A DNA stretch of 64,000 nt, taken from positions 62,001 through 126,000 of the forward strand of contig JAPEUD010000017.1 in NCBI GenBank assembly GCA_026026165.1. Reading direction: 5' to 3'. Made by a program: the position numbers and the translations under genes. The notes beneath the pieces are model-generated. The model had not been told where the DNA came from and ran no database searches. It worked only from the letters and a program-made list of their open reading frames with translations. Within the stretch, counting starts at the first letter, position 1; each line of letters begins with the position of its first letter. Shown piece after piece: positions 1-64,000 of the stretch. This stretch comes from Sarea resinae. Lineage: Eukaryota.

Positions 1-2126
1 CTCATCCTGCCTCGAGCCGAGGAAATGCGAATCGTCCGCCATGGCGAGACAAGGAAAGCTGATCAGACATGATGAGGAATCACCATGGGTATTTCACGCG
101 GTCTCCAGCCAAGGCGCAAGCGACTCGCGGCGGGAACCTTTCCTTTCCGACCTTAGATGGCCCACCGGAGGAGCAAGCAAGGCCGGATCGCAACGAAAGA
201 AGCCTAAGAATGCGCTTAGAGGGGGTCGACGACTTACCGAGTCCACAGGGCTGAGGCGGCGGCCTACTTGACGGCGAACAGATGAAACTATTCTGTTTGG
301 TCGGCGAGGCAGGGGAGCGGCTGTTATGTAATGCAAAACTCATCGGGAGGGTTCAATGATGGAATAGGCACAGATGAGAGCCAATTGCTGCGTGGAGAGC
401 GGCAAGTTCAGTGTTGTCTTCGTTGATTTCTTTGGGTGGGCAAGCGTGAGCACCTCCAGCAGCGAAGTTGGTACTGCGCAGTAGGGTAGCACACCTTCCG
501 TCGGATACCACCCAAGCACTGCAGAGTGGTAGGATACTTGAGCTATCGAGAAGACGAGTCGACGATATTGAAGCTCTCTGAAGAAAACACGGCGAGCACT
601 GCAGATGAGAAAAGGTCGGCCGGAGATTGTCGCCCTTGATAGGTCACCGCCCTGGATTGCACCACAGCTTGGCCAATGGTGCAATTCACCCTACAGCAAG
701 AGCAGATGAGTCGATGGACCTTTTATCACGCAGAGGGGCACACGGTCAGGTAAGGCGTCCGTCACATTGAATGAGTATTGTGAGTCAACCCGGCGACGGT
801 ACTGCGCCGTCGATCTGATATCGATCAAGAGACGAGCAAGAGACGAGCGTTCTGGCCCAACTACGGATCGCTTTTTGCTTCTTCCAAGGGATAAATGTAT
901 CCATGTATACACGATCGCCGATGGTGCCACGGACTCGACGATATCGTTGCACCTAGTCGATGATCCTCTCCTTGCAATCGTGTTCCTGACGCGCACATTT
1001 CGAGGTCAAGACCCTTGGTCTCGTCGTGATAATCGATCCCGTCGCGTCAGTCATCTCCGGCTACCCGAATTGTGACCGAGCGACCACATGGAACCCAGCC
1101 GACGAGACTGATGCAGAATGTGTCCAGGACTCCAGCTCACCTTCGTCCCGTACGGAGTACTGCATGCACCGATCGGACCTTACCGTGGTCGATAATGTGG
1201 CAATCGAGAAAAGCATCGCTGCCTGATCGGCAGAGTAAGCTGCTCCCAGTAGATCTTCCACTGAACTGAACCCAAGAACGAATGCTCCTGCCTTTTGGTC
1301 CATTTGCACCGCCTGACCGCCTTTCCGCCATTGTCGCTTAGCCCAGGGACTCGCTATCGGCTTATCAGATGTGTGGCTGAGCAAGCCGCCCATTCATTAT
1401 GACAGCCACACCGCCCCCATGCTTCAGTAATGTACTCGGAGTACATTTCATACATACGGAGTAGACCAAGGACGGGCGCTTGATCATTGATCCGCTTCAC
1501 CCCTTCTCCCCTCTCCCCTCTCCCCTCCCCGAACTGACGGCCCACGGTGCTCAGCGAATCGCCAAAGTCAAAGAGGTGAAGCTGCTACCGCTGCATGAAA
1601 CTAGGTCAGCCGTGACAGCCTCTCTTGGGCGAGCAATCAGAGCATGACAACACAGGACTTGCACGTAGCAGCTGTTTCGTCTCGTCTTCCCTCGTCTCCC
1701 CTCGTCTCGTTAACCCTCCATGGAGCCATCCTTCCCAGATTCCCTGTCTCCGTTCGTCTCGAGCAACTGGTAACCTGGCTACCTACCTGGGAAACCTGGC
1801 ACACCCTTCTTGAAGGTGGCTGAGCCTTCCACCACGACGTCAATTCACTGACCTCGTCGATAATATCATCATCAGTTGCCTCAGTCTTTGTTTGGTGGAG
1901 GCATTGCTTTGAAGTTTGGCGCTCATTTGTCCCTGATCCGAACTCTTTGTCCTCGCGCGGCTTAAAGAAATTCAGCAATTCCTTCCATTTATTCCAGAAG
2001 GCGACTTCTTATATCTTCTACATAATTCATCTCATTACTTACATCTCACTCAAATAGACGCCTGAATTGGACAGCTCAGCTCCGGATCGCTGCGTCCGTC
2101 AAGCGAGGTCCTAGCAGCAAGCAATC

Positions 2127-3538
2127 ATGGTACAAGTTGGCGAGACGATTGCGGTGGTCGATAAGTCAGGCAAGATAATCAGCACAGTAAGGCTTCATTC
2201 CTCCCATCTCAGTGATACGGGTCATCCTGACTCGCTTGGTAGAGCAAACACCTTCTCGCCGTCTTCAAAGAAGCCAAAAGCGCCTACCGCGAAAAGAAAG
2301 CCACCATCGCCGCCGACCGCCAGGCCGAAGTCGACGCCAAAAACATCCGTCGTGCCCCCAAAGCCTTCACCATCGACGACGATGTCCGCTCAGACACTAC
2401 ATCGCGAGCCTCGTCGCGAGGTAGCCATCGGAGAAGCAAGCATGCCTCTAAGCATCATCAGAACTCGGGTCGAAATCATGACAAAGACCTCCGACGAAAA
2501 CCAATGCCAGCCGACTTTCACTACACGCCAGATGAGCATTATCCTGTAGAAAGGCACGAGCTCACCCGGCGCCATACCACCGCTGATGGCCACGAGCTCG
2601 GGCTCGTCCGCGCGCAGCCAGTGCGCACCGTCTCAACTCCCAGCTACGAGCATCACCACGACGACCACCATATCGACATGGACCTCGCATACGGAGACAT
2701 CCCCCCTCCGCTCCCTCCAGCTGCAGACGAGGAGAAAGAGCTCGCAACTCGCGTGTCAAAGATAACCATGCTGCTCGATGAAGCACACTGTCTCCAGTAC
2801 ACCGCTACTTCGATGATCGCGCACCTTCAAAAGAACCCTGACGCCATGGCCGCCGTTGCGCTCACGCTCGCAGAGATAAGCAATCTTGTCGCCAAGATGG
2901 CTCCTGGGGCACTCACGGCGCTCAAAGCCAGCTCGCCCGCCATCTTCGCCCTCCTCGCATCGCCGCAATTCATGATCGCCGCCGGCGCAGGTGTGGGCAT
3001 CACCATTGTGGCTCTGGGGGGTTATAAGATTGTCAAGAAGATTCAGGCTAGGAATGCCGAGCGGGAAGAGCCGATGGCGATGGCGATGGAGGCCGAGAGA
3101 GGCGGAGATGACGTGGCCGAGCTGCAGGAGATCGGCGGATCCGTCAATAATATCGAACACTGGCGTCGCGGGATCGCAGACGTCTCAGCCGAGAGCTATG
3201 GCACGAGTGTTGATGGCGAATTCATCACCCCCGATGCTTTTGCTCTTATGAGAGGTGCAGCTGTGGGCGACGAAGCCATCAGACCCAGGACCAGCGGCGG
3301 CATCAGAAACGCGGATTGGGACCGAGACACGCCCTCGGCGCTTATGCCGGATACACTGGTTCGATCGAAGACTAGTGCTGGCGACCACCCTCGACGGGCG
3401 TCTTCTCACCGCGCGAAAAGCACGACGAGCTCGCACTCGAGGTCTAATTCGAAGCGCGGCAGCAAAAAGTCAGACAAGAAAACTGGTAAAGCAGAGAAAA
3501 AGCCGTCCGGCTTGAGATTACTATTCCATGCTGCGTAG
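2127..3538 (+). CDS. Conserved fungal hypothetical protein with a hydrophobic/TM segment; 2 exons (2127-2186, 2243-3538)
   Basis: GTAAGG...CTGAC...TAG intron 2187-2242 joins MVQVGETIAVVDKSGKIIST to SKHLLAVFKEAKSAYREKKA, in frame with ORF 2504-3538. Contains DMDLAYG, LLDEAHCLQY, NPDAMAAVALTLAEISN and a hydrophobic AAGAGVGITIVALGGYK segment, a pattern I recognise from Pezizomycotina hypothetical proteins. Confidence 0.85.
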
Positions 3539-4325
3539 TAGCGTTTTCTTGAAATCCTCGTGCGCCCTATTCTGATTTTGTGCTTTTTGCTCAGGATCTC
3601 TTATCATCGATGGTTTTGACTTTGAGCGTGGCACATCTAGGCGTTGGGCATTTAAATCAATGCGATCATGACTCAAGACCGGCGCTTTTTCTTTTTCTAC
3701 CTTTTGATTTGCATAGCTAGATCATTTGGTGCCTGCTTCGACTCTTCTATTATCATACATGCAGACGTATATACCTCTTGTACATGCATGATCCTCCTCT
3801 GACAGCTTCAAACGAGCAAGCGAGAAAACGGAAACAATGAAGGAACGGCCAAGGAAGCCAGCGAGCCAGCTCAACAACCTTACCTAAGCTTCTACTCTGG
3901 CGCCTACGTCATTTTTTCATCTTTTGCTTTTCTCAGCTTACCCTTCGACCCCGGGCTTTCATCGTATACAGATCTAATTCTCTCTTCTTGATTAGAAAAC
4001 ATATGGTCCAATTCACAGTGACAACGGCCTCCTCGGCTTTGTCCTCTTTATACCCGGATCGTGGTGCCTTGCTAGTGAGATTATCCTATAGTTCGAGGAC
4101 AGGGTGCACCACGACGATAACCACAACCACAACCACAACCGTCACGGCCACAGCCCATGGCCACGATTGCAAAGCAACTTACGCAGAAGCCCACTTGAAT
4201 CTGATCTAGACTAGACCGATTGACTGGATTTCAAAGCCACTGAGTAGCAGATACACCCGACGGGCTGGCTACTAAGGCTCTTAATCTGGCCCTTGTTGAT
4301 CTGCCCAGGAGGGGTCTGAGAGATT

Positions 4326-4450
4326 GGTAGGTAGGTAGGTAGGTAGGTAGGTAGATGGGTAGGTAGAGTAGATGGGTAGGTAGGTAGGTAGGGTAGGTAA
4401 GCAGGGTGGTAGGTAGAATAGAGTAGAGTAGAGTAGAGTAGAGCAGAGTA
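4326..4450. repeat. Compound microsatellite (GTAG)n grading into (GAGTA)n
   Basis: Directly visible: ggtaggtaggtagg... followed by gagtagagtagagtagagta. Confidence 0.95.
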
Positions 4451-5111
4451 GCAGCGAGCCAGTCTAGAGGGACAGAAGAAGAGCAATACTAGGAATGCTA
4501 ACTTGTTTTTATTAGCGTTGTTGTTGTCGTTGCTTTTGTTTGATCGTGGTAGTGTGTTATTTGGTTGGTTTATCGAGATTGTTTACTTTGCGTATTTCTC
4601 TTACATCCGCAACTCCTATCCCTTCCTGTACTACCCCTCTTTTCTTCTATTCGCTCCTCTCTACTCCTTCTATTCACTACTTTCTCACCCTTCACTACTA
4701 AACAGTGCAACCTAATCATTCTGCTGAATTAGCAGCCGACTATAGTCAGATTGCCTACTACCCTCTCTCTCTTTCTCTGCAGTTTCTTTACAATCTTGCC
4801 ACTCTCTATTTTTAGATCCGGTATCCTCTAGATCTAAGAGATCTTGCTTATAGAGAAAGAAGGGGCGGGATCAAACTACATGTGCCTTTCCTCACTCTTC
4901 TATTCTGTTTTCTCTGCGTAAGAAATAAAACGAAGGGAGGGAGGAAACTATTAATATTTCTCGAATTTACTGACTTTGTTTAGTACGACAATAGCTTTCC
5001 TCTCTGTAGGAGACGTTGTTTGAAAAGACAAGTCGAGGATGCTAATGCCATATATTACTTCAGAGATAGCGATAGAGAACAGTGAATATGTGTTGGTAAA
5101 GAGGAAACATA

Positions 5112-5133
5112 ACACACACACACACACACACAC
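5112..5133. repeat. (CA)n microsatellite
   Basis: Uninterrupted acacac run; a shorter one lies at about 5688-5700. Confidence 0.95.
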
Positions 5134-5821
5134 GTAAGAGTACTAGAGAAAATAGCACTTACCCTGCCGGGCAAAAGGTACAACAGCATGTAAAAATAAG
5201 CCAGGTGAGGTGGTATATCCGTGCAGTGAATACCACGCTCAGACGTCTACTAAAGTCTACAGAACAATAAGTCTACCGAAAACATCACTTTTTTCTGCGT
5301 ATTGACATTCCTATTGACTTTGATATAATAACAACATAAGATATAACACGTTGGTAACTTCTAATTAATTGATAAGGCCCTCTACCGACGAGACTGAGAC
5401 TGCGGCGTGGTGTGAAGGAGACCTGTCAGGGTAGGTAGCGTACTTAGGGGGTCCAGGTACGTGGTAGACTCAACACCACAATAAGAATCTCACGATAGCA
5501 ATACCACAATAGCAATACCACAATAACAACACCAATAACACTCACTTTAACCCTATCACATACACACTAATTAGACCTCGCCTCCTTGCACGTCATAAAA
5601 GCAGTCACCTTTATTCAGTTGCAGAGAGAACCCCTATTGACTCTCTCTATTGTCATCGCCGACACACGTAGAATCGAAACATCTAAGACACACACACACA
5701 GCCCCCCTATTCCCCCAACTCTCCTTCTCAATAGATCCGAATCGGGAATACCACGTCGATATTGACAGAGGATTCACAGTATTTGCAGCAATAACACGCA
5801 TGATAGGCGAGATCCTCTAGG

Positions 5822-5880
5822 TATATAAACCAGCTGGGCCCCCCGTTCTTCCTCCTCTTCCTTTTCTTTCTTTCTTTCTC
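5822..5880 (+). promoter_or_regulatory. TATA box plus CT-rich tract upstream of the 6056 orphan gene
   Basis: TATATAAA at 5822-5829 followed by a pyrimidine tract (ttcttcctcctcttccttttctttctttc), about 230 nt before ATG 6056; typical fungal core promoter. Confidence 0.65.
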
Positions 5881-6055
5881 CAGATCAGAAACCAGAACGA
5901 AGACCTTTTTCTAAGAAGATTATCATCCAGAACCACTCACGCCGGAAGACTCCTTTGTTGATCAAAGCTTTCGAAGACGTACATATCTTCCTCATCATAA
6001 CCATCTTCATCATCTTCCTTCTTTCTTCCTCCCAGATCGTTATCATACCATCATC

Positions 6056-8128
6056 ATGACTTCGTTCACGGATCCAAGCATCGTTGCAGAGGAAGCATCA
6101 CTCCGGCAGATGATGCTCGTCCTGGTGTGGGCATGGGTCGACCAGCTGGCCTGGCGCCTTGGGTACAAATTGTATACATTGCCAATCCGATTCTTCTTTC
6201 CAATCTTCGTTGTGCTGGGCTCTTTCTTCCTCTGGCTCTTTGACGGCCACGTCCCAGCAACCGTATTCGCGTATCTCGTCTTCTTGCTCTTGGTGGCCCA
6301 TGCAGTGGGCTGGTTCCTGCTGTGTGGGCCAATCGAGCGTGAGTGTCGTCGTCTTGCCGGTGTCCTCGACCTGTCAAATGCCACCAACGACCACCTCAAG
6401 CGCCAAACGCACCGGGCCATTGCCGATCTCGAGGCCGCGGAGAAGAGGCACGCAGTTTTCGTCACGGACCGCACGCACTGGGTTTCACCAGCGGAATACC
6501 AAAAATATGTCGACATGAGGAACTTGTGGGCGAGGCAGGACCTCCGCCAATGGCAGCAAGAGAGGACTGGTTTCCTCGAGGTAAGTCATCTGCTCTGCGC
6601 TTCCTTCTATCTTACCTTCCAGGATCTGCTCTAATCATTGACCAAACAGATCATCGCTGAAGCAGCCAAGCGCCGCGACGAGGCCGAGCCTCGAAGCAAG
6701 ATACTGAACCAGAAGGCGAAAGTCGAAAGTTTAGAGGAGCTGGTCTCCCAGCAGGTCAAGCAACTGGCCTTGCTGCAATCTGAACTCAGGGACTTGGAAA
6801 AGAAAGCTGAGGCCAAGGAACGGGTGAGTGAACATAACAATATTTATCTCTTCAAAGAATATCTCGTCCATACTGACTCGTCTCTAGCAAATCAAAAAGG
6901 CAAAGCTAGAGGCCGAAGGAGCCAAAGCCCTGAAGAAAGAGGTCCAAGACCTCAAGAAAGAGCTTCGCGCGTGCAAGAGCGTAAGCATATCTGCCATCTG
7001 CTCTAGAGTGACCGTGAAGTCATGCTGACCTCTTTCAAGCACGGCGAAACATTGACCAGAGAGGCCGAGAGAACTATCACGCTCGAAGCCGACTTGAAGC
7101 AGGCGCTGGTCGCTTGCATGGCAATGACAGAAAAGGCCAACAAAGTCGCGGCCCTGGAGGCCCAAATTGAAGGCCTAAAGCAAGAACTGAGAGACTGTCG
7201 CCGTGTACGTACTTCCAGAGCCCGCCCCTAACCTTACTGCCTACCGGAACCGTACTGACCTTTCTCTAGCATGGGGTGGAGATGGCCGAATACAAAAAGA
7301 AAGCCAACTTGCAAGAGGCACATGTGCACGACCTGAAGAAGCAACTAAAGAAGTGCAAGAATGTGAGCATATCCAGAGCCATGCTCTTAACCAATCTTGA
7401 GAGCCATACTGATTTATCTTTAGCATGGAGAGCAGTTGAAGAAGGCGCTGGCCGCCTCCGAGACCAAGGCCAAGACGTCCAACGCGTCGACGCAGACGCA
7501 TATGATTGCAAATGCTCCTGCTTCTGTTGCAACGGTCCCAGCCACCGCGACACAGACGAACATGGCCTCACCTGCTCCTACACCTGCGCCTTTGCCTGCT
7601 CCTTTTCCTTTTCCGGTTGCTTTTCCATTTGTCTTCTCGGGGCCTACCAATATCGCTCCACCTCCCCCACCTCCACCGGCGCTGGCGCCCCCCACTTGGA
7701 CACCAGCAAATGGCATCCCGGGTCTGCCGCTCATGGCCAACATCCCGCCCTCTGAGGCATTTACGGGCTTCCGCCCAACAGGACCGGAGATGGCGTCTGC
7801 CGGGAGCCCTGTCGCTGGCGGCGAGGCCCCTGGCAAGCCGAGCCCAAAGGATGGTGCTGAAGAAAGCTCCAGCCTGTCCGATCCGTTGGACGATGTGAGC
7901 GGGGACGAGAAGGGTGAGACGGAGGAAAAAGATGGGGACGACCCGGCCTACAATTCGGGCGATGAGGTCCCCCTGTGGGCTCCTGAGTCAGGGGAGGGGG
8001 AGGCTCGGGAGGGCTCTCTCTTCCCCAGCGCGGAGCCTGCAGAGGTCGAGGACGAGGACGATGACGAGGAGTTCAACCGTCTCCTCGGGGAGGAAATAGA
8101 CAGGGCTGAGGAAGAGGGAGCTATATGA
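6056..8128 (+). CDS. Orphan membrane-anchored coiled-coil protein, about 584 aa; 6 exons (6056-6580, 6650-6823, 6888-6980, 7040-7204, 7270-7362, 7424-8128)
   Basis: Five phase-0 introns with consensus donors (GTAAGT, GTGAGT, GTAAGC, GTACGT, GTGAGC), CTRAY branch points and YAG/AAG acceptors splice into one open frame. N-terminal hydrophobic helices, heptad K/E/L-rich middle, Pro/Ala-rich linker, acidic tail; TATA box upstream. Confidence 0.8.
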
Positions 8129-10661
8129 AGCTCTCCCTCCCGGGCGCGGAGGGTGGGGGACGGGGAAAACATCGGGCTCCTGCCGGTCAGGATACAAGGA
8201 GGAAGGTAAAGCCAAAAAGACACAAAAACACTTGGCGGAGGAAAGATTGTTGTAGATAGAAGAGCTAGTCTAGGAAAGGGGTTGGAGCAGCCAGGAAAGA
8301 TGCTTGCAAGGTCGAGTTGGAATCGTTTCGAATCTCATGGTATTCGTGAGTACAAATCAACAGAATACCAAAGCAACGTGCTCCACCTTCTGAGAGCGTT
8401 AGACTGAACGAGTCTCTCCAATCCAGTTCAAAGCCATGGAGCCAGGGACAATCGACTCCAGATGCCTGTTTGCCACTCTCGCGGATACCGGATCAACTCT
8501 AGCAAAAGCCAACTTCTTCTTAGCATTTCACTTTTTTTTTCTTTCCGTTATCTCGTTATTACTCTGTTCCAAAATATCTCTTTGTTTCTTAGATTCTATA
8601 GTTTAAGTGGGGGCCCCCACATATCTGTGATCTCTTTCCGTCGCGCAAGATTCCTATGATATATATTAAGATACAACATGCCTTGAAGAGCCGGTCCAGA
8701 CAAGCACTGAAGGAGGTAAGACTCTCTTTTTCTTGCGGACGGGCAATCCCCGCCCGGCAGAGATGGAAGGTCAGGATGACGGCACCCAGGGGATGCATGC
8801 TGCCAGTGGTGGACGCACTGCGCGCCGTAGATGCTGACGAGCGACCCACTCTCTCTCTCTCAAGCCCTTCCTCCTTTGGAGGCGGGGTTCGAGCGGGTAG
8901 GGGAGCAGGGATCGTCGGGTCTATCCGGTCACTCGAAGGATCTCACGCTGTTCGGAACGGAAACCACGTGGAGCCTAGTAGCCCGGATGTTCGGACGGCT
9001 GAAGCACCGGACGATTGACGGGAAGGTCAAGGTGTATCTGCCCTGGCGCGCCGGGGTGGGCATCCAACGGTGTTTGGGATGGTCGAAGGGGTGATCGCTA
9101 GAGTCGAGTAGCTGAGGCAATTTGAGGTGGCGTCTTGTTCATGCATGCGGCTCAACGATCTGGATCCCTCCAACCCCGAATCGATCACGAAAACGGCGAT
9201 CATGATAGTATTAAGATTGGAAAGCGCTGATCAGGCCGGGCAAGTCTTTGCCACTCCGTCTTCCGTGCTTTAATATACTCACTGCATGGTAGGACATATA
9301 GAACCATAATATATCCAGGTAAGTCTTCCTCGCAAACGGGTCCCGAGGTGGCGAAGCGAAGAGCGCAGCTTAATCCAGAGCTAAGTCTTCCCTTCCTGTT
9401 TTTGGCATGGATAATTCAGGCTAAAATTGAAATTGACAGGTTCAAACCAGGGATTCCAGGAGACGCTGCATGAACAAGACACTGCTAAAGAATTGCCAAG
9501 GAAGCTCTTGGCTCGAACGATCATTCTGGAAGCCATTCTTGATACTTGAGGATAATACACTGAAGCCGACCTGTCCTGACTCCGGAGTGGATTTCGAATG
9601 AACTGATGGGAGAAAAGTTCCGTGTGGGGTCTTAGTAGGTCCAGAAGGGAGACTGAGAGTAGCCGGACCCGCAAGGGAGGCAGCAGCATGTTCTCTGAGG
9701 CCTGACTGACCTTTTTCGACCCTCCGAGAGGCTTGTTTGATCCACCTGCTGTGTGGGAGGAGAAGAACGAAAACATTCAAAGTGCTAGAGGATCAACGAG
9801 CTAGTATAGGCATTTCCTTTTCGATTTATTTCGCTTTTTTCTAGCGGTATATTTCCTTTTTCATTCTGCAATCTTGCCGATCAGTTGTTCTCGGCATTTC
9901 TTCTTATGTTAAATTATCCCTGGCAGAGTTGATTCGGCATCCGCGAAGAGGAACGGCAGCAACAGCAGGAGCATCGTGTATGGAGGGCGGCGGGATTATA
10001 GGAGTATCTGGACGGCGAGGGGTTCATGGTCTGGAGTTGGGAGGAGCGTGTATCAGATACTTGTTTTAGCCTTCAAATCAAGCCATCTGACGCGTCGAAT
10101 GGGCCTGCCCGTATCGTGATTGATGTGATTGATGATTGAATTGTTGGAGAAGCCCTTCTGTTTGTTTGTAGACTCTATTCAGTAGCTAGACGGCATTGGT
10201 CATGGACCTGCTCTCAGAAAAGGCTGTTCGTATCTCTTATCATGCTATATTTGATCTAATGAGTGGACGCTGATATATATTTGAGGTCGTAGTGCTTTCC
10301 TTGGTGTTGTTGTTGGTGTTGTTGTGAGAGGTGAGACATCCTGCTTTGTCGTCTAAATTGGCGTCGGCAAGTCGCGAGCTATCACTAGGGCGGAACTAGA
10401 CTAAAAGGGAGCTTCTCCATATGGGCGCGAATACTCGACATCCATACCATCTACACCAGAGCTCAGAACTGCAACATCTCATACGATATATAGCATCTAC
10501 CAATATCAGAGGCGAGCTCTCCTCTGCCTTCTATCTCGCCCTCAAGTACATTCTGCTCCGGAAGGTTTTGGTAGAACAGGCGTTGATCGGGGCCAGGACT
10601 GAGCGGACCATGATGATTCCGAGCTCCTTCGATCGGCTCCCCGTTTATCGTGCCCAGCAGC

Positions 10662-13600
10662 ATGTCTCAATTCCAGGGGCGGCACGACGATAACGGAGAG
10701 AGGACATCTATACTTGTGGACGAGGAGAGTCCGTCCCAGAATGAAAGTCCCGAAGCTCACCCAACGGGCCTCGAAGCCACAACGACGTCCTTATCGCCAG
10801 AACTTCTTATCAACAGAGAAATTCCTCTGAGGCCGTCGATCGCCAGCGATACACTCCCCTCGCCGCCAGAGTCGACGACGGACCTCTCGTCTTTCCCACT
10901 CTATGAAGCTGAGCCAGCTGATTCGACTCCTGACCAGGCCGAGAATGCACTCGGAATCGACAATTCTGAAGGACAGGATGGAGATCGCCCGCCGGAGAAA
11001 GATGCGTCCGGCAAGGAGAAGAGGACGGAGGCAAAATTAGAAGAACCGGATCAAGACAAAGTTCTGAAGCTTTCGCCGTCAAAAATCCACGAGCTCACGT
11101 CGTCTCCTCAGTCGATACCTATGCATACTGTTCCTCCTCCAATACTACCATCTCCGCTCCCGCTGGCCAGTATTTCCGAGTCCGAAGACAAGGAGAAGCC
11201 ATCGAATCCTTCGAGGCCAGCCAAGGACACCGAACATGAGCTTCCTTCCAATGGTCGGTTGCGATCTGGTAGCTCTGGGATGTCATCTTCCATCCCTAAG
11301 AGGGAATCAAAAAATATGTCGTCCATGCCTTTCAACGAGTTCACGCCTAATACCCGAGGGGCTTCACGACCATCTCTGATCTCCAGGACCGTTTCTACTC
11401 CGCCCACGATCCGGAAAAAGCCATCTTCGATGAAACTTACGGAGAATACACAGGGCTCTACGCCCCAGCTCCACGGCCGCATAATCCCAGGCCCTCTTAA
11501 TCTCGGCGATTCAAAATCCAGTACCCGAAAATCCTCTCTGATACCGGACCCTGTTCCGTCGCCAATGCCCCCATCAATACCATTACCGCCGCGGTCTATC
11601 CCCACATATCTCCAGCTTGAATTATCGTCAGAAAGGCCATCTCCTCTGTACATCCATCGTTCCGCCGCTAGCGACTTTCCGTACGAGTCATCCAAAGTCA
11701 AATTCGAGCGACTTCTAAATTTTCTACTTTTACCTCCTCAACTGGAGCAGGTGCTATGGTTCGGCGCCCTTGCATGTTTAGATGCATGGTTGTATACTTT
11801 TACAATACTGCCCTTACGATTCTTGAAGGCTTTGGGGGTGCTCGGGCAGTGGTGGGCCCAGAATGCCAGCAAAGAGACGAAAGACATGTCGAATTTCATC
11901 TATGAGGGACTGGGAAGGATGTGGCAGCGACGACGGCGACGTCGACAATCCAGCGTCTCAGCATCAGGAGAGGGGCCCGCGGATGCGATCAGATCAGAGA
12001 TTGCCCATAATTCGACCAAAGAACCTCATTCTCCGAAGCATGCCTCTATATCAGCAGAAAATGGCAGTGCCACGATCAAGCAATCAGAGCCCGACCGAAA
12101 GCATCTCAGGATCTCCGCACAAAAGCATCGTCGGACCCGTTCTGTCCCCTCGGCGCTCCTGCCGAGTCACAAAGCCGACATCTTGCAAGGGTTTCTAGTG
12201 CTCCTGAGCTGTGTCATCCTGATGTATTTTGACGCCAGTCGCATGTACCATGGGATCCGCGGCCAAGCAGCTATCAAGTTATACGTCATCTACAACGTGT
12301 TGGAGGTACGAGCCGCAAGAATATCTTCCAGTATTTCCTACTAACGATGATACCACAGGTCTGCGACCGTCTATTTTCCGCCCTTGGCCAGGACGTCCTC
12401 GAATGCCTCTTCTCAAAGGAGACGCTGGAGCGCAAAGCCGACGGCCGGAGCAAAGTTCTCCGACCGTTGTGGATGTTCCTCCTTGCACTCATCTATAACG
12501 TCGTCCACGCGACGGCGCTCTTTTACCAAGTCATCACGCTCAACGTGGCCGTGAACAGCTACTCCAACGCACTACTGACCCTGCTGATGTCGAATCAATT
12601 TGTCGAGATCAAAGGCACCGTCTTCAAGAAATTCGAAAAGGAAAACCTCTTCCAACTCACGTGCGCCGACGTCGTCGAACGCTTCCAGCTCTGGCTCATG
12701 CTGCTCATCATCGCGCTCCGCAACATCGTCGAAATGGGCGGCCTAAGCATTGGGAGCAGTCTCAGCGGAGGCGGGGATACGTCCAACAACAACCCCCTCG
12801 GGGATAACCTGACGGGTAGCAGCATGCCGTTGCGGTCCTCCAGCATCCTACCCAAGAGCTTCACGATCTTTCCGAAATGGACGGGGCAGGTCATGGGGCC
12901 ATTCCTGCTCGTGCTCGGCAGCGAGATGCTCGTCGACTGGCTCAAACACGCTTACATCACGAAATTCAATAATGTCAAGCCGGCGGTCTATGGCCGGTAT
13001 CTGGATGTTCTGGCCAAGGATTACTACTCTAACGTACGTCTATCCATCTGCTATTCATTTTAAAAATTCATTCCACCACTCGAGCTTAGCCCATCTCTGT
13101 AAACATACTAACGTCCCCGTCTCTAGGCCTTTGCAGACCAAAACCTAACCCGGCGTCTTGGGCTCCCCGTGATCCCCCTCAGCTGCCTCTTCATCCGGTC
13201 GTCGGTACAGACATACCACATGTTCCTAGCGACGCAAATGCCGCTGCCGTACCCCTCATCCAGCACGTCCATCTCAGTAGACGCCTCGACCGCCTCGCCG
13301 GCCACAACGGCGGCCCTCGCGCACATCGACCACATCTTCCGGCGCGCGCTGGGCCGGTCGTCCTTTGGCGCCGGCGGCGGCTATCCGTCGCCCACGCCCG
13401 GCGCCAACGACTACTCGGGCTGGCTGTCGTCGTCGCTGGGCGGCTGGATCACGTGGCGGTCGGCCGACGACGCCATCGCCTTCGCCACCATGCTGCTCTT
13501 CTTCCTCGTCATCTTCCTCGTGCTGCTGGCCGCCAAGCTCGTGCTGGGGATGATCTTGCTCTCGTTTGCGCGCACGCGCTACCGCGGCATGAAGACGCGC

Positions 13601-13861
13601 GAGAAAGGCGCCAGCTACGATACCGGCGGCCGCCGGGTCGGCGGCTGGGGCGTCGTCGAGGTCGACGAGGATAAGAGACGCTGGATCTATGTGGATGATC
13701 CCGAGGGGGCGCGGGCATTGAGGGAGCGCGAGAGGGCGGCGAGGGAGAGAGAAGGCAGGGAGAGGGAGGGAACGGCGGGCGGGAAAGGTGGTGGTGGCAG
13801 CAATAACACAGGATTTGAGGGCGTTAATCGCTATTCCATGGTCGCCAAGCGAATCTGGTAG
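10662..13861 (+). CDS. EMP65: EMP65/TAPT1 family (DUF747) ER membrane protein; 3 exons (introns 12306-12358, 13034-13126)
   Basis: LEQVLWFGALACLDAWLYTFTILPLR, DASRMYHGIRGQAAIKLYVIYNVLE|VCDRLFSALGQD, SNQFVEIKGTVFKKFEKENLFQLTCADVVERFQ, SEMLVDWLKHAYITKFN and C-terminal RYSMVAKRIW. First in-frame ATG is 10662. Confidence 0.93.
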
Positions 13862-14363
13862 GGGATTGCTGCACTGGGTAGTGGGATGCCGGGTGTGTAG
13901 TGATTGAGCGTATGTATGTATCTTGTTCGTGCTCGTCCTCGTCGTTTGTGCTTGGGCTTTTTAGATGAGAGGTTAGAGTACACTGTGACTGGGTTTTTTG
14001 GGAGCTTTTTCCCCCCCTCTTCTCCTCTGAGGATATATATCTCGGATTCCAGATCCCCGTCTAGTGAAGTAACCGATCCGATTGGATTGGATTTGATTTT
14101 CCAACGATTCGTCCGTCACAAGAGATTGATCCATCCAGCTACGCATGACCGAAAACAAAACCATTAGATCCGATACCGATACCAAAACCTAAAACGCCCG
14201 AAATCCACCTGGACGCGAAGACAGCCGAAAGGACGCGAACCCAGGGCCAGCTACACCATGCCTACCTACTCCCCATCTCCATTCCCACCCGGTCCAGACC
14301 CCGGTCGGGGAACACCCATAGTCTCGCGGCTCTTTCGAATCTGCTCAGAAGACGCGCAGCAGG

Positions 14364-15239
14364 TTAGTGCCGCGGCGGCCCGGTGAAGACCCAGACATTT
14401 CGTCGGGTACGGTCTTCTAAAGGGCGGCCGTTGGGGAACCTGTGGTGTCATTTGGTCAGTCAGTGCGTGTACGCTATATTAGATCATGGATTGATGGTGG
14501 AACGCCGAGAGAGGGAGGAAGAGAGGGAGGGGAGTGAAGGGGGCACGGGCGAACTTACTCCCCCTCGGCGCGTTTGCGGGACGCCGATTTCGGCTTCTTG
14601 TTATGGATGCGAAGACGCTCAAAGAAGCAATACCTGCACACGAAATCACAGCTCGGCCAGTCATGCAAGCCGAAAGCAGGCAGAACATGTAAGAACGACA
14701 TCGAACAAGAGGATTCAACAACAACAGCAACAACGCAGATTACTACTGCTACCACTACAACAGACGAAACAAGGCGGTACGCACGCGCCATAATATGTGC
14801 CATTCTCAGCCCCGCCCGTCTCGCCCTTACTGCTCATGAAGCGCTTCAACGAGTTGCCGTTGACGTGGCCGATGTCCTTGCAGAACTGCGTCTTCATGTA
14901 CGGCTTCGGCGTGCCGTCTTTCTTGAACTCGCCCGGGACCGGCGTGTTCGAGGAGAGGAAACGCGTTATCTTAGCTCGCACGTCGCTGCATTTGTCGTAG
15001 ACGGGTACTTCGTCCTCTTCATCGCCTTCGAGCTCGACATCGAGGAAGGAGCCCGATGCGTCGGAGGAAGAGGAGGCGTTGGAGGTGGTGTTACTCATCG
15101 GCTTGCTGCTGTTGCTGCTGGAATCCGCTTTCGAGAGTTTGTTGCCCGATGATTCCGTTAGGGATGTTTGCCGCGGCGAGGATTTGGGGTACGGCTGGAC
15201 GCCTTTGGGCTCGCTCTTGCGGGCGGCGGCTTTCGGCAT
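14364..15239 (-). CDS. Conserved fungal hypothetical protein (DUF7726-like); 3 exons (introns about 14635-14784 and 14440-14558)
   Basis: Splicing gives VPVYDKCSDVRAKITRFL...FMSSKGETGGAENGTYYGA|YCFFERLRIHNKKPKSASRKRAEGE|FPNGRPLEDRTRRNVWVF, matching the VYDxC...YxFFEKLRI...KPKS pattern of this family; donors GTGCGT and GTAAGT. Confidence 0.8.
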
Positions 15240-16421
15240 ATTGGGCTGACCTTTCGCTCAATTGATGATCTGGTGTTCGAGGCGATTGGTGTAGGTGTGC
15301 AGTATGTTCGCGGTTAGTGGATGGAGGATTGTGGATGAATTGCGATCTGTGATGGGGCTGCCTGGGTACCTACCTGGTAGGTAGGACGCGTTTTCGGCGA
15401 CATTGCGCATGCCCGTCACATAGTCAACACGAGAGACGCGCCCACGTCGCCAATGCACGTAATACTTGCTTTTCATGACAGGAAAATGGTGTAAATCCGC
15501 ACCTAATGTGGACGGCCCGAAGCAGTGGTCATGAGAGCCAAATGATATGGGCGTTGAGAAAACATCAGACGTGAGAGAAGCTGTAAAGGTGGTGTTGAAC
15601 TTGATATCACAATGGCAGGCGGGTTGCGGAGTTGGCTGGTCAAATTGTCACATCATGAAGGCTATCATTGATGACGCTGATGATGATTGTAGTTCATTGG
15701 TATGCGTATGCAAATGGAGGGCGTGCATATGAATGTACTGTATGTGAGTGCCGTACATGGGGTGCGGTTGCGTGCCCGAATTTCAAGAGGCAGGGCTAGA
15801 TTTGCTTGTTTATGTCCTCCAGCGACGTAGTCTTCCTCACGTACACCCAAAGTTGGTTCCGTAACGTCCCTACAAGGGGACCTGAGCTTTTCGGCATCTG
15901 GTGTCGTGACGATGCCAATGTTGGGAGGATGTAGATACGACGGGGTGCTTTCGAGTACTACCCACAGGGGATCCCCAAGAGATCATGAATTCGTCTCCTG
16001 TGGGGGGTGATGGCATTGTGCCTGTACTTGTCCTTCAAGATGACTCTGTGTCTCATCGGGTTCCCTTCACCACTCTGACCGAGGGACTCCTCTCAATCTT
16101 TTGACTATCAAGCAAGGTGTCAATAATAAAGGGTAAATTGTGGAAGTTGATAGGCGACAAAAACACAGACGAACAGTTCAATATAATATATTCAATATCC
16201 AAGATGATGGTATTAGTGACTTCAGCTGGTCTGAGCAGTCGAGAGCTTGCTTGACCGATAAAGAAATCCGGAATCTTTTCGTCGTGGGGATCATGATAAG
16301 TGGTGAAGAGAACAGAAACAAGAGAGAGAAGATAGGTAGGCGGGAGAGGGAAGCTGCAAAGAAAGCCTTGGTCCTTTGTCGGAGATGAATGAGACTTAAC
16401 AAGGAAAACAAAAATTCTCTT

Positions 16422-18143
16422 TCATAAGGGGGGTTTCTGGCCGTACACAACATCCCTATGCAAGCATTAGCAACTCCCCACGCCGAAAATGTCTCACGAA
16501 AAATCACTCACATAGGAACATAAGCATGTATATTCCGATCCTGCAATTCTCGCCTGACCTTCACCAAAAATACCTCAACCTCACTCGACGCCCAGCCCAA
16601 TCCCCTCGTAAACATCGCTACACTAAACCCGTGAGCGCCTTCCAACAAATTTTGCATATTGTATAGTCCCAGCTGCTGATAGTGACGATCGCGTGGCCAA
16701 GGGTTGGTAGGTAATTTAAAACGTTCCTGGCGAATGTTGACGAAACCCGCAGCTTTCATCCAGCGCTTATACATACGTGCTGTGGTGTAGGGGTGGTCGA
16801 GGTTATGTGCGGCTTGGATGCAAAGCTCAGACCATTCGGCCAGGGCGGAGTCGGGGAGGAGAGTGCCGTCGTCGGAGCGGTAAGGACGGATGATCTCTTG
16901 AATTTCGAGCCAGCCCCCCGGCTCGAGATTTCTGAAAACAAAGGAAACCAAAAGGTCAGTAGGGCCAGACAAGCACAGCATTTGAATCCGAAGAGAAAAT
17001 CCGAAGAGACGAGAAAACGAAAGGGCAACGAGGCCTGCTTACTCGAAGCTTTGTTCCATAAAGCGTGGCCAATCAGCTAGAGCTGTTGTTAGAACACGGC
17101 CGTGAATAAAGTCGAATTTGTGGCCAAAGGCCCATTCATCCTCGGCGTCGTCAACTTCGAATATTAAATTTGGAGGCACGCTTGGATGGTCAGCTATAAG
17201 CGCTTTCTACAACAGAGAAAATGCGTACGAGTCTGGTTGAATTGGTGACAGGTCGGTTCCAATGACTGAAATGGTCAGTTTGACTCCAAAAGGTGGTCAG
17301 GCTCAGGGCATACCCTTCGTCTCAGGGTTGGCGTCAGCTGTACTCCAAGTCAGTGGAAGTGCCTAACAAAAGCCACGGCAGCCGACCGAGGCATACCATA
17401 ATCTATGGCCCAAAGGCCAGAGCCAGTACCAACATCGAGGACGTGTCGCGGATTTGGCCCGAGAGGGGAGAGAAACAATCGTCCGCCCATAGCCACGTCG
17501 AAAACCGTATGCAATATCCCTTCACAAATCAGCAACCACAGCAATAGAGAGACATGGGAACGAGCCACGCACATTCTCTCGCAATCTCTTTCTGGGTATT
17601 CCGATATCGGATTAGCAGATGAAACCAAAGTCGAAATGAAGATTTGCAAACTACCTCATCATTCGGTAACAGGTACTTTCCATCTCTATATGCATGATAC
17701 GTGCGGCCATTCTCTTTTCTGTATTTGGTCACGCTCGAGAGCAATGACGACGTATCACCGATCCTGTCATTCTTCATGGTGAGCATGATTCTGTCTGCCG
17801 GCAGAGCACGACAATGATTCTGAACTTACAGGTCATCATTAGGACTGAGATGTGATCGGGAATCGTCCTGGAAGGAAGATAAACAATTCAGCGACAGGTC
17901 AACGTTGATGGAGGGCATTCAATCAGAAAATCCATCGAGATGGCAGTACGTAGAATAGAGTAAGGAAATAAAAAAAGAACATGGAGTACTGCGTAGCCGT
18001 GAGATACAGCGACTGGTGTGTGTGTGTATACAAGGCAGAAAAGAATGCAGGAATGCGGCGCAACGGACATCTACCTCAAGCAGTGGTCCCTCGTGATCTG
18101 CCGACCCCGTGGTGACAGTCGATTGGGACGACGAGTCGGGCAT
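16422..18143 (-). CDS. Class I SAM-dependent methyltransferase, LaeA-like/TAM-domain family; 10 exons
   Basis: Spliced motifs: YRKENGRTYHAYRDGKYLLPNDE, VLDVGTGSGLWAIDYAD, VIGTDLSPIQP, VPPNLIFEVDDAEDEW, FDFIHGR, NLEPGGWLEIQE, AAGFVNI, LPTNPWPRD, VVYGQKP. Confidence 0.93.
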
Positions 18144-19262
18144 GATGTCTCGAAACGACAAGGAATGGATCAATGCGAAGCGGTAACTGGAAGAGAAACC
18201 GACAGGACGGCGACACCGTTGGATGGTCACGACGGACGGGAAGAGACCCAGCGGAGCGGAAGGGCAACGGAGGGATAATAATGGTAGCGGGACGAGTAAT
18301 AGTCGTAGTGATAATGTAAGAGGTCAAAGGGATCGATGTGGGCTTGGGTAAATGGACAGAATATCCGCTGCGGCCTGCCAGTTCGGGTCCCCACTGATGA
18401 TGCTTCAGTAGCGCCCGCTCATACCTTCGGGAGGATGCTGAGAGCAAGACAAGGACGAGTAACAGATAGCCGGATCTCGAGGGAGATCGGGAAAGGGTCG
18501 TCGGGATAGATGGAGCAGGGGATGATTTGGGTTCAGGTGATTTAGGTTACGCTGGAACTGGGGTTTTCGGGGGTTTATGCCTCGACGAGTTCGGACTCTG
18601 GTAGAGATCGAGGGGCACGTCCATCCCATAATCCGATGGGAGTTGGTTGATACCCTCACAACAAGCTGCACGCATGCACACACACGCAGAGACGCCGAGA
18701 GTGCATGAACAAGTGTACGAGGTACAGGAGGTACTGAAGTATGGTTGCCTTCCAGGTTGGCCGATGCGGTGGGGAAGAAAGATGGAACGAGAAACGCAAT
18801 CGAGATGGATGACGCTCGTCGATAAGTCGACCGCGAGGACCAGACCGAACGAGGTAGGAGGCAGGTATCTCGCAGGAGGCCGGCACGCCAAAGAAGACCA
18901 CGTAGTACTTCTTGGGTCGAGAGCAGACAGGGCAGCAAGCACAGCAAGCAGAAGAACCACCCGGATCACTAATATTATATACCGATCATGCACTTCGTAC
19001 GATGGACGAGGGCCGATGTATAAGGATGAGGTGAGAGCGAAAGAGGGAGGGACAGAGAGAAGGCGACCAGCTGCATCCACAGGGTGACCCGACAGACGCA
19101 CGAGAAAGAGAAAATTCTCCCAGCGGTCGAGCTGTCGCTGTCGAGCTGTCCGCCAGATTATGCGATTCTGACCGTTGACCTCCACTTGCAATGGCTGCGG
19201 CCATCGTCCCATGAGATGCCTTAGGTGCAGTTCGTGCAGCTCTAGTTCGGCTAAAGAGGGGC

Positions 19263-19313
19263 TCCCCCCCCCCTCCCCCCCCCTCCCGTCCCCTCACCCC
19301 CTCCCACCGCCGC
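19263..19313 (-). repeat. Poly-C-rich tract (G-runs on the minus strand; G-quadruplex-capable)
   Basis: ccccccccccTcccccccccTcccgtcccctcaccccctccc gives six runs of 3 or more G on the minus strand. Confidence 0.7.
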
Positions 19314-20076
19314 CTCTCGGTCAGTTCCTTGGGTCTCCCAAAGGCCAGTCAAGCGACATCGATCGTCGCCATGCATTGTCGTCCTCGCCCTTCCTGCTCT
19401 CCCGTGCTTTCCTGCCTCTCTAGGGAGCGCTGTCACCCGAGCGCTCCAAGTAGTGCGATCCTCCTTCCCAGGAACCAGTCACAGCTGGTCGGCCCTCACC
19501 GTCTCGTCTCCATCTCGGCTTGGCCGCCAGGCAAAACGTCCAGTCGCATCTCCACCGAATTACGTGACTACTCTACATCCTGCACGTCCACTAACCGCTA
19601 ACCCACATCCAATGCACACACTCTGCAAGTCGTTGTCTGCAGTCTGCAGTCTGCATGCTGCATGTTACCATACCAATGGGACCATCCCAAGGAGACGAAA
19701 AAGAGGGACATGGTCGACATCACCAGTCACCTTGCCGGATGATCCACGGTGCTTTGTACCGAGTAATATATTGACTTTGCCTAAGCTATTACTGAGAGCC
19801 ATCCAACGACTCTGGCCTCTACCTTCTCTCCGCATCATCGTCGGCCCATGCGAGGTGATTCGAAGACGCGCCAAATCGATAGTAGTAGCGTGCCATCCAG
19901 TATCCTGTCCTTTTTTGCTTCCTTCTCCCTTTTTAATCAATACAGAAGACCCAGCAATGACGCGGTAGAGCAGAAGGTGAAAAGTACATCAAAGAAAGAA
20001 AGTTATGACTGCCAAATAGAACAGTTGATAATCATACTGTACAAACGACCCCGTCAACCGCCATCCTCCACCCTGG

Positions 20077-22560
20077 CTAATGGGATCCATCATCGCCTCC
20101 AAGAAGGGGTGTTGACTCGCTACTCTTTGCCCGGCTCTTCTTCTTCTTTCTACGCCGCTTTTTCTTCGCTCCTGGCTCATCACCGTTCGTGTTTGCTGGG
20201 TGACTAGTGTCCCTTTCGGCTCTGTCTCCGCTCCCTCCACTCGTATGGCCATTGGCGCGTTCCTCTGTATCGGAAGAGCTGCTAGTCGTTTCCAGGATCA
20301 TCTTTTTGAATCCCCCGGCCTCAATGATGTTCTCGGTTATGCTGCCGGACCTTGCATTCCCTCTCTTATGAGAGCTGATGGGACGTGACTTGTCACGACT
20401 TTCAATCGAGTTAATTGTGCTGTGTGAAGCATTGCTTCCTCGGCGTGCCGATCGTGGGTTTCTAGAATCTTCGGCATCCGAGCCGTTCAACCCGGTGGCA
20501 TGGTCGTCAGAACCTTCAGGCTGTTCCGGGGTGGGTGCAAGGGTGCGATCGAAGCTACCATATCCAGTCTGGACAGCGTATACTCCGTCGGCTGCCTCTT
20601 TCCCCGCCGATCTCAATAGACCTGCACCAATACCCCCATCTGGAGCATGCTGTGGGACGCTCGTAGGTGTATCGATCTTCTGTGAGCTCCGTGCAGATGC
20701 TTCTGGCGTTAGTGCCCCAGCAGGTTTTATCTTGACGGTATTGTAGCGAGTTTGCTTCGGTCTGCTTGCGAGATTCGAGGGACCGAGGTGTTTCAAGTGC
20801 TGTCTCATTTCGGAATCGGTGCTACGCATTTGAACAGTGACAGGATCTCTCAGCTGCCCGGCTGCGCTAGATGTCCGGCGAAGCAAGTACGTAGCTCTAG
20901 GGCTTGTGCCCAATTCCGTAATGGAGGACCTTTTGGCCTGGCCGATGGTATGCTGGCTTTCCAATGAGGCGCGCCGAAGCCCCTCAGGGTTCTCATGGCT
21001 ATCAATGATACTCTCTTGGGCAACTGCCTGGGAAGCCTCGGGCTCAACTACAACATGTCCCTTGGGTACGCGACTCTTGGGAGCTGGCGCCAATCTTCTA
21101 ATGGCCTTGTGAACGTCGACAAAAACATCGGATTCATCTATGATTTCTCTAGATTGTGACACAATATGATCAGCTTTGAGCATGCTAGCAGACCCAACAC
21201 AATGCTGGGGTATGGGCCTTGCTGTCGTTGAGTACTTACTCGCCGATCAATTCTTCAATCACGTCTTCCAGTGTGACAACACCAAGCGCACCAAAGTTCT
21301 CTCCAGGATAGTCGGAAACCAATACCATGTGAGATTTCCCTTCCTGAAAGAAATTGACGATGTCAAGGCAACTTGTTTCCGGTCGGGTCTCGGGTAAAGT
21401 AGCCAAAGCAAATTCGCTGACACGTTTTTCATCCTCGGGATCATATGTGATCAGTATCTTCACCAAGAGCATGCCCACGAAATTCAGTGGGTTATCCGGT
21501 GTGTGGATAGGTATTCGCGAATACCCTGCTGATAGGATAATGTCCATCGTTTTCTCGTCAAGAACCGTATCAGAAGACATTGTAAACACGTCGTCCATTG
21601 GCGTCATTATGCTTCCTACCGATTTCTCTTTGAGATCCAGGACAGCGCTGATAATTGTAACTTCGTCTTGGTTGAGGCGATCACTGGGAGTCGATCCCAA
21701 AGTTTTGTGAAGAGTGACGAGAGTTTTGAGGCCAGCTTTCTTATAGACTGTGCCGTGCTCTTCACCAAGAAGATAGTCGAGAAGCTTCGCCGTTGGCCAA
21801 GCGACAGGTGAGAGTATGAACATCAGGAAGAGGACACATGGTGACATCCAGGCGCCAATGGGTAGACCGTAACGTACGCAGATAGATTGCGGTGCAATCT
21901 CTCCAAAGATAACTGCATTCGCGTCAGTATTCCGCTGCTATCTGTGGAAGCATATTTCAAGCACATACCAATGAGGACCGTGCTGCTGAGTACAGCTGGC
22001 CATCCACCTCCGAGTGACCTGTCCAGGACGATGGGTAAAGTCTCGTTCGTGATCACATTACTGAGAAGAAGTGTTACAAGCACCCAATGCTTGCCCCGAT
22101 TCAGCAGTCGCAGGACCTTGCCGGCATTCTTCCTCTCCGAGCCTTCGCCTGAAGACTCAATGACCTGCAAGTATATCTCATCCTGACCCATCAGACTAAA
22201 CATCGAGATCAGCAACAAGCTTGTAGACTGTTCGAATCTTGTGAGTACTCACGCGATAGTCAGGCCCGCAAACGCACCGCCTAACAGAACTAGAATAACC
22301 GCGGTGCCAAGATAGATCCATAAGCTGGGGTCATCGGGCTTTTTAGAATGGGGCTCGTCGGCCATCAGGATCGAACCATATTGGAACAACGGGGCAGCTC
22401 TGATGTAGGGAAGGTGGGCGAGGAGGATGAATAGAATCTTCACCATCGACTGGACAGGAGCTGTTGCACCGATGCGGCCTTTTGTCGACAAGGGCGATGC
22501 ACGCAAGCCGTGGATAGAATTGGCACGGTGCGCACCGACAGATGGCGGAAGAGACGCCAT
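20077..22560 (-). CDS. MAM3: MAM3/CNNM family DUF21 + CBS-pair metal homeostasis membrane protein; 4 exons
   Basis: [98 protein letters not shown]. Confidence 0.95.
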
Positions 22561-23467
22561 TTGATGGTGACCGCTGGGCCTCTCGAGGCCGGAACGAAGT
22601 GAAGGGTTGACGGATCAACTGCAGAGAGTGACGAAGAAACCCATAGGGAAGAGAAGAGGAGAGGGCGTGATGTGGTGAAACAATCGGTGGGGAAAGGGAG
22701 AAAATGGAGTTGGAGAGAGAGATGAGGAAGATGGCTCGCGGGGCTATTTGATGTTACCTACGCGAGTCAACTGTGGTATTTTTGGCTAAAAGAGGAAGCG
22801 ACGTTCAGAGAGAGCCGGACGCGAAGACGATCATTACTTCCACTAGAATCGCACCTTCCGTTCCTTGCTGCGTACCGTCTCTTCCCTACAGTGCTGTCTG
22901 ATCTTGAGGCAGACAGGCCGACCGGCAGACTGGCAGTCAGGCAGTCTGAGGGTCCAGCAATCGAATAGCCCTAAAGACGCGGGCAGCCATCAAGGATCAA
23001 TTACTGAAGTAAAGGCGCCCGGACTGCTCCATCCAGCTGGGGGAATTCCATGATACTTCGCTCTTACCTGCGGCGGTCACGGACCAGCAATGGGGTAATC
23101 GTCATTTGAGGTGTGCAGACGCTCGTCACCACTGGCCGGAGGTACCTCCGTACCCTCGTACCATTGATCCATTGTCACTCTCAGAGTACTCCGTACTTCC
23201 AAGTTCATACTATGGAATACGTCGTACTCCGTACTCTATCCCCGAAGATGGATGCATGGATGGATCAAATGCTCTCCTGTATTGAAATCCGTATCAACTG
23301 GGCTCCAAAGACTGTGGGGTATGGGCGAGAGCCGACGCTAGCCGTTGACAGCTTCAAGCAAACACCCCGCAAACAACGGCTTGGACCTTTCGCTCTTCTG
23401 TTCCTCTCTGTGATCTGCAATTGTCTTCACAGTGATGCTACGTCTATAGTCTAGCAGCCAGGAAGCC

Positions 23468-24805
23468 ATGGGCTTTTCACCATCACGCCCACTAGCTCTG
23501 TTGAGAGGATGGTATTCGAGGAGAAAAGATGCTTCCGCTGTTCTCCCATCGGCAATCATGCAAACGTGTCGTAGAGCATACTCTACACATCCTCCCACCG
23601 CCCGTCTGAATATTCCAACCGATTTTGCCACAACGTCCCTCCTGCACCACACATCACAGTCGGCACTTTCGAACCACGAATTGTCGGAAGCTGCCCGCAA
23701 TTCGACGACAAAGCGACTGAACCTGTTTCAAGCGGTTAACGATGCTCTGGCGACTGCGCTTTCCGCCGACGAGCGCGTCCTTCTTTTTGGCGAAGATGTT
23801 GCCTTTGGAGGCGTTTTCCGCTGCTCGATGAATTTAGCAAATGACTTTGGCTCGGAACGAGTATTCAATACGCCGTTGAGCGAACAGGGAATTGTTGGAT
23901 TTGCCATCGGTTGCGCGGCAGAAGGCATGAAACCCGTGGCCGAGATCCAATTCGCCGACTACATGTATCCAGCATTTGATCAACTGGTCAACGAGGCTGC
24001 CAAATACAGGTTTCGCTCAGGGTCCACTGGAATGAACGTTGGAGGTCTGACAGTCCGAATGCCTTCTGGAGCAATGGGCCATGGTGCTTTGTAAGTTTGA
24101 CGACCTGCAGGGCATCTGAAGTCGTGGAGTAGCTTATCTGAGTTTTCGTTTACCCCTAGATATCACTCGCAATCGCCCGAATCCTTGTTTACTCATATAC
24201 CTGGGCTGCGTGTGGTGATCCCACGCTCACCTATACAAGCCAAGGGGCTTCTTCTCGCATCCATCGCAAGTAACGATCCGGTAGTCTTCATGGAACCAAA
24301 GGTTCTGTATCGGGCCACCGTGGAGCAAGTTCCGACCGAATCTTATGTACTTCCACTCTCCAAAGCGGAGATCCTCAAAGAAGGCAAGGACGTTACCATA
24401 ATATCATACGGCCATACACTTTACACTTGCTCCTCGGCCATAGAGGCTGCCGAGAAGGATTTTGGCGTCAGCGTTGAATTGATTGACCTGCGGACAATTT
24501 ATCCATGGGACCGGCCCACCATTTTGGAGAGCGTGAAAAAGACTGGAAGAGCCATTGTTGTTCACGATAGTATGGTGAATGCTGGCGTCGGAGCGGAGGT
24601 TGCAGCAACTATTCAAGAAGGAGCTTTTCTTAGATTGGAGGCACCGGTACAAAGGATTGCCGGATGGAGCACCCATATGGCTCTGATGTTCGAGAAGTTC
24701 AATGTCCCGGACGTTGCGAGTGAGTGTGCTCCTTGCCAGCACTGTAGTCTTACTGAACTGCTATCAGGGATTTACGATGCCATTCGACGCACGATAGAGT
24801 ACTGA
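23468..24805 (+). CDS. BCKDHB: 2-oxoisovalerate (branched-chain alpha-keto acid) dehydrogenase E1 beta subunit, mitochondrial; 3 exons (introns 24091-24159, 24720-24767)
   Basis: Arg-rich presequence; [78 protein letters not shown]. Confidence 0.96.
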
Positions 24806-26538
24806 CATGGAAGTATCATTGACCATGTCTGGTGGGATTCGTAGTGTAACGCTGATGGTGATGCGAGGCTCTCAGATATTCTCTGAAGTTCTTCCAGTGA
24901 CCCTTTTTCTGCGATCATAGGTGAATTGAAAATGAGCGTGTCTGATTACACATACTGCCGACGTACCTTAGCGGTCACAGCTGCATTGCACACTTACGCT
25001 CATAGAATATTTCATCGCATATAGCCTTCAGCAAATGAAACTGAATATCTTCGTGGACCGCCATCAGAGGGGCTTCGGTTTGATGTTTGCTGTGTGCCTC
25101 TACGCGCTTTCGTGTTTCAGATCCCATCATCAGCGGGTAGAACTGCAACGTCTCCGCAGACTTGCTCTGGGTCGTGGGCGCGACACAGCTAGGGCCAACC
25201 GATCCACACGGTACTCCTCACGGGGAGACTGTGTGAAGCATGCCATGCTACCATGACATCTTGGCAGCTTCATCGTGGCTTCATCTCTGCCTGAGATAGC
25301 TGATATATCTATCGCGCCCATTACTATGTAAGTAGTGCGATGTGACATTTGTTTTGCATCTCGTGCACCTTCCACCGATGGCCGAGGGATCCTTGTGGGA
25401 TGGTCCGACGAGCAGCCAACTCCCGTCCGCTAGCTATTAGTGCCAATGAGTGTGCCCAGAGTACAGAGTACTAAGGTACTACACAGATACTCTCAGCGGG
25501 TAGCGATACTCGTGCATCATTCAGGGTCCGAGTCCATCAAGGGGTCTGTCCATCTGGAGCCTCCTCCCTTGACTCCTTGGTTCCGGTGGCGGTAACTTGC
25601 TACGAGAGGGTACTACGACATTGCGTCCACCATTGATCTTTGACTACGAGGAGGATAGGCAGTAACTTTCTAGAAGGGACAATCCAAACGCTCGTCCGAT
25701 ACTCCAAGATGCAGTAAGGTGTTAAGTAAAATACTTACTCCACTCGGTAATATACACGGTATGCAAGGTACAGAGTCCCCCCCGTACTCCGTACTCTACA
25801 GAGTACACTATCTTCGCGCTCATTTGATACCCCTGTTCTCGTTATCCACTCCCTCGATGTTGACTTCCTTCCTGTTCCTCTCCACCTCATCTACTCTACT
25901 CTCTACGAGTATTCGACCTCAATCTCACTTGCACCGTAACTCTTCAGCCATCGGCAGCTCGACAAGCACTCTTTGCTTTCGCCCCAAACATTCCGCCCGA
26001 CCATGAACTCGAGTCGATAGCGCCTCGAGCCCGTAGACGGTCCTGTCCCTTCAGTCGCTCTCTCAACAAAAGTCTCTCTTTTCGACGCGCCTCATTCACT
26101 TTCTTGGAGACCAAGGACCACAATCTCACTGTTCTAGCCTCTTCGCCTTGTTCATGAGTCTTGCACGAAAGCCGTCACCTGCCATTCATCGTTTATCGTA
26201 AACTCGACCTCACGTCGTCTATTGATCTGCACCGACTCAGTCGCCTTTCGCTACCCCGATGAGACGAGGACGACACGAGCAAAAGCGGACATATCATCCA
26301 CCATACAACCTCACATTTCCACAAAATCGGAATCACGCTCCTTGAGGAACTCTACTAGGAAACACAAATCCTTCTCCTGCTATTGATTCCGCTGGCGGAC
26401 GACAGCTGGACTGTTCGAACCAAAGTGTCCCGATCTGGACCTTCTCACTACTCTCTTTGATACCCTCTACTACGCCTGGCAGGTTCCAGGATCGACGCTA
26501 TACGCCCTCCAGATAAAAGACAGTAATCCTCTGGCAAA

Positions 26539-29137
26539 ATGAGTTGCTGCGGGAATCGAGAGAAACTTGGGGAGATGAAGCAGGAGCAGAAGTGGGATTA
26601 CATCGTCAGTGCGATCCTCGTGTGATATATCTCGCTCAGCTGACCGATTTCACAGAATCTTTCCGATTTCAAATCTAATTCTTGTCTCGCGCCGATCTCG
26701 TACCTTATCTTGTACATCAACATCATAATCACCATTGCCGTATATGTTACGGATACGTTGACTGCGGTCAATCTAATAGCGTTCAATCGCTGGAACAGCG
26801 AAGTGAAACCAGCTATTCCGTTCACAGTCTCTAAGTGGATCTTTGCCATCTGCATCATCATATCATGGGTTCTGCTTTTCTTCGAATTACTGAGAGCTAT
26901 CCGAGTCATGAGACGAGGTGGTATTGCCGAGAGTTATCTAGACCCTCTAGCAGTGCAAATACAGAGTATTCGCTTAGGCCGGAATGGACGTGGATGGAGA
27001 AGATTCCTCGTCTTTGCAGCATTGACGAGAAGTAAGAAGGGGACTGATTACGTAGCTCTCTTCACTTATTTCTCCTTTAAAGGCATGCATGACCTTCTAA
27101 TCCTTGGTGTTCACAGCTAACACAGGCCTCGTAGGTTGGCTCCGGACAGTCTTTGCAGAAGGGCCTCGCCAGGTCGTCAACGGCGTAACCTTGTACACCG
27201 TAATGAGGGCGAGCATCATTCCTATCGGACAACATGCGGCGAGTGATGGCCATTCAGGATTCACTCAATTCTTCATCAACGTAGAATCTCTGGCCGAATC
27301 TTCCAGAACCCAGGCCGTTATTCTTTTCAGCATGCTTTTCACGTTAGTCATTTGGCTCATTTCGGCATTCGACCTAGTGCTTGGGTGCATCCTCTACATT
27401 CTCTTCCTTTGGCATCATATTCCGAGCACGGACAATGGCCTCTCAGGGTATTGCAGACGTAAGATTGACAGCCGAGTCAATAGGATTGTTGCTGCAAAGA
27501 TCAAGAAGACGTTGGAGAAGGAGGACGTGAAGAGAAGAAAAGAACAAGCCAGGGCCCTCAAAGAAGGCAGAGAAATATCTCCAATTGCCAAGAAACCAAC
27601 TGTCCCTGTACTCATTACAGCTGATGATGACAAAGTCATGGAGATGCCTTTGTTGAATCGTCAAGCCTCCCACTCTACAATGGCCTCGACCACGTCAAGG
27701 CCACCAACACGCGCTGGAATAGTGACTCCTGGGCTGCCAAGACAACCAACGCTACCAGACGTTTCTTCGGGCCTAACGAGACAGCCAACGGTACCCGAAG
27801 TATCGGGGGATATCATAAGACCTCCACCACCATCGAGAAGCGTAACGCAATCATCTGCAATGTCAGACGCAAGCTACGCCTCCAATGCTCCGTTATTGGG
27901 TGAAGCGAGCGCCATGGGATATGGGCCTCCTGGACGTAGTCCCTCACCTGCCCCGCCGCTCCCCACCGGCGGCTTCAGTTCAGGGCAATATAATTCTGTC
28001 CCACGTCCCGCGCCTAGCCGATCTGCGACAAACCAGACACAGTACTCGCAACGTTCTCTTACGCCAAGTTCGAGGCCACCAACAGCGCAATCTCGTAATA
28101 CGTCAGCACCCACCCCGATGCCAATGCCTACACGGCAGAATACAGCTCCGCCTGCCATCACCCAGGAACCCAGGCTCCCATTAATGCAGCCTCCGAACGC
28201 GCCTGGACGATTCCCCGTTGCGATTCCGTCACGACAGAACACTGCGCCTGGTGCACTCGAGCCGATGAAACAAGCAGATCCTAGGCTTCCCTTCATGGCT
28301 GAAGAAGAGAATCGTCGGCCCCCGGGGCCAAGCCAGAGCCCTTCGAATCCATATCGCCCTGCAAATCAAGACCGCGTTATGAGCCCTGCAGCAGATTCTT
28401 ATAGTAGACGCACGCCAGTGCCTACGAGCGATGCAACAGATCAGGCTACACCCACGGCACTGCAACCTGGCCGTAGAACACCGGGGCCATCCTATGATAC
28501 GAGAGCCCAATCTCCCGTGTCTTCCCCAGCTCCTACACAAAGTCCTCCACCTAATAGCGTCGGCTACGTCGCTTTCAACCCAAATTTTCACCCGTCGCCG
28601 GTCGACGTTGGTGATCAAAGCGCGCAAAACCCGCACTCACCGCCACCTACCTCGTTCAATGCGCCTAAAATGCCACGCCAACCGTACCAACCGCAGCAGC
28701 AGCAACAGCGGCGGAACATGACAGCGCCTGTAGCGTCAGCGGGACTGCCGCCTGGGGGTCCCACTGTACCATTTACCACCAACAACTTCTACAGTCGGCC
28801 ACAGCCACAACTTCCACCCCAGCGGTCCGCGACTGCACCTTTGCATCCTCCTCCAGCGTCTGGGTACGACGACTCGATCTACGACGCCTATGGCGATGGT
28901 GGTGAATACCACGGAGCATACGAGATGCCTACGATCCCGCAGATGCCACCAAGAGCAGCGACGTCAAGCCCAAGAGCCGGTCCCGGTGGGTATCATACTA
29001 ATGGTGGTGGCGGTGGCGGTGGCGTATACGATAGTCCTGGTGGCTATGGATATGGTGGTTATGGATATGGTAGTGCCAACGCCCATGGCAATAATGGCAA
29101 CGCCTATGGCAATAATAGTGGGAGACTACCGTATTGA
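26539..29137 (+). CDS. KCH1: KCH1/PRM6 family fungal low-affinity potassium transporter with long Pro/Ser-rich tail; 3 exons (introns 26605-26655 and 27083-27134, the latter GC-AG)
   Basis: MSCCGNREK..EQKWDYI|NLSDFKS, DTLTAVNLIAFNRW, KWIFAICII, WRRFLVFAALT, YVALFTYFSFKG|WLRTVFAEGPRQVVNGVTLY, LSGYCRRKI. Confidence 0.88.
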
Positions 29138-29548
29138 GAATACACTTGCCAGCCTCCTACCACCTTGACCGGGCGACTTTCTTCCCTCCCGGCTTTCCTT
29201 TAGCGCGCCTTCTCCCTCCACTTCTTCGTCAACGGCGCCCTTCTTTCTGTCTGTCTGTTTCCGAAGATACCCGCTACGACGCACCAACACTTTCACGACC
29301 ATGTCTGCCTGCCTCTTTGTTCTGTCATCTTCTGCCTGTTCGGCGCTTCTGAGCGGTATTTTTTATTCATTTCGACCATTTTTTTTGGAGCAAGTGAGGG
29401 GTGAAGTGGAAGGAAGTTCATGAGAAGGTGGTTCGGGGCTTTCTTATCGGCCCTATTGTGAGACGGCATTCTTCTCAATCAATATACGTAGCCTTGGAAG
29501 GGATCATAGCCAGAAAGCGAAAAGCGAATTAGGTATTAGAATGCCTAT

Positions 29549-30067
29549 ATACCTACCTACCTACCTATCTACCTACATTGACTTCCTGCTATCCTGTCCT
29601 ACTTGGATCGCGTAAACATCGTAATAGCGCACGGCGCAGCACATCACACACACAGCAAAGTAGAGGACATACAAGAGCACGCCTATCTATCTCACCCATT
29701 CACGACGAGCTCGGCAAGGAACACAAGGTAGCGAAAGGTGCCCCATCTATTTCTATATCCATCTATCCATCTATCACACACAAGAAAAAAACGAGCCGGG
29801 CTAAGCTAGCTAGGGTAGGGTAGATGAGCTAGATGCCTTCCGTACTATACCTGCCATGCATGCCGTACAGCAGGGACGTAGGAGGTCTTCTTCTGTTCTG
29901 TCTCGGACCGTGTCATCGCCGTCTCGCCTTCTATTTGCAAAAAGAAACCGTAGGCGCTGAGCATACGTAAACGCCGACGCTGACGCTGACGCTGACGCTG
30001 ATTGACGACGGCACTGTCATTCACGATCGTGGCTGGCTGGCTGGCTGGTAGGGCGCGGGGGGGGGGG
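29549..30067. repeat. Cluster of simple repeats in the KCH/REI1 convergent intergenic region: (TACC)n at about 29549-29576, (CGCTGA)n at about 29978-30001, (GGCT)n at about 30031-30048, poly-G at about 30057-30067
   Basis: Directly visible tandem units. Confidence 0.85.
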
Positions 30068-30240
30068 CAAGAAGAAGGTGTAGTGGATGTCTTGTATGAA
30101 GGCCCGGAGAATAGAACGGGTGCATGAGAAAGGTAGGTCGACGACGAAGACATGAGGGTGGATCTCGTAAGGTAAAGGCGCTGGATGGATGGAGAGAGGA
30201 ACATAGGAGGGAAGACCGTCGCGAGGTTTTTCGGCTTCGA

Positions 30241-32094
30241 TCATTGCAGAAGAGGATCCTATACGTGCACGCAGACGTCGGTTAGAAAGTATCCCAAGAG
30301 CCCCATGCCCCCCAAAAGGTTGTGAGAGCACGGGGAGGAGAGATGGAAGATAGTATACATACCCTGAAATGCTTCTGCGAATTGCCCTTCTTCTCCACGC
30401 CCCATTGGTATTGTTTCCGGGCGCGCTGCTCCGCACGCAGAGCCCGTTTCTCCACGGCCTTGACCTCCTTCTTCTTGACGTCGCTGACGCCCAGCATGCC
30501 CAGTCCGCCATTCGCGCGCGAGACGAGTTGGCGGTTGGAGTCTCGGCCTCTTCCTTGACGCCGCTGCCGCTGTCCGTCGTCCTCGGAGTCCGAGTCTGAG
30601 TCCGAGGTTGCTCTGCCTTCGGCGATGGCACGGCGATTTTGAATGCGCTCGGCCGGCGTGGGGTAATTGTGGAGGTTTTGACGGTAGTAGCGCGCGAGCG
30701 AGCGGTGACCGGCGGTTCGGCCCGAGGGCAGATGCAGCTCGTAGTCGTCGTGGTAGACGGCGTGTGGATGGGTGTGGTGGGCGTGCGAGTGATATCCGTC
30801 TCTGTGGTGGTGCGGGTGGGGATTAGCGTGGGAGTGGTGGCGGTGGGACGAGAGCTTCTCGAAGCGGTGGGTGTGGTCCAGAGGAACGGCGGTCAGGTCT
30901 TCGGATGCTAGACTAGAGGCATCGCTGTCGGTTTCCCAGCCCTGTCCCTCGCCGAGGTCGTCGTCAGACGAGACTTCGACTTCGGCGCCGTTTTCGTCGC
31001 TGATGACCATCTTGGTGGTGCCGTCACGCTTGGCGCCGAGCTTGACACCGCCGGCGCGCCGGTGACCCTCTTCTTCTGAGTCCATGTCCGAGTCGGAGTC
31101 GTCGTGTTCCGAGTACGTGCTTCGGAAGTCGTAGAACTGGCCGACTTCGATCATGTCTTCCTCGTCGTCGAAGGCGATCATGCAATGCCCTTTGTCGCGC
31201 ATGTGGGTCTGTATGCCGGCTGCGGTTCCCTTCAATTTGTGGCAGAAGAGACATTCGTGGAATTCGGCGATTTTCTCGTAAAGGTAGCCGATGAGTCCCG
31301 ATAGGTCGGACAGATATGGCTTCTCAGGGATGAACATGCCGTGGATCTTGAACATGTGCGAGACGTTGAGATCGAGTGACGGGGAATCGTAGTTGCAGAA
31401 TAAGCATTTGTTCAATGGAATCGGTTGTGAGGGGGATTCCTTGGTGGCGGTCCTAGACAGTGACTCTGACCCAGATTGAACTGTTCCGTTATGCGGCTTT
31501 GTCGTGGATTCGCCATCTCCAATCGAAGTCTCCCCAACTGCCTTGGCTACCTCTGAAATCTCGTCGTCCGTCGTGGCGTCTGCGCTGACCTGGGATGCTG
31601 TCTCGATCGGCTCTCCAAGAGAGAAAGTCGAACTCATAACAGATGCAGTCTCATCGTCTCCGCGGGCAACGCCACCCTTTCGCAGGCTCGCTACCCTAAT
31701 CTTGTGTTTCTGACTGCCTAGATGATTCTGGAAAGCATTCTCGCTGAAGTAGGTTTTCTGGCAAGCTGCACATGATTTTTCAAATGATGCTTTCGCTGCA
31801 GCGGCGCTGGAAGTGGCTTGAGCGTTCAGCACTTTCTCGGCGAACACCTCCGAGGCCAATGGGGGAAGTGAGGCAACTCGACGCTTCAAGTTATATCGAC
31901 TGTGACGACTTCGTTAGGCATCTTACATGATCCCCAAGAAGGACGAGAACTCACTGCCAGTCGCTGTGCATATGAGCACGCTGGAGCTCACTGCTTCTGA
32001 ACGCCACCTGACACGAGTTGCAGGTGAAAGGATGTGAAGCCGCCGTGCTTGCTGGTGCCAGAGGCGCCGTCCGGCTTGACGTGATGCTCGCCAT
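30241..32094 (-). CDS. REI1: REI1/REH1 (ZNF622) pre-60S ribosome maturation C2H2 zinc-finger protein; 3 exons (introns 31900-31954, 30259-30362)
   Basis: FTCNSCQVAFRSSELQRAHMHSDWH|RYNLKRRVASLPPL, CAACQKTYFSENAFQNHLGSQKH, CLFCN...HGMFIPE, HMRDKGHCMI, ELHLPSGRTAGHRSLARYYRQN, NSQKHFR|DPLLQ*. Confidence 0.96.
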
Positions 32095-32932
32095 GACAGA
32101 CGCTGTTTCTAGTTCCCTCGGAAATGGTCTCCCTTGTTTATTGAGTCGTGCCTCAGCGAGAGCGTCGAGTCGGATCGACGAGGAAGGCGAACAGGGCGGA
32201 TGAATTGTCCAGCTGAATGTCTCTGGATAAGGCTGACGATAGGCGCTGGGGATGACAATTATTCACCATTGCAATGATAATTGCTCTCGCTTGATATTGG
32301 ATACCTCGACTGAAGTCTCTTCAAGCGTGTCGGGAGGGTAGGAGGTACTTCCGGCCCTGTCCACGCCCACAATCATCGGAGTCTGAGTACAGAGTAGTGT
32401 GGGTAGGCAGTGAGGGGCGCAAAGGCGGTAGGTGAGTACTCCATACTACGTAGTACTCCGTGCGCCGTACTCCGTGGTAGGTCATCGGTCGTAGCTCGAG
32501 GTCACAACCATAACCTGAAGGTCCCTCAAGTCAGCATGCTTATGTAATGGTAATGACCCTCGACGGACGTGTGCATACGCTTTGTACGCTGTGCAGTGCA
32601 GTATGAAGTACACGAAGCAGGCATCCGATTCCCTCCAGCTTGTTGACCAGAAACTGCTCGACCTCCATCCATACACTATCGTATCTTACTCGATTCGATC
32701 TTGAAGACTTTCCAGAGCGCTCTCTTCCCTTTGCAAGTTCTTGATCACTATTGATAATCCAGCCCTCCTTTGATCACAGCTCCAGCTCGGCTGTCGCAAG
32801 CTCTTGGTTGATGCTCTCAAGGCTGGCGATATTAGAGCCCGTTAGTTGGCAGTCTACCGTTGCCTCAAAGCACTGTCGTGGAGCCTTCAGTCCGTTCCAC
32901 AGTTCGAGCATGAGGCGGTCTTTCTTTCGAAC

Positions 32933-35900
32933 ATGACTCGTTCTCTTGGAGGAGCCGTTGGCTCTCAAGATGGTGGGAACGGCCATGCTCCGACGGCTAC
33001 AGTTGCCTTCGACCACACAACGCTCCCTTTTAATGCCCCCGAGGTCCTAGCCAAGAACGCCGTCTACGTGAGAGATCCGCACCGTATATACTCGGTACAT
33101 GAGACCGAACGACGAAAAGAATTTCAAGTTTTGGTCCGGCGGTAGGGTTCCTTACCTTTAGAATGAGTGAACGAGGCTGACATAGCTGGCTCTAGATATA
33201 TTGGCCAGCTCCTATATGGCTGTCAGGAACCCGCGTGTACAACACCTACTTGTCTCTCCTTCCGGAAACGAATAGCCGATGCACCACTACGGAAACTGAC
33301 GGCCATCAGCGCCCGAACCGTTGCATGCTACTTGGCCAGCGAAGAAGATCCCGAAAAGAGCCTTTGTCCGCACAAACCTGTCATTCCTCCAGAGGTTGGT
33401 GGCGACGATTTTGTGGTTAGGAAGCGGCCAGGGAAGCCCGATAAGGCCAAGCGCAAGTCAAGGGAGAAGAGGGTTCAAGGCACAGGCAAACAACAACATT
33501 CAAGTGATGGGGCGGACAAGATAAATACTGATCTAAGCCAACCCGCTGTCGATGCTACTTCTTCGAGTCTGGAGGACACATTTCTCGAAATTTCTAGGTC
33601 TCGAATTTTGGATCTCGCGAAGCTTGATCAGAAAGCGAAAAAACGGCGCAAGGATCATAAAAAGAAAGACCCAAAATCGTTTACACAAAATCTTTTCGAT
33701 ACATTTTCAATGAAGATGATTGAGTGGTTACCGTTGCCGAGCGCCGCTTCGCTTTTCAACTTTGCTCCGGAAGGGGAAGAGGACCAGTATTCGACTGCCG
33801 CGCCTGAATTGCCAGACGAGGTCACGCCGTCGAACAGAGATAGCATTCGAGTACGTAGTCATTCAGAGGATCTTCAAACGGCGCCTATCGCTATCCCGGA
33901 GCGTGATCACACAGATCCAGATCATGCAAATATGCAAATACAGCCCCATTCACAATCCGAACCAGTGTCAAAACCATCGTCAACTTCTCCTCAGGCCTAC
34001 AGGAGACGCTCTTCGACGCAAGCAGAACAACGACGACGATCTGGGTCATATTCATCGAAGTCCAAATTATCGAAGCCCCCTAAGAAAACTGCTCGACCAC
34101 CAGTCACTCCTTTCAGCCACGGAGCTGGATTACCATATTCTACCTTGCCACCTCCGGCTAGACATCATCGAAGACAACAACAACATACCGAAACGGGATC
34201 CTCCCGAGACGTCCATCAGGATAGACCGCACCAGCAGAGAAGGGAATCTTGGAACGGAGCGAAGATGCCGAAGTTACCACAAGAGACACCATCGCGTACA
34301 AGTGAGAGAGATCAAGCAACGAAGCCAAAACGCTTGATAGACGCACCGCATGCCTCACATCAACCTTCAGTCACACCACCTAGGGATCTAGAGTACATCA
34401 GACCGCCACAAGCTCTCTCCCATCTATCCTACGACTTAGTAGTGGCGTTAATGCAACTGGTGAAGTCATCAGACGCATTAGAGGATGGCGAGCGGCAGTT
34501 ACTTCGCTCTTTTGGACTTCGCGAACCACGCAGCAGAAAGTCTCTCAAACGCCTCCTCGATACGGAATACCTCGAAGCCCAGGCATTCACAAGCCAGAGT
34601 ATATTTTATGTTCTCAGCAGTCCTGAAACGATGCTAAAATCGTGGAGAGATCCTGGAGATGAGAACACTCTCAAATCTATCGTGGTATCCCGACAACTCG
34701 GAGATCAGACGAGGCTCGCAGACTCCTTTCAGCTTCTGATTGATCATGACCCTAGTATCGTATTCAAAAGCTTATGGCTTGGAATTGAGTGTCTTTTTAC
34801 GCCACCGCCCCAGCTCGTCCCACCCAGAGATCCAAGATTGAGGACTCTGTCCAATTCTTCGGGACAGAAAGAGTTGCAGAATTTAGGAAACCAGATCAAC
34901 AAACCGTCACAACGTACTCAACATGTTTCGGAAGCAGATGCTGCCCATATAGTAGGAATGTGCGTCATTGCCTTGGCTGCTGCTGTCCCATCAGGCCATG
35001 CAGATTCTTGGCTAGCTGTTCGTCAGTTACGTGCTCATGGAAAGGTGGTACCGGATGCCAACCTCGTAGAGGCTGATCGAGGCCTGATTGAGCCTATGCT
35101 ACAAGGAATTGAAGCTCTAGAAGACGAAGTGGCCCTGCGACTTGTCAACAGGCTTGTCCGGGCCGTAGCTGCTCGGTCATGTTTCTCTGAGATCGCCGCG
35201 ACCAAACGCGGGGAGCAGTCAGATCCCACTTCCGAACCCAATCTCTTTGAAAATCTACATCAACAACTTAAAATAGTGGTTATGGCAGCAAGAAATAGAT
35301 CTTCCGGAGCCGAGTCGGACTTCACTGACGATTTGTTCACTCAGGGCCCCGATCCCACCTCAACGGCTCCTGCTGTAATGGTTGAGTGGCTTCGAACGGT
35401 CCTATTGAAAGAATGGGATGGAAAAGGTGTCGTGAAAAGATGGGGTGTTGTGGGTGGAGCTATAGAAATGCTCTCTTTCTTGTGTAAGTGGAGAATCGCG
35501 CGCGCAATGCATGGCACTTCAGTCTGATGTTAAGCGACAGATAAACATTATGAGTCTCTCGAACTGCCTCCGGAGATATTTCATACGCCATTTCTCTCTG
35601 ACCGTTTAGATCCAATGGAGACACCTGTTGAGTGGATTGCTCAAAAATCAAGTGCAAATATGGTTCACCTCCTCTCGTACTCGTTTCTCTTTCCACCATC
35701 CGCGTTAGTGACATATTTTCGTGCCATCAATTTCTCAAACATGTCGAAAGCCTTCGAGACTTCTATGACGACAGGGCGATTGGTGGCGCAGATGTTGCAT
35801 ATGGCTTTCCGTAACGATCCTTTCCACAGCGACCACAGGTTGTTCGATCGTATGAAGACAGCCATGTCCACTTACCTTGTCCTGGAAGTGCGAAGAGACA

Positions 35901-37260
35901 CCGTATTGACTGATGCTCTCAACCAGCTATGGAGACGGGAGAAAAGAGAGTTGATGCGGCCACTGAAGGTTCGAATGGGTATGGAGGAGGGTGAAGAAGG
36001 TGTGGATCATGGAGGGGTGCAGCAAGAATTCTTCAGACTAGCCATCAGTGAGGCTCTGAATCCCGAATATGGTATGCCACAGCCCTGTCTACCTGACGGT
36101 CGAGTTGCTGACGACGGTAGGACTTTTCACTACGGACACTCGGACACGCATGTCTTGGTTCCAACCTTGTTCCCTTGAGCCGCTATACAAATTCGAACTG
36201 TTAGGGTTGCTTGTATCACTCGCGATATATAACGGCCTTACCCTGCCTGTTACCTTTCCCGAAGCCTTGTATAGAAAGCTTCTTGGCGTGCCAGTCAGCA
36301 GTATTTCTCACATCAAGGATGGCTGGCCCGAGTTGTCTAAAGGTCTTGCAGACCTGCTCGCCTGGACGGAAGGTGATGTGGGAGACGTTTTCATGCGCAC
36401 CTATGAATTCTCCGTTCAAGGCTGGGGCAAGAATATCGAAGTGGACATGGAAAAGGTTGATAGAGATGATGAGTGGCCTAAGAAAACGAGATCCCAAGGG
36501 AAAAAGAAGGCGTCGTTTCAAGCAAGCGTCAACTCGCCGACTCAACGAGAGACACCGCCTCATCTCGAAGGGAACCTGTTTTCCAGCTCGCCGGACCCCT
36601 TTGATAGCCAGAACAATGATTCGGAACCTTCGCTGGCAGAGGCCAGCCTGGTCACCAACGCAAATCGCGAAAAATACGTGAGGGACTACATTTTCTGGCT
36701 CACCGATAAATCTATTCGCCCTCAGTATGAAGCGTTTGCGAGAGGTCTCTTCGTTTGTCTCGACAAGACTGCCCTCTCGGTAAGTGATGTACTCATCAGG
36801 TCAGTCAAGACACGCGCTGACGGGTTTAGATATTTACGCCAGAAGCTCTACGGAGCGTTGTCGAAGGCATACAAGAAATTGACGTGGATGGCTTGGAACA
36901 AACGGTGCGGTATGAAGATGGATTCAGCCCTCAACATCCTCTCATCCAAGACTTCTGGCACATTGTCCGCGAATTCTCGGCAGATCAGAAGCGAAAACTC
37001 CTTGAATTCGTGACCGCTAGCGATCGGGTTCCTGTCAATGGAGTCAGTAGTATATTATTTGTCATCCAGAGGAACGGGCCTGACAGCGAGGTACGTGAGA
37101 TGGGCTGATTGTCCCTTGCAATACTGACTTCCTCTAGCGCGTTCCAACAAGTCTTACGTGCTTTGGCCGTCTGTTGCTCCCTGAATACTCGGGCCGGGAG
37201 AAGTTGAAGGCGAAGTTGCTATTGGCGTTGGAGAACGGAAGAGGTTTTGGTGTTCCTTGA
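32933..37260 (+). CDS. HECT-domain E3 ubiquitin ligase with N-terminal AZUL-like Zn finger (UBE3A/mug30-like); 6 exons (introns 33142-33195, 35484-35540, 36072-36120, 36780-36829, 37091-37137)
   Basis: [22 protein letters not shown] (AZUL-like); [66 protein letters not shown], catalytic [15 protein letters not shown] and terminal GFG. Confidence 0.93.
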
Positions 37261-38277
37261 TCGGCTTAGCAGCATACATACCCGGTGGCGTTAGAAAAGC
37301 GTGCATCAATATCAGGTTGGCACAGAAGCTTCGTCTGGCTATGGATTTGCCCACTTTGCTCACGATGGTGGAAAAGTCGAGTACATAGACGCAAGATATT
37401 CATCTCCCCAGATGCATTCCAGTCGAGAACCGAGCGAAAGCACATTACGTAGTATTCTGGCAAGAATTGCCTTGGTCGATTCTGAGCTTCGATCAAGAGT
37501 TTACTCTGTAGACCGTCCATGGATGGTATGAATGCTTGCACTTCATCCAAGGTGTGCTTGGTATCCAGGCATGGACCAATGGTCTTCCCTTCCAGGGTTG
37601 CGATACGCGATCCAGGCCGAACATGGCAGATTCTGCCGGTAAGGTCCGCCTTGTCAGGTCACTGCCTCACCGCCTGCCCCTGAAGCTCACTTTCCCCTGC
37701 ATGGTCCCAATGGCAGCTCTCCGCTGTCTACTCATAGTACTACTCCGGGCTGCTCTGGGACAGCACTCCATGTGTCCTCAAGAAGCTTGAGGGTCGTGCG
37801 AGACGGAGTACGCAGTACGTCTTTCTACAGCAGGCCATCTCCTCTCGGCGAGGCACGCTACAGGGAGCATGACTAGAGTACATACTACGTAGTAGGAGAC
37901 AGATCGATCCGCACGCCGCGTCAGGGGGTGCGTGATCAGCTCACCCTCAAGGACCTGTACCAGAATGCCAGCCAAGAGTACGAGCATGCAGTACTGGACC
38001 GAGGCTTTCGACCGATGTATCTATCTCGTGTTTCTGATACAACAGAATCTCCTGCGTACATACTCCGGAGTACTCTCTTGACTCTGCACCACGCGGCATC
38101 CGGGTACCGAGATGGACATCACATTATGTCTCCGGTTCCAGAACAATGGGCAAGCAGCTGGGGCCAGATCGATATATCCTCGGTCTTCCTGCAGCCTCGT
38201 CTGTATGAAAAGTACTGTCCCCATCGTCATCTCTGTTTTCAGCGCCCTCGGCGGTCTTCTGCCTCTCGGAGATTCTG

Positions 38278-39513
38278 ATGGGTCTGGAGCATTCGGATGC
38301 AGAACCTTTTCCCCCCAACATGGACAAGAATTCCTGTTCTTCCCTCCTGGATTTTCTCTCCTTTAACTTGATTCATCTCATCGCGCTCTCGAGATATCTC
38401 ATACGTCAGACGCTGTATCTCATCTACCGCGCTGTCACATACCTTTCCTGTCCAGACACCATGAACACGCTTCTTGATCGATTTCTCCATTGCATCACAT
38501 TTGTAAAAGATCTTATACGCCGAACATTACATCTTATCCACCATGCCATAAATTGCCTTTGCCGTCGGACCTTGCTTTTTATTCACTTTGCTATCGAATC
38601 TCTCCTGCAGCTGGACACAGCACTAACAGTGCCACAACTGAAAGACTCTTTATACTATCATGTCCACCTGTACGTCGCCGTCTCAAAATATTACATGTAT
38701 CGAACCCTGGATTCCACCTACCATGCCAGTGAATCCTTCCCCCGTCCGGACGTGGCAACCATTCTTCCAAGCCTGATCCAACTGTGTCTACTCTTCTACC
38801 TAACCAGCGTCGTGCAATCTACGGTACCGCGGGAGCTGTGGCTGTTTCTGGCTGGTCTTGCGTGGCTGAAGTTGCAAGAAGCTTATCCATCCCTTTCCAT
38901 CGATGCGCATCGTTATCTTGGTCAGAAACACAACCTCTGTGAAGCTGCCGAGTACAATCTCGGGGCGCATCAGACTATTCCCGGTTCATTCCCCGCGGAA
39001 ATGAATGGCGATTCGTCGTCACCCTCGTCACAGTCGGAGGTCTGGATCCAAATCACGACGGAGTCATTATCCTGGACCCAGTCCGCCCTACGAGCGCACC
39101 ACTCCGCCCTCGATCTCAAGACCGCCATCGCCGCCGAAACCCGGCACATCGAAAGCGCGCATGCACGTCTCCGAGCGTGCGAGACCAAGTTGCCCAGCGA
39201 CAAGAGCTTCTTTGGGCCGAAATCGTGGAAGGCCTGGGACGGCATCGGCCGGCTGGTGGCGAGCAAGAAGGCGGAAGAAGACCGCATCCGGAAACACGTG
39301 CGCATTAGGACCGACTTGGAGCGTGACTTGGGCCAGATCCTGGAGCTCCGCGATCGGTACTCGGCCGTGCTTTTCACGGAGCTGGGGAGTCAGTTGAAGC
39401 GGGCAGGGGTGCCGACCACGTCTGATGGGCCGGACTTGGATGCTGATGATATGAGCGCTACAGGTGATGATACGGACGGAGAGACAGAGACTGTGTCGAT
39501 GAGGAGTTCGTAG
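38278..39513 (+). CDS. Orphan hypothetical protein, 411 aa: N-terminal degenerate repeats, hydrophobic segments, coiled-coil-like C-half, acidic tail
   Basis: Uninterrupted 1.2-kb ATG-initiated ORF in an otherwise empty interval; C/G-ending codons in the 3' half; no recognised family. Confidence 0.6.
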   Translation: MGLEHSDAEPFPPNMDKNSCSSLLDFLSFNLIHLIALSRYLIRQTLYLIYRAVTYLSCPDTMNTLLDRFLHCITFVKDLIRRTLHLIHHAINCLCRRTLLFIHFAIESLLQLDTALTVPQLKDSLYYHVHLYVAVSKYYMYRTLDSTYHASESFPRPDVATILPSLIQLCLLFYLTSVVQSTVPRELWLFLAGLAWLKLQEAYPSLSIDAHRYLGQKHNLCEAAEYNLGAHQTIPGSFPAEMNGDSSSPSSQSEVWIQITTESLSWTQSALRAHHSALDLKTAIAAETRHIESAHARLRACETKLPSDKSFFGPKSWKAWDGIGRLVASKKAEEDRIRKHVRIRTDLERDLGQILELRDRYSAVLFTELGSQLKRAGVPTTSDGPDLDADDMSATGDDTDGETETVSMRSS

Positions 39514-39546
39514 TGGAGAGGGCCACTGATGGTGAGAAGCTCTTCT

Positions 39547-39588
<42 letters not shown>
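39547..39588. repeat. (CAG)14 microsatellite just 3' of the 38278-39513 ORF
   Basis: Perfect cag x14. Confidence 0.97.
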
Positions 39589-39589
<1 letters not shown>

Positions 39590-40291
39590 TAACCAGAACG
39601 ACAAGATCGCCACATGCTAACGAGGTGTATGGCGGCTCTTAATGCTCGGTCGGTGCTCCAGGAATTCGGGGGTTTCTTGACGCGATGGCGTTTTCTATTT
39701 CCCTTCCCCATCAGAGCCGAACTTCGCTTTTTCGCCTACCACGGGTATTCCGAAATCCTGTCGCATCCTACTGGCCAGAGATGAAGGGGGTCCCTGTCTC
39801 TGGCCAGCTTTTGTGTTTGTACTTTGTATCCATCAGGAGTTGGGGAAATTGGAGAATCACGACGTTGACGAAGCACCAGAGGGATCTTGATTGATACGGT
39901 TCATCAAGCATATCATCGATTCTATTGTATTTCGGTCTAGAAGGCACTGTGCGTCCAATCCAAAGTCTAGAAAGCTCTAGTTCCACCCAACCGTTTCTCT
40001 GCACGTCTGTTGCGTTGGGCCACAAATGGAAGAAAGTCAAGAAACGACATCTTCAAAGGGAAGCAACTCGAAGATCGTCTGGTCGTCCAATGTCGTCCAT
40101 TCCTATCCTCTCATGCAGTCATGGATACCAACAGATCGATCAATTCGTCGTTCAGCGCACACGGCTCGTCGGCCTATGCAATACTAAAGCATCCCCCCAA
40201 CCCAATCCCGTCGATCCTTCTATAGATGCCGTCAGATCGCTCGGTCAAAGTCTCCCCACTCAGGACTCTCCTCGTGAAACAGAAGGTATCA

Positions 40292-41375
40292 TCAGACCTT
40301 AGCCTTCGGATTCGGGTATGTGTTCTGCTGTCTCTCCGCCTTCTCCTTGGACTTTTCGCGCGTGAGCTTCAGCTGCGTCTTCTCGGCCTCGCCGAGCGGG
40401 TGCTCGGTCCCCCGGCGCAGCTCGCGGGATTCGGGCGTCTCGATCAGCGAGGCGTTGGCGTCGTCTGAGTCCCCGGCTGTGAAGCGGTAGGAGCGGAATT
40501 CCGTGTTGGTCCAGCCGGTACCTGCTAGACCATTAGGCTGTCTGCTCTTATTGATTCAAGGTGGTGAGGAGGGTTTTGAAAAATGAGGGGATGGCTGACC
40601 TTCGTATTTGTTACTATCGGTCCAATCCTCGGTGAAGAAATGGAGGAAGCCGCCGTGTGTCACGAGGACGATTTCTTTTTCCGGCCGGGCCTTGAGCCAA
40701 TTCCTGGCAGCTTTTGCACGCGCGCGCACGGTCTCCGAGTCCGGTGCCCATTTGCCTTGCTGGAAATGAGGTCAGTAACTTTGTTAGAAACTGGTGGGAC
40801 GGACGAAGCCTGAATCAACCATTTCCATGCCTGGGATTGAACGGACCTTGCTATTCCACCCTTCCTGCACCAACGACAAATCCACGGGTTTGTCCTTCAT
40901 CTCTGCCGCCAAAACGCTTCGATCACTGCCCGTATCGCATGGCAGATCGCTCGTCTCTTGGGCTTCCGGCAGCGCAATGACCTTGATGCCCCTCTTGAGC
41001 TCCGGCTCAAAGCCCAGAAGTGTCGTGTAGATGGTTCGGCGGATGGGCGAGCAGACGAGGAGATCGACGTTGTGGTGGTAGGGGAAACGGTCGCGGAGTT
41101 GGCGGCATTGCTCTTCGCCGAAAGGGGTCAGCGAGGGATCGTGCATGCCATGGTTTGCCACGCTGAGATTATGGTAGCCCTGGAGATAGCGATGTCAGTC
41201 AGGAGACTGCACAATTGCCGTTGAGGGTTCGGAAAGGGCTTGATGCTGACCTGGGCGTGGCGGACGCAATGGATGATGGGAGCCACTGTTGCGCGAAATG
41301 GTCGTCAGCTGCGATTCCATTAAACCGCGCATACACAAGCAAGAGAAAGGTTTCTGTCAATCTGTCCAACTCACT
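40292..41375 (-). CDS. Histidine phosphatase / phosphoglycerate mutase-like protein; 5 exons; start codon split by intron 41286-41374
   Basis: MAPIIHCVRHAQ|GYHN (RHG-type motif as RHA), DPSLTPFGEEQC, LVCSPIRRTIYT, QETSDLPCDTGS, IVLVTHGGFLH, GTGWTNTEFRSY; ends KAKV*. Confidence 0.92.
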
Positions 41376-42131
41376 TCTGTAATGTGAATTGCGAGTCGAC
41401 AATGATGCCTGCTATGAGTGCTCGTTTGGTTCCAAGACAGCAGACGTAGTCGTAGTACACCAAGGAAAGGGAAATGTGGTTCAGAAATGGAGATGCGGTT
41501 GATGATGTAGGTAGGTCGATCAAATGTAGATGTGTGCATGGATAGAAGGAAGATAAGGTACTTCATCAGCTGCGCCATGAGAAGATTCTGCCACGCCCCA
41601 CGAACCCGATCGTCATTGGCCTGAAGGGTTTGGTCGAAGGCGGTGTGTTGCACATGTCAGTCATTCGGCCGACCTGCCATTCCGAACCGACGTCATCGGC
41701 CCGGTTGACTCAAGGATCGCTCGACTTTCCTTTCTCGGACGAAGACTCTCGTCCCTGAACGCCTTACTCTACGGAGTACTATGTACTCGCGCAACAGGTG
41801 ATGTGATAATAATGCCTCAATTGGCCTGATAGTGACGGGGCTCATTCCCTTTGATATTATTGGGAGAGATGCCAGTATATTTTCTATTCAAGGACCTAAT
41901 GCCAAGGAGATACAGAGGGTCCTTCCCTCGATGGGACACCTGGCGAAAGATTGCACCGAAGATAACCACAGACAAGCCAAATCAAATCAGACTGAGGAAT
42001 CCCCCGTTCGATCCAGCCCGCCCAACATCAGCCACTCACTCTCCACGGTGTCTCTCATGGCCGAAGAATGATGGCTACAAAAGTCCTGAGCCCAGCAGCA
42101 GACATGTTTCCATGGGTTTCATCTCATCTCA

Positions 42132-43013
42132 TCAGGCATCTGCAGGCTGAGACAGCTGGTTGATCTTGCGGACGCTGAACGGCGCACCCTCATGGGAGCC
42201 ATGAGCGGCTTTTGGTGTGATAGTCAGCCGGACACTGAACTGCAGGTGCGGGTGCAGCACCGAGCTGAAACCACGGCGGTGCAGACGATGCTCGAGCACT
42301 GCTTCCAGGTTGCGCCGGATCTCTTCCACCATCTCGTTGTACATGCTCTCGAGCTCTTTGACGCAGACGTCGGAAACGGCAATAGTGTCGTCGCCGCTGG
42401 TGGAATTGTCCGAGTCGTCGTCCGCGTTGCCGTCCGTGATGCTGCTCGTGTTGTTCTCTATTTTGGTACTCTTGGTGTCACTAGCAGAGGTGGCGCAAAC
42501 CAGTTGAGCGTTCGAGGGTTCGTCTTTTGGAAAGGCATCATTCTGCCCTTCCGCTTCGAGCGACAGAGCGATCGGCAGATCCGAGAACAAGTCGTCGTCG
42601 TCGTCGCTTTGCTGAGTGGAATAGTCAGATGGTTTGCCGGTCTCTTGTTTGGATGGGCTGAGATCATCTTCGGAAACCTCCAACTTCGCAGCCAGTGTTG
42701 GGGGAAAAGCGCCGGGCGGTGTTCCCTTTCTCTGTAGCTTGAACGCTTCGACGAGGCTGATCCTCAATTTGCTCAGGCTGGCAACAAAGCCGTTTCGAAG
42801 GTGGACCAAGCCAAAGTCCACAAGATCGACAAATGCTGTCAAGGTGAGGAAGAAGATAAGAAACTCGGTCCACGTTTTGATGTATCCCGTGAAATCCCAA
42901 TACTTTTCGGGCTCCCCGAGGAAACTTTTGAGGACGTTCAAAAGGAGGATTTGGAATCCTCTCACTTGGACCAGGTCCGAAAAGTTGTCCATTTTTGTAA
43001 AGAGGAAGTGCAT
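42132..43013 (-). CDS. Orphan hypothetical protein, 293 aa: TM helix, acidic low-complexity middle, short coiled coil
   Basis: Single ATG-initiated 882-nt ORF; hydrophobic EFLIFFLTLTAFVDLVDFGLV; TATA-like element at about 43070-43077; second ATG (aaaATGG) at about 42992. Confidence 0.6.
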   Translation of the reverse strand: MHFLFTKMDNFSDLVQVRGFQILLLNVLKSFLGEPEKYWDFTGYIKTWTEFLIFFLTLTAFVDLVDFGLVHLRNGFVASLSKLRISLVEAFKLQRKGTPPGAFPPTLAAKLEVSEDDLSPSKQETGKPSDYSTQQSDDDDDLFSDLPIALSLEAEGQNDAFPKDEPSNAQLVCATSASDTKSTKIENNTSSITDGNADDDSDNSTSGDDTIAVSDVCVKELESMYNEMVEEIRRNLEAVLEHRLHRRGFSSVLHPHLQFSVRLTITPKAAHGSHEGAPFSVRKINQLSQPADA

Positions 43014-44418
43014 TCTTTGAGACTGTCAGGTGGATTGGTCCAGAAGCAGTGCTACAGGGGGTTTTGCTCCTATATAAGCTCCTCGTAGTGGTCTTCATCG
43101 TCGCATATGTGAAATGAGCATATTCTAGAATCAGCAAACAAGGCGCGAGTAAAGAGACACACAAAGTATCTGGAAAGAAGTCGCCTCCTTCGAATGCCTT
43201 CTACCGACAGATCCATTGTCCTGGCGTAAGGCTCGGAGGAGCATGACATTGAGTGTAGAAGGAAATCCAGAATGGCTGCGTCAAGAGCATAAGGTTGAGA
43301 TAATGGCGATGCTCGGAAAGCCGCATGAAAGGGGTTTTCCGCACCTCGCCGCTTCCAACGCCTGCTGCCGACCCCTTTTCATTGTTCTACAAACGTTACG
43401 ACGGGTGTAAGAAGCCTAGTAGAGGAGTATATGCCATGTTTCTTTTCAATTCTGCGGCCGGATATCTGCATAGGTCGGAGAGATGTTGCATAGGAGCAGT
43501 GGAAATGGAAATGGAAATCTCAAAGTCAAAGAAAGAAAGCTAGGCGGAAGCTGGACTTAGAATCTTGCCGGCCTGAATCTGTAGAGCTCATCCTACTCGT
43601 ACCAGGTAGCTTACGGTATCTGGGGTATGCCCTGCGGATAAGGCTGCGCCAGGGAGACTCCGCCTTACCAGTTGTCTCGCGAGGCGGTGACAGCGCCATT
43701 TTCTCTTCATCGCCGACTGAGGTGATGGGTGGATTATACGTTGTCATGACGGGAGACCCTGACTTGCCCTTGTGGATGGTGGGCTCGGATTCCAGACCCG
43801 TCCTAGAATCCAGGAGGAAGGGACGGCTGACGGCGCAGACTGAGACGTTCGACGAGAAAGGTCAAAACTCATGACGATGGGCCAGATTAGATAAGGGCTC
43901 AGCCCGTCAGCACAGCAGCCGGGCACCTGACCCCGTCGGAAGGGGCACAGCACAGCCACTCGGCGCGCTGCCGGGGCCGCGTACGCCAGTTCAGTCGGCT
44001 CCACCCCACCTGGGGGCTCACGCGGGACGCACAAGGTACAGCTACCGGGGAGCTACTTGTCTTCACACGAGTAGATGCACGCAAAGCATGTCACTCGCGT
44101 CTCTCGGTGCTTGGATGGCGGGATAGCCTGCCTATTATTAGCCCTTATCACTTGCGCGTCATCCCGGGCGTGCCTGAGGCTCTTGGGTCGAAGAGATCAT
44201 CAGGACAAAACGGCGGTCATGTCCCCGAGAGAAACATCTTCGAGCGCTTGCCGAAATCACCAGTGCGGTATCTGTTCCCATCATGGTATTTCGCTGTCAC
44301 TGTGCCCACCCTTTCCTCCAGCGAAGCCCATAATCGTATAATCACCACGGCCGATTGATTTCCCTTCCCAATATACATATCTGCCCTCGGGCTCCATTCC
44401 AAACCCTCTTGAGCCGCG

Positions 44419-46137
44419 ATGCTGGACGAGAGTCTTCCCAGTGAGTCACCCCGATTCGAAAGTGAAAGATGAGCACAGGCTGATGAACTGTGGAAAGCCT
44501 TCTTCCTGAAATCCGCCCCAGATGGTGTCAAGCACCACACCTGCCTCTACCTCACCCAGTACGGCTCCGAGCCAGCACCGGCCTACACCCTCCAACATGC
44601 CGACCCAGCTTCTCCCGCCGCGAAGAATTGCTATGCAGCCGCCATTTTCGACTCTTTCAATCCCGACGTACTCTTCGCCGAGGTGCTTGTCCGTCCAGAG
44701 TGGACCCAGCCCAGCCTCTCGCAGGAAGAGATCCGCAAAAACGATGGGGTGCCGCCACCACCTCAGCCTATCCTGCCGACGGAATTCACCATCCAACTAT
44801 ACAACCCTGACCAGCAGGTGCTCATCACTCAGAAAGCCGGGTCATGGGGCGGGTCGCCACAGTGGGAGTTTGAAATGCCACAGCAGACGTTCCGATTACC
44901 CTCAGCCTCGACGCTCGACCGCAGCCTCAGCGATCCGGCCGCTTCCTCTACTACGCCCAAGATCAAGTTCTTATGGAAGAAGGAGGGCAAATTATCAAAG
45001 GATCTCACCTGCTCGCTGTCGGGCAAGTCTACATCTCCAGACGGAAGCAGTAAAAGGAAGAATAGAGAGCCGGACATAGTGGTGGCGTTATTCAGCTCTT
45101 TGAAGGAGATCACCATCTACGAGCCGAACTTGTACAGGGTCGATATGGAGGACCCTAAGGGGCTCGAGGTTGTGCTGTTGCTCGGTGCAGCCGTCATACG
45201 CGACATTTACTTTGGCCAGATGAAGGAGGTCTTTCACATCGCCGAACCACCTCAAAGAATTGCCGAGGGCGCACGCAAACCAAGTCTGAATAGCAAGATA
45301 TCGTCATCTCTCCTAGCTGCACCATCCAGGATCAAGAGCCCCAAACCCTCACCTCAACAATCACAACCCCGCCACGATCCTCACCGACCCACCGCCAACC
45401 CGCCTGTCAACGGACATTCCCAGCCGGCTGCTGGCGGTGTGCCCCCTCCCCACACCCGAAATCCACTCAGACACACATCTCACCCGCAACCAGGATCGTC
45501 ACACCAAGCAGTGGATCCTCGTACCCAATGGGAGATCGACGCCGAGACTGCTCGGCTCAAGAAACAGGTCGAAGCCGAAGAACGCGAGCGGCGTCGAAAA
45601 GAAGAATCACGGCAGCGCGAACGTCGCCGGCTCGAAGAAGCCGAGACTGACAGGCTGAAGAAAATGGTCAAGGCGGAGGAGGAGGAAAGAAGAAGAAGGC
45701 AAAAGGAGGCGGACAAGGAAACGGAGAGATTGAGAAAGCTATATGGCGTGCCTCCACCGAAGCACCGGGCCTCTGAATCGAGGCCTCCACAGCCGCCGCC
45801 TAGGAACGCACACTCTGCTCCCTTGACGCAGGCACCGTGGGCGCATCCGCCGCCAACGACGCAACCGCAGCAACGGCCGCATGTCCACTTTCCCGTGCAG
45901 CCACCGAGACAGCAGTCACAGCCACAACCACAGCGATTCAGCGGAAGCCCATCCCCGTATCTCCAGGCCCCATCTACAAATGGCGCGCCGCACGCCTCTT
46001 CAAGCGGGTTCTTCAGCAAGAACAGTAGCGGTGGCAAGAGACATAGCATCTTCAACCTCAGGAGTCATCACAACGATGGCAGTGGTGCGAGCAGCAGCAG
46101 CAGTAGGTTGAGCAAGAAACAGAGCTCGATGTTTTGA
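44419..46137 (+). CDS. Conserved fungal hypothetical protein with charged coiled coil and Pro/Gln-rich tail; 2 exons (intron 44441-44497)
   Basis: MLDESLPT|FFLKS splices in frame with ORF 44683-46137; FDSFNPDVLFAEVLVRPEWTQP, FTIQLYNPDQQV, YEPNLYRVDMEDPKGLEVVLLLGAAVIRDIYF. Confidence 0.85.
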
Positions 46138-46711
46138 GACCGTTTCCCCCGATACCATTGTAGATATAGCCGTCCTATCTAGTAGCGCTTCTTTGATTTC
46201 TTTATCATTGGCGTTTGGAATGAAAATCGGGACACTGCTGCCTTTTTTCCCTTCTGCGGTCGATGATACCAGTTTCTCCCGTGCTCTGTTGGTCTTCAGA
46301 CCTCTCAAGAAATTTCGAATACTATGCTCCTCTTAGCTACCTACCTTATCAATCAAAGCCCGTTTAAAAGACCCTCCCAGACCGCGCGCTTCAGAACAGA
46401 AAAAAAGAGAGATCGACCGAGACGACAACAACGGTGGCGGTGGCTCAGAGACGAGAGCCCTCGCGATTGCTTCCTCGGCCCCTGCTCAACTCTTCTTTCA
46501 TCTGCAAACATGTTTCAGCCAACGATTTTGGATCTCGTCTCGGTACTCGCATTCAGAAGCATATCCATATCCTGCTGCCGGATGCTGCGACCGTGTATGT
46601 CTCAGTCGTGAGTAGCCCTAGCCCTGGCCCTAGCGGGTTTTGTTCAGGAGGTGATGACGTCTTCTGAAAAGTTCACTACTTCTAAAACGTTGGGGGCTAC
46701 AGCTATCTCGA

Positions 46712-46822
46712 GGAGGTGAGGTGAGGTGAGGCGAGGTGAGGGATCTCGGGCTGTTTTTGGTCGGGCGATGGATTGGGATGAACAGGACAGGACAGGACAG
46801 AACGGAACGGAACAGAACAGGA
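46712..46822. repeat. Pentanucleotide repeats (GAGGT)n at about 46712-46741 and (ACAGG/ACGGA)n at about 46782-46822
   Basis: Directly visible in the convergent intergenic region. Confidence 0.8.
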
Positions 46823-47154
46823 CTCCTTTCAGGCTCGCATTCGGTTCTCAAACCGCCTGCTGTCAAAGGACGATGTGGGAACGCGGAAATGGCTAGCAGG
46901 CAAGAAGACGGATGCGCGGGCCAAATTGGATTAGATATGTATCTAGCAATGTAATTTTTGTATATCAACTGTTTTGGGGGTTCTGCTTTTGCTGGTATCT
47001 GCTGTAATCCAGGACGAGCAGATATTGGGAGTCCCATTGCACAGGCACGCAGAGAGCATCGAATGAGATTTACAGTCTCACTATGAAGCAGGGGGGTGTG
47101 ATGGAGTGTCTCAGATTTGCAGACACTTAGGGCTGATGCTAAGGTTGCACGATA

Positions 47155-48930
47155 CTACCACCCCTCGACGACCTTCATTTTGACCATCAGGTTAACGCCA
47201 GGCTTGACCGTGATCCCGCCCAGAAGCTTGGGCTTCAACTCCTTATCCACCATTTCCATTTCGAACCTCCCGAAAAGCGCCGCCACAAGACATGCAAACT
47301 CGGCCTTGCTGAAAGACTGTCCGATACAACTTCTCGGCCCCTGGAAGAACGTCATGAAGGCATAATTGTTCTCGCCGCCGCCTGAATTGGCTCTTCCAGG
47401 CCCCAACCAGCGCTCGGGGTCGAAAACACCGGGATCTTCGTCCCAGAGGGATTCCGAGTGGTTGATGGCCCACGGGCAAATGATGATACGGGTGCCTTTG
47501 GGGACAAAGTGGCCTTGAATGGAAGTATCGACGAGGGATTCGCGGAGCGTGTTGGGCACCGGCGGTATGAAACGTAGGATTTCATTGCAGACTGCCTGGA
47601 GGTAAACCAACTTGTCGATGTCGAGGGAGGTGATTTGGGAGTCGGCGGCGGAGAAAGAGGGGAGATTAGAGCGGATTTCCTGCCGCAGGCGAGTTTGTAC
47701 TTCGGGGTACTTGCAAAGAACAAAGGTCGCCCAATTAAGTGCCGCGGCTGTTGTCTCATGGCCTGCTGCTAGAAAAGTGCGAGCTTGATCGATGAGGGTT
47801 TCATCGCTGAAACCACCGCTCTCGATGGAAACAGAGAGAATATCCACGTCGGCAGCTTCATTCCTCGCGAGCTTCTCTTGCTTCTGCTTGATTAGCTGCA
47901 GACATGTCTTTCGGATGATCTTGTTCGCTTCTTTGAGCTCGGCGTTGCGCTTAATTGGTAGATTGCGCAAGAGCCAAGGAGGGAGAAATTGATTCAGGAT
48001 AGCCAGCATTCGGGCACCGCCACTGAAGGAAAAGGCCCGACGGTACGCTTGACAAAGGTCGGAGTTTTGATCTTGAATGGCCTCAAAGTCTTGGCCCATT
48101 CCGGCAACACCGATGATATCGAGTGTGACCCGGCTCGACCATGGCATGAAGTCGATCTCATTGAGAACCTGTTCTCCAGTCTCCTTTGAATACGTCGATG
48201 ACCTCTTTTCAAGTACTTCGACGAGCTCACGAGCTTTGGACCAGAACGTTGGATATAGATTTTTGATGTGACGGAACGAGAATGCTGGCATGAGATGCTT
48301 TCTTTGGAACTGTGCACGGTCAGAGTCAAAACATGAATAAGTCGAGTCATTGCCTGCTTATTTCAATTACCTTGTGATCTTCTCCTTCGGCCATGAGAAC
48401 GCCGTTACCAGTCAATCTCCCCAGTCCATTGCGTATTTGGCTCGGCTTGACAAAATCATAAGCCTTCTGGTTCAGTACCTCGGCCAGAGCCTTGGTGCTG
48501 GTTAGCAAGAGCCTTTCTCGGTCAAAAAGGCCGAGATATCGAATCAATCCATCATTAGGAATCGTATTGATCCATTCTCGCGCCGGCTCACCGCTAGGCT
48601 GGCTATAAAGAATAGGGAAATGGCCCAGAAGAAAGGTGTTGCCCTAGGTGCAGGTGTGAGATTCAGCAACGAAGCACGTAGACAGAGGAGATGAATACTT
48701 ACGGCTGGTTGTGGTAGGCCCAGGAGGGGACTAAAGAATCTCGGATAGAGGATCATGCGCCAGGTAGCCCAAACAAAGCATTGTAGCCCAAATAGTGTCA
48801 ATGCAGTCCAGACGTAAGATGTCCGGACAGAGCATGTCGGCAAGTAGATGACTATCACCATGGATCCCAAAAGAGAGGTTAAAGTCAGGCGCTGGGTCTT
48901 GCTGAGACCGAGAAAAGAGTTGGCCAACAT
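47155..48930 (-). CDS. Cytochrome P450, CYP617-like; 3 exons
   Basis: N-terminal TM anchor and LYPRFFSPL; I-helix FLAAGHETT, K-helix EILR, PERW and heme motif FFQGPRSCIG. PNDGLIRY...AEGEDHK|FQRKHLMPAFSFRHIK resembles CYP617 (family call from memory). Confidence 0.95.
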
Positions 48931-50210
48931 TGCTAGAGAAATGAGAGCAAGTAGAGGAGAAAAGGTTCGATGAGATCAAATTTGACTCGACTGAGTGAGC
49001 GTTTCTCCAGCTCGAGTCGAGGCAGCTAAGAGTCTTCAGAGATCAAGGCTCAAATGCGAATGTCGAATTGAGACAAGGCTTCCATCAGCATCCGTATCTC
49101 TCTTGCTCATCAGAGACTCCAGGGGCCTGAAGGGTCCAAGAGAAGCAAATCTGGGATGAACGCCCCAGGGTAGCGGGGCCTTGGATGACGGTCAAAGAGA
49201 GGCAGCGCAAGGCCTTGAATGAGCAGACGAATGTGGTAGAATCAGTGCTCACTTCTTCCAGTGATAAAACCAGCTGCGCAGGATCACAGCCTCAAGACAA
49301 ATGGCAGCCAACAGTGAGCAGGTCGATCAATACTGGCCCAGTGCAGATTAGATCACTCGAACGAATGATGAGATGAAGGCACAGGATGAGCGGATGAGGG
49401 CTGGACGGTCCCCAGTCTTTATGTGACTGCTTGGCTGTGCTTCGATGTACCTACTCACTCGTGCTCATCTTCTTGCTGCATTCCATGCCTCAAGGACGAT
49501 CCGTTTGAGCCTCTTGCTTACGACGCGTCCTCTTTTGCTCTCTCGTCGGTCATCCATGGATTCTGATACGACCTTACTCCGCTCCGACACGCCGAAATCC
49601 ATCCTTTAGGTTCCAACCACGGTCTCTTCGGGCCGGTAATTACCGCTTTCGGCTTAACCTGCGGACGAGCGACGCCTATCCAATCTTCATGGATATGGCT
49701 CCTTAACGAGAGTCGTTATTTTGGGCCCAGAATCGAGTATATAATGCCTACTGATACGTGTTTATGTGTACGCTTCAAGCCGCTGTTCTATCCTGAAACG
49801 CATTCGATCGAAATGCCGATGCTGAATGGTGCTGAATCGAGGTACTTGATTGAATGGACGACGCCCTTGAAAACACCATGCCCGCCTGCTGATACCAGCC
49901 ACGCATACATATAAAGTCACCAGTCTGCATTCTTTGCGTTCCTGAATATTGTGATTCTATGCAAAGTAGTGAATATGTACATCGCGAGGCTGACTGACAC
50001 AAGACGCTGTACCAAGATGACCAACTAAGGACATGTAGAAGGCCCAACCCAAGGAAACCGCTTGGCCCTCTTTTCCTAAGAGCAAATGCGTTGAAAATAC
50101 AAAACCAAGGTCCGAAAACGGGGATCGTGGATGAAGAGTAGAGTGGGATGTGAAGACCGCAGGACGGATGCGGCCCACGAAGAAGTGGTGTAAAAGTACA
50201 TGAGAGGATT

Positions 50211-50948
50211 CTATGCAAGGGCGGCTGTCTGATTTCCTTCTGCTGGAGCTGGTGGTGGTGCTGGTACCTGAATAGGGGTGGTATATCAGTATCTGTTCAA
50301 CGAGCTTGCCCAGAGTAATCCCTCCACTTACATCTAATCGGGTGTTTTCTGCCATCATTCTTTGGAATCCTATGCCCACACCTTCAATAACCGCCAAGAG
50401 GCAAGCACACCCTATAGCAGAGTTCCGCGCTGCCTTCATTCCTCCTCTGACCGCCAGAGCCCCTCCAGTGAAGAAACCTGCGATGACTGTTGCAGAAACA
50501 CGTCAGCTCCTATTTCGGTTTCCCGGCCTGCAGTTTCTTTCGCAAATCGTCTGGTAGCAATATACTCAAAAGGGCGACTTACTGGCATTGTAAGGATCTT
50601 CCTTCTTTCGAATGCCCTTCACGGCGCAGTCAAACGTCGAAAACAGACCACCCCAAACACCAAAGTTGCCTCCTAGAACGGGCGCCCGTGCCTTGATAGC
50701 TGTGATGGCACCAATCCTTCGCTCACCGTACGGGCTGTTACGGAATCCTTTAACACCATGCCATACTGCGCCACCAATAGCCTAATCAGAGAGGAAACAT
50801 TAGCAAGAGTAAATGTACCGCATGGTCCGGATGATGTTCGCGGACCGTGGCGAAGCGCGAAGAAGACAGGTCGACATACCCCCATACAAAAAGCACCACC
50901 GAAATCATTGAGTGCCACCCATGGGCAAGGATCTCTGGTATGATCCAT
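50211..50948 (-). CDS. TIM17: Mitochondrial inner-membrane translocase subunit Tim17; 4 exons
   Basis: [88 protein letters not shown]. Confidence 0.98.
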
Positions 50949-52054
50949 TTTCTAAAGTGTGAATGTTGTTGGGATGAGTAGGATGGATTGCTGGATGAAG
51001 GATAAGGAGCCGCGCTCGCTTTTGGCTGGCTTCGTCCAGAATACGCGTGATGATGCGGCCAGAGACGTTGCTAAGAGGATGAATATCTGCAACACGGCCT
51101 CCTATCAATTTGGTTGAGGATTCGAGGATACACCAGAACACCGAGGAGGATGGGTAATGATAGATTCGATGGCACTTTGAGGCAGAGCTGCTGGTCCTGA
51201 CGAGATGATGCTTGGAAACTTTTCTATTCGCGACTCATTGGCCGATTTAGCGACGCATGGCTGGCCTCTCTGATCCCAACTAGGTACGAAGTACGAAGTA
51301 CTCCCGCAATAGAGAAGCTGGCACCACGGAGTAGGTACGCAATACCTCACCACCAAGGACGACAATATCCCATGGAAGATGTTAGTACACAATCGCAAAA
51401 GGTCAAGCTCACTCCAGACTTCTATCCAGAGGAAGGGAGCCGATACCCCCAAGGCGATCGATCCCAAAGGAAAGGTTCTCAATGTCTGGCGTATTCAATG
51501 CAATATTGTCAAGGCTATCGGGCACTATTACAAACCAGTAGCCTACCGGTAACAAGCTGGGAATCATCAATCGCCAAAGGGGATAGATATGAATAGTGAA
51601 CGGCATTAATGCAATATCAGTATCAACGAGAACGGCACCAGCACGAATGAGTATGATCATTTCCTGATTTTCTATCAAATATGAACGAGGCATGGCGCCG
51701 GCGATGAGTAGACGCAAGGAATAGATATGATACAGAAATGAAATATTGAGAGAGCTACGATGACCATACGGAAAAGATATCCAATGAATTGAAGGCTGAT
51801 AGAGGAAGGCGCACTAGCCTGAAGACCCTGCTGGAGAATTGCGCCGGTAGTGATTGGATGCCCGAGTCTTCCACCCCGTTTGCGGTTTCGCATCCACTGT
51901 GTCTGTCTTATGAGAATCGATGGAGCGACTCTCACCCATATAAGGAAGATATCCAAGAGCTATGTCTGATGGCTCTTCACTCGGAGCCTGCCATAGGTAC
52001 AAGCCAGGCCGTCCCCCCCCCCCCCCTTTGTCCAGAAACTGTATGCCATTTCGT

Positions 52055-53254
52055 TCACTCCTCGTACTTGCCACCAACGATGTCGATCTTGCTCTTCTCG
52101 ATCTTGTCCTTCAGGTACTCATATACCGTAAACGTAACAGCCTGGCCAGGGGCAACACGCATGATTCGCGGCGTAATACCCTTATAGAACGCGTGGAATC
52201 CTTCCTGCTTGAACATCTCGCCGGCAATCTTGGTAATACGTGAGACGGCGGTTTCGCCGGGTTGGGCAGGGGTCTTTTGTAGACGCGTCTTAATAGTGTC
52301 GATGGGGGCATTGGAAAGCGGGCCCATGGCGCCGGAGACAAGACCGATGACCATGGTTTGGTACGAAGGAAGCTCTTTGCTGTTGTATTCGGGTTGCGCG
52401 TTTTGTAGGAATTGTTTGAATTCAGTATAGGCGGTGAAGTTGACTAGATGAAAATTAGGAATGAGGAGGAATAACAGATCACCGGACTAGCTTACCAGCT
52501 TGGTTGGACCCTTGCCGTAGAGCGGTCAGAGAAACACCGCGATAAAGCGCGCCGACTCCTTCTTCCTTGACCACAGTGTATAGTGCGTGCGCGGCATTTC
52601 GGTATTTGGGAACGTCCAATGGATCGGCCATCGAATGGTGTTGGGCTTGTAGTCGGATCTTGACGACCTCCATCGGCGTCACAACTGCCACGGCTTCTGT
52701 GACACCAGCAGCAAGACCAGCTATCCAATGTCAGCTTAAGGCGCTCGGGATATTTTTGGACACAGAAACGCACCGAAGAAGGTCATCTTGGAGCTCACCG
52801 CTCCGGTCTGCTTGTCCGCCAGTAGTTGTTTGTACCACTCGTATGAAGTGAATCTTATGGCCATCTTGGGGACAATTCCCGTGAGCACAGCTCCGAGACC
52901 TTTGTACAGACCCAAGGGGGTCTCCCGCTTCACAATCTCCGCGCCCGTTTTCAGGAAGCCACGCTTCTTGACACCAGGAGCACGAGCGCGTCGTGACAAC
53001 TGCATTCGGACTTTGATTGTATCTGCGGCTTGTCTTAGCTAACGCACTTCCACAGGCATTGTTGAGCAACAAATTTCGTACCGAGAGGATGGCACGCCAA
53101 TGCTTCCATCATACCAGCTCCACCACCAGCTATTTTTGGGGGTCAGCATTGATTCCGAACATCACCTTCACCGTGTCTGATGCATACCAACGAGATTTGT
53201 CGCCGCAGATGCGGGTTTCTTGCCACCAGGGCCATTGACGCTCTTCGCCGACAT
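52055..53254 (-). CDS. SFC1: Mitochondrial succinate/fumarate carrier (Sfc1/Acr1/AcuL); 5 exons
   Basis: Three carrier signatures (PLDTIKVRMQ, PMEVVKIRLQ, PIDTIKTRLQ); AGGGAGMMEALACHP, GIVPKMAIRF, TALRQGSNQA, RIMRVAPGQAVTF. Confidence 0.96.
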
Positions 53255-55272
53255 TTTCAGCGTCTTTCCAATCCACGGATTATGGGTCTTCTGTATAGAT
53301 CAGGGGACCGACGTTGCTGCACTGAGCTCTGTGATTATGGTATCCGAGCAACTCAGAGCTACACGAAAAGAAAAGGAGAAAGGGAAGAAGCAATCCAACA
53401 AAAGGCGGCACGGAAAGGGTCAAAAGAACGAGGTTCACGATAACCTACAGGTTTTGTGCTCAAGCCTCGAGGTCATTCAGGCTCGTGTATGACTAACGGA
53501 AGGGCTACGGTAAGACTCCAAAAGGGCCTCGGGCACTTGGGCCGAGAATGATCCGCGGTCATCATGTTAAATTGGGGGGAGGGAAGGGAATCTTTCTTGA
53601 TGGCGGAGCCAGACCTGGATCTGAACCTTGACTGGGCCAAACACGGTCAGTTGTGTGTGGGGGAGCGAGTAAGTACCCGTACCGCTCGAGATACCGTGGC
53701 CGAGATGCCGAGGATGGTGGGGAAGCAAGTACACGGTACCTCTCGAAAGCTCCTCCCCCGCTAGGGCGGTGCGAGCGGGTATGGGGTGGGGCAGGACGAG
53801 CGGAGACACAGCGAAGGCGGTAAGGGAAGAAAGAAGTCAAGCCATAGAGGAAGGTTCAAGAACCAAGCGGTACCTCTCTCACCTTGCTACCACGCAATCC
53901 TCAGCAATACACGCTCGTGATGACCTACCTACCTCAGGGCCACCATCAGATTGTCTGTTCCAGCCGAGAGGTTGCGACATCGAGAAGAGCATGTGATGAA
54001 ATCTCTCGAATACCTTACCTGATGGATCAAGAGGCAGCTCTGATGGCTGCTTCGTGATGCGATGCCTGAGCGAGTACTACCTATCTTACTGGAGACACTT
54101 ACTCCGTAGTAGGCAAGGTACGCGGTACCTGGGGTGGTGTGGCCGGTACCCGTACATCAGAAATGACGTTAATTGTACCGGTTGCTCATCGACCTGTGAC
54201 GGCATTCCACCTCGAAAGCTGCCCACGGCCCTGCGCGGCCAAAGGTTTGCACGCTTGCGGAGAGTATATGTACATAGCCACCTCCGCCCTTGGCTACTCC
54301 GTCGATTCGTGGGGAAGGGACCGCCAGCAACAGTGGAGCGCGATCGGAGGAGGCTCATCGGAGACAAGTTCGTCCAGTGCATGTCCCAGTGCGCGCACAA
54401 GAGCGCGGCGCGGAGTAACTTTGTCCTCACATGAACTCCAACTTCCATTTTGCCGAGGGTCCCGGCTTTGCTGCGGATTTCAACGCTTGGCCCTTCCAGC
54501 TACGTACCGTAGACCCAATGTGCATGCTTTGATCTGATAAGATTCTCCACCGTCAATGACGTGTGCCCTGCATTCCATTGCCGGCCTGTACTTCATAGGC
54601 TGACGAGCAACGGCGGACGTAGATGGACTCAAACAAGCAGCAAGTAAGTCTGTCGGCCTGGTGATGTAGATAAGCAAAGCGTCTTGGAAACGAGAGGGGT
54701 TGTAGGAGAGAAAGGGAGTGAGAGAAGAGTAAAAGTGCTTTCCGACATAGTGTGAGAGACCTTCAACGATCTTTGCAGACAAGCTCTGCCTCCTGCCAAG
54801 TTGTTGTTGAGGATATCATCTAGAGAGAAGCTCTGACTCAAAATCCGCTCTCCAATTTGTTGAGCCTGGAGGGTCTTCGCGATTGGGTTGACAAGCAAAT
54901 TAGAAATGTCTGCCGGAGGACATCTGCGAGTCATTGTTAGCATTCAGTAGTCTTTCGAGGGCTATCTACTTCTCCTCATCTATCATTGAACGTCTCGTCT
55001 GAAGGAAGACTTGGTCGATCATGAAAACATTTGACTTTTTTTTTGGTTTTCCAGATTTAATCACTTTGCGGCCAGTCGCCAACACACATCAGCCTGTCTT
55101 ACATCACGCATGCCACGAAGGCCTAGCCCTAAGGTATAGGATTATGAGGTTGACATTTGAGCAGAACAGTGCCTTAAACATTGACGATCTATCTATCTAT
55201 CTTGCAGGCATACCAACTTACCGAGACATTCTATTGCATCCTTTAATCGACATTTATGAATTCCAGTGACCC

Positions 55273-56616
55273 TCATCTATCATCCCCTCTAAATACGCCC
55301 ACCTTAACCCTCCCGTCTGCGTCGACGTATCCCCTAAACATCCCCCCACAATTAAAATCCCAAACCAGCTCACCTTTCTCATCCGATAGCTCAATCCCGA
55401 TCATGCCGCCTTCTCCCTCGCCTGTCTTGCCCCATCGCAAGCCCGCTGAGCGCTGCAGCTCACCGTCTGGTCCGGAAACAGCATGTACGGCGGACGAAAG
55501 CGACATAGCTGGAGTAGAGAAACGGCACAAGCAGGCCGTGGTGTGCGCGGCGCAGAGCCGAAGAAAAGAGTCACCGTTACCAGTGCCTGAGATGGCTACT
55601 GCGCGTTTCCGTTTAAGTGTCTCGGAAGCTGTTTTAGACTCTTGGTAGGAGGATGAGGGAAGAGGGAGATATGCAGAATTCTTCCACATAGGCAAGCAAT
55701 TACCAAATACTTGTTTGGCCAAGGATACCAGATCTTGCAAACCCTGCGGCCCCCATGGAATTTGAGGTGCAATATAAGGTAAAGGAGTAGCAAGCTGTTC
55801 TTCTTCCCACTCCTCTGCCCAAAATCCAGCGCCCAGCGTAGGCGTATCGCCTATTCGGCCAGGGAGTTTGTTCGTGAGACCCCCAGTCGAGGTAGCAACG
55901 CAGACGGTGCCCCAGCGGTCGAGTACGACGCATCCCGTAGTGCCCTGCGGCAAGTATTCGTACGGGGACCAAGTAGGATCGCCGTCGTCACCCATGGGAT
56001 CTGATTCCGCCCCTGCTTTCTCGCCGTAATTCTCCCGCAACCCTCGCGCAGCGGAGAGAGCTGTTGCCCTCTTTTCGCGCGCCAATCCTCTCAAGTGCTC
56101 ATCCCACCTCTTCTGCGTGAAGTAATAACTAGGATCACACATATCACAGCCCCACTCCCGAGCCAAACCCTCCACGTATTCCCCGCTAAGCTGACAATGG
56201 GCCCCGCCTCCACCTCCATCATCTTTCTCTCCACGTAATAGCATTTCCTTCACCAGCAATATGGGGTTCTTGACTCGTCGTACTAACATCACGCCCACAC
56301 CGCGCTTTCGTTTCCCATTCGAGACCATGACAGAGGCCTCGAGCTCGTTGGTGCCCGCGCGGGTGAAGACGGCGCCATGGCCTGCGTTAAAGAGGGCGTT
56401 GTTTTCGAGAAGGCTGACCGCGTGTGTCGCTGCGTCGAGGGCAGTGGTAGTATGGTCGTTGAGGAGGTTTTGCGTGGAGAGTGTGATGGTATGAAGCGCA
56501 GAGGTGTAGGCAGCGTGGACGGACGGAGGTACGGTGGAGGGAGTGATGTTGCCAGCTCCGCCATGGATGATGATACGAGGTTTGATGTTCCCTCTGGAGG
56601 AGAGATGGGTCTTCAT
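55273..56616 (-). CDS. Isoaspartyl peptidase / L-asparaginase (Ntn-hydrolase, asparaginase_2 family); single exon
   Basis: IIIHGGAG, LLENNALFNAGHGAVFT..ELEASVM, VKNPI, autocleavage/nucleophile site QG-TTGCV, ATSTGGLTNKLPGRIGDTP, SGTGNGDSF, GEGGMIG. Confidence 0.95.
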   Translation of the reverse strand: MKTHLSSRGNIKPRIIIHGGAGNITPSTVPPSVHAAYTSALHTITLSTQNLLNDHTTTALDAATHAVSLLENNALFNAGHGAVFTRAGTNELEASVMVSNGKRKRGVGVMLVRRVKNPILLVKEMLLRGEKDDGGGGGAHCQLSGEYVEGLAREWGCDMCDPSYYFTQKRWDEHLRGLAREKRATALSAARGLRENYGEKAGAESDPMGDDGDPTWSPYEYLPQGTTGCVVLDRWGTVCVATSTGGLTNKLPGRIGDTPTLGAGFWAEEWEEEQLATPLPYIAPQIPWGPQGLQDLVSLAKQVFGNCLPMWKNSAYLPLPSSSYQESKTASETLKRKRAVAISGTGNGDSFLRLCAAHTTACLCRFSTPAMSLSSAVHAVSGPDGELQRSAGLRWGKTGEGEGGMIGIELSDEKGELVWDFNCGGMFRGYVDADGRVKVGVFRGDDR

Positions 56617-57003
56617 GATTGAAATTTCGGGCGTTGGACCAATATCATTGATAGTGATTAAGGTGTTGTTTTGGTGACTGGCCGAAGCGGAGGGGAAGTG
56701 GTGGCTGTTGACGTCGATAAGAGTTATGACGCTTATCGATAGCGACTAGGATTGACTGGTAGTAAATTCCTCGAGCACCTATCTGGGCAATCTTTCGAGA
56801 CTTGATCCAGTTTGATCTTCCAGGCCTATTTGGCCGACTATTTCTAGCCCGAATTACTAAGTATACTTGATCAAATATTAGGTATTCATGCAATGTTGAA
56901 AATACTCCGCTCATGTCTAATTATGATCAAAATGCCGAATCAATGACGATCTTATCTCAGAAGATAACCACCGCAAATCTACCCCAACTCCCAAAATGCT
57001 GAT

Positions 57004-58445
57004 TTAATCGTCGGTTTCCAACACAAACTTCTTGAAGCCAACCTTTCCTCCAAAGCCCCACTGGATTTGGTTCGCACATTGGATCTCGCAGCCCAAATCT
57101 TCAGCCCAAACCCACACCAGACCCGGGTTCTTGAGGAAACTACGTCCAGATAGAACCACGTCCAGACCTGCGTCGAGCAATTTCTGGGCTTGCTTTCCAT
57201 AGACAATCAAACCGACAGTTGCCACGAGGAGCTTGTCACCAACGACTGCCTTGATCTTCTTGGCGAAGTCGGCCTGGTAGCTGGCTGCAGACAAGATTTG
57301 TTGGTCTGGATGACTTCCACCAGAGCTAACATCGAGAAGATCGACACCGTGTTCCGCGGCAATCACTGCGAGCTTGATACTGTCCTCGACGGTCCAGCTA
57401 GGCGTATCCTTCAAGTGTTCCAGCCAGTCAGTGGCGCTGATTCGTAGGAAAATAGGGAAGTCCGCAGGCACGTTGGCTCTCGTTAGGTCGATGATCTCGA
57501 CCGTCAAGCGGATGCGGTTCTCGAACGAGCCGCCGTACTTATCTGTACGATGGTTGGAGACCGGGGAGAGGAATGAATGAAGGAGATAGCCATGAGCGTT
57601 GTGGATTTCAATGGCGTCGAACCCGGCTGCAAGAGCACGCTTGACGGCGGCGACCCAGGCACTCTTGAAGGTCTCAATATCGGCCTCTGTCATTTCTTTT
57701 GGTTGGGCGTGGTGGTCGTTGAAAGCGATGGCACTTGGCGCGTAGACGTTGTCTGGCCAGCCGCCGAGCTGAGACGGATGTTAGTGTATGTCTATGAAAT
57801 CACCTTCTTATATTGGAAGACTTACGGCCTTGGGGCAGACTTCACCGTAGCTCAACCACGGTGCAACAGTGCAGGCTTTCCGGCCGGCATGACCTAACTG
57901 GACAGCAATCTTTTGGTTTTGACTGTGGGCGAATTCGACCACAGGCTTGAACGCGTCGACTTGGGAGTCTTTCCACAGACCAAGATCTTCTGGCGTTAGA
58001 CGCCCTTCCGGTAGCACCGAGGTGGCCTCGACGATGGTGATGCCCGGACCTCTTTGGATAATGCCGCCATAATGCGCTATGTGAAACGGCGTCGCATGAC
58101 CGTCCTGGGCCGAGTACTGGCACATGGGAGGGACACCAATACGGTTCTGCATTGTCAATCCTCTGATATTCAATGGCGTGAACAGCTTAGGTGGTGTGGT
58201 GCCATCAGGCTGGGGATTCGAGGCCGTGCCTGACGGGATAGCTTGGGCGGGTGTGAAGTAGGAAATCTAGAGTCAATTAGTTTCAGGTCGTGGGGGCAAT
58301 GACTTCTGCTCCGACGACTTACCCCTGGGGCGCCGACGTTCTTCAGCGACAGGTCTGCCGCCGGGGGATCGATTTCGACATCTTCATGGTGGACGACATC
58401 GTGGTGAGCGCTGATCGACGCCTTTCTGCCTGGTCCTGTTGACAT
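57004..58445 (-). CDS. NADH:flavin oxidoreductase / old yellow enzyme, YqjM(NamA)-like class; 3 exons
   Basis: NRIGVPPMCQYSA, EATSVLPEGRLTPEDLGLW, QLGHAGRKA, AGFDAIEIHNAHGYLLHSFLSPVSNHRTDKYGGSFENRIR, RISATDW, DVSSGG. Confidence 0.95.
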
Positions 58446-58563
58446 GATGGTCGTTATAAGGTGAAAGCGGTCAATGTACTGGGTATGGGAGAGAGCTCGA
58501 TTGGATCAAAGGAGAATGCCTTGGGATAAAAAGACACAGGACGGGATGGACAAGCTTTTATTC

Positions 58564-58571
58564 TTTATATA
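58564..58571 (-). promoter_or_regulatory. TATA box of the OYE gene
   Basis: TATATAAA on the minus strand about 120 nt upstream of ATG 58445. Confidence 0.6.
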
Positions 58572-59335
58572 CAGACGACGGGTGGATACGTGGGGATAGG
58601 GTAGAGGCTCAACCATGTGCCTGTGATAGCGTGCCCTGGGGACTGGGGTTTAGAGTATTGGAAATCAGAGTATTGGAAATCAAAGGGCATTCCACTAATG
58701 GTGGGCTGCTGGCCGTCACGTCATGTCTATCCACTGCAGAGACGAACGAGGACAGGTCACTCGTGCCGCAATCCGATCATCAATTGGCATCGAGAGAGAT
58801 CGAGACGATCGAGAAAAGTGCGAGATAAGCTGTGACCTTGGGGTAGTGAGGGCGCTGGTGTTGTCAGTCGCCATGGGCTGAGGGATATTCATATCAATCA
58901 GGAGAGATGGAATGTCGCGTGTTGACCCGAGTAGGAGTACGCACAGAGCTGCATGGACTTGGGCGCCCGGTGAGGTACAGAGACCTCTGACTCGGAATTC
59001 TAGACTTCGGATCGGAACTGAGTCGAAAACATTACTATGTACTCTAATCCTCTTCCCTGGCATTTTCATACATTCTGCCGTGGGCGGTGAGACAGGATCA
59101 GCGAGGAACGGGCTGGAATGCATAATGCACAGTAGAACTCGTGCAGAGTGAACAACGAAGAGCACCGTAGGTAATCTAACCTACCTTACCCTACCGTGGG
59201 ACTCGGGCCGGGAACGAAGCCGGAATCATCACTACTACTACTCCTGTCAGGCGGTCAACAACAGCAAGAAGGCCAACATCAGTGGTCAAAGACGAAAATA
59301 AACAGGAAACCCGGTCATGAGCGGGAGAGGAGAAT

Positions 59336-60734
59336 ATGCAGAGATGCTGTCGCTATCTCCGACCCGGCCTGACATCCCTTTCATGCCCGTCTCTCTGTAG
59401 ACGCATCGTCTCCCAGAATGGCTGTCGCCGCTTCGCAACCGCCTTCTCCCCTTGCGTTGAAGAGGTCCAGGTACAATGTGGTCTGAGCGGCTCGATTGGA
59501 CTGAGGTAACATTTTTCCTGAGGTGAAGACGATGCGTTGTAGCACAAAGCTGAGCATCATTGTGCCTAGCATCCACCACCCCTCAGCCGGACCGCAAGCA
59601 GCCTCAGCAGCACCTCTGATACTCTACCTCCCACGAGGTCCCATTCTTCCAAATGAACCTTCCGATGGCCATGATGTAGAGATATTGGCAGAAGCATCGA
59701 GATCTACCATTGTGCGCATTAAATACAGACTAGATCGAGACAATCAATATCCCACTTCCATCCATGATGTGCTCACCGCTTATGACTGGGTTGTGGACAA
59801 TCTCATCGATGCCCACCAAAAGACCCTCGATCGGCATGCCGCTTCACGGCGCGCACGTGTCGGCGTCTGCGGCGAGCTCATCGGCGGAAGCCTAGCGACC
59901 ATGCTGGCGCTCACTGAATGCCGTCTCGGCAGGCCACGCATCGCCGCTGCATCTGTCACCAATCCGATCGTCGACTGGATCTTTCCCGAGCGGACCCCAG
60001 TCGCGGACGATCTACGTCCACAGCCTATAGATCTGTTTGAACAGGCTAGACTTCCACGCAAAAAGGGGCGCCCCGCGAAAGCCCCGTCACTAGATTCATG
60101 GACCGCTTTCGCCCAAACCGAGCCCCTTACTGCAGAAGCTCTTCTATCTGCTCGTTCGACATGTTTTGCGCATCCAGAGCATTATTTCGATACGTTTGCC
60201 AGCCCTATCCTCTTCTTACGTAGCGCGGGCGTCGACCCTCCCTTCGAAGATAGGCCTACCTCCCCGTATCCCTCTGAAAATGATCCCGCCGTATCTAATG
60301 CTTCTGAGCGAGGGGAAGAGAAAGGAGGAAATGAGGTAGATGAGTCTACCTCAAAGCCCATGAAAAGACGGAAAGCCCCGCGCCGTTTTCCGCCTTTGGG
60401 TTCCGGTCTCTCTCTCCCCGCCACGCGCATCTCCCTTGGTCTTGAAAACCCTCTTCGAGATCAAGGCCTTGAGCTTGCCAGATTTCTCCGCCGCAGCGTG
60501 GCAAGAGACGATCTGCAAAAGCACGGTTTGGAGCTCCTTTACGATGTCGGCGACGACGACGATGACCGTGAGAGCGCCGGACGCTCCTCGGCCGCGGCGG
60601 AACAACGCATTCAGGTTGTCGATGTTCCGGGTCAGGGCCTGTTACATTCGCATCTAAGTAAGTGGGAGGCCGGATGGCACGGTGCCGACGAGGAGATGGA
60701 GCAGATCGGATTGTGGTTTCGCCATGCACTTTAG
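59336..60734 (+). CDS. Alpha/beta-hydrolase fold protein (HSL/Abhydrolase_3-like), degenerate active site, probable mitochondrial presequence; 2 exons (intron 59506-59569)
   Basis: ATG 59336 exon splices in frame to ORF 59523-60734; LILYLPRGP, IKYRL..QYPTSIHDVLTAYDWV, GVCGELIGGSLATMLAL, NPIVDW, ASPIL, ENPLRDQG. Confidence 0.82.
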
Positions 60735-61855
60735 CGTAGTGGGCGTGGCATTCGTGCATCTACGCAGGAGGACGATTTGGATGCTTGTTCTCAGGAGTAA
60801 TGCTTCTATGTTGAAGCTCAGTAGTGGCCAGCTGTTCCCCGATTCCCATCACCATCGATCCATCTCCCCTCCTTGCACTGCAGGGCGCTATTATCGCCTT
60901 TGACGCTGTTTGAGTTTTGGACATTTTTCGTCGAACGTCTCAGCGTTTGTTTACCCCAGGATGCTCCTTCCCTCTGCGCATTGCAGGATCCCTAAATGCT
61001 CTGGCACCGCCCGATATGGCACCGCCACATTTGATTGGGCAGCACGTCGTATATCCGCGAGACCATCTGGATACTAGCTATCCGTGCAGAGAATATGAAC
61101 CTCGGGTAAGGACGGGAGCTTTCAATGCTGCGGAAATGTACATCATCTTTATCGAATATCCCCTCTGGATAAGCGCCACGGTGATTGGAGAGAAATCCGC
61201 CACAGTCTCCGCCACAGTCTCCAGGGCTGTTGGCCCCCGAGTACCGTGCCTACCGTAGAGACCACGTTGAGATGGAGGCTCGTCTAATCCAGAATCCAGA
61301 GGTGCAATGGAAAGCTGACGATAACCCCCAGCTTAGCAATGCCTGTCCATGTTTCGACCAACACGAGCCGCGATAAACAATGTCATTCAATTGGCACCCC
61401 CTGTTCGCTACGTTCTCCTTCTGCGATGCGCGCGGGACTCGTGAGTACCTGAGACGAGACAGATGGCCAGACTTGGCCAGGGTAGCAGTCAGCCACCAAC
61501 ACCAGTTGCATCTTATTGTGAATTGTGATCGAGGGATCCAGCAGCCCGGCAAATAGGAACAGCGAAAGCCTACCTAGTACCTACCTGTAGGCGGCAGCTA
61601 TCGATCGACGATGCCGTCATTACTAGGGCTCCTGCTTCTGCCCTGTCGCCAGTGGAGGGTCTGCAAGGCGACAACTTTTAGCCGCTGAACCGTAGCCCAA
61701 CGCTGAAAGGCTAGAAGCCGATAGCTGTCGCAAGCTAAGTTGACCCGTCAGCTTATTGCTGTTTGTTCGCGCCCGTGTAGCTAGTTCTGTTCTTTCTCCT
61801 ACACTCGTGACTCTGGATAATATTCTGCTGCAATTTTCAAATCTAGCCTTGCAAC

Positions 61856-64000
61856 ATGCTGCGAAGAAAAGCGTTGAAAGATCAAAACGTGGTGTTCATA
61901 ACGAGCGATAAGGATGCCTTGGAGTCTTCCCGCCCAGAGCTTCCAGGCCCACGACCTCCTCGTCCCCCGAGGAGGAACAGAGACCCCCAACGGTCCATAG
62001 ACGAATTTTGGGCCGGGTTCTCGGTGGAGAATCCGGGGAAAGCCTTTGCCATCCTGCCAGATAATTACCATGCCCGTCGTCTTGCGAGAAAGGCACCCAA
62101 GGGTGTCGCTCGCGGTGAAAATGCCGTCACCTCGTTTGAAGAGGCTAGAGCTACTTGCGAGGCCAAGGTGAAGAAGATCGCCCGGGAATGTCGTCGTGTC
62201 AATCAAAAGTATCGAGATCCCCATTTCGACATAGAGTTTGATCTCAAGGATGAGGGGAGCCCCAAAGACTGCCTCAATGGCTTGACCAGAGACTATGAAT
62301 TCTTCCCAGAGTCTACCAAGCGAGTTGGGGTTAGTCAAGTTCTGCCTGCTCTTGTTGCAAGATGCTAATGTACGAAAAAGGATATCTTTGATGAACCCCG
62401 GTTCTATGTTGATGGTGCTACAGCGAGTGACGTTCGACAAGGGCGTGACGGTGATTGTTGGCTCATGGCAGCTCTCTGTACCCTGTCAAATAAAGAAGAC
62501 CTGATTCAAAACATATGCGTGGCTCGAGACGAGGCAGTCGGAGTATATGGCTTTGTCTTCTATCGTGGTAGGTGGCTAGTACCCAATCTGAAAGTTCTGA
62601 GCTGACGACCTACGGGCAGACGGTGAATGGATTTCTGAGGTTATTGACGATAAGTTATATCTCACTAAAGCAGACTATGATGAGATGCACGAGGATGAGC
62701 GGCCCCGCTGGGAGGCCATTACGAGGATCGACACCGAAGAAGAGTATCGACGAGTTTACCAAAGCGGATCCGGGGCCCTCTATTTTGCTCAATGTAGACA
62801 TCCCAACGAGACGTGGCTTCCCCTACTCGAGAAGGCTTACGCCAAAGCCCATGGGGATTACGGAGCCATCGAAGCTGGCTTCGTTGGAGAAGCAATAGAG
62901 GATCTCACAGCCGGTGTCACGACCGAGCTTTTCTCTTCGGATATCCTTGACAAGGAGAAGTTTTGGAACGAGGAACTGATGAACGTCAACAAGGATTTCT
63001 TGTTCGGGTGCTCTACAGGCTATTTTCGAGAGTATAGTAGCAACAGGAAAGGCATAGTGGGTATGCACGCGTATTCGATAATGAGGGCCGTTGAAAGCCA
63101 CGGGGAGCGCTTGCTTCTTTTGAGGTTCGTGCACTGAATTTGTCGCTGGTGCTTCTCATGCTTACATACGTCTAGGAACCCTTGGGGCGATACCGAATGG
63201 AATGGGCCTTGGAGCGATGGCTCGGAGCAATGGACACCTGAATGGATGACGCGGCTTAATCATCGCTTTGGTGACGACGGGGTAAGTCAAGTCATCTTTT
63301 CGGCACAACGAACAAACCCTGTCTTTGAGGCATCCTATAACGAGATCTGTGCTTACTGTTCAGGCTTTCTGGATCTCCTACAAGGACCTCCTGCGCAAGT
63401 ATCAGCACTTCGACCGGACGCGTTTATTTGGCCCTGATTGGCATATAACACAGCAATGGACTCGATTGGATATTCCTTGGACAGTGTGCTACCACGATAC
63501 CAAATTTGGCATCACTCTCGCCAAGGAAAGCCAAGTTGTGATTGTCTTGTCACAGGTTAATACACCCCCTATCGTGTAAAGTCCATTTCCGTTCTCAATC
63601 TTACAAGTACGCAGCTGGACGAAAGATACTTTATCGGCCTCGAGGGCCAATACACCTTTCAACTACAATTCCGCGTCCACAAAGAAGGCGAGGAAGACTA
63701 CCTCGTCCGGAGCCACGGAAACTACTGCATGTCGCGATCCGTGAGCACGGAATTGACCCTCGAGGCCGGCAAGTACTCTGTCCTGATGAAAGTCGCTGCC
63801 ACGCGGTATCGAGAATGCCCGACCCCGGACGAAGTGATTCGAGATACGTGCCGTGGGAGACGCGATAAGCTGCTGCAGACTGGTCTGTCTTACGACCTTG
63901 CTCATGCCAAGGTGCAAAGGAAAGAGCACGAAGAGATGCCGGAAGAAACCAAGGGCAAAGTTAACCGACCACCTACAGGTGATCTGGCTGCAAAAGAACT
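61856..64000 (+). CDS. Calpain-like (CysPc, peptidase C2) cysteine protease, multi-exon, runs off the window's 3' end
   Basis: DVRQGRDGDCWLMAAL (catalytic Cys), VIDDKL, ETWLPLLEKAYAKAHGDY, HAYS (His), LR|NPWG (Asn), EWNGPWSDGS, FWISYKD, VIVLSQ. Confidence 0.94.

Follow-up and report, generated by a model that had tools for sequence, protein, structure and literature searches.

An orphan gene of Sarea resinae for a predicted coiled-coil rod: C-x-x-H-G motifs rebuilt at three splice junctions and a probable history of exon+intron cassette duplication

Introduction

How does a single gene come to carry the same short motif, cut in two by an intron at the same place, at three successive splice junctions, and what could such a motif do in the protein? 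The question is raised by a locus on the plus strand of the window, that is, the whole 64-kb stretch of DNA analysed here. An earlier note on this DNA had described an orphan gene of duplicated exon-intron units on a membrane-anchored coiled-coil rod, and had suggested that the motif might form zinc clasps between chains. Our best explanation as a whole, to which we give slightly less than an even chance, is a lineage-restricted rod gene of a filamentous ascomycete (the database source being a Sarea resinae MAG) that grew by cassette copies and whose Cys/His layers would serve as inter-helix staples. The parts of this explanation differ in strength, and we take them up separately below.

Gene model and coding status

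The gene has six exons between 6056 and 8128, and their scripted splicing gives a product of 584 amino acids identical to the database entry "hypothetical protein M1819_001758 [Sarea resinae]" (P0001), so that the gene model of the earlier note agrees exactly with a database protein; its statement that exons 3 and 5 both measure exactly 93 nt is likewise borne out by the splice. The features are as follows, those of the protein being predictions.

6056..6580, plus strand: exon 1, amino acids 1-175, codon score +0.18; N-terminal amphipathic helix, two-helix hydrophobic hairpin and start of the cytosolic helix
about 6185-6325, within exon 1: hydrophobic hairpin, helices at about amino acids 44-62 and 68-90, loop DGHVP
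6581..6649, plus strand: intron 1, 69 nt, phase 0; TTGAC branch motif 7 nt from the 3' splice site
6650..6823, plus strand: exon 2, amino acids 176-233; coiled-coil segment without Cys or His
6824..6887, plus strand: intron 2, 64 nt, phase 0; 3' end in the 22-nt repeat family D1
6888..6980, plus strand: exon 3, 93 nt, amino acids 234-264; repeat unit 1, ending LKKELRACKS
6972-6974, plus strand: codon of Cys262, exon 3
6981..7039, plus strand: intron 3, 59 nt, phase 0, AAG acceptor; interrupts C-K-S|H-G
7040..7204, plus strand: exon 4, 165 nt (84+81), amino acids 265-319; two units (2 and 3)
7115-7117, in exon 4: codon of Cys290, in unit 2 (HGET...LKQALVACMA), which is followed by MT where HG is expected and by no intron
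7196-7198, plus strand: codon of Cys317, in unit 3 of exon 4, which ends LKQELRDCRR
7205..7269, plus strand: intron 4, 65 nt, phase 0; interrupts C-R-R|H-G
7270..7362, plus strand: exon 5, 93 nt, amino acids 320-350; unit 4, ending LKKQLKKCKN
7354-7356, plus strand: codon of Cys348, exon 5
7363..7423, plus strand: intron 5, 61 nt, phase 0; interrupts C-K-N|H-G
7424..8128, plus strand: exon 6, amino acids 351-584 and stop; begins HGEQLKKALAAS
7472-8053, plus strand: Pro-rich/acidic disordered tail, amino acids 367-560, exon 6
8057-8113, plus strand: acidic C-terminal helix, amino acids 562-580, exon 6

All five introns (69, 64, 59, 65 and 61 nt) are GT..AG introns in phase 0; four of them are not multiples of three, and the remaining one holds an in-frame stop. 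With 11 Pfam-supported ORFs of the window as the training set, the codon-usage log-ratio is positive in frame 0 of all six exons (+0.18 to +0.38) and lower in the other frames, while the training ORFs themselves score +0.11 to +0.30. We are therefore highly confident that this is a real protein-coding gene. One of the three listed sequencing runs contains the stretch; it is recorded as DNA, possibly being the source of the DNA analysed here, and no RNA run was listed as containing the stretch. One Logan contig spans 6000-8200 with 0 differences, perhaps from the same data and hence giving no independent support. An Rfam scan over 4000-10000 gave 0 matches, and the antisense and neighbouring small ORFs gave no Pfam family in 8 of 8 cases. 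Conserved genes lie on the flanks, among them a DUF747 gene at 10.6-13.9 kb.

Searches for relatives

The protein is an orphan in every sequence, profile and structure search that was run, just as had been noted from the letters, and the admission made then that the family was not recognised agrees with the lack of any match above cut-off to a described family: Pfam gave none for the protein. The search with the whole protein found only the protein itself (1 of 8,000 scored), as did the one that compared exon 1 with longer proteins (1 of 1,089 candidates) and the one with residues 176-372 of the rod, in which E up to 1 was allowed (1 of 4,632). An exhaustive phmmer search of exon 1 against 1.84 billion representatives returned the protein and P0002 (E 2.3e-4); the latter, a 256-aa internally repetitive sequence with about 15 residues matched and a pairwise BLASTP E of 6.9, was rejected as a relative. 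Within the window, tblastn of the protein found the gene itself, all other matches having E of at least 4.9, and scans of the metagenome contig and viral contig collections found no relatives. In the ESM Atlas the best feature scores were 0.79 for the whole protein and 0.79 for residues 1-175, with structure TM of at most 0.42, all below lead level. The best match of a PDB sequence search (E 0.0056) fell in an NlpC/P60 protein, on a Pro/Ala stretch of low complexity, and was discarded as meaningless. Literature searches on 'coiled coil' with zinc and CXXH found nothing relevant, and those on PF04508 and on A-type inclusion tandem repeats with coiled-coil cysteine found nothing.

Predicted architecture of the protein

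The Kyte-Doolittle profile has two strong hydrophobic segments (peaks 2.12 and 2.31) separated by a loop of 5-6 residues and flanked by K/R on both sides, and a single-sequence AF2 model, of mean pLDDT 57.7, places helices in the N-terminal part at residues 7-39, 47-61 and 68-137. Further on, the same model shows residues 242-366 as a single unbroken helix that passes through all the motifs, with block pLDDT of 65-83 up to residue 360 and of 51 over 361-370. We thus predict a two-helix membrane hairpin that would leave both termini on the same side, probably the cytosol. After the hairpin would come some 270 residues of basic helical rod, then a disordered tail, Pro-rich and acidic, of roughly 195 residues, and at the C-terminus a short acidic helix. 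The suggestion of a membrane-anchored rod in the earlier note is consistent with both the hydropathy and the model.

The C-x-x-H-G motif and its repeat units

Exons 4, 5 and 6 start with HGETL, HGVEM and HGEQL, and the three phase-0 junctions, present in the spliced sequence as the first description had it, rebuild C-x-x|H-G; the motif is absent at the junction of intron 2. When the protein was shuffled 200,000 times, 0 shuffles had at least three CxxHG and 1,285 had at least one, so that chance does not account for the pattern; in all six reading frames of the whole 64-kb window, a contiguous CxxHG is encoded only 5 times. The additional internal unit LKQALVAC that had been pointed out in exon 4 (Cys290) is there as well, with neither intron nor HG. 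The start of exon 6, HGEQLKKALAAS, is a degenerate fifth unit with Ser replacing Cys. Cys290 without HG and the fifth unit without Cys indicate that the motif is dispensable in some units.

Between units, 4-7 of the 11 motif residues are identical, as against only 0-5 of 16-20 elsewhere, and identity at third codon positions is 0.27-0.55. The Cys is kept in all four units and the H-G in the three that bear an intron, and the conserved Leu, Leu, Cys, His and Gly are written with differing codons across units (e.g., CTC/TTG/CTA/CTG or GGC/GGG/GGA). Since these residues persist under changing synonymous codons and the remainder of each unit is by now close to random, the motif is probably under selection, as judged between paralogous units of one gene. 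By a simple heptad-scoring script, the Cys falls on position d, the His on g and the Gly on a in 3 of 3 CxxHG units, and the shift of the heptad register is constant from unit to unit.

Duplication of exon+intron cassettes

The architecture of this region is that of a tandem exon duplication: the introns share one phase, the exons measure 93, 165 (84+81) and 93 nt, the peptide units are similar, and the intron 3' ends are spaced 152/230/154 nt apart. The introns resemble each other too. Introns 2-5, a set to which intron 1 does not belong, share 12-16 of their last 20 nt, where control pairs share a mean of 6.9 and a maximum of 12 (66 pairs), the controls being 12 signal-matched intron candidates self-predicted by a regex and ORF-joining rule. 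The observed mean was reached by 0 of 2,000 random control quartets for the last 20 nt and by 30 of 2,000 for the intron interiors, and in all four introns, vs. one of the 12 controls, the branch motif and the acceptor are 10 nt apart. By this small self-predicted control set, then, the introns are related beyond the consensus of splice signals. The 5' part of intron 5 is like that of intron 3 (GTRAGCATATC) and like intron 4 (TCCAGAGCC, at the same offset), and the DNA repeat families D1-D3 cross exon/intron borders, also spaced 152/230/154 nt apart. The intron strings quoted in the earlier note are correct, although the three 3' ends belong to introns 2, 4 and 5, intron 3 having the rarer AAG. 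The likeness of the intron 3' ends is in part the genome's own extended branch/acceptor consensus, and one control intron also ends CATACTAAC...GTCTCTAG.

Alignments of the exon DNA are weak (z of at most 2.1), and TRF over the cassette region found no tandem array at the DNA level, the copies having diverged too far. Because of this weak exon likeness and the lack of an array, we derive the duplication from architecture, not from strong DNA identity. The duplication of whole cassettes claimed in the earlier note finds support in the intron phase and position, the regular spacing, the border-crossing repeats and the intron likeness above controls, and an old tandem duplication of exon+intron cassettes is, on this evidence from sequence, quite likely.

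Discussion

Taking these results together, the explanation that we favour runs as follows. The distal 130 residues of the rod would be four to five old tandem copies of a unit of 27-31 residues, made of four heptads and three residues and copied together with its phase-0 intron, exon 4 having since lost one intron or never received it. Selection would retain only the unit ends, L-K-x-x-L-x-x-C-x-x-H-G, a motif that would lie where the heptad pattern is interrupted and would set the Cys at core position d, the His at the flanking g and the Gly at the core a that follows. Cys and His three residues apart on one helix face, beside an empty Gly a layer, could give a Cys2His2 site between the two chains of a parallel dimer. 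If the homo-oligomer is parallel and in register, the layers would then be periodic inter-helix Cys/His staples, most probably through a bridging metal such as Zn, for which the Gly would leave axial room, and less probably through a His-activated redox-sensitive thiol or disulfide; either staple would fix the register and stability of the rod. The heptad positions are compatible with such a putative staple or Zn clasp, the ligand residues lying on core or core-flanking positions in 3 of 3 units. A complex prediction of two copies of residues 196-372 with three Zn, run without controls, gave scores of 0.13 and 0.00 against a mark of 0.32, a result that weighs on neither side of the binding question. 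Some Cys/His chemistry seems to us nearly as probable as its absence, Zn specifically is rather doubtful, and the strictest version, a new metal-stapled coiled coil with one Cys(d)-x-x-His(g)-Gly(a) layer per exon-encoded 31-residue module and inter-chain Cys2His2 Zn sites in a parallel dimer, is decidedly unlikely.

Several other readings have to be weighed against the Cys/His staple. The motif could be structural only, a heptad discontinuity of three extra residues per unit in which the Cys is a small hydrophobic core residue and the His-Gly tunes the packing, with no part for metal or redox chemistry. The equal phase shift in each unit, the AF2 helix unbroken through all motifs, the unit with Cys and no HG, the Ser for Cys in the fifth unit and the sub-threshold likeness to the generic coiled-coil repeat profile PF04508 all go in this direction, but for packing of this kind Ala, Val, Leu or Met should do equally well at d, as should any polar residue at g. 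Instead, all four units retain the Cys and all three intron-bearing ones the H-G, while the other 16-20 residues fall to 0-5 identities. A Gly at a core position is, besides, normally destabilising, and we consider this reading improbable. The likeness to PF04508 ('Viral A-type inclusion protein repeat', a 23-residue coiled-coil repeat) might also mean that the units are diverged members of that family, in which case the motif would not be new: exons 3, 4 and 5 match at E 0.0058, 0.022 and 0.011 (16.9, 15.0 and 16.0 bits), each with its Cys at profile column 20 of 23, and the Cys-less exon 2 gives no match. All of these scores are nevertheless below the curated cut-off of 21.4 bits, as are the 18.3 bits of the whole protein, in which 0 stretches pass, three paralogous units are effectively one observation, and short coiled-coil profiles draw compositional matches; membership is very unlikely, and the HG part lies outside the profile match in any case.

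The motif might also be where a partner protein or a ligand docks, with multivalent binding along the rod instead of a staple within it. This would suit a periodic conserved motif on an otherwise fast-diverging rod, and the tail and acidic C-terminal helix hint that the protein serves as an adaptor or a tether. The predicted core position d of the Cys, not on the surface, and the lack of a family match pointing to a partner speak against docking, which we rate as unlikely, although not so strongly as PF04508 membership. There is, finally, the case of an annotation artefact or of a non-functional or very young ORF whose repeats would be a duplicated non-coding or decaying segment. Orphan status in every search, no Pfam family above cut-off and structure models of low overall confidence speak for it. 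It must contend with five canonical introns that all restore one frame despite their lengths and the in-frame stop, with codon scores in all six exons that equal or exceed those of Pfam-supported genes, and with motif amino acids kept despite synonymous changes, and it has the faintest prospects of all these readings. Other metal and redox motifs were discarded: a classical C2H2 zinc finger, since each unit has one Cys and one His, without the C-x2-4-C ... H-x3-5-H pattern in a span of about 25 residues and with no zf Pfam match, and c-type haem attachment, the CDGSH iron-sulfur motif and the twin Cx9C fold on their motif definitions, as haem attachment requires CxxCH and the other two have different spacing.

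Regardless of function, the locus, as we read it, is a clean fungal example of how copied exon+intron cassettes can make a protein rod longer, with selection visible only on a 12-residue motif that an intron bisects. That exon skipping would preserve the motif, as the earlier note pointed out, follows from the sequence. If the metal-stapled reading is true, the protein would be a tether with a membrane anchor; zinc or redox state would influence how stiff it is or how it assembles, and it could grow or shrink module by module with the clasp retained. Should the Cys, His and Gly layers bind metal between helices, they would give the metal-binding coiled coils made by design a natural, modular parallel, and there would be a second, differently built zinc-mediated joining of coiled coils besides the Rad50 hook. 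With one orphan gene, one assembly and a predicted protein, the practical weight is small, and we regard the case as a tidy but modest curiosity.

Comparison with known systems

The Rad50 / SbcC hook has a CxxC at the coiled-coil apex, one Zn being shared by two hooks. A Rad50 homodimer mediated by Zn is described in two papers (PMC5093744, PMC9569753). The analogy with this hook drawn in the earlier note stands in so far as both have a Cys-x-x-ligand within a long coiled coil, proposed here to join two chains via one tetrahedral metal, but it is a loose one: all three motifs here are CxxH, with no CxxC anywhere in the protein, and they are set along a predicted continuous helix, whereas Rad50 has one motif at an antiparallel hairpin turn. 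The protein also lacks ATPase heads, its proposed geometry is a parallel in-register clasp, and Pfam gave no match to Rad50_zn_hook, SMC or ATPase domains (whole protein at E up to 0.01, single exons at E up to 1).

Vimentin has a single rod-domain cysteine, Cys328, which senses oxidants and is linked to zinc binding (PMC4458873, PMC8300659). In both proteins the cysteine would sit within a coiled-coil rod in the cytosol, and the part that it has in redox or zinc chemistry in vimentin is one proposed here. They have no sequence relationship, vimentin having one Cys and no periodic CxxHG, and the protein here being a predicted membrane-anchored one, not an intermediate-filament protein.

The closest likeness in gene architecture is to the tandem exon duplications of repeat proteins, with which this gene shares equal phase, the same intron position in each unit, near-equal exons and residual intron likeness. 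Tandem duplication of symmetric phase-0 exons is known in repeat proteins whose units match exons. Unlike typical cases, the copies here are old and diverged, keeping 11-13 residues per unit, and one pair of units stands together without an intron.

Gene Model and Coding Evidence

The orphan gene was spliced by script from six exons, and its 584-aa product is letter-for-letter identical to P0001, our handle for the database entry that its source names "MAG: hypothetical protein M1819_001758 [Sarea resinae]"; because of this identity, the gene model that the earlier note had read from the sequence is the same as the public annotation.

Exons of the orphan gene (scripted splice)
6056-6580, + strand, exon 1
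6650-6823, + strand, exon 2
6888-6980, + strand, exon 3
7040-7204, + strand, exon 4
7270-7362, + strand, exon 5
7424-8128, + strand, exon 6

The five introns measure 69, 64, 59, 65, and 61 nt and all lie in phase 0 (5/5), and splicing is needed for an open frame because in four of the five the length is not divisible by three, and the remaining one holds an in-frame stop. Intron 3 (6981-7039) has an AAG acceptor, the other four introns having YAG, and the sole upstream TAG in it would shorten the intron to ~25 nt. Scored with a codon log-ratio trained on 11 Pfam-supported ORFs from the window, all six exons give values above zero in the proposed frame (per codon, +0.18 to +0.38; the training ORFs themselves, +0.11 to +0.30), and each scores lower in the other two frames. 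The GC3 of the exons is 0.63-0.70 and the GC of the introns 0.36-0.55. Taken together, these features provide good indirect evidence suggestive of a real gene.

The surroundings are ordinary fungal chromosomal DNA (GC 0.44-0.58), with short GT..AG introns carrying CTRAY branch motifs and with adjoining ORFs that encode common eukaryotic domains in Pfam (DUF747, CNNM, transketolase-type E1 beta, KCH, HECT/AZUL, P450, asparaginase_2, and OYE). The downstream neighbour is the multi-exon DUF747 gene (PF05346, eukaryotic membrane protein family; 10617-13861, +), matched in three ORF pieces (E 7.9e-19, 6e-90, and 4.1e-15), which would make a useful synteny anchor when seeking orthologues of the orphan gene. 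Three long ORFs on the + strand, 2243-3538, 38209-39513, and 44473-46137 (431, 434, and 554 aa), match no Pfam family at E <=1e-5 and could be other genes that are lineage-specific or evolve fast. Upstream of the orphan gene, the DNA is AT-richer (GC 0.44 over 4001-6000). The stretch at 5460-5900 contains an (AC)n run near 5690, imperfect 'caatagcaataccacaata' repeats, a CT-rich leader, and, ~230 nt before the ATG, a TATATAAA box (5822-5829).

The CxxHG Motif and Its Splice Junctions

Every detail that the earlier note reported for the motif was found in the sequence: exons 3 and 5 are both 93 nt, exons 3, 4, and 5 end in C-K-S, C-R-R, and C-K-N, exons 4, 5, and 6 start with H-G, and LKQALVAC lies inside exon 4. 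In this 165-nt exon, the internal LKQALVAC is followed by M-A-M-T in place of x-x-H-G, with no intron there. Chance origin of the three CxxHG is excluded, since none of 200,000 shuffled versions of the protein had at least three (1,285 had at least one). Translated in all six frames, the whole window contains only five contiguous CxxHG. When the 27-31-residue units are right-aligned, 4-7 of the 11 terminal-motif residues are in common vs. only 0-5 of the 16-20 elsewhere. The units encode the conserved residues by different codons (first Leu CTC/TTG/CTA/CTG, second Leu CTT/CTG/CTG/CTA, Cys TGC/TGC/TGT/TGC, His CAC/CAT/CAT, Gly GGC/GGG/GGA), so that the amino acids, and not the DNA, have been kept, which points to a role for L-K-x-x-L-x-x-C-x-x-H-G at the protein level, with the unit-to-unit comparison inside one gene standing in for cross-species conservation.

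Origin of the Exon-Intron Units

The earlier note had proposed that whole exon-intron cassettes were duplicated, and this reading gained support from repeats straddling the exon-intron borders and from introns 2-5, which are alike beyond the predicted controls.

Repeats at the exon-intron borders (repeat search)
Four-copy family: 3' end of the intron and the opening two bases of the exon; starts 152, 230, and 154 nt apart
Pair, 50 nt, 70% identity: across the exon 3-intron 3 border, and across the exon 5-intron 5 border
Pair, 38 nt, 74% identity: intron 4 into exon 5, and intron 5 into exon 6

TRF reported no tandem array over the cassettes, exon-against-exon DNA alignments gave z <=2.1, and third-codon-position identity among units is 0.27-0.55; the copies are thus, on these sequence measures, old at the DNA level. 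To tell ancestry from splice signals, we used as controls 12 predicted introns from the rest of the window, which have the same GT..CTRAY..YAG signals and join 90-nt open frames on either side. The last 20 nt of introns 2-5 have 12-16 positions in common; the 66 control pairs average 6.9 and reach 12 at most. The observed mean was reached by 0 of 2,000 random quartets of these predicted controls; for the intron interiors, 30 of 2,000 reached it. All four of these introns have exactly 10 nt between branch motif and acceptor, a distance seen in 1 of the 12 predicted controls (range 5-20). Intron 1 falls outside the similar set. One control ends almost like intron 2, so part of the likeness is the genome's own extended consensus; the architecture therefore makes cassette duplication probable, short of certain. 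Exon 4, with its double length, is most readily interpreted as two units between which an intron either disappeared or was not copied in the first place.

Protein Architecture

Two strong hydrophobic segments (~aa 44-62 and 68-90 by hydropathy) are joined by a 5-6-residue loop, DGHVP, with K/R on both outer flanks. Under the positive-inside rule, a hairpin with such flanks leaves the remainder of the protein in the cytosol, which would be its location here. The hairpin and juxtamembrane helix in exon 1 (aa 51-133; 6206-6454) have a weak, sub-threshold match to DUF6611 (E 0.0079, 16.7 bits, cut-off 27), which is absent from the whole-protein Pfam scan at E <=0.01 and may reflect hydrophobic composition only.

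The AF2 single-sequence model (mean pLDDT 57.7) predicts helices at 7-39, 47-61, 68-137, and 145-240, and then a single continuous helix at 242-366 running through all motifs (block pLDDT 65-83 to residue 360 and 51 over 361-370), followed by disorder at 367-560 and a C-terminal helix at 562-580. At pI 9.3 the rod is basic. The tail, which is acidic and has 20% Pro, begins with a Pro/Ala/Phe-rich part encoded by short DNA tandem repeats at 7570-7630 (period 12, 3.3 copies; period 6, 7 copies). Beyond the ~195 residues of disorder, the end of the protein (aa 562-584; 8057-8125) holds an acidic helix that is predicted with confidence (block pLDDT 72-85). Atg8-interacting (AIM/LIR) motifs have the pattern acidic-[W/F/Y]-x-x-[L/I/V], which the start of this helix, DDDEEFNRL, fits as a motif match.

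Proposed Mechanism and Alternatives

In all three CxxHG units, simple heptad scoring by script puts Cys at d, His at g, and Gly at a, the register shift being equal in each, as expected of 31 residues (four heptads plus three), and the register is less regular in the Cys290 unit, the first of exon 4. The rod may form a parallel, in-register homo-oligomer, with the Cys at d then opposite Cys' of the partner chain. His lies one turn further along that face and, with the Gly 'a' layer empty beside it, could complete an inter-chain Cys2His2 metal site. The Zn clasp suggested in the earlier note appears chemically reasonable; the nearest alternative would be a His-activated, redox-sensitive thiol or disulfide. 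We put the chance of some Cys/His chemistry in the rod at slightly under even, and that of Zn specifically at these sites lower, at well under even.

The same periodic motif could act as a heptad break with a purely structural role, which is unlikely, or as a periodic docking site for a partner, which we consider somewhat less likely again. PF04508, "Viral A-type inclusion protein repeat", is the only recurring lead, with exons 3, 4, and 5 scoring 16.9, 15.0, and 16.0 bits and the whole protein 18.3 bits, all below the cut-off of 21.4, and with the Cys at profile column 20 every time; that the units belong to this repeat type is improbable, and it would be compatible with the other readings. 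Least probable is a non-functional or mis-annotated ORF, set beside the positive codon scores of all six exons.

Relatives and Known Systems

The orphan status given to the gene has held, as homologue searches of protein databases and of metagenome and viral contig collections returned the protein itself only, no Pfam family scored above cut-off for the exons or the whole protein, and searches of PDB sequences and the ESM Atlas gave no usable match. For a fast-evolving protein of coiled-coil and disordered parts, being an orphan is in itself unremarkable. Few relatives of this fungal lineage are known to have been sequenced. A single literature search on zinc CXXH motifs in coiled coils found no description of this motif. 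The Rad50 zinc hook (PMC5093744, PMC9569753) and vimentin Cys328 (PMC4458873, PMC8300659) are functional analogies only. The defining CxxC, hairpin apex, and ATPase heads of the Rad50 hook are all absent from the orphan protein. The order of its parts, from membrane hairpin through coiled coil and disordered region to an AIM-like motif at the C terminus (a motif match only), resembles that of selective-autophagy (ER-phagy) receptors.
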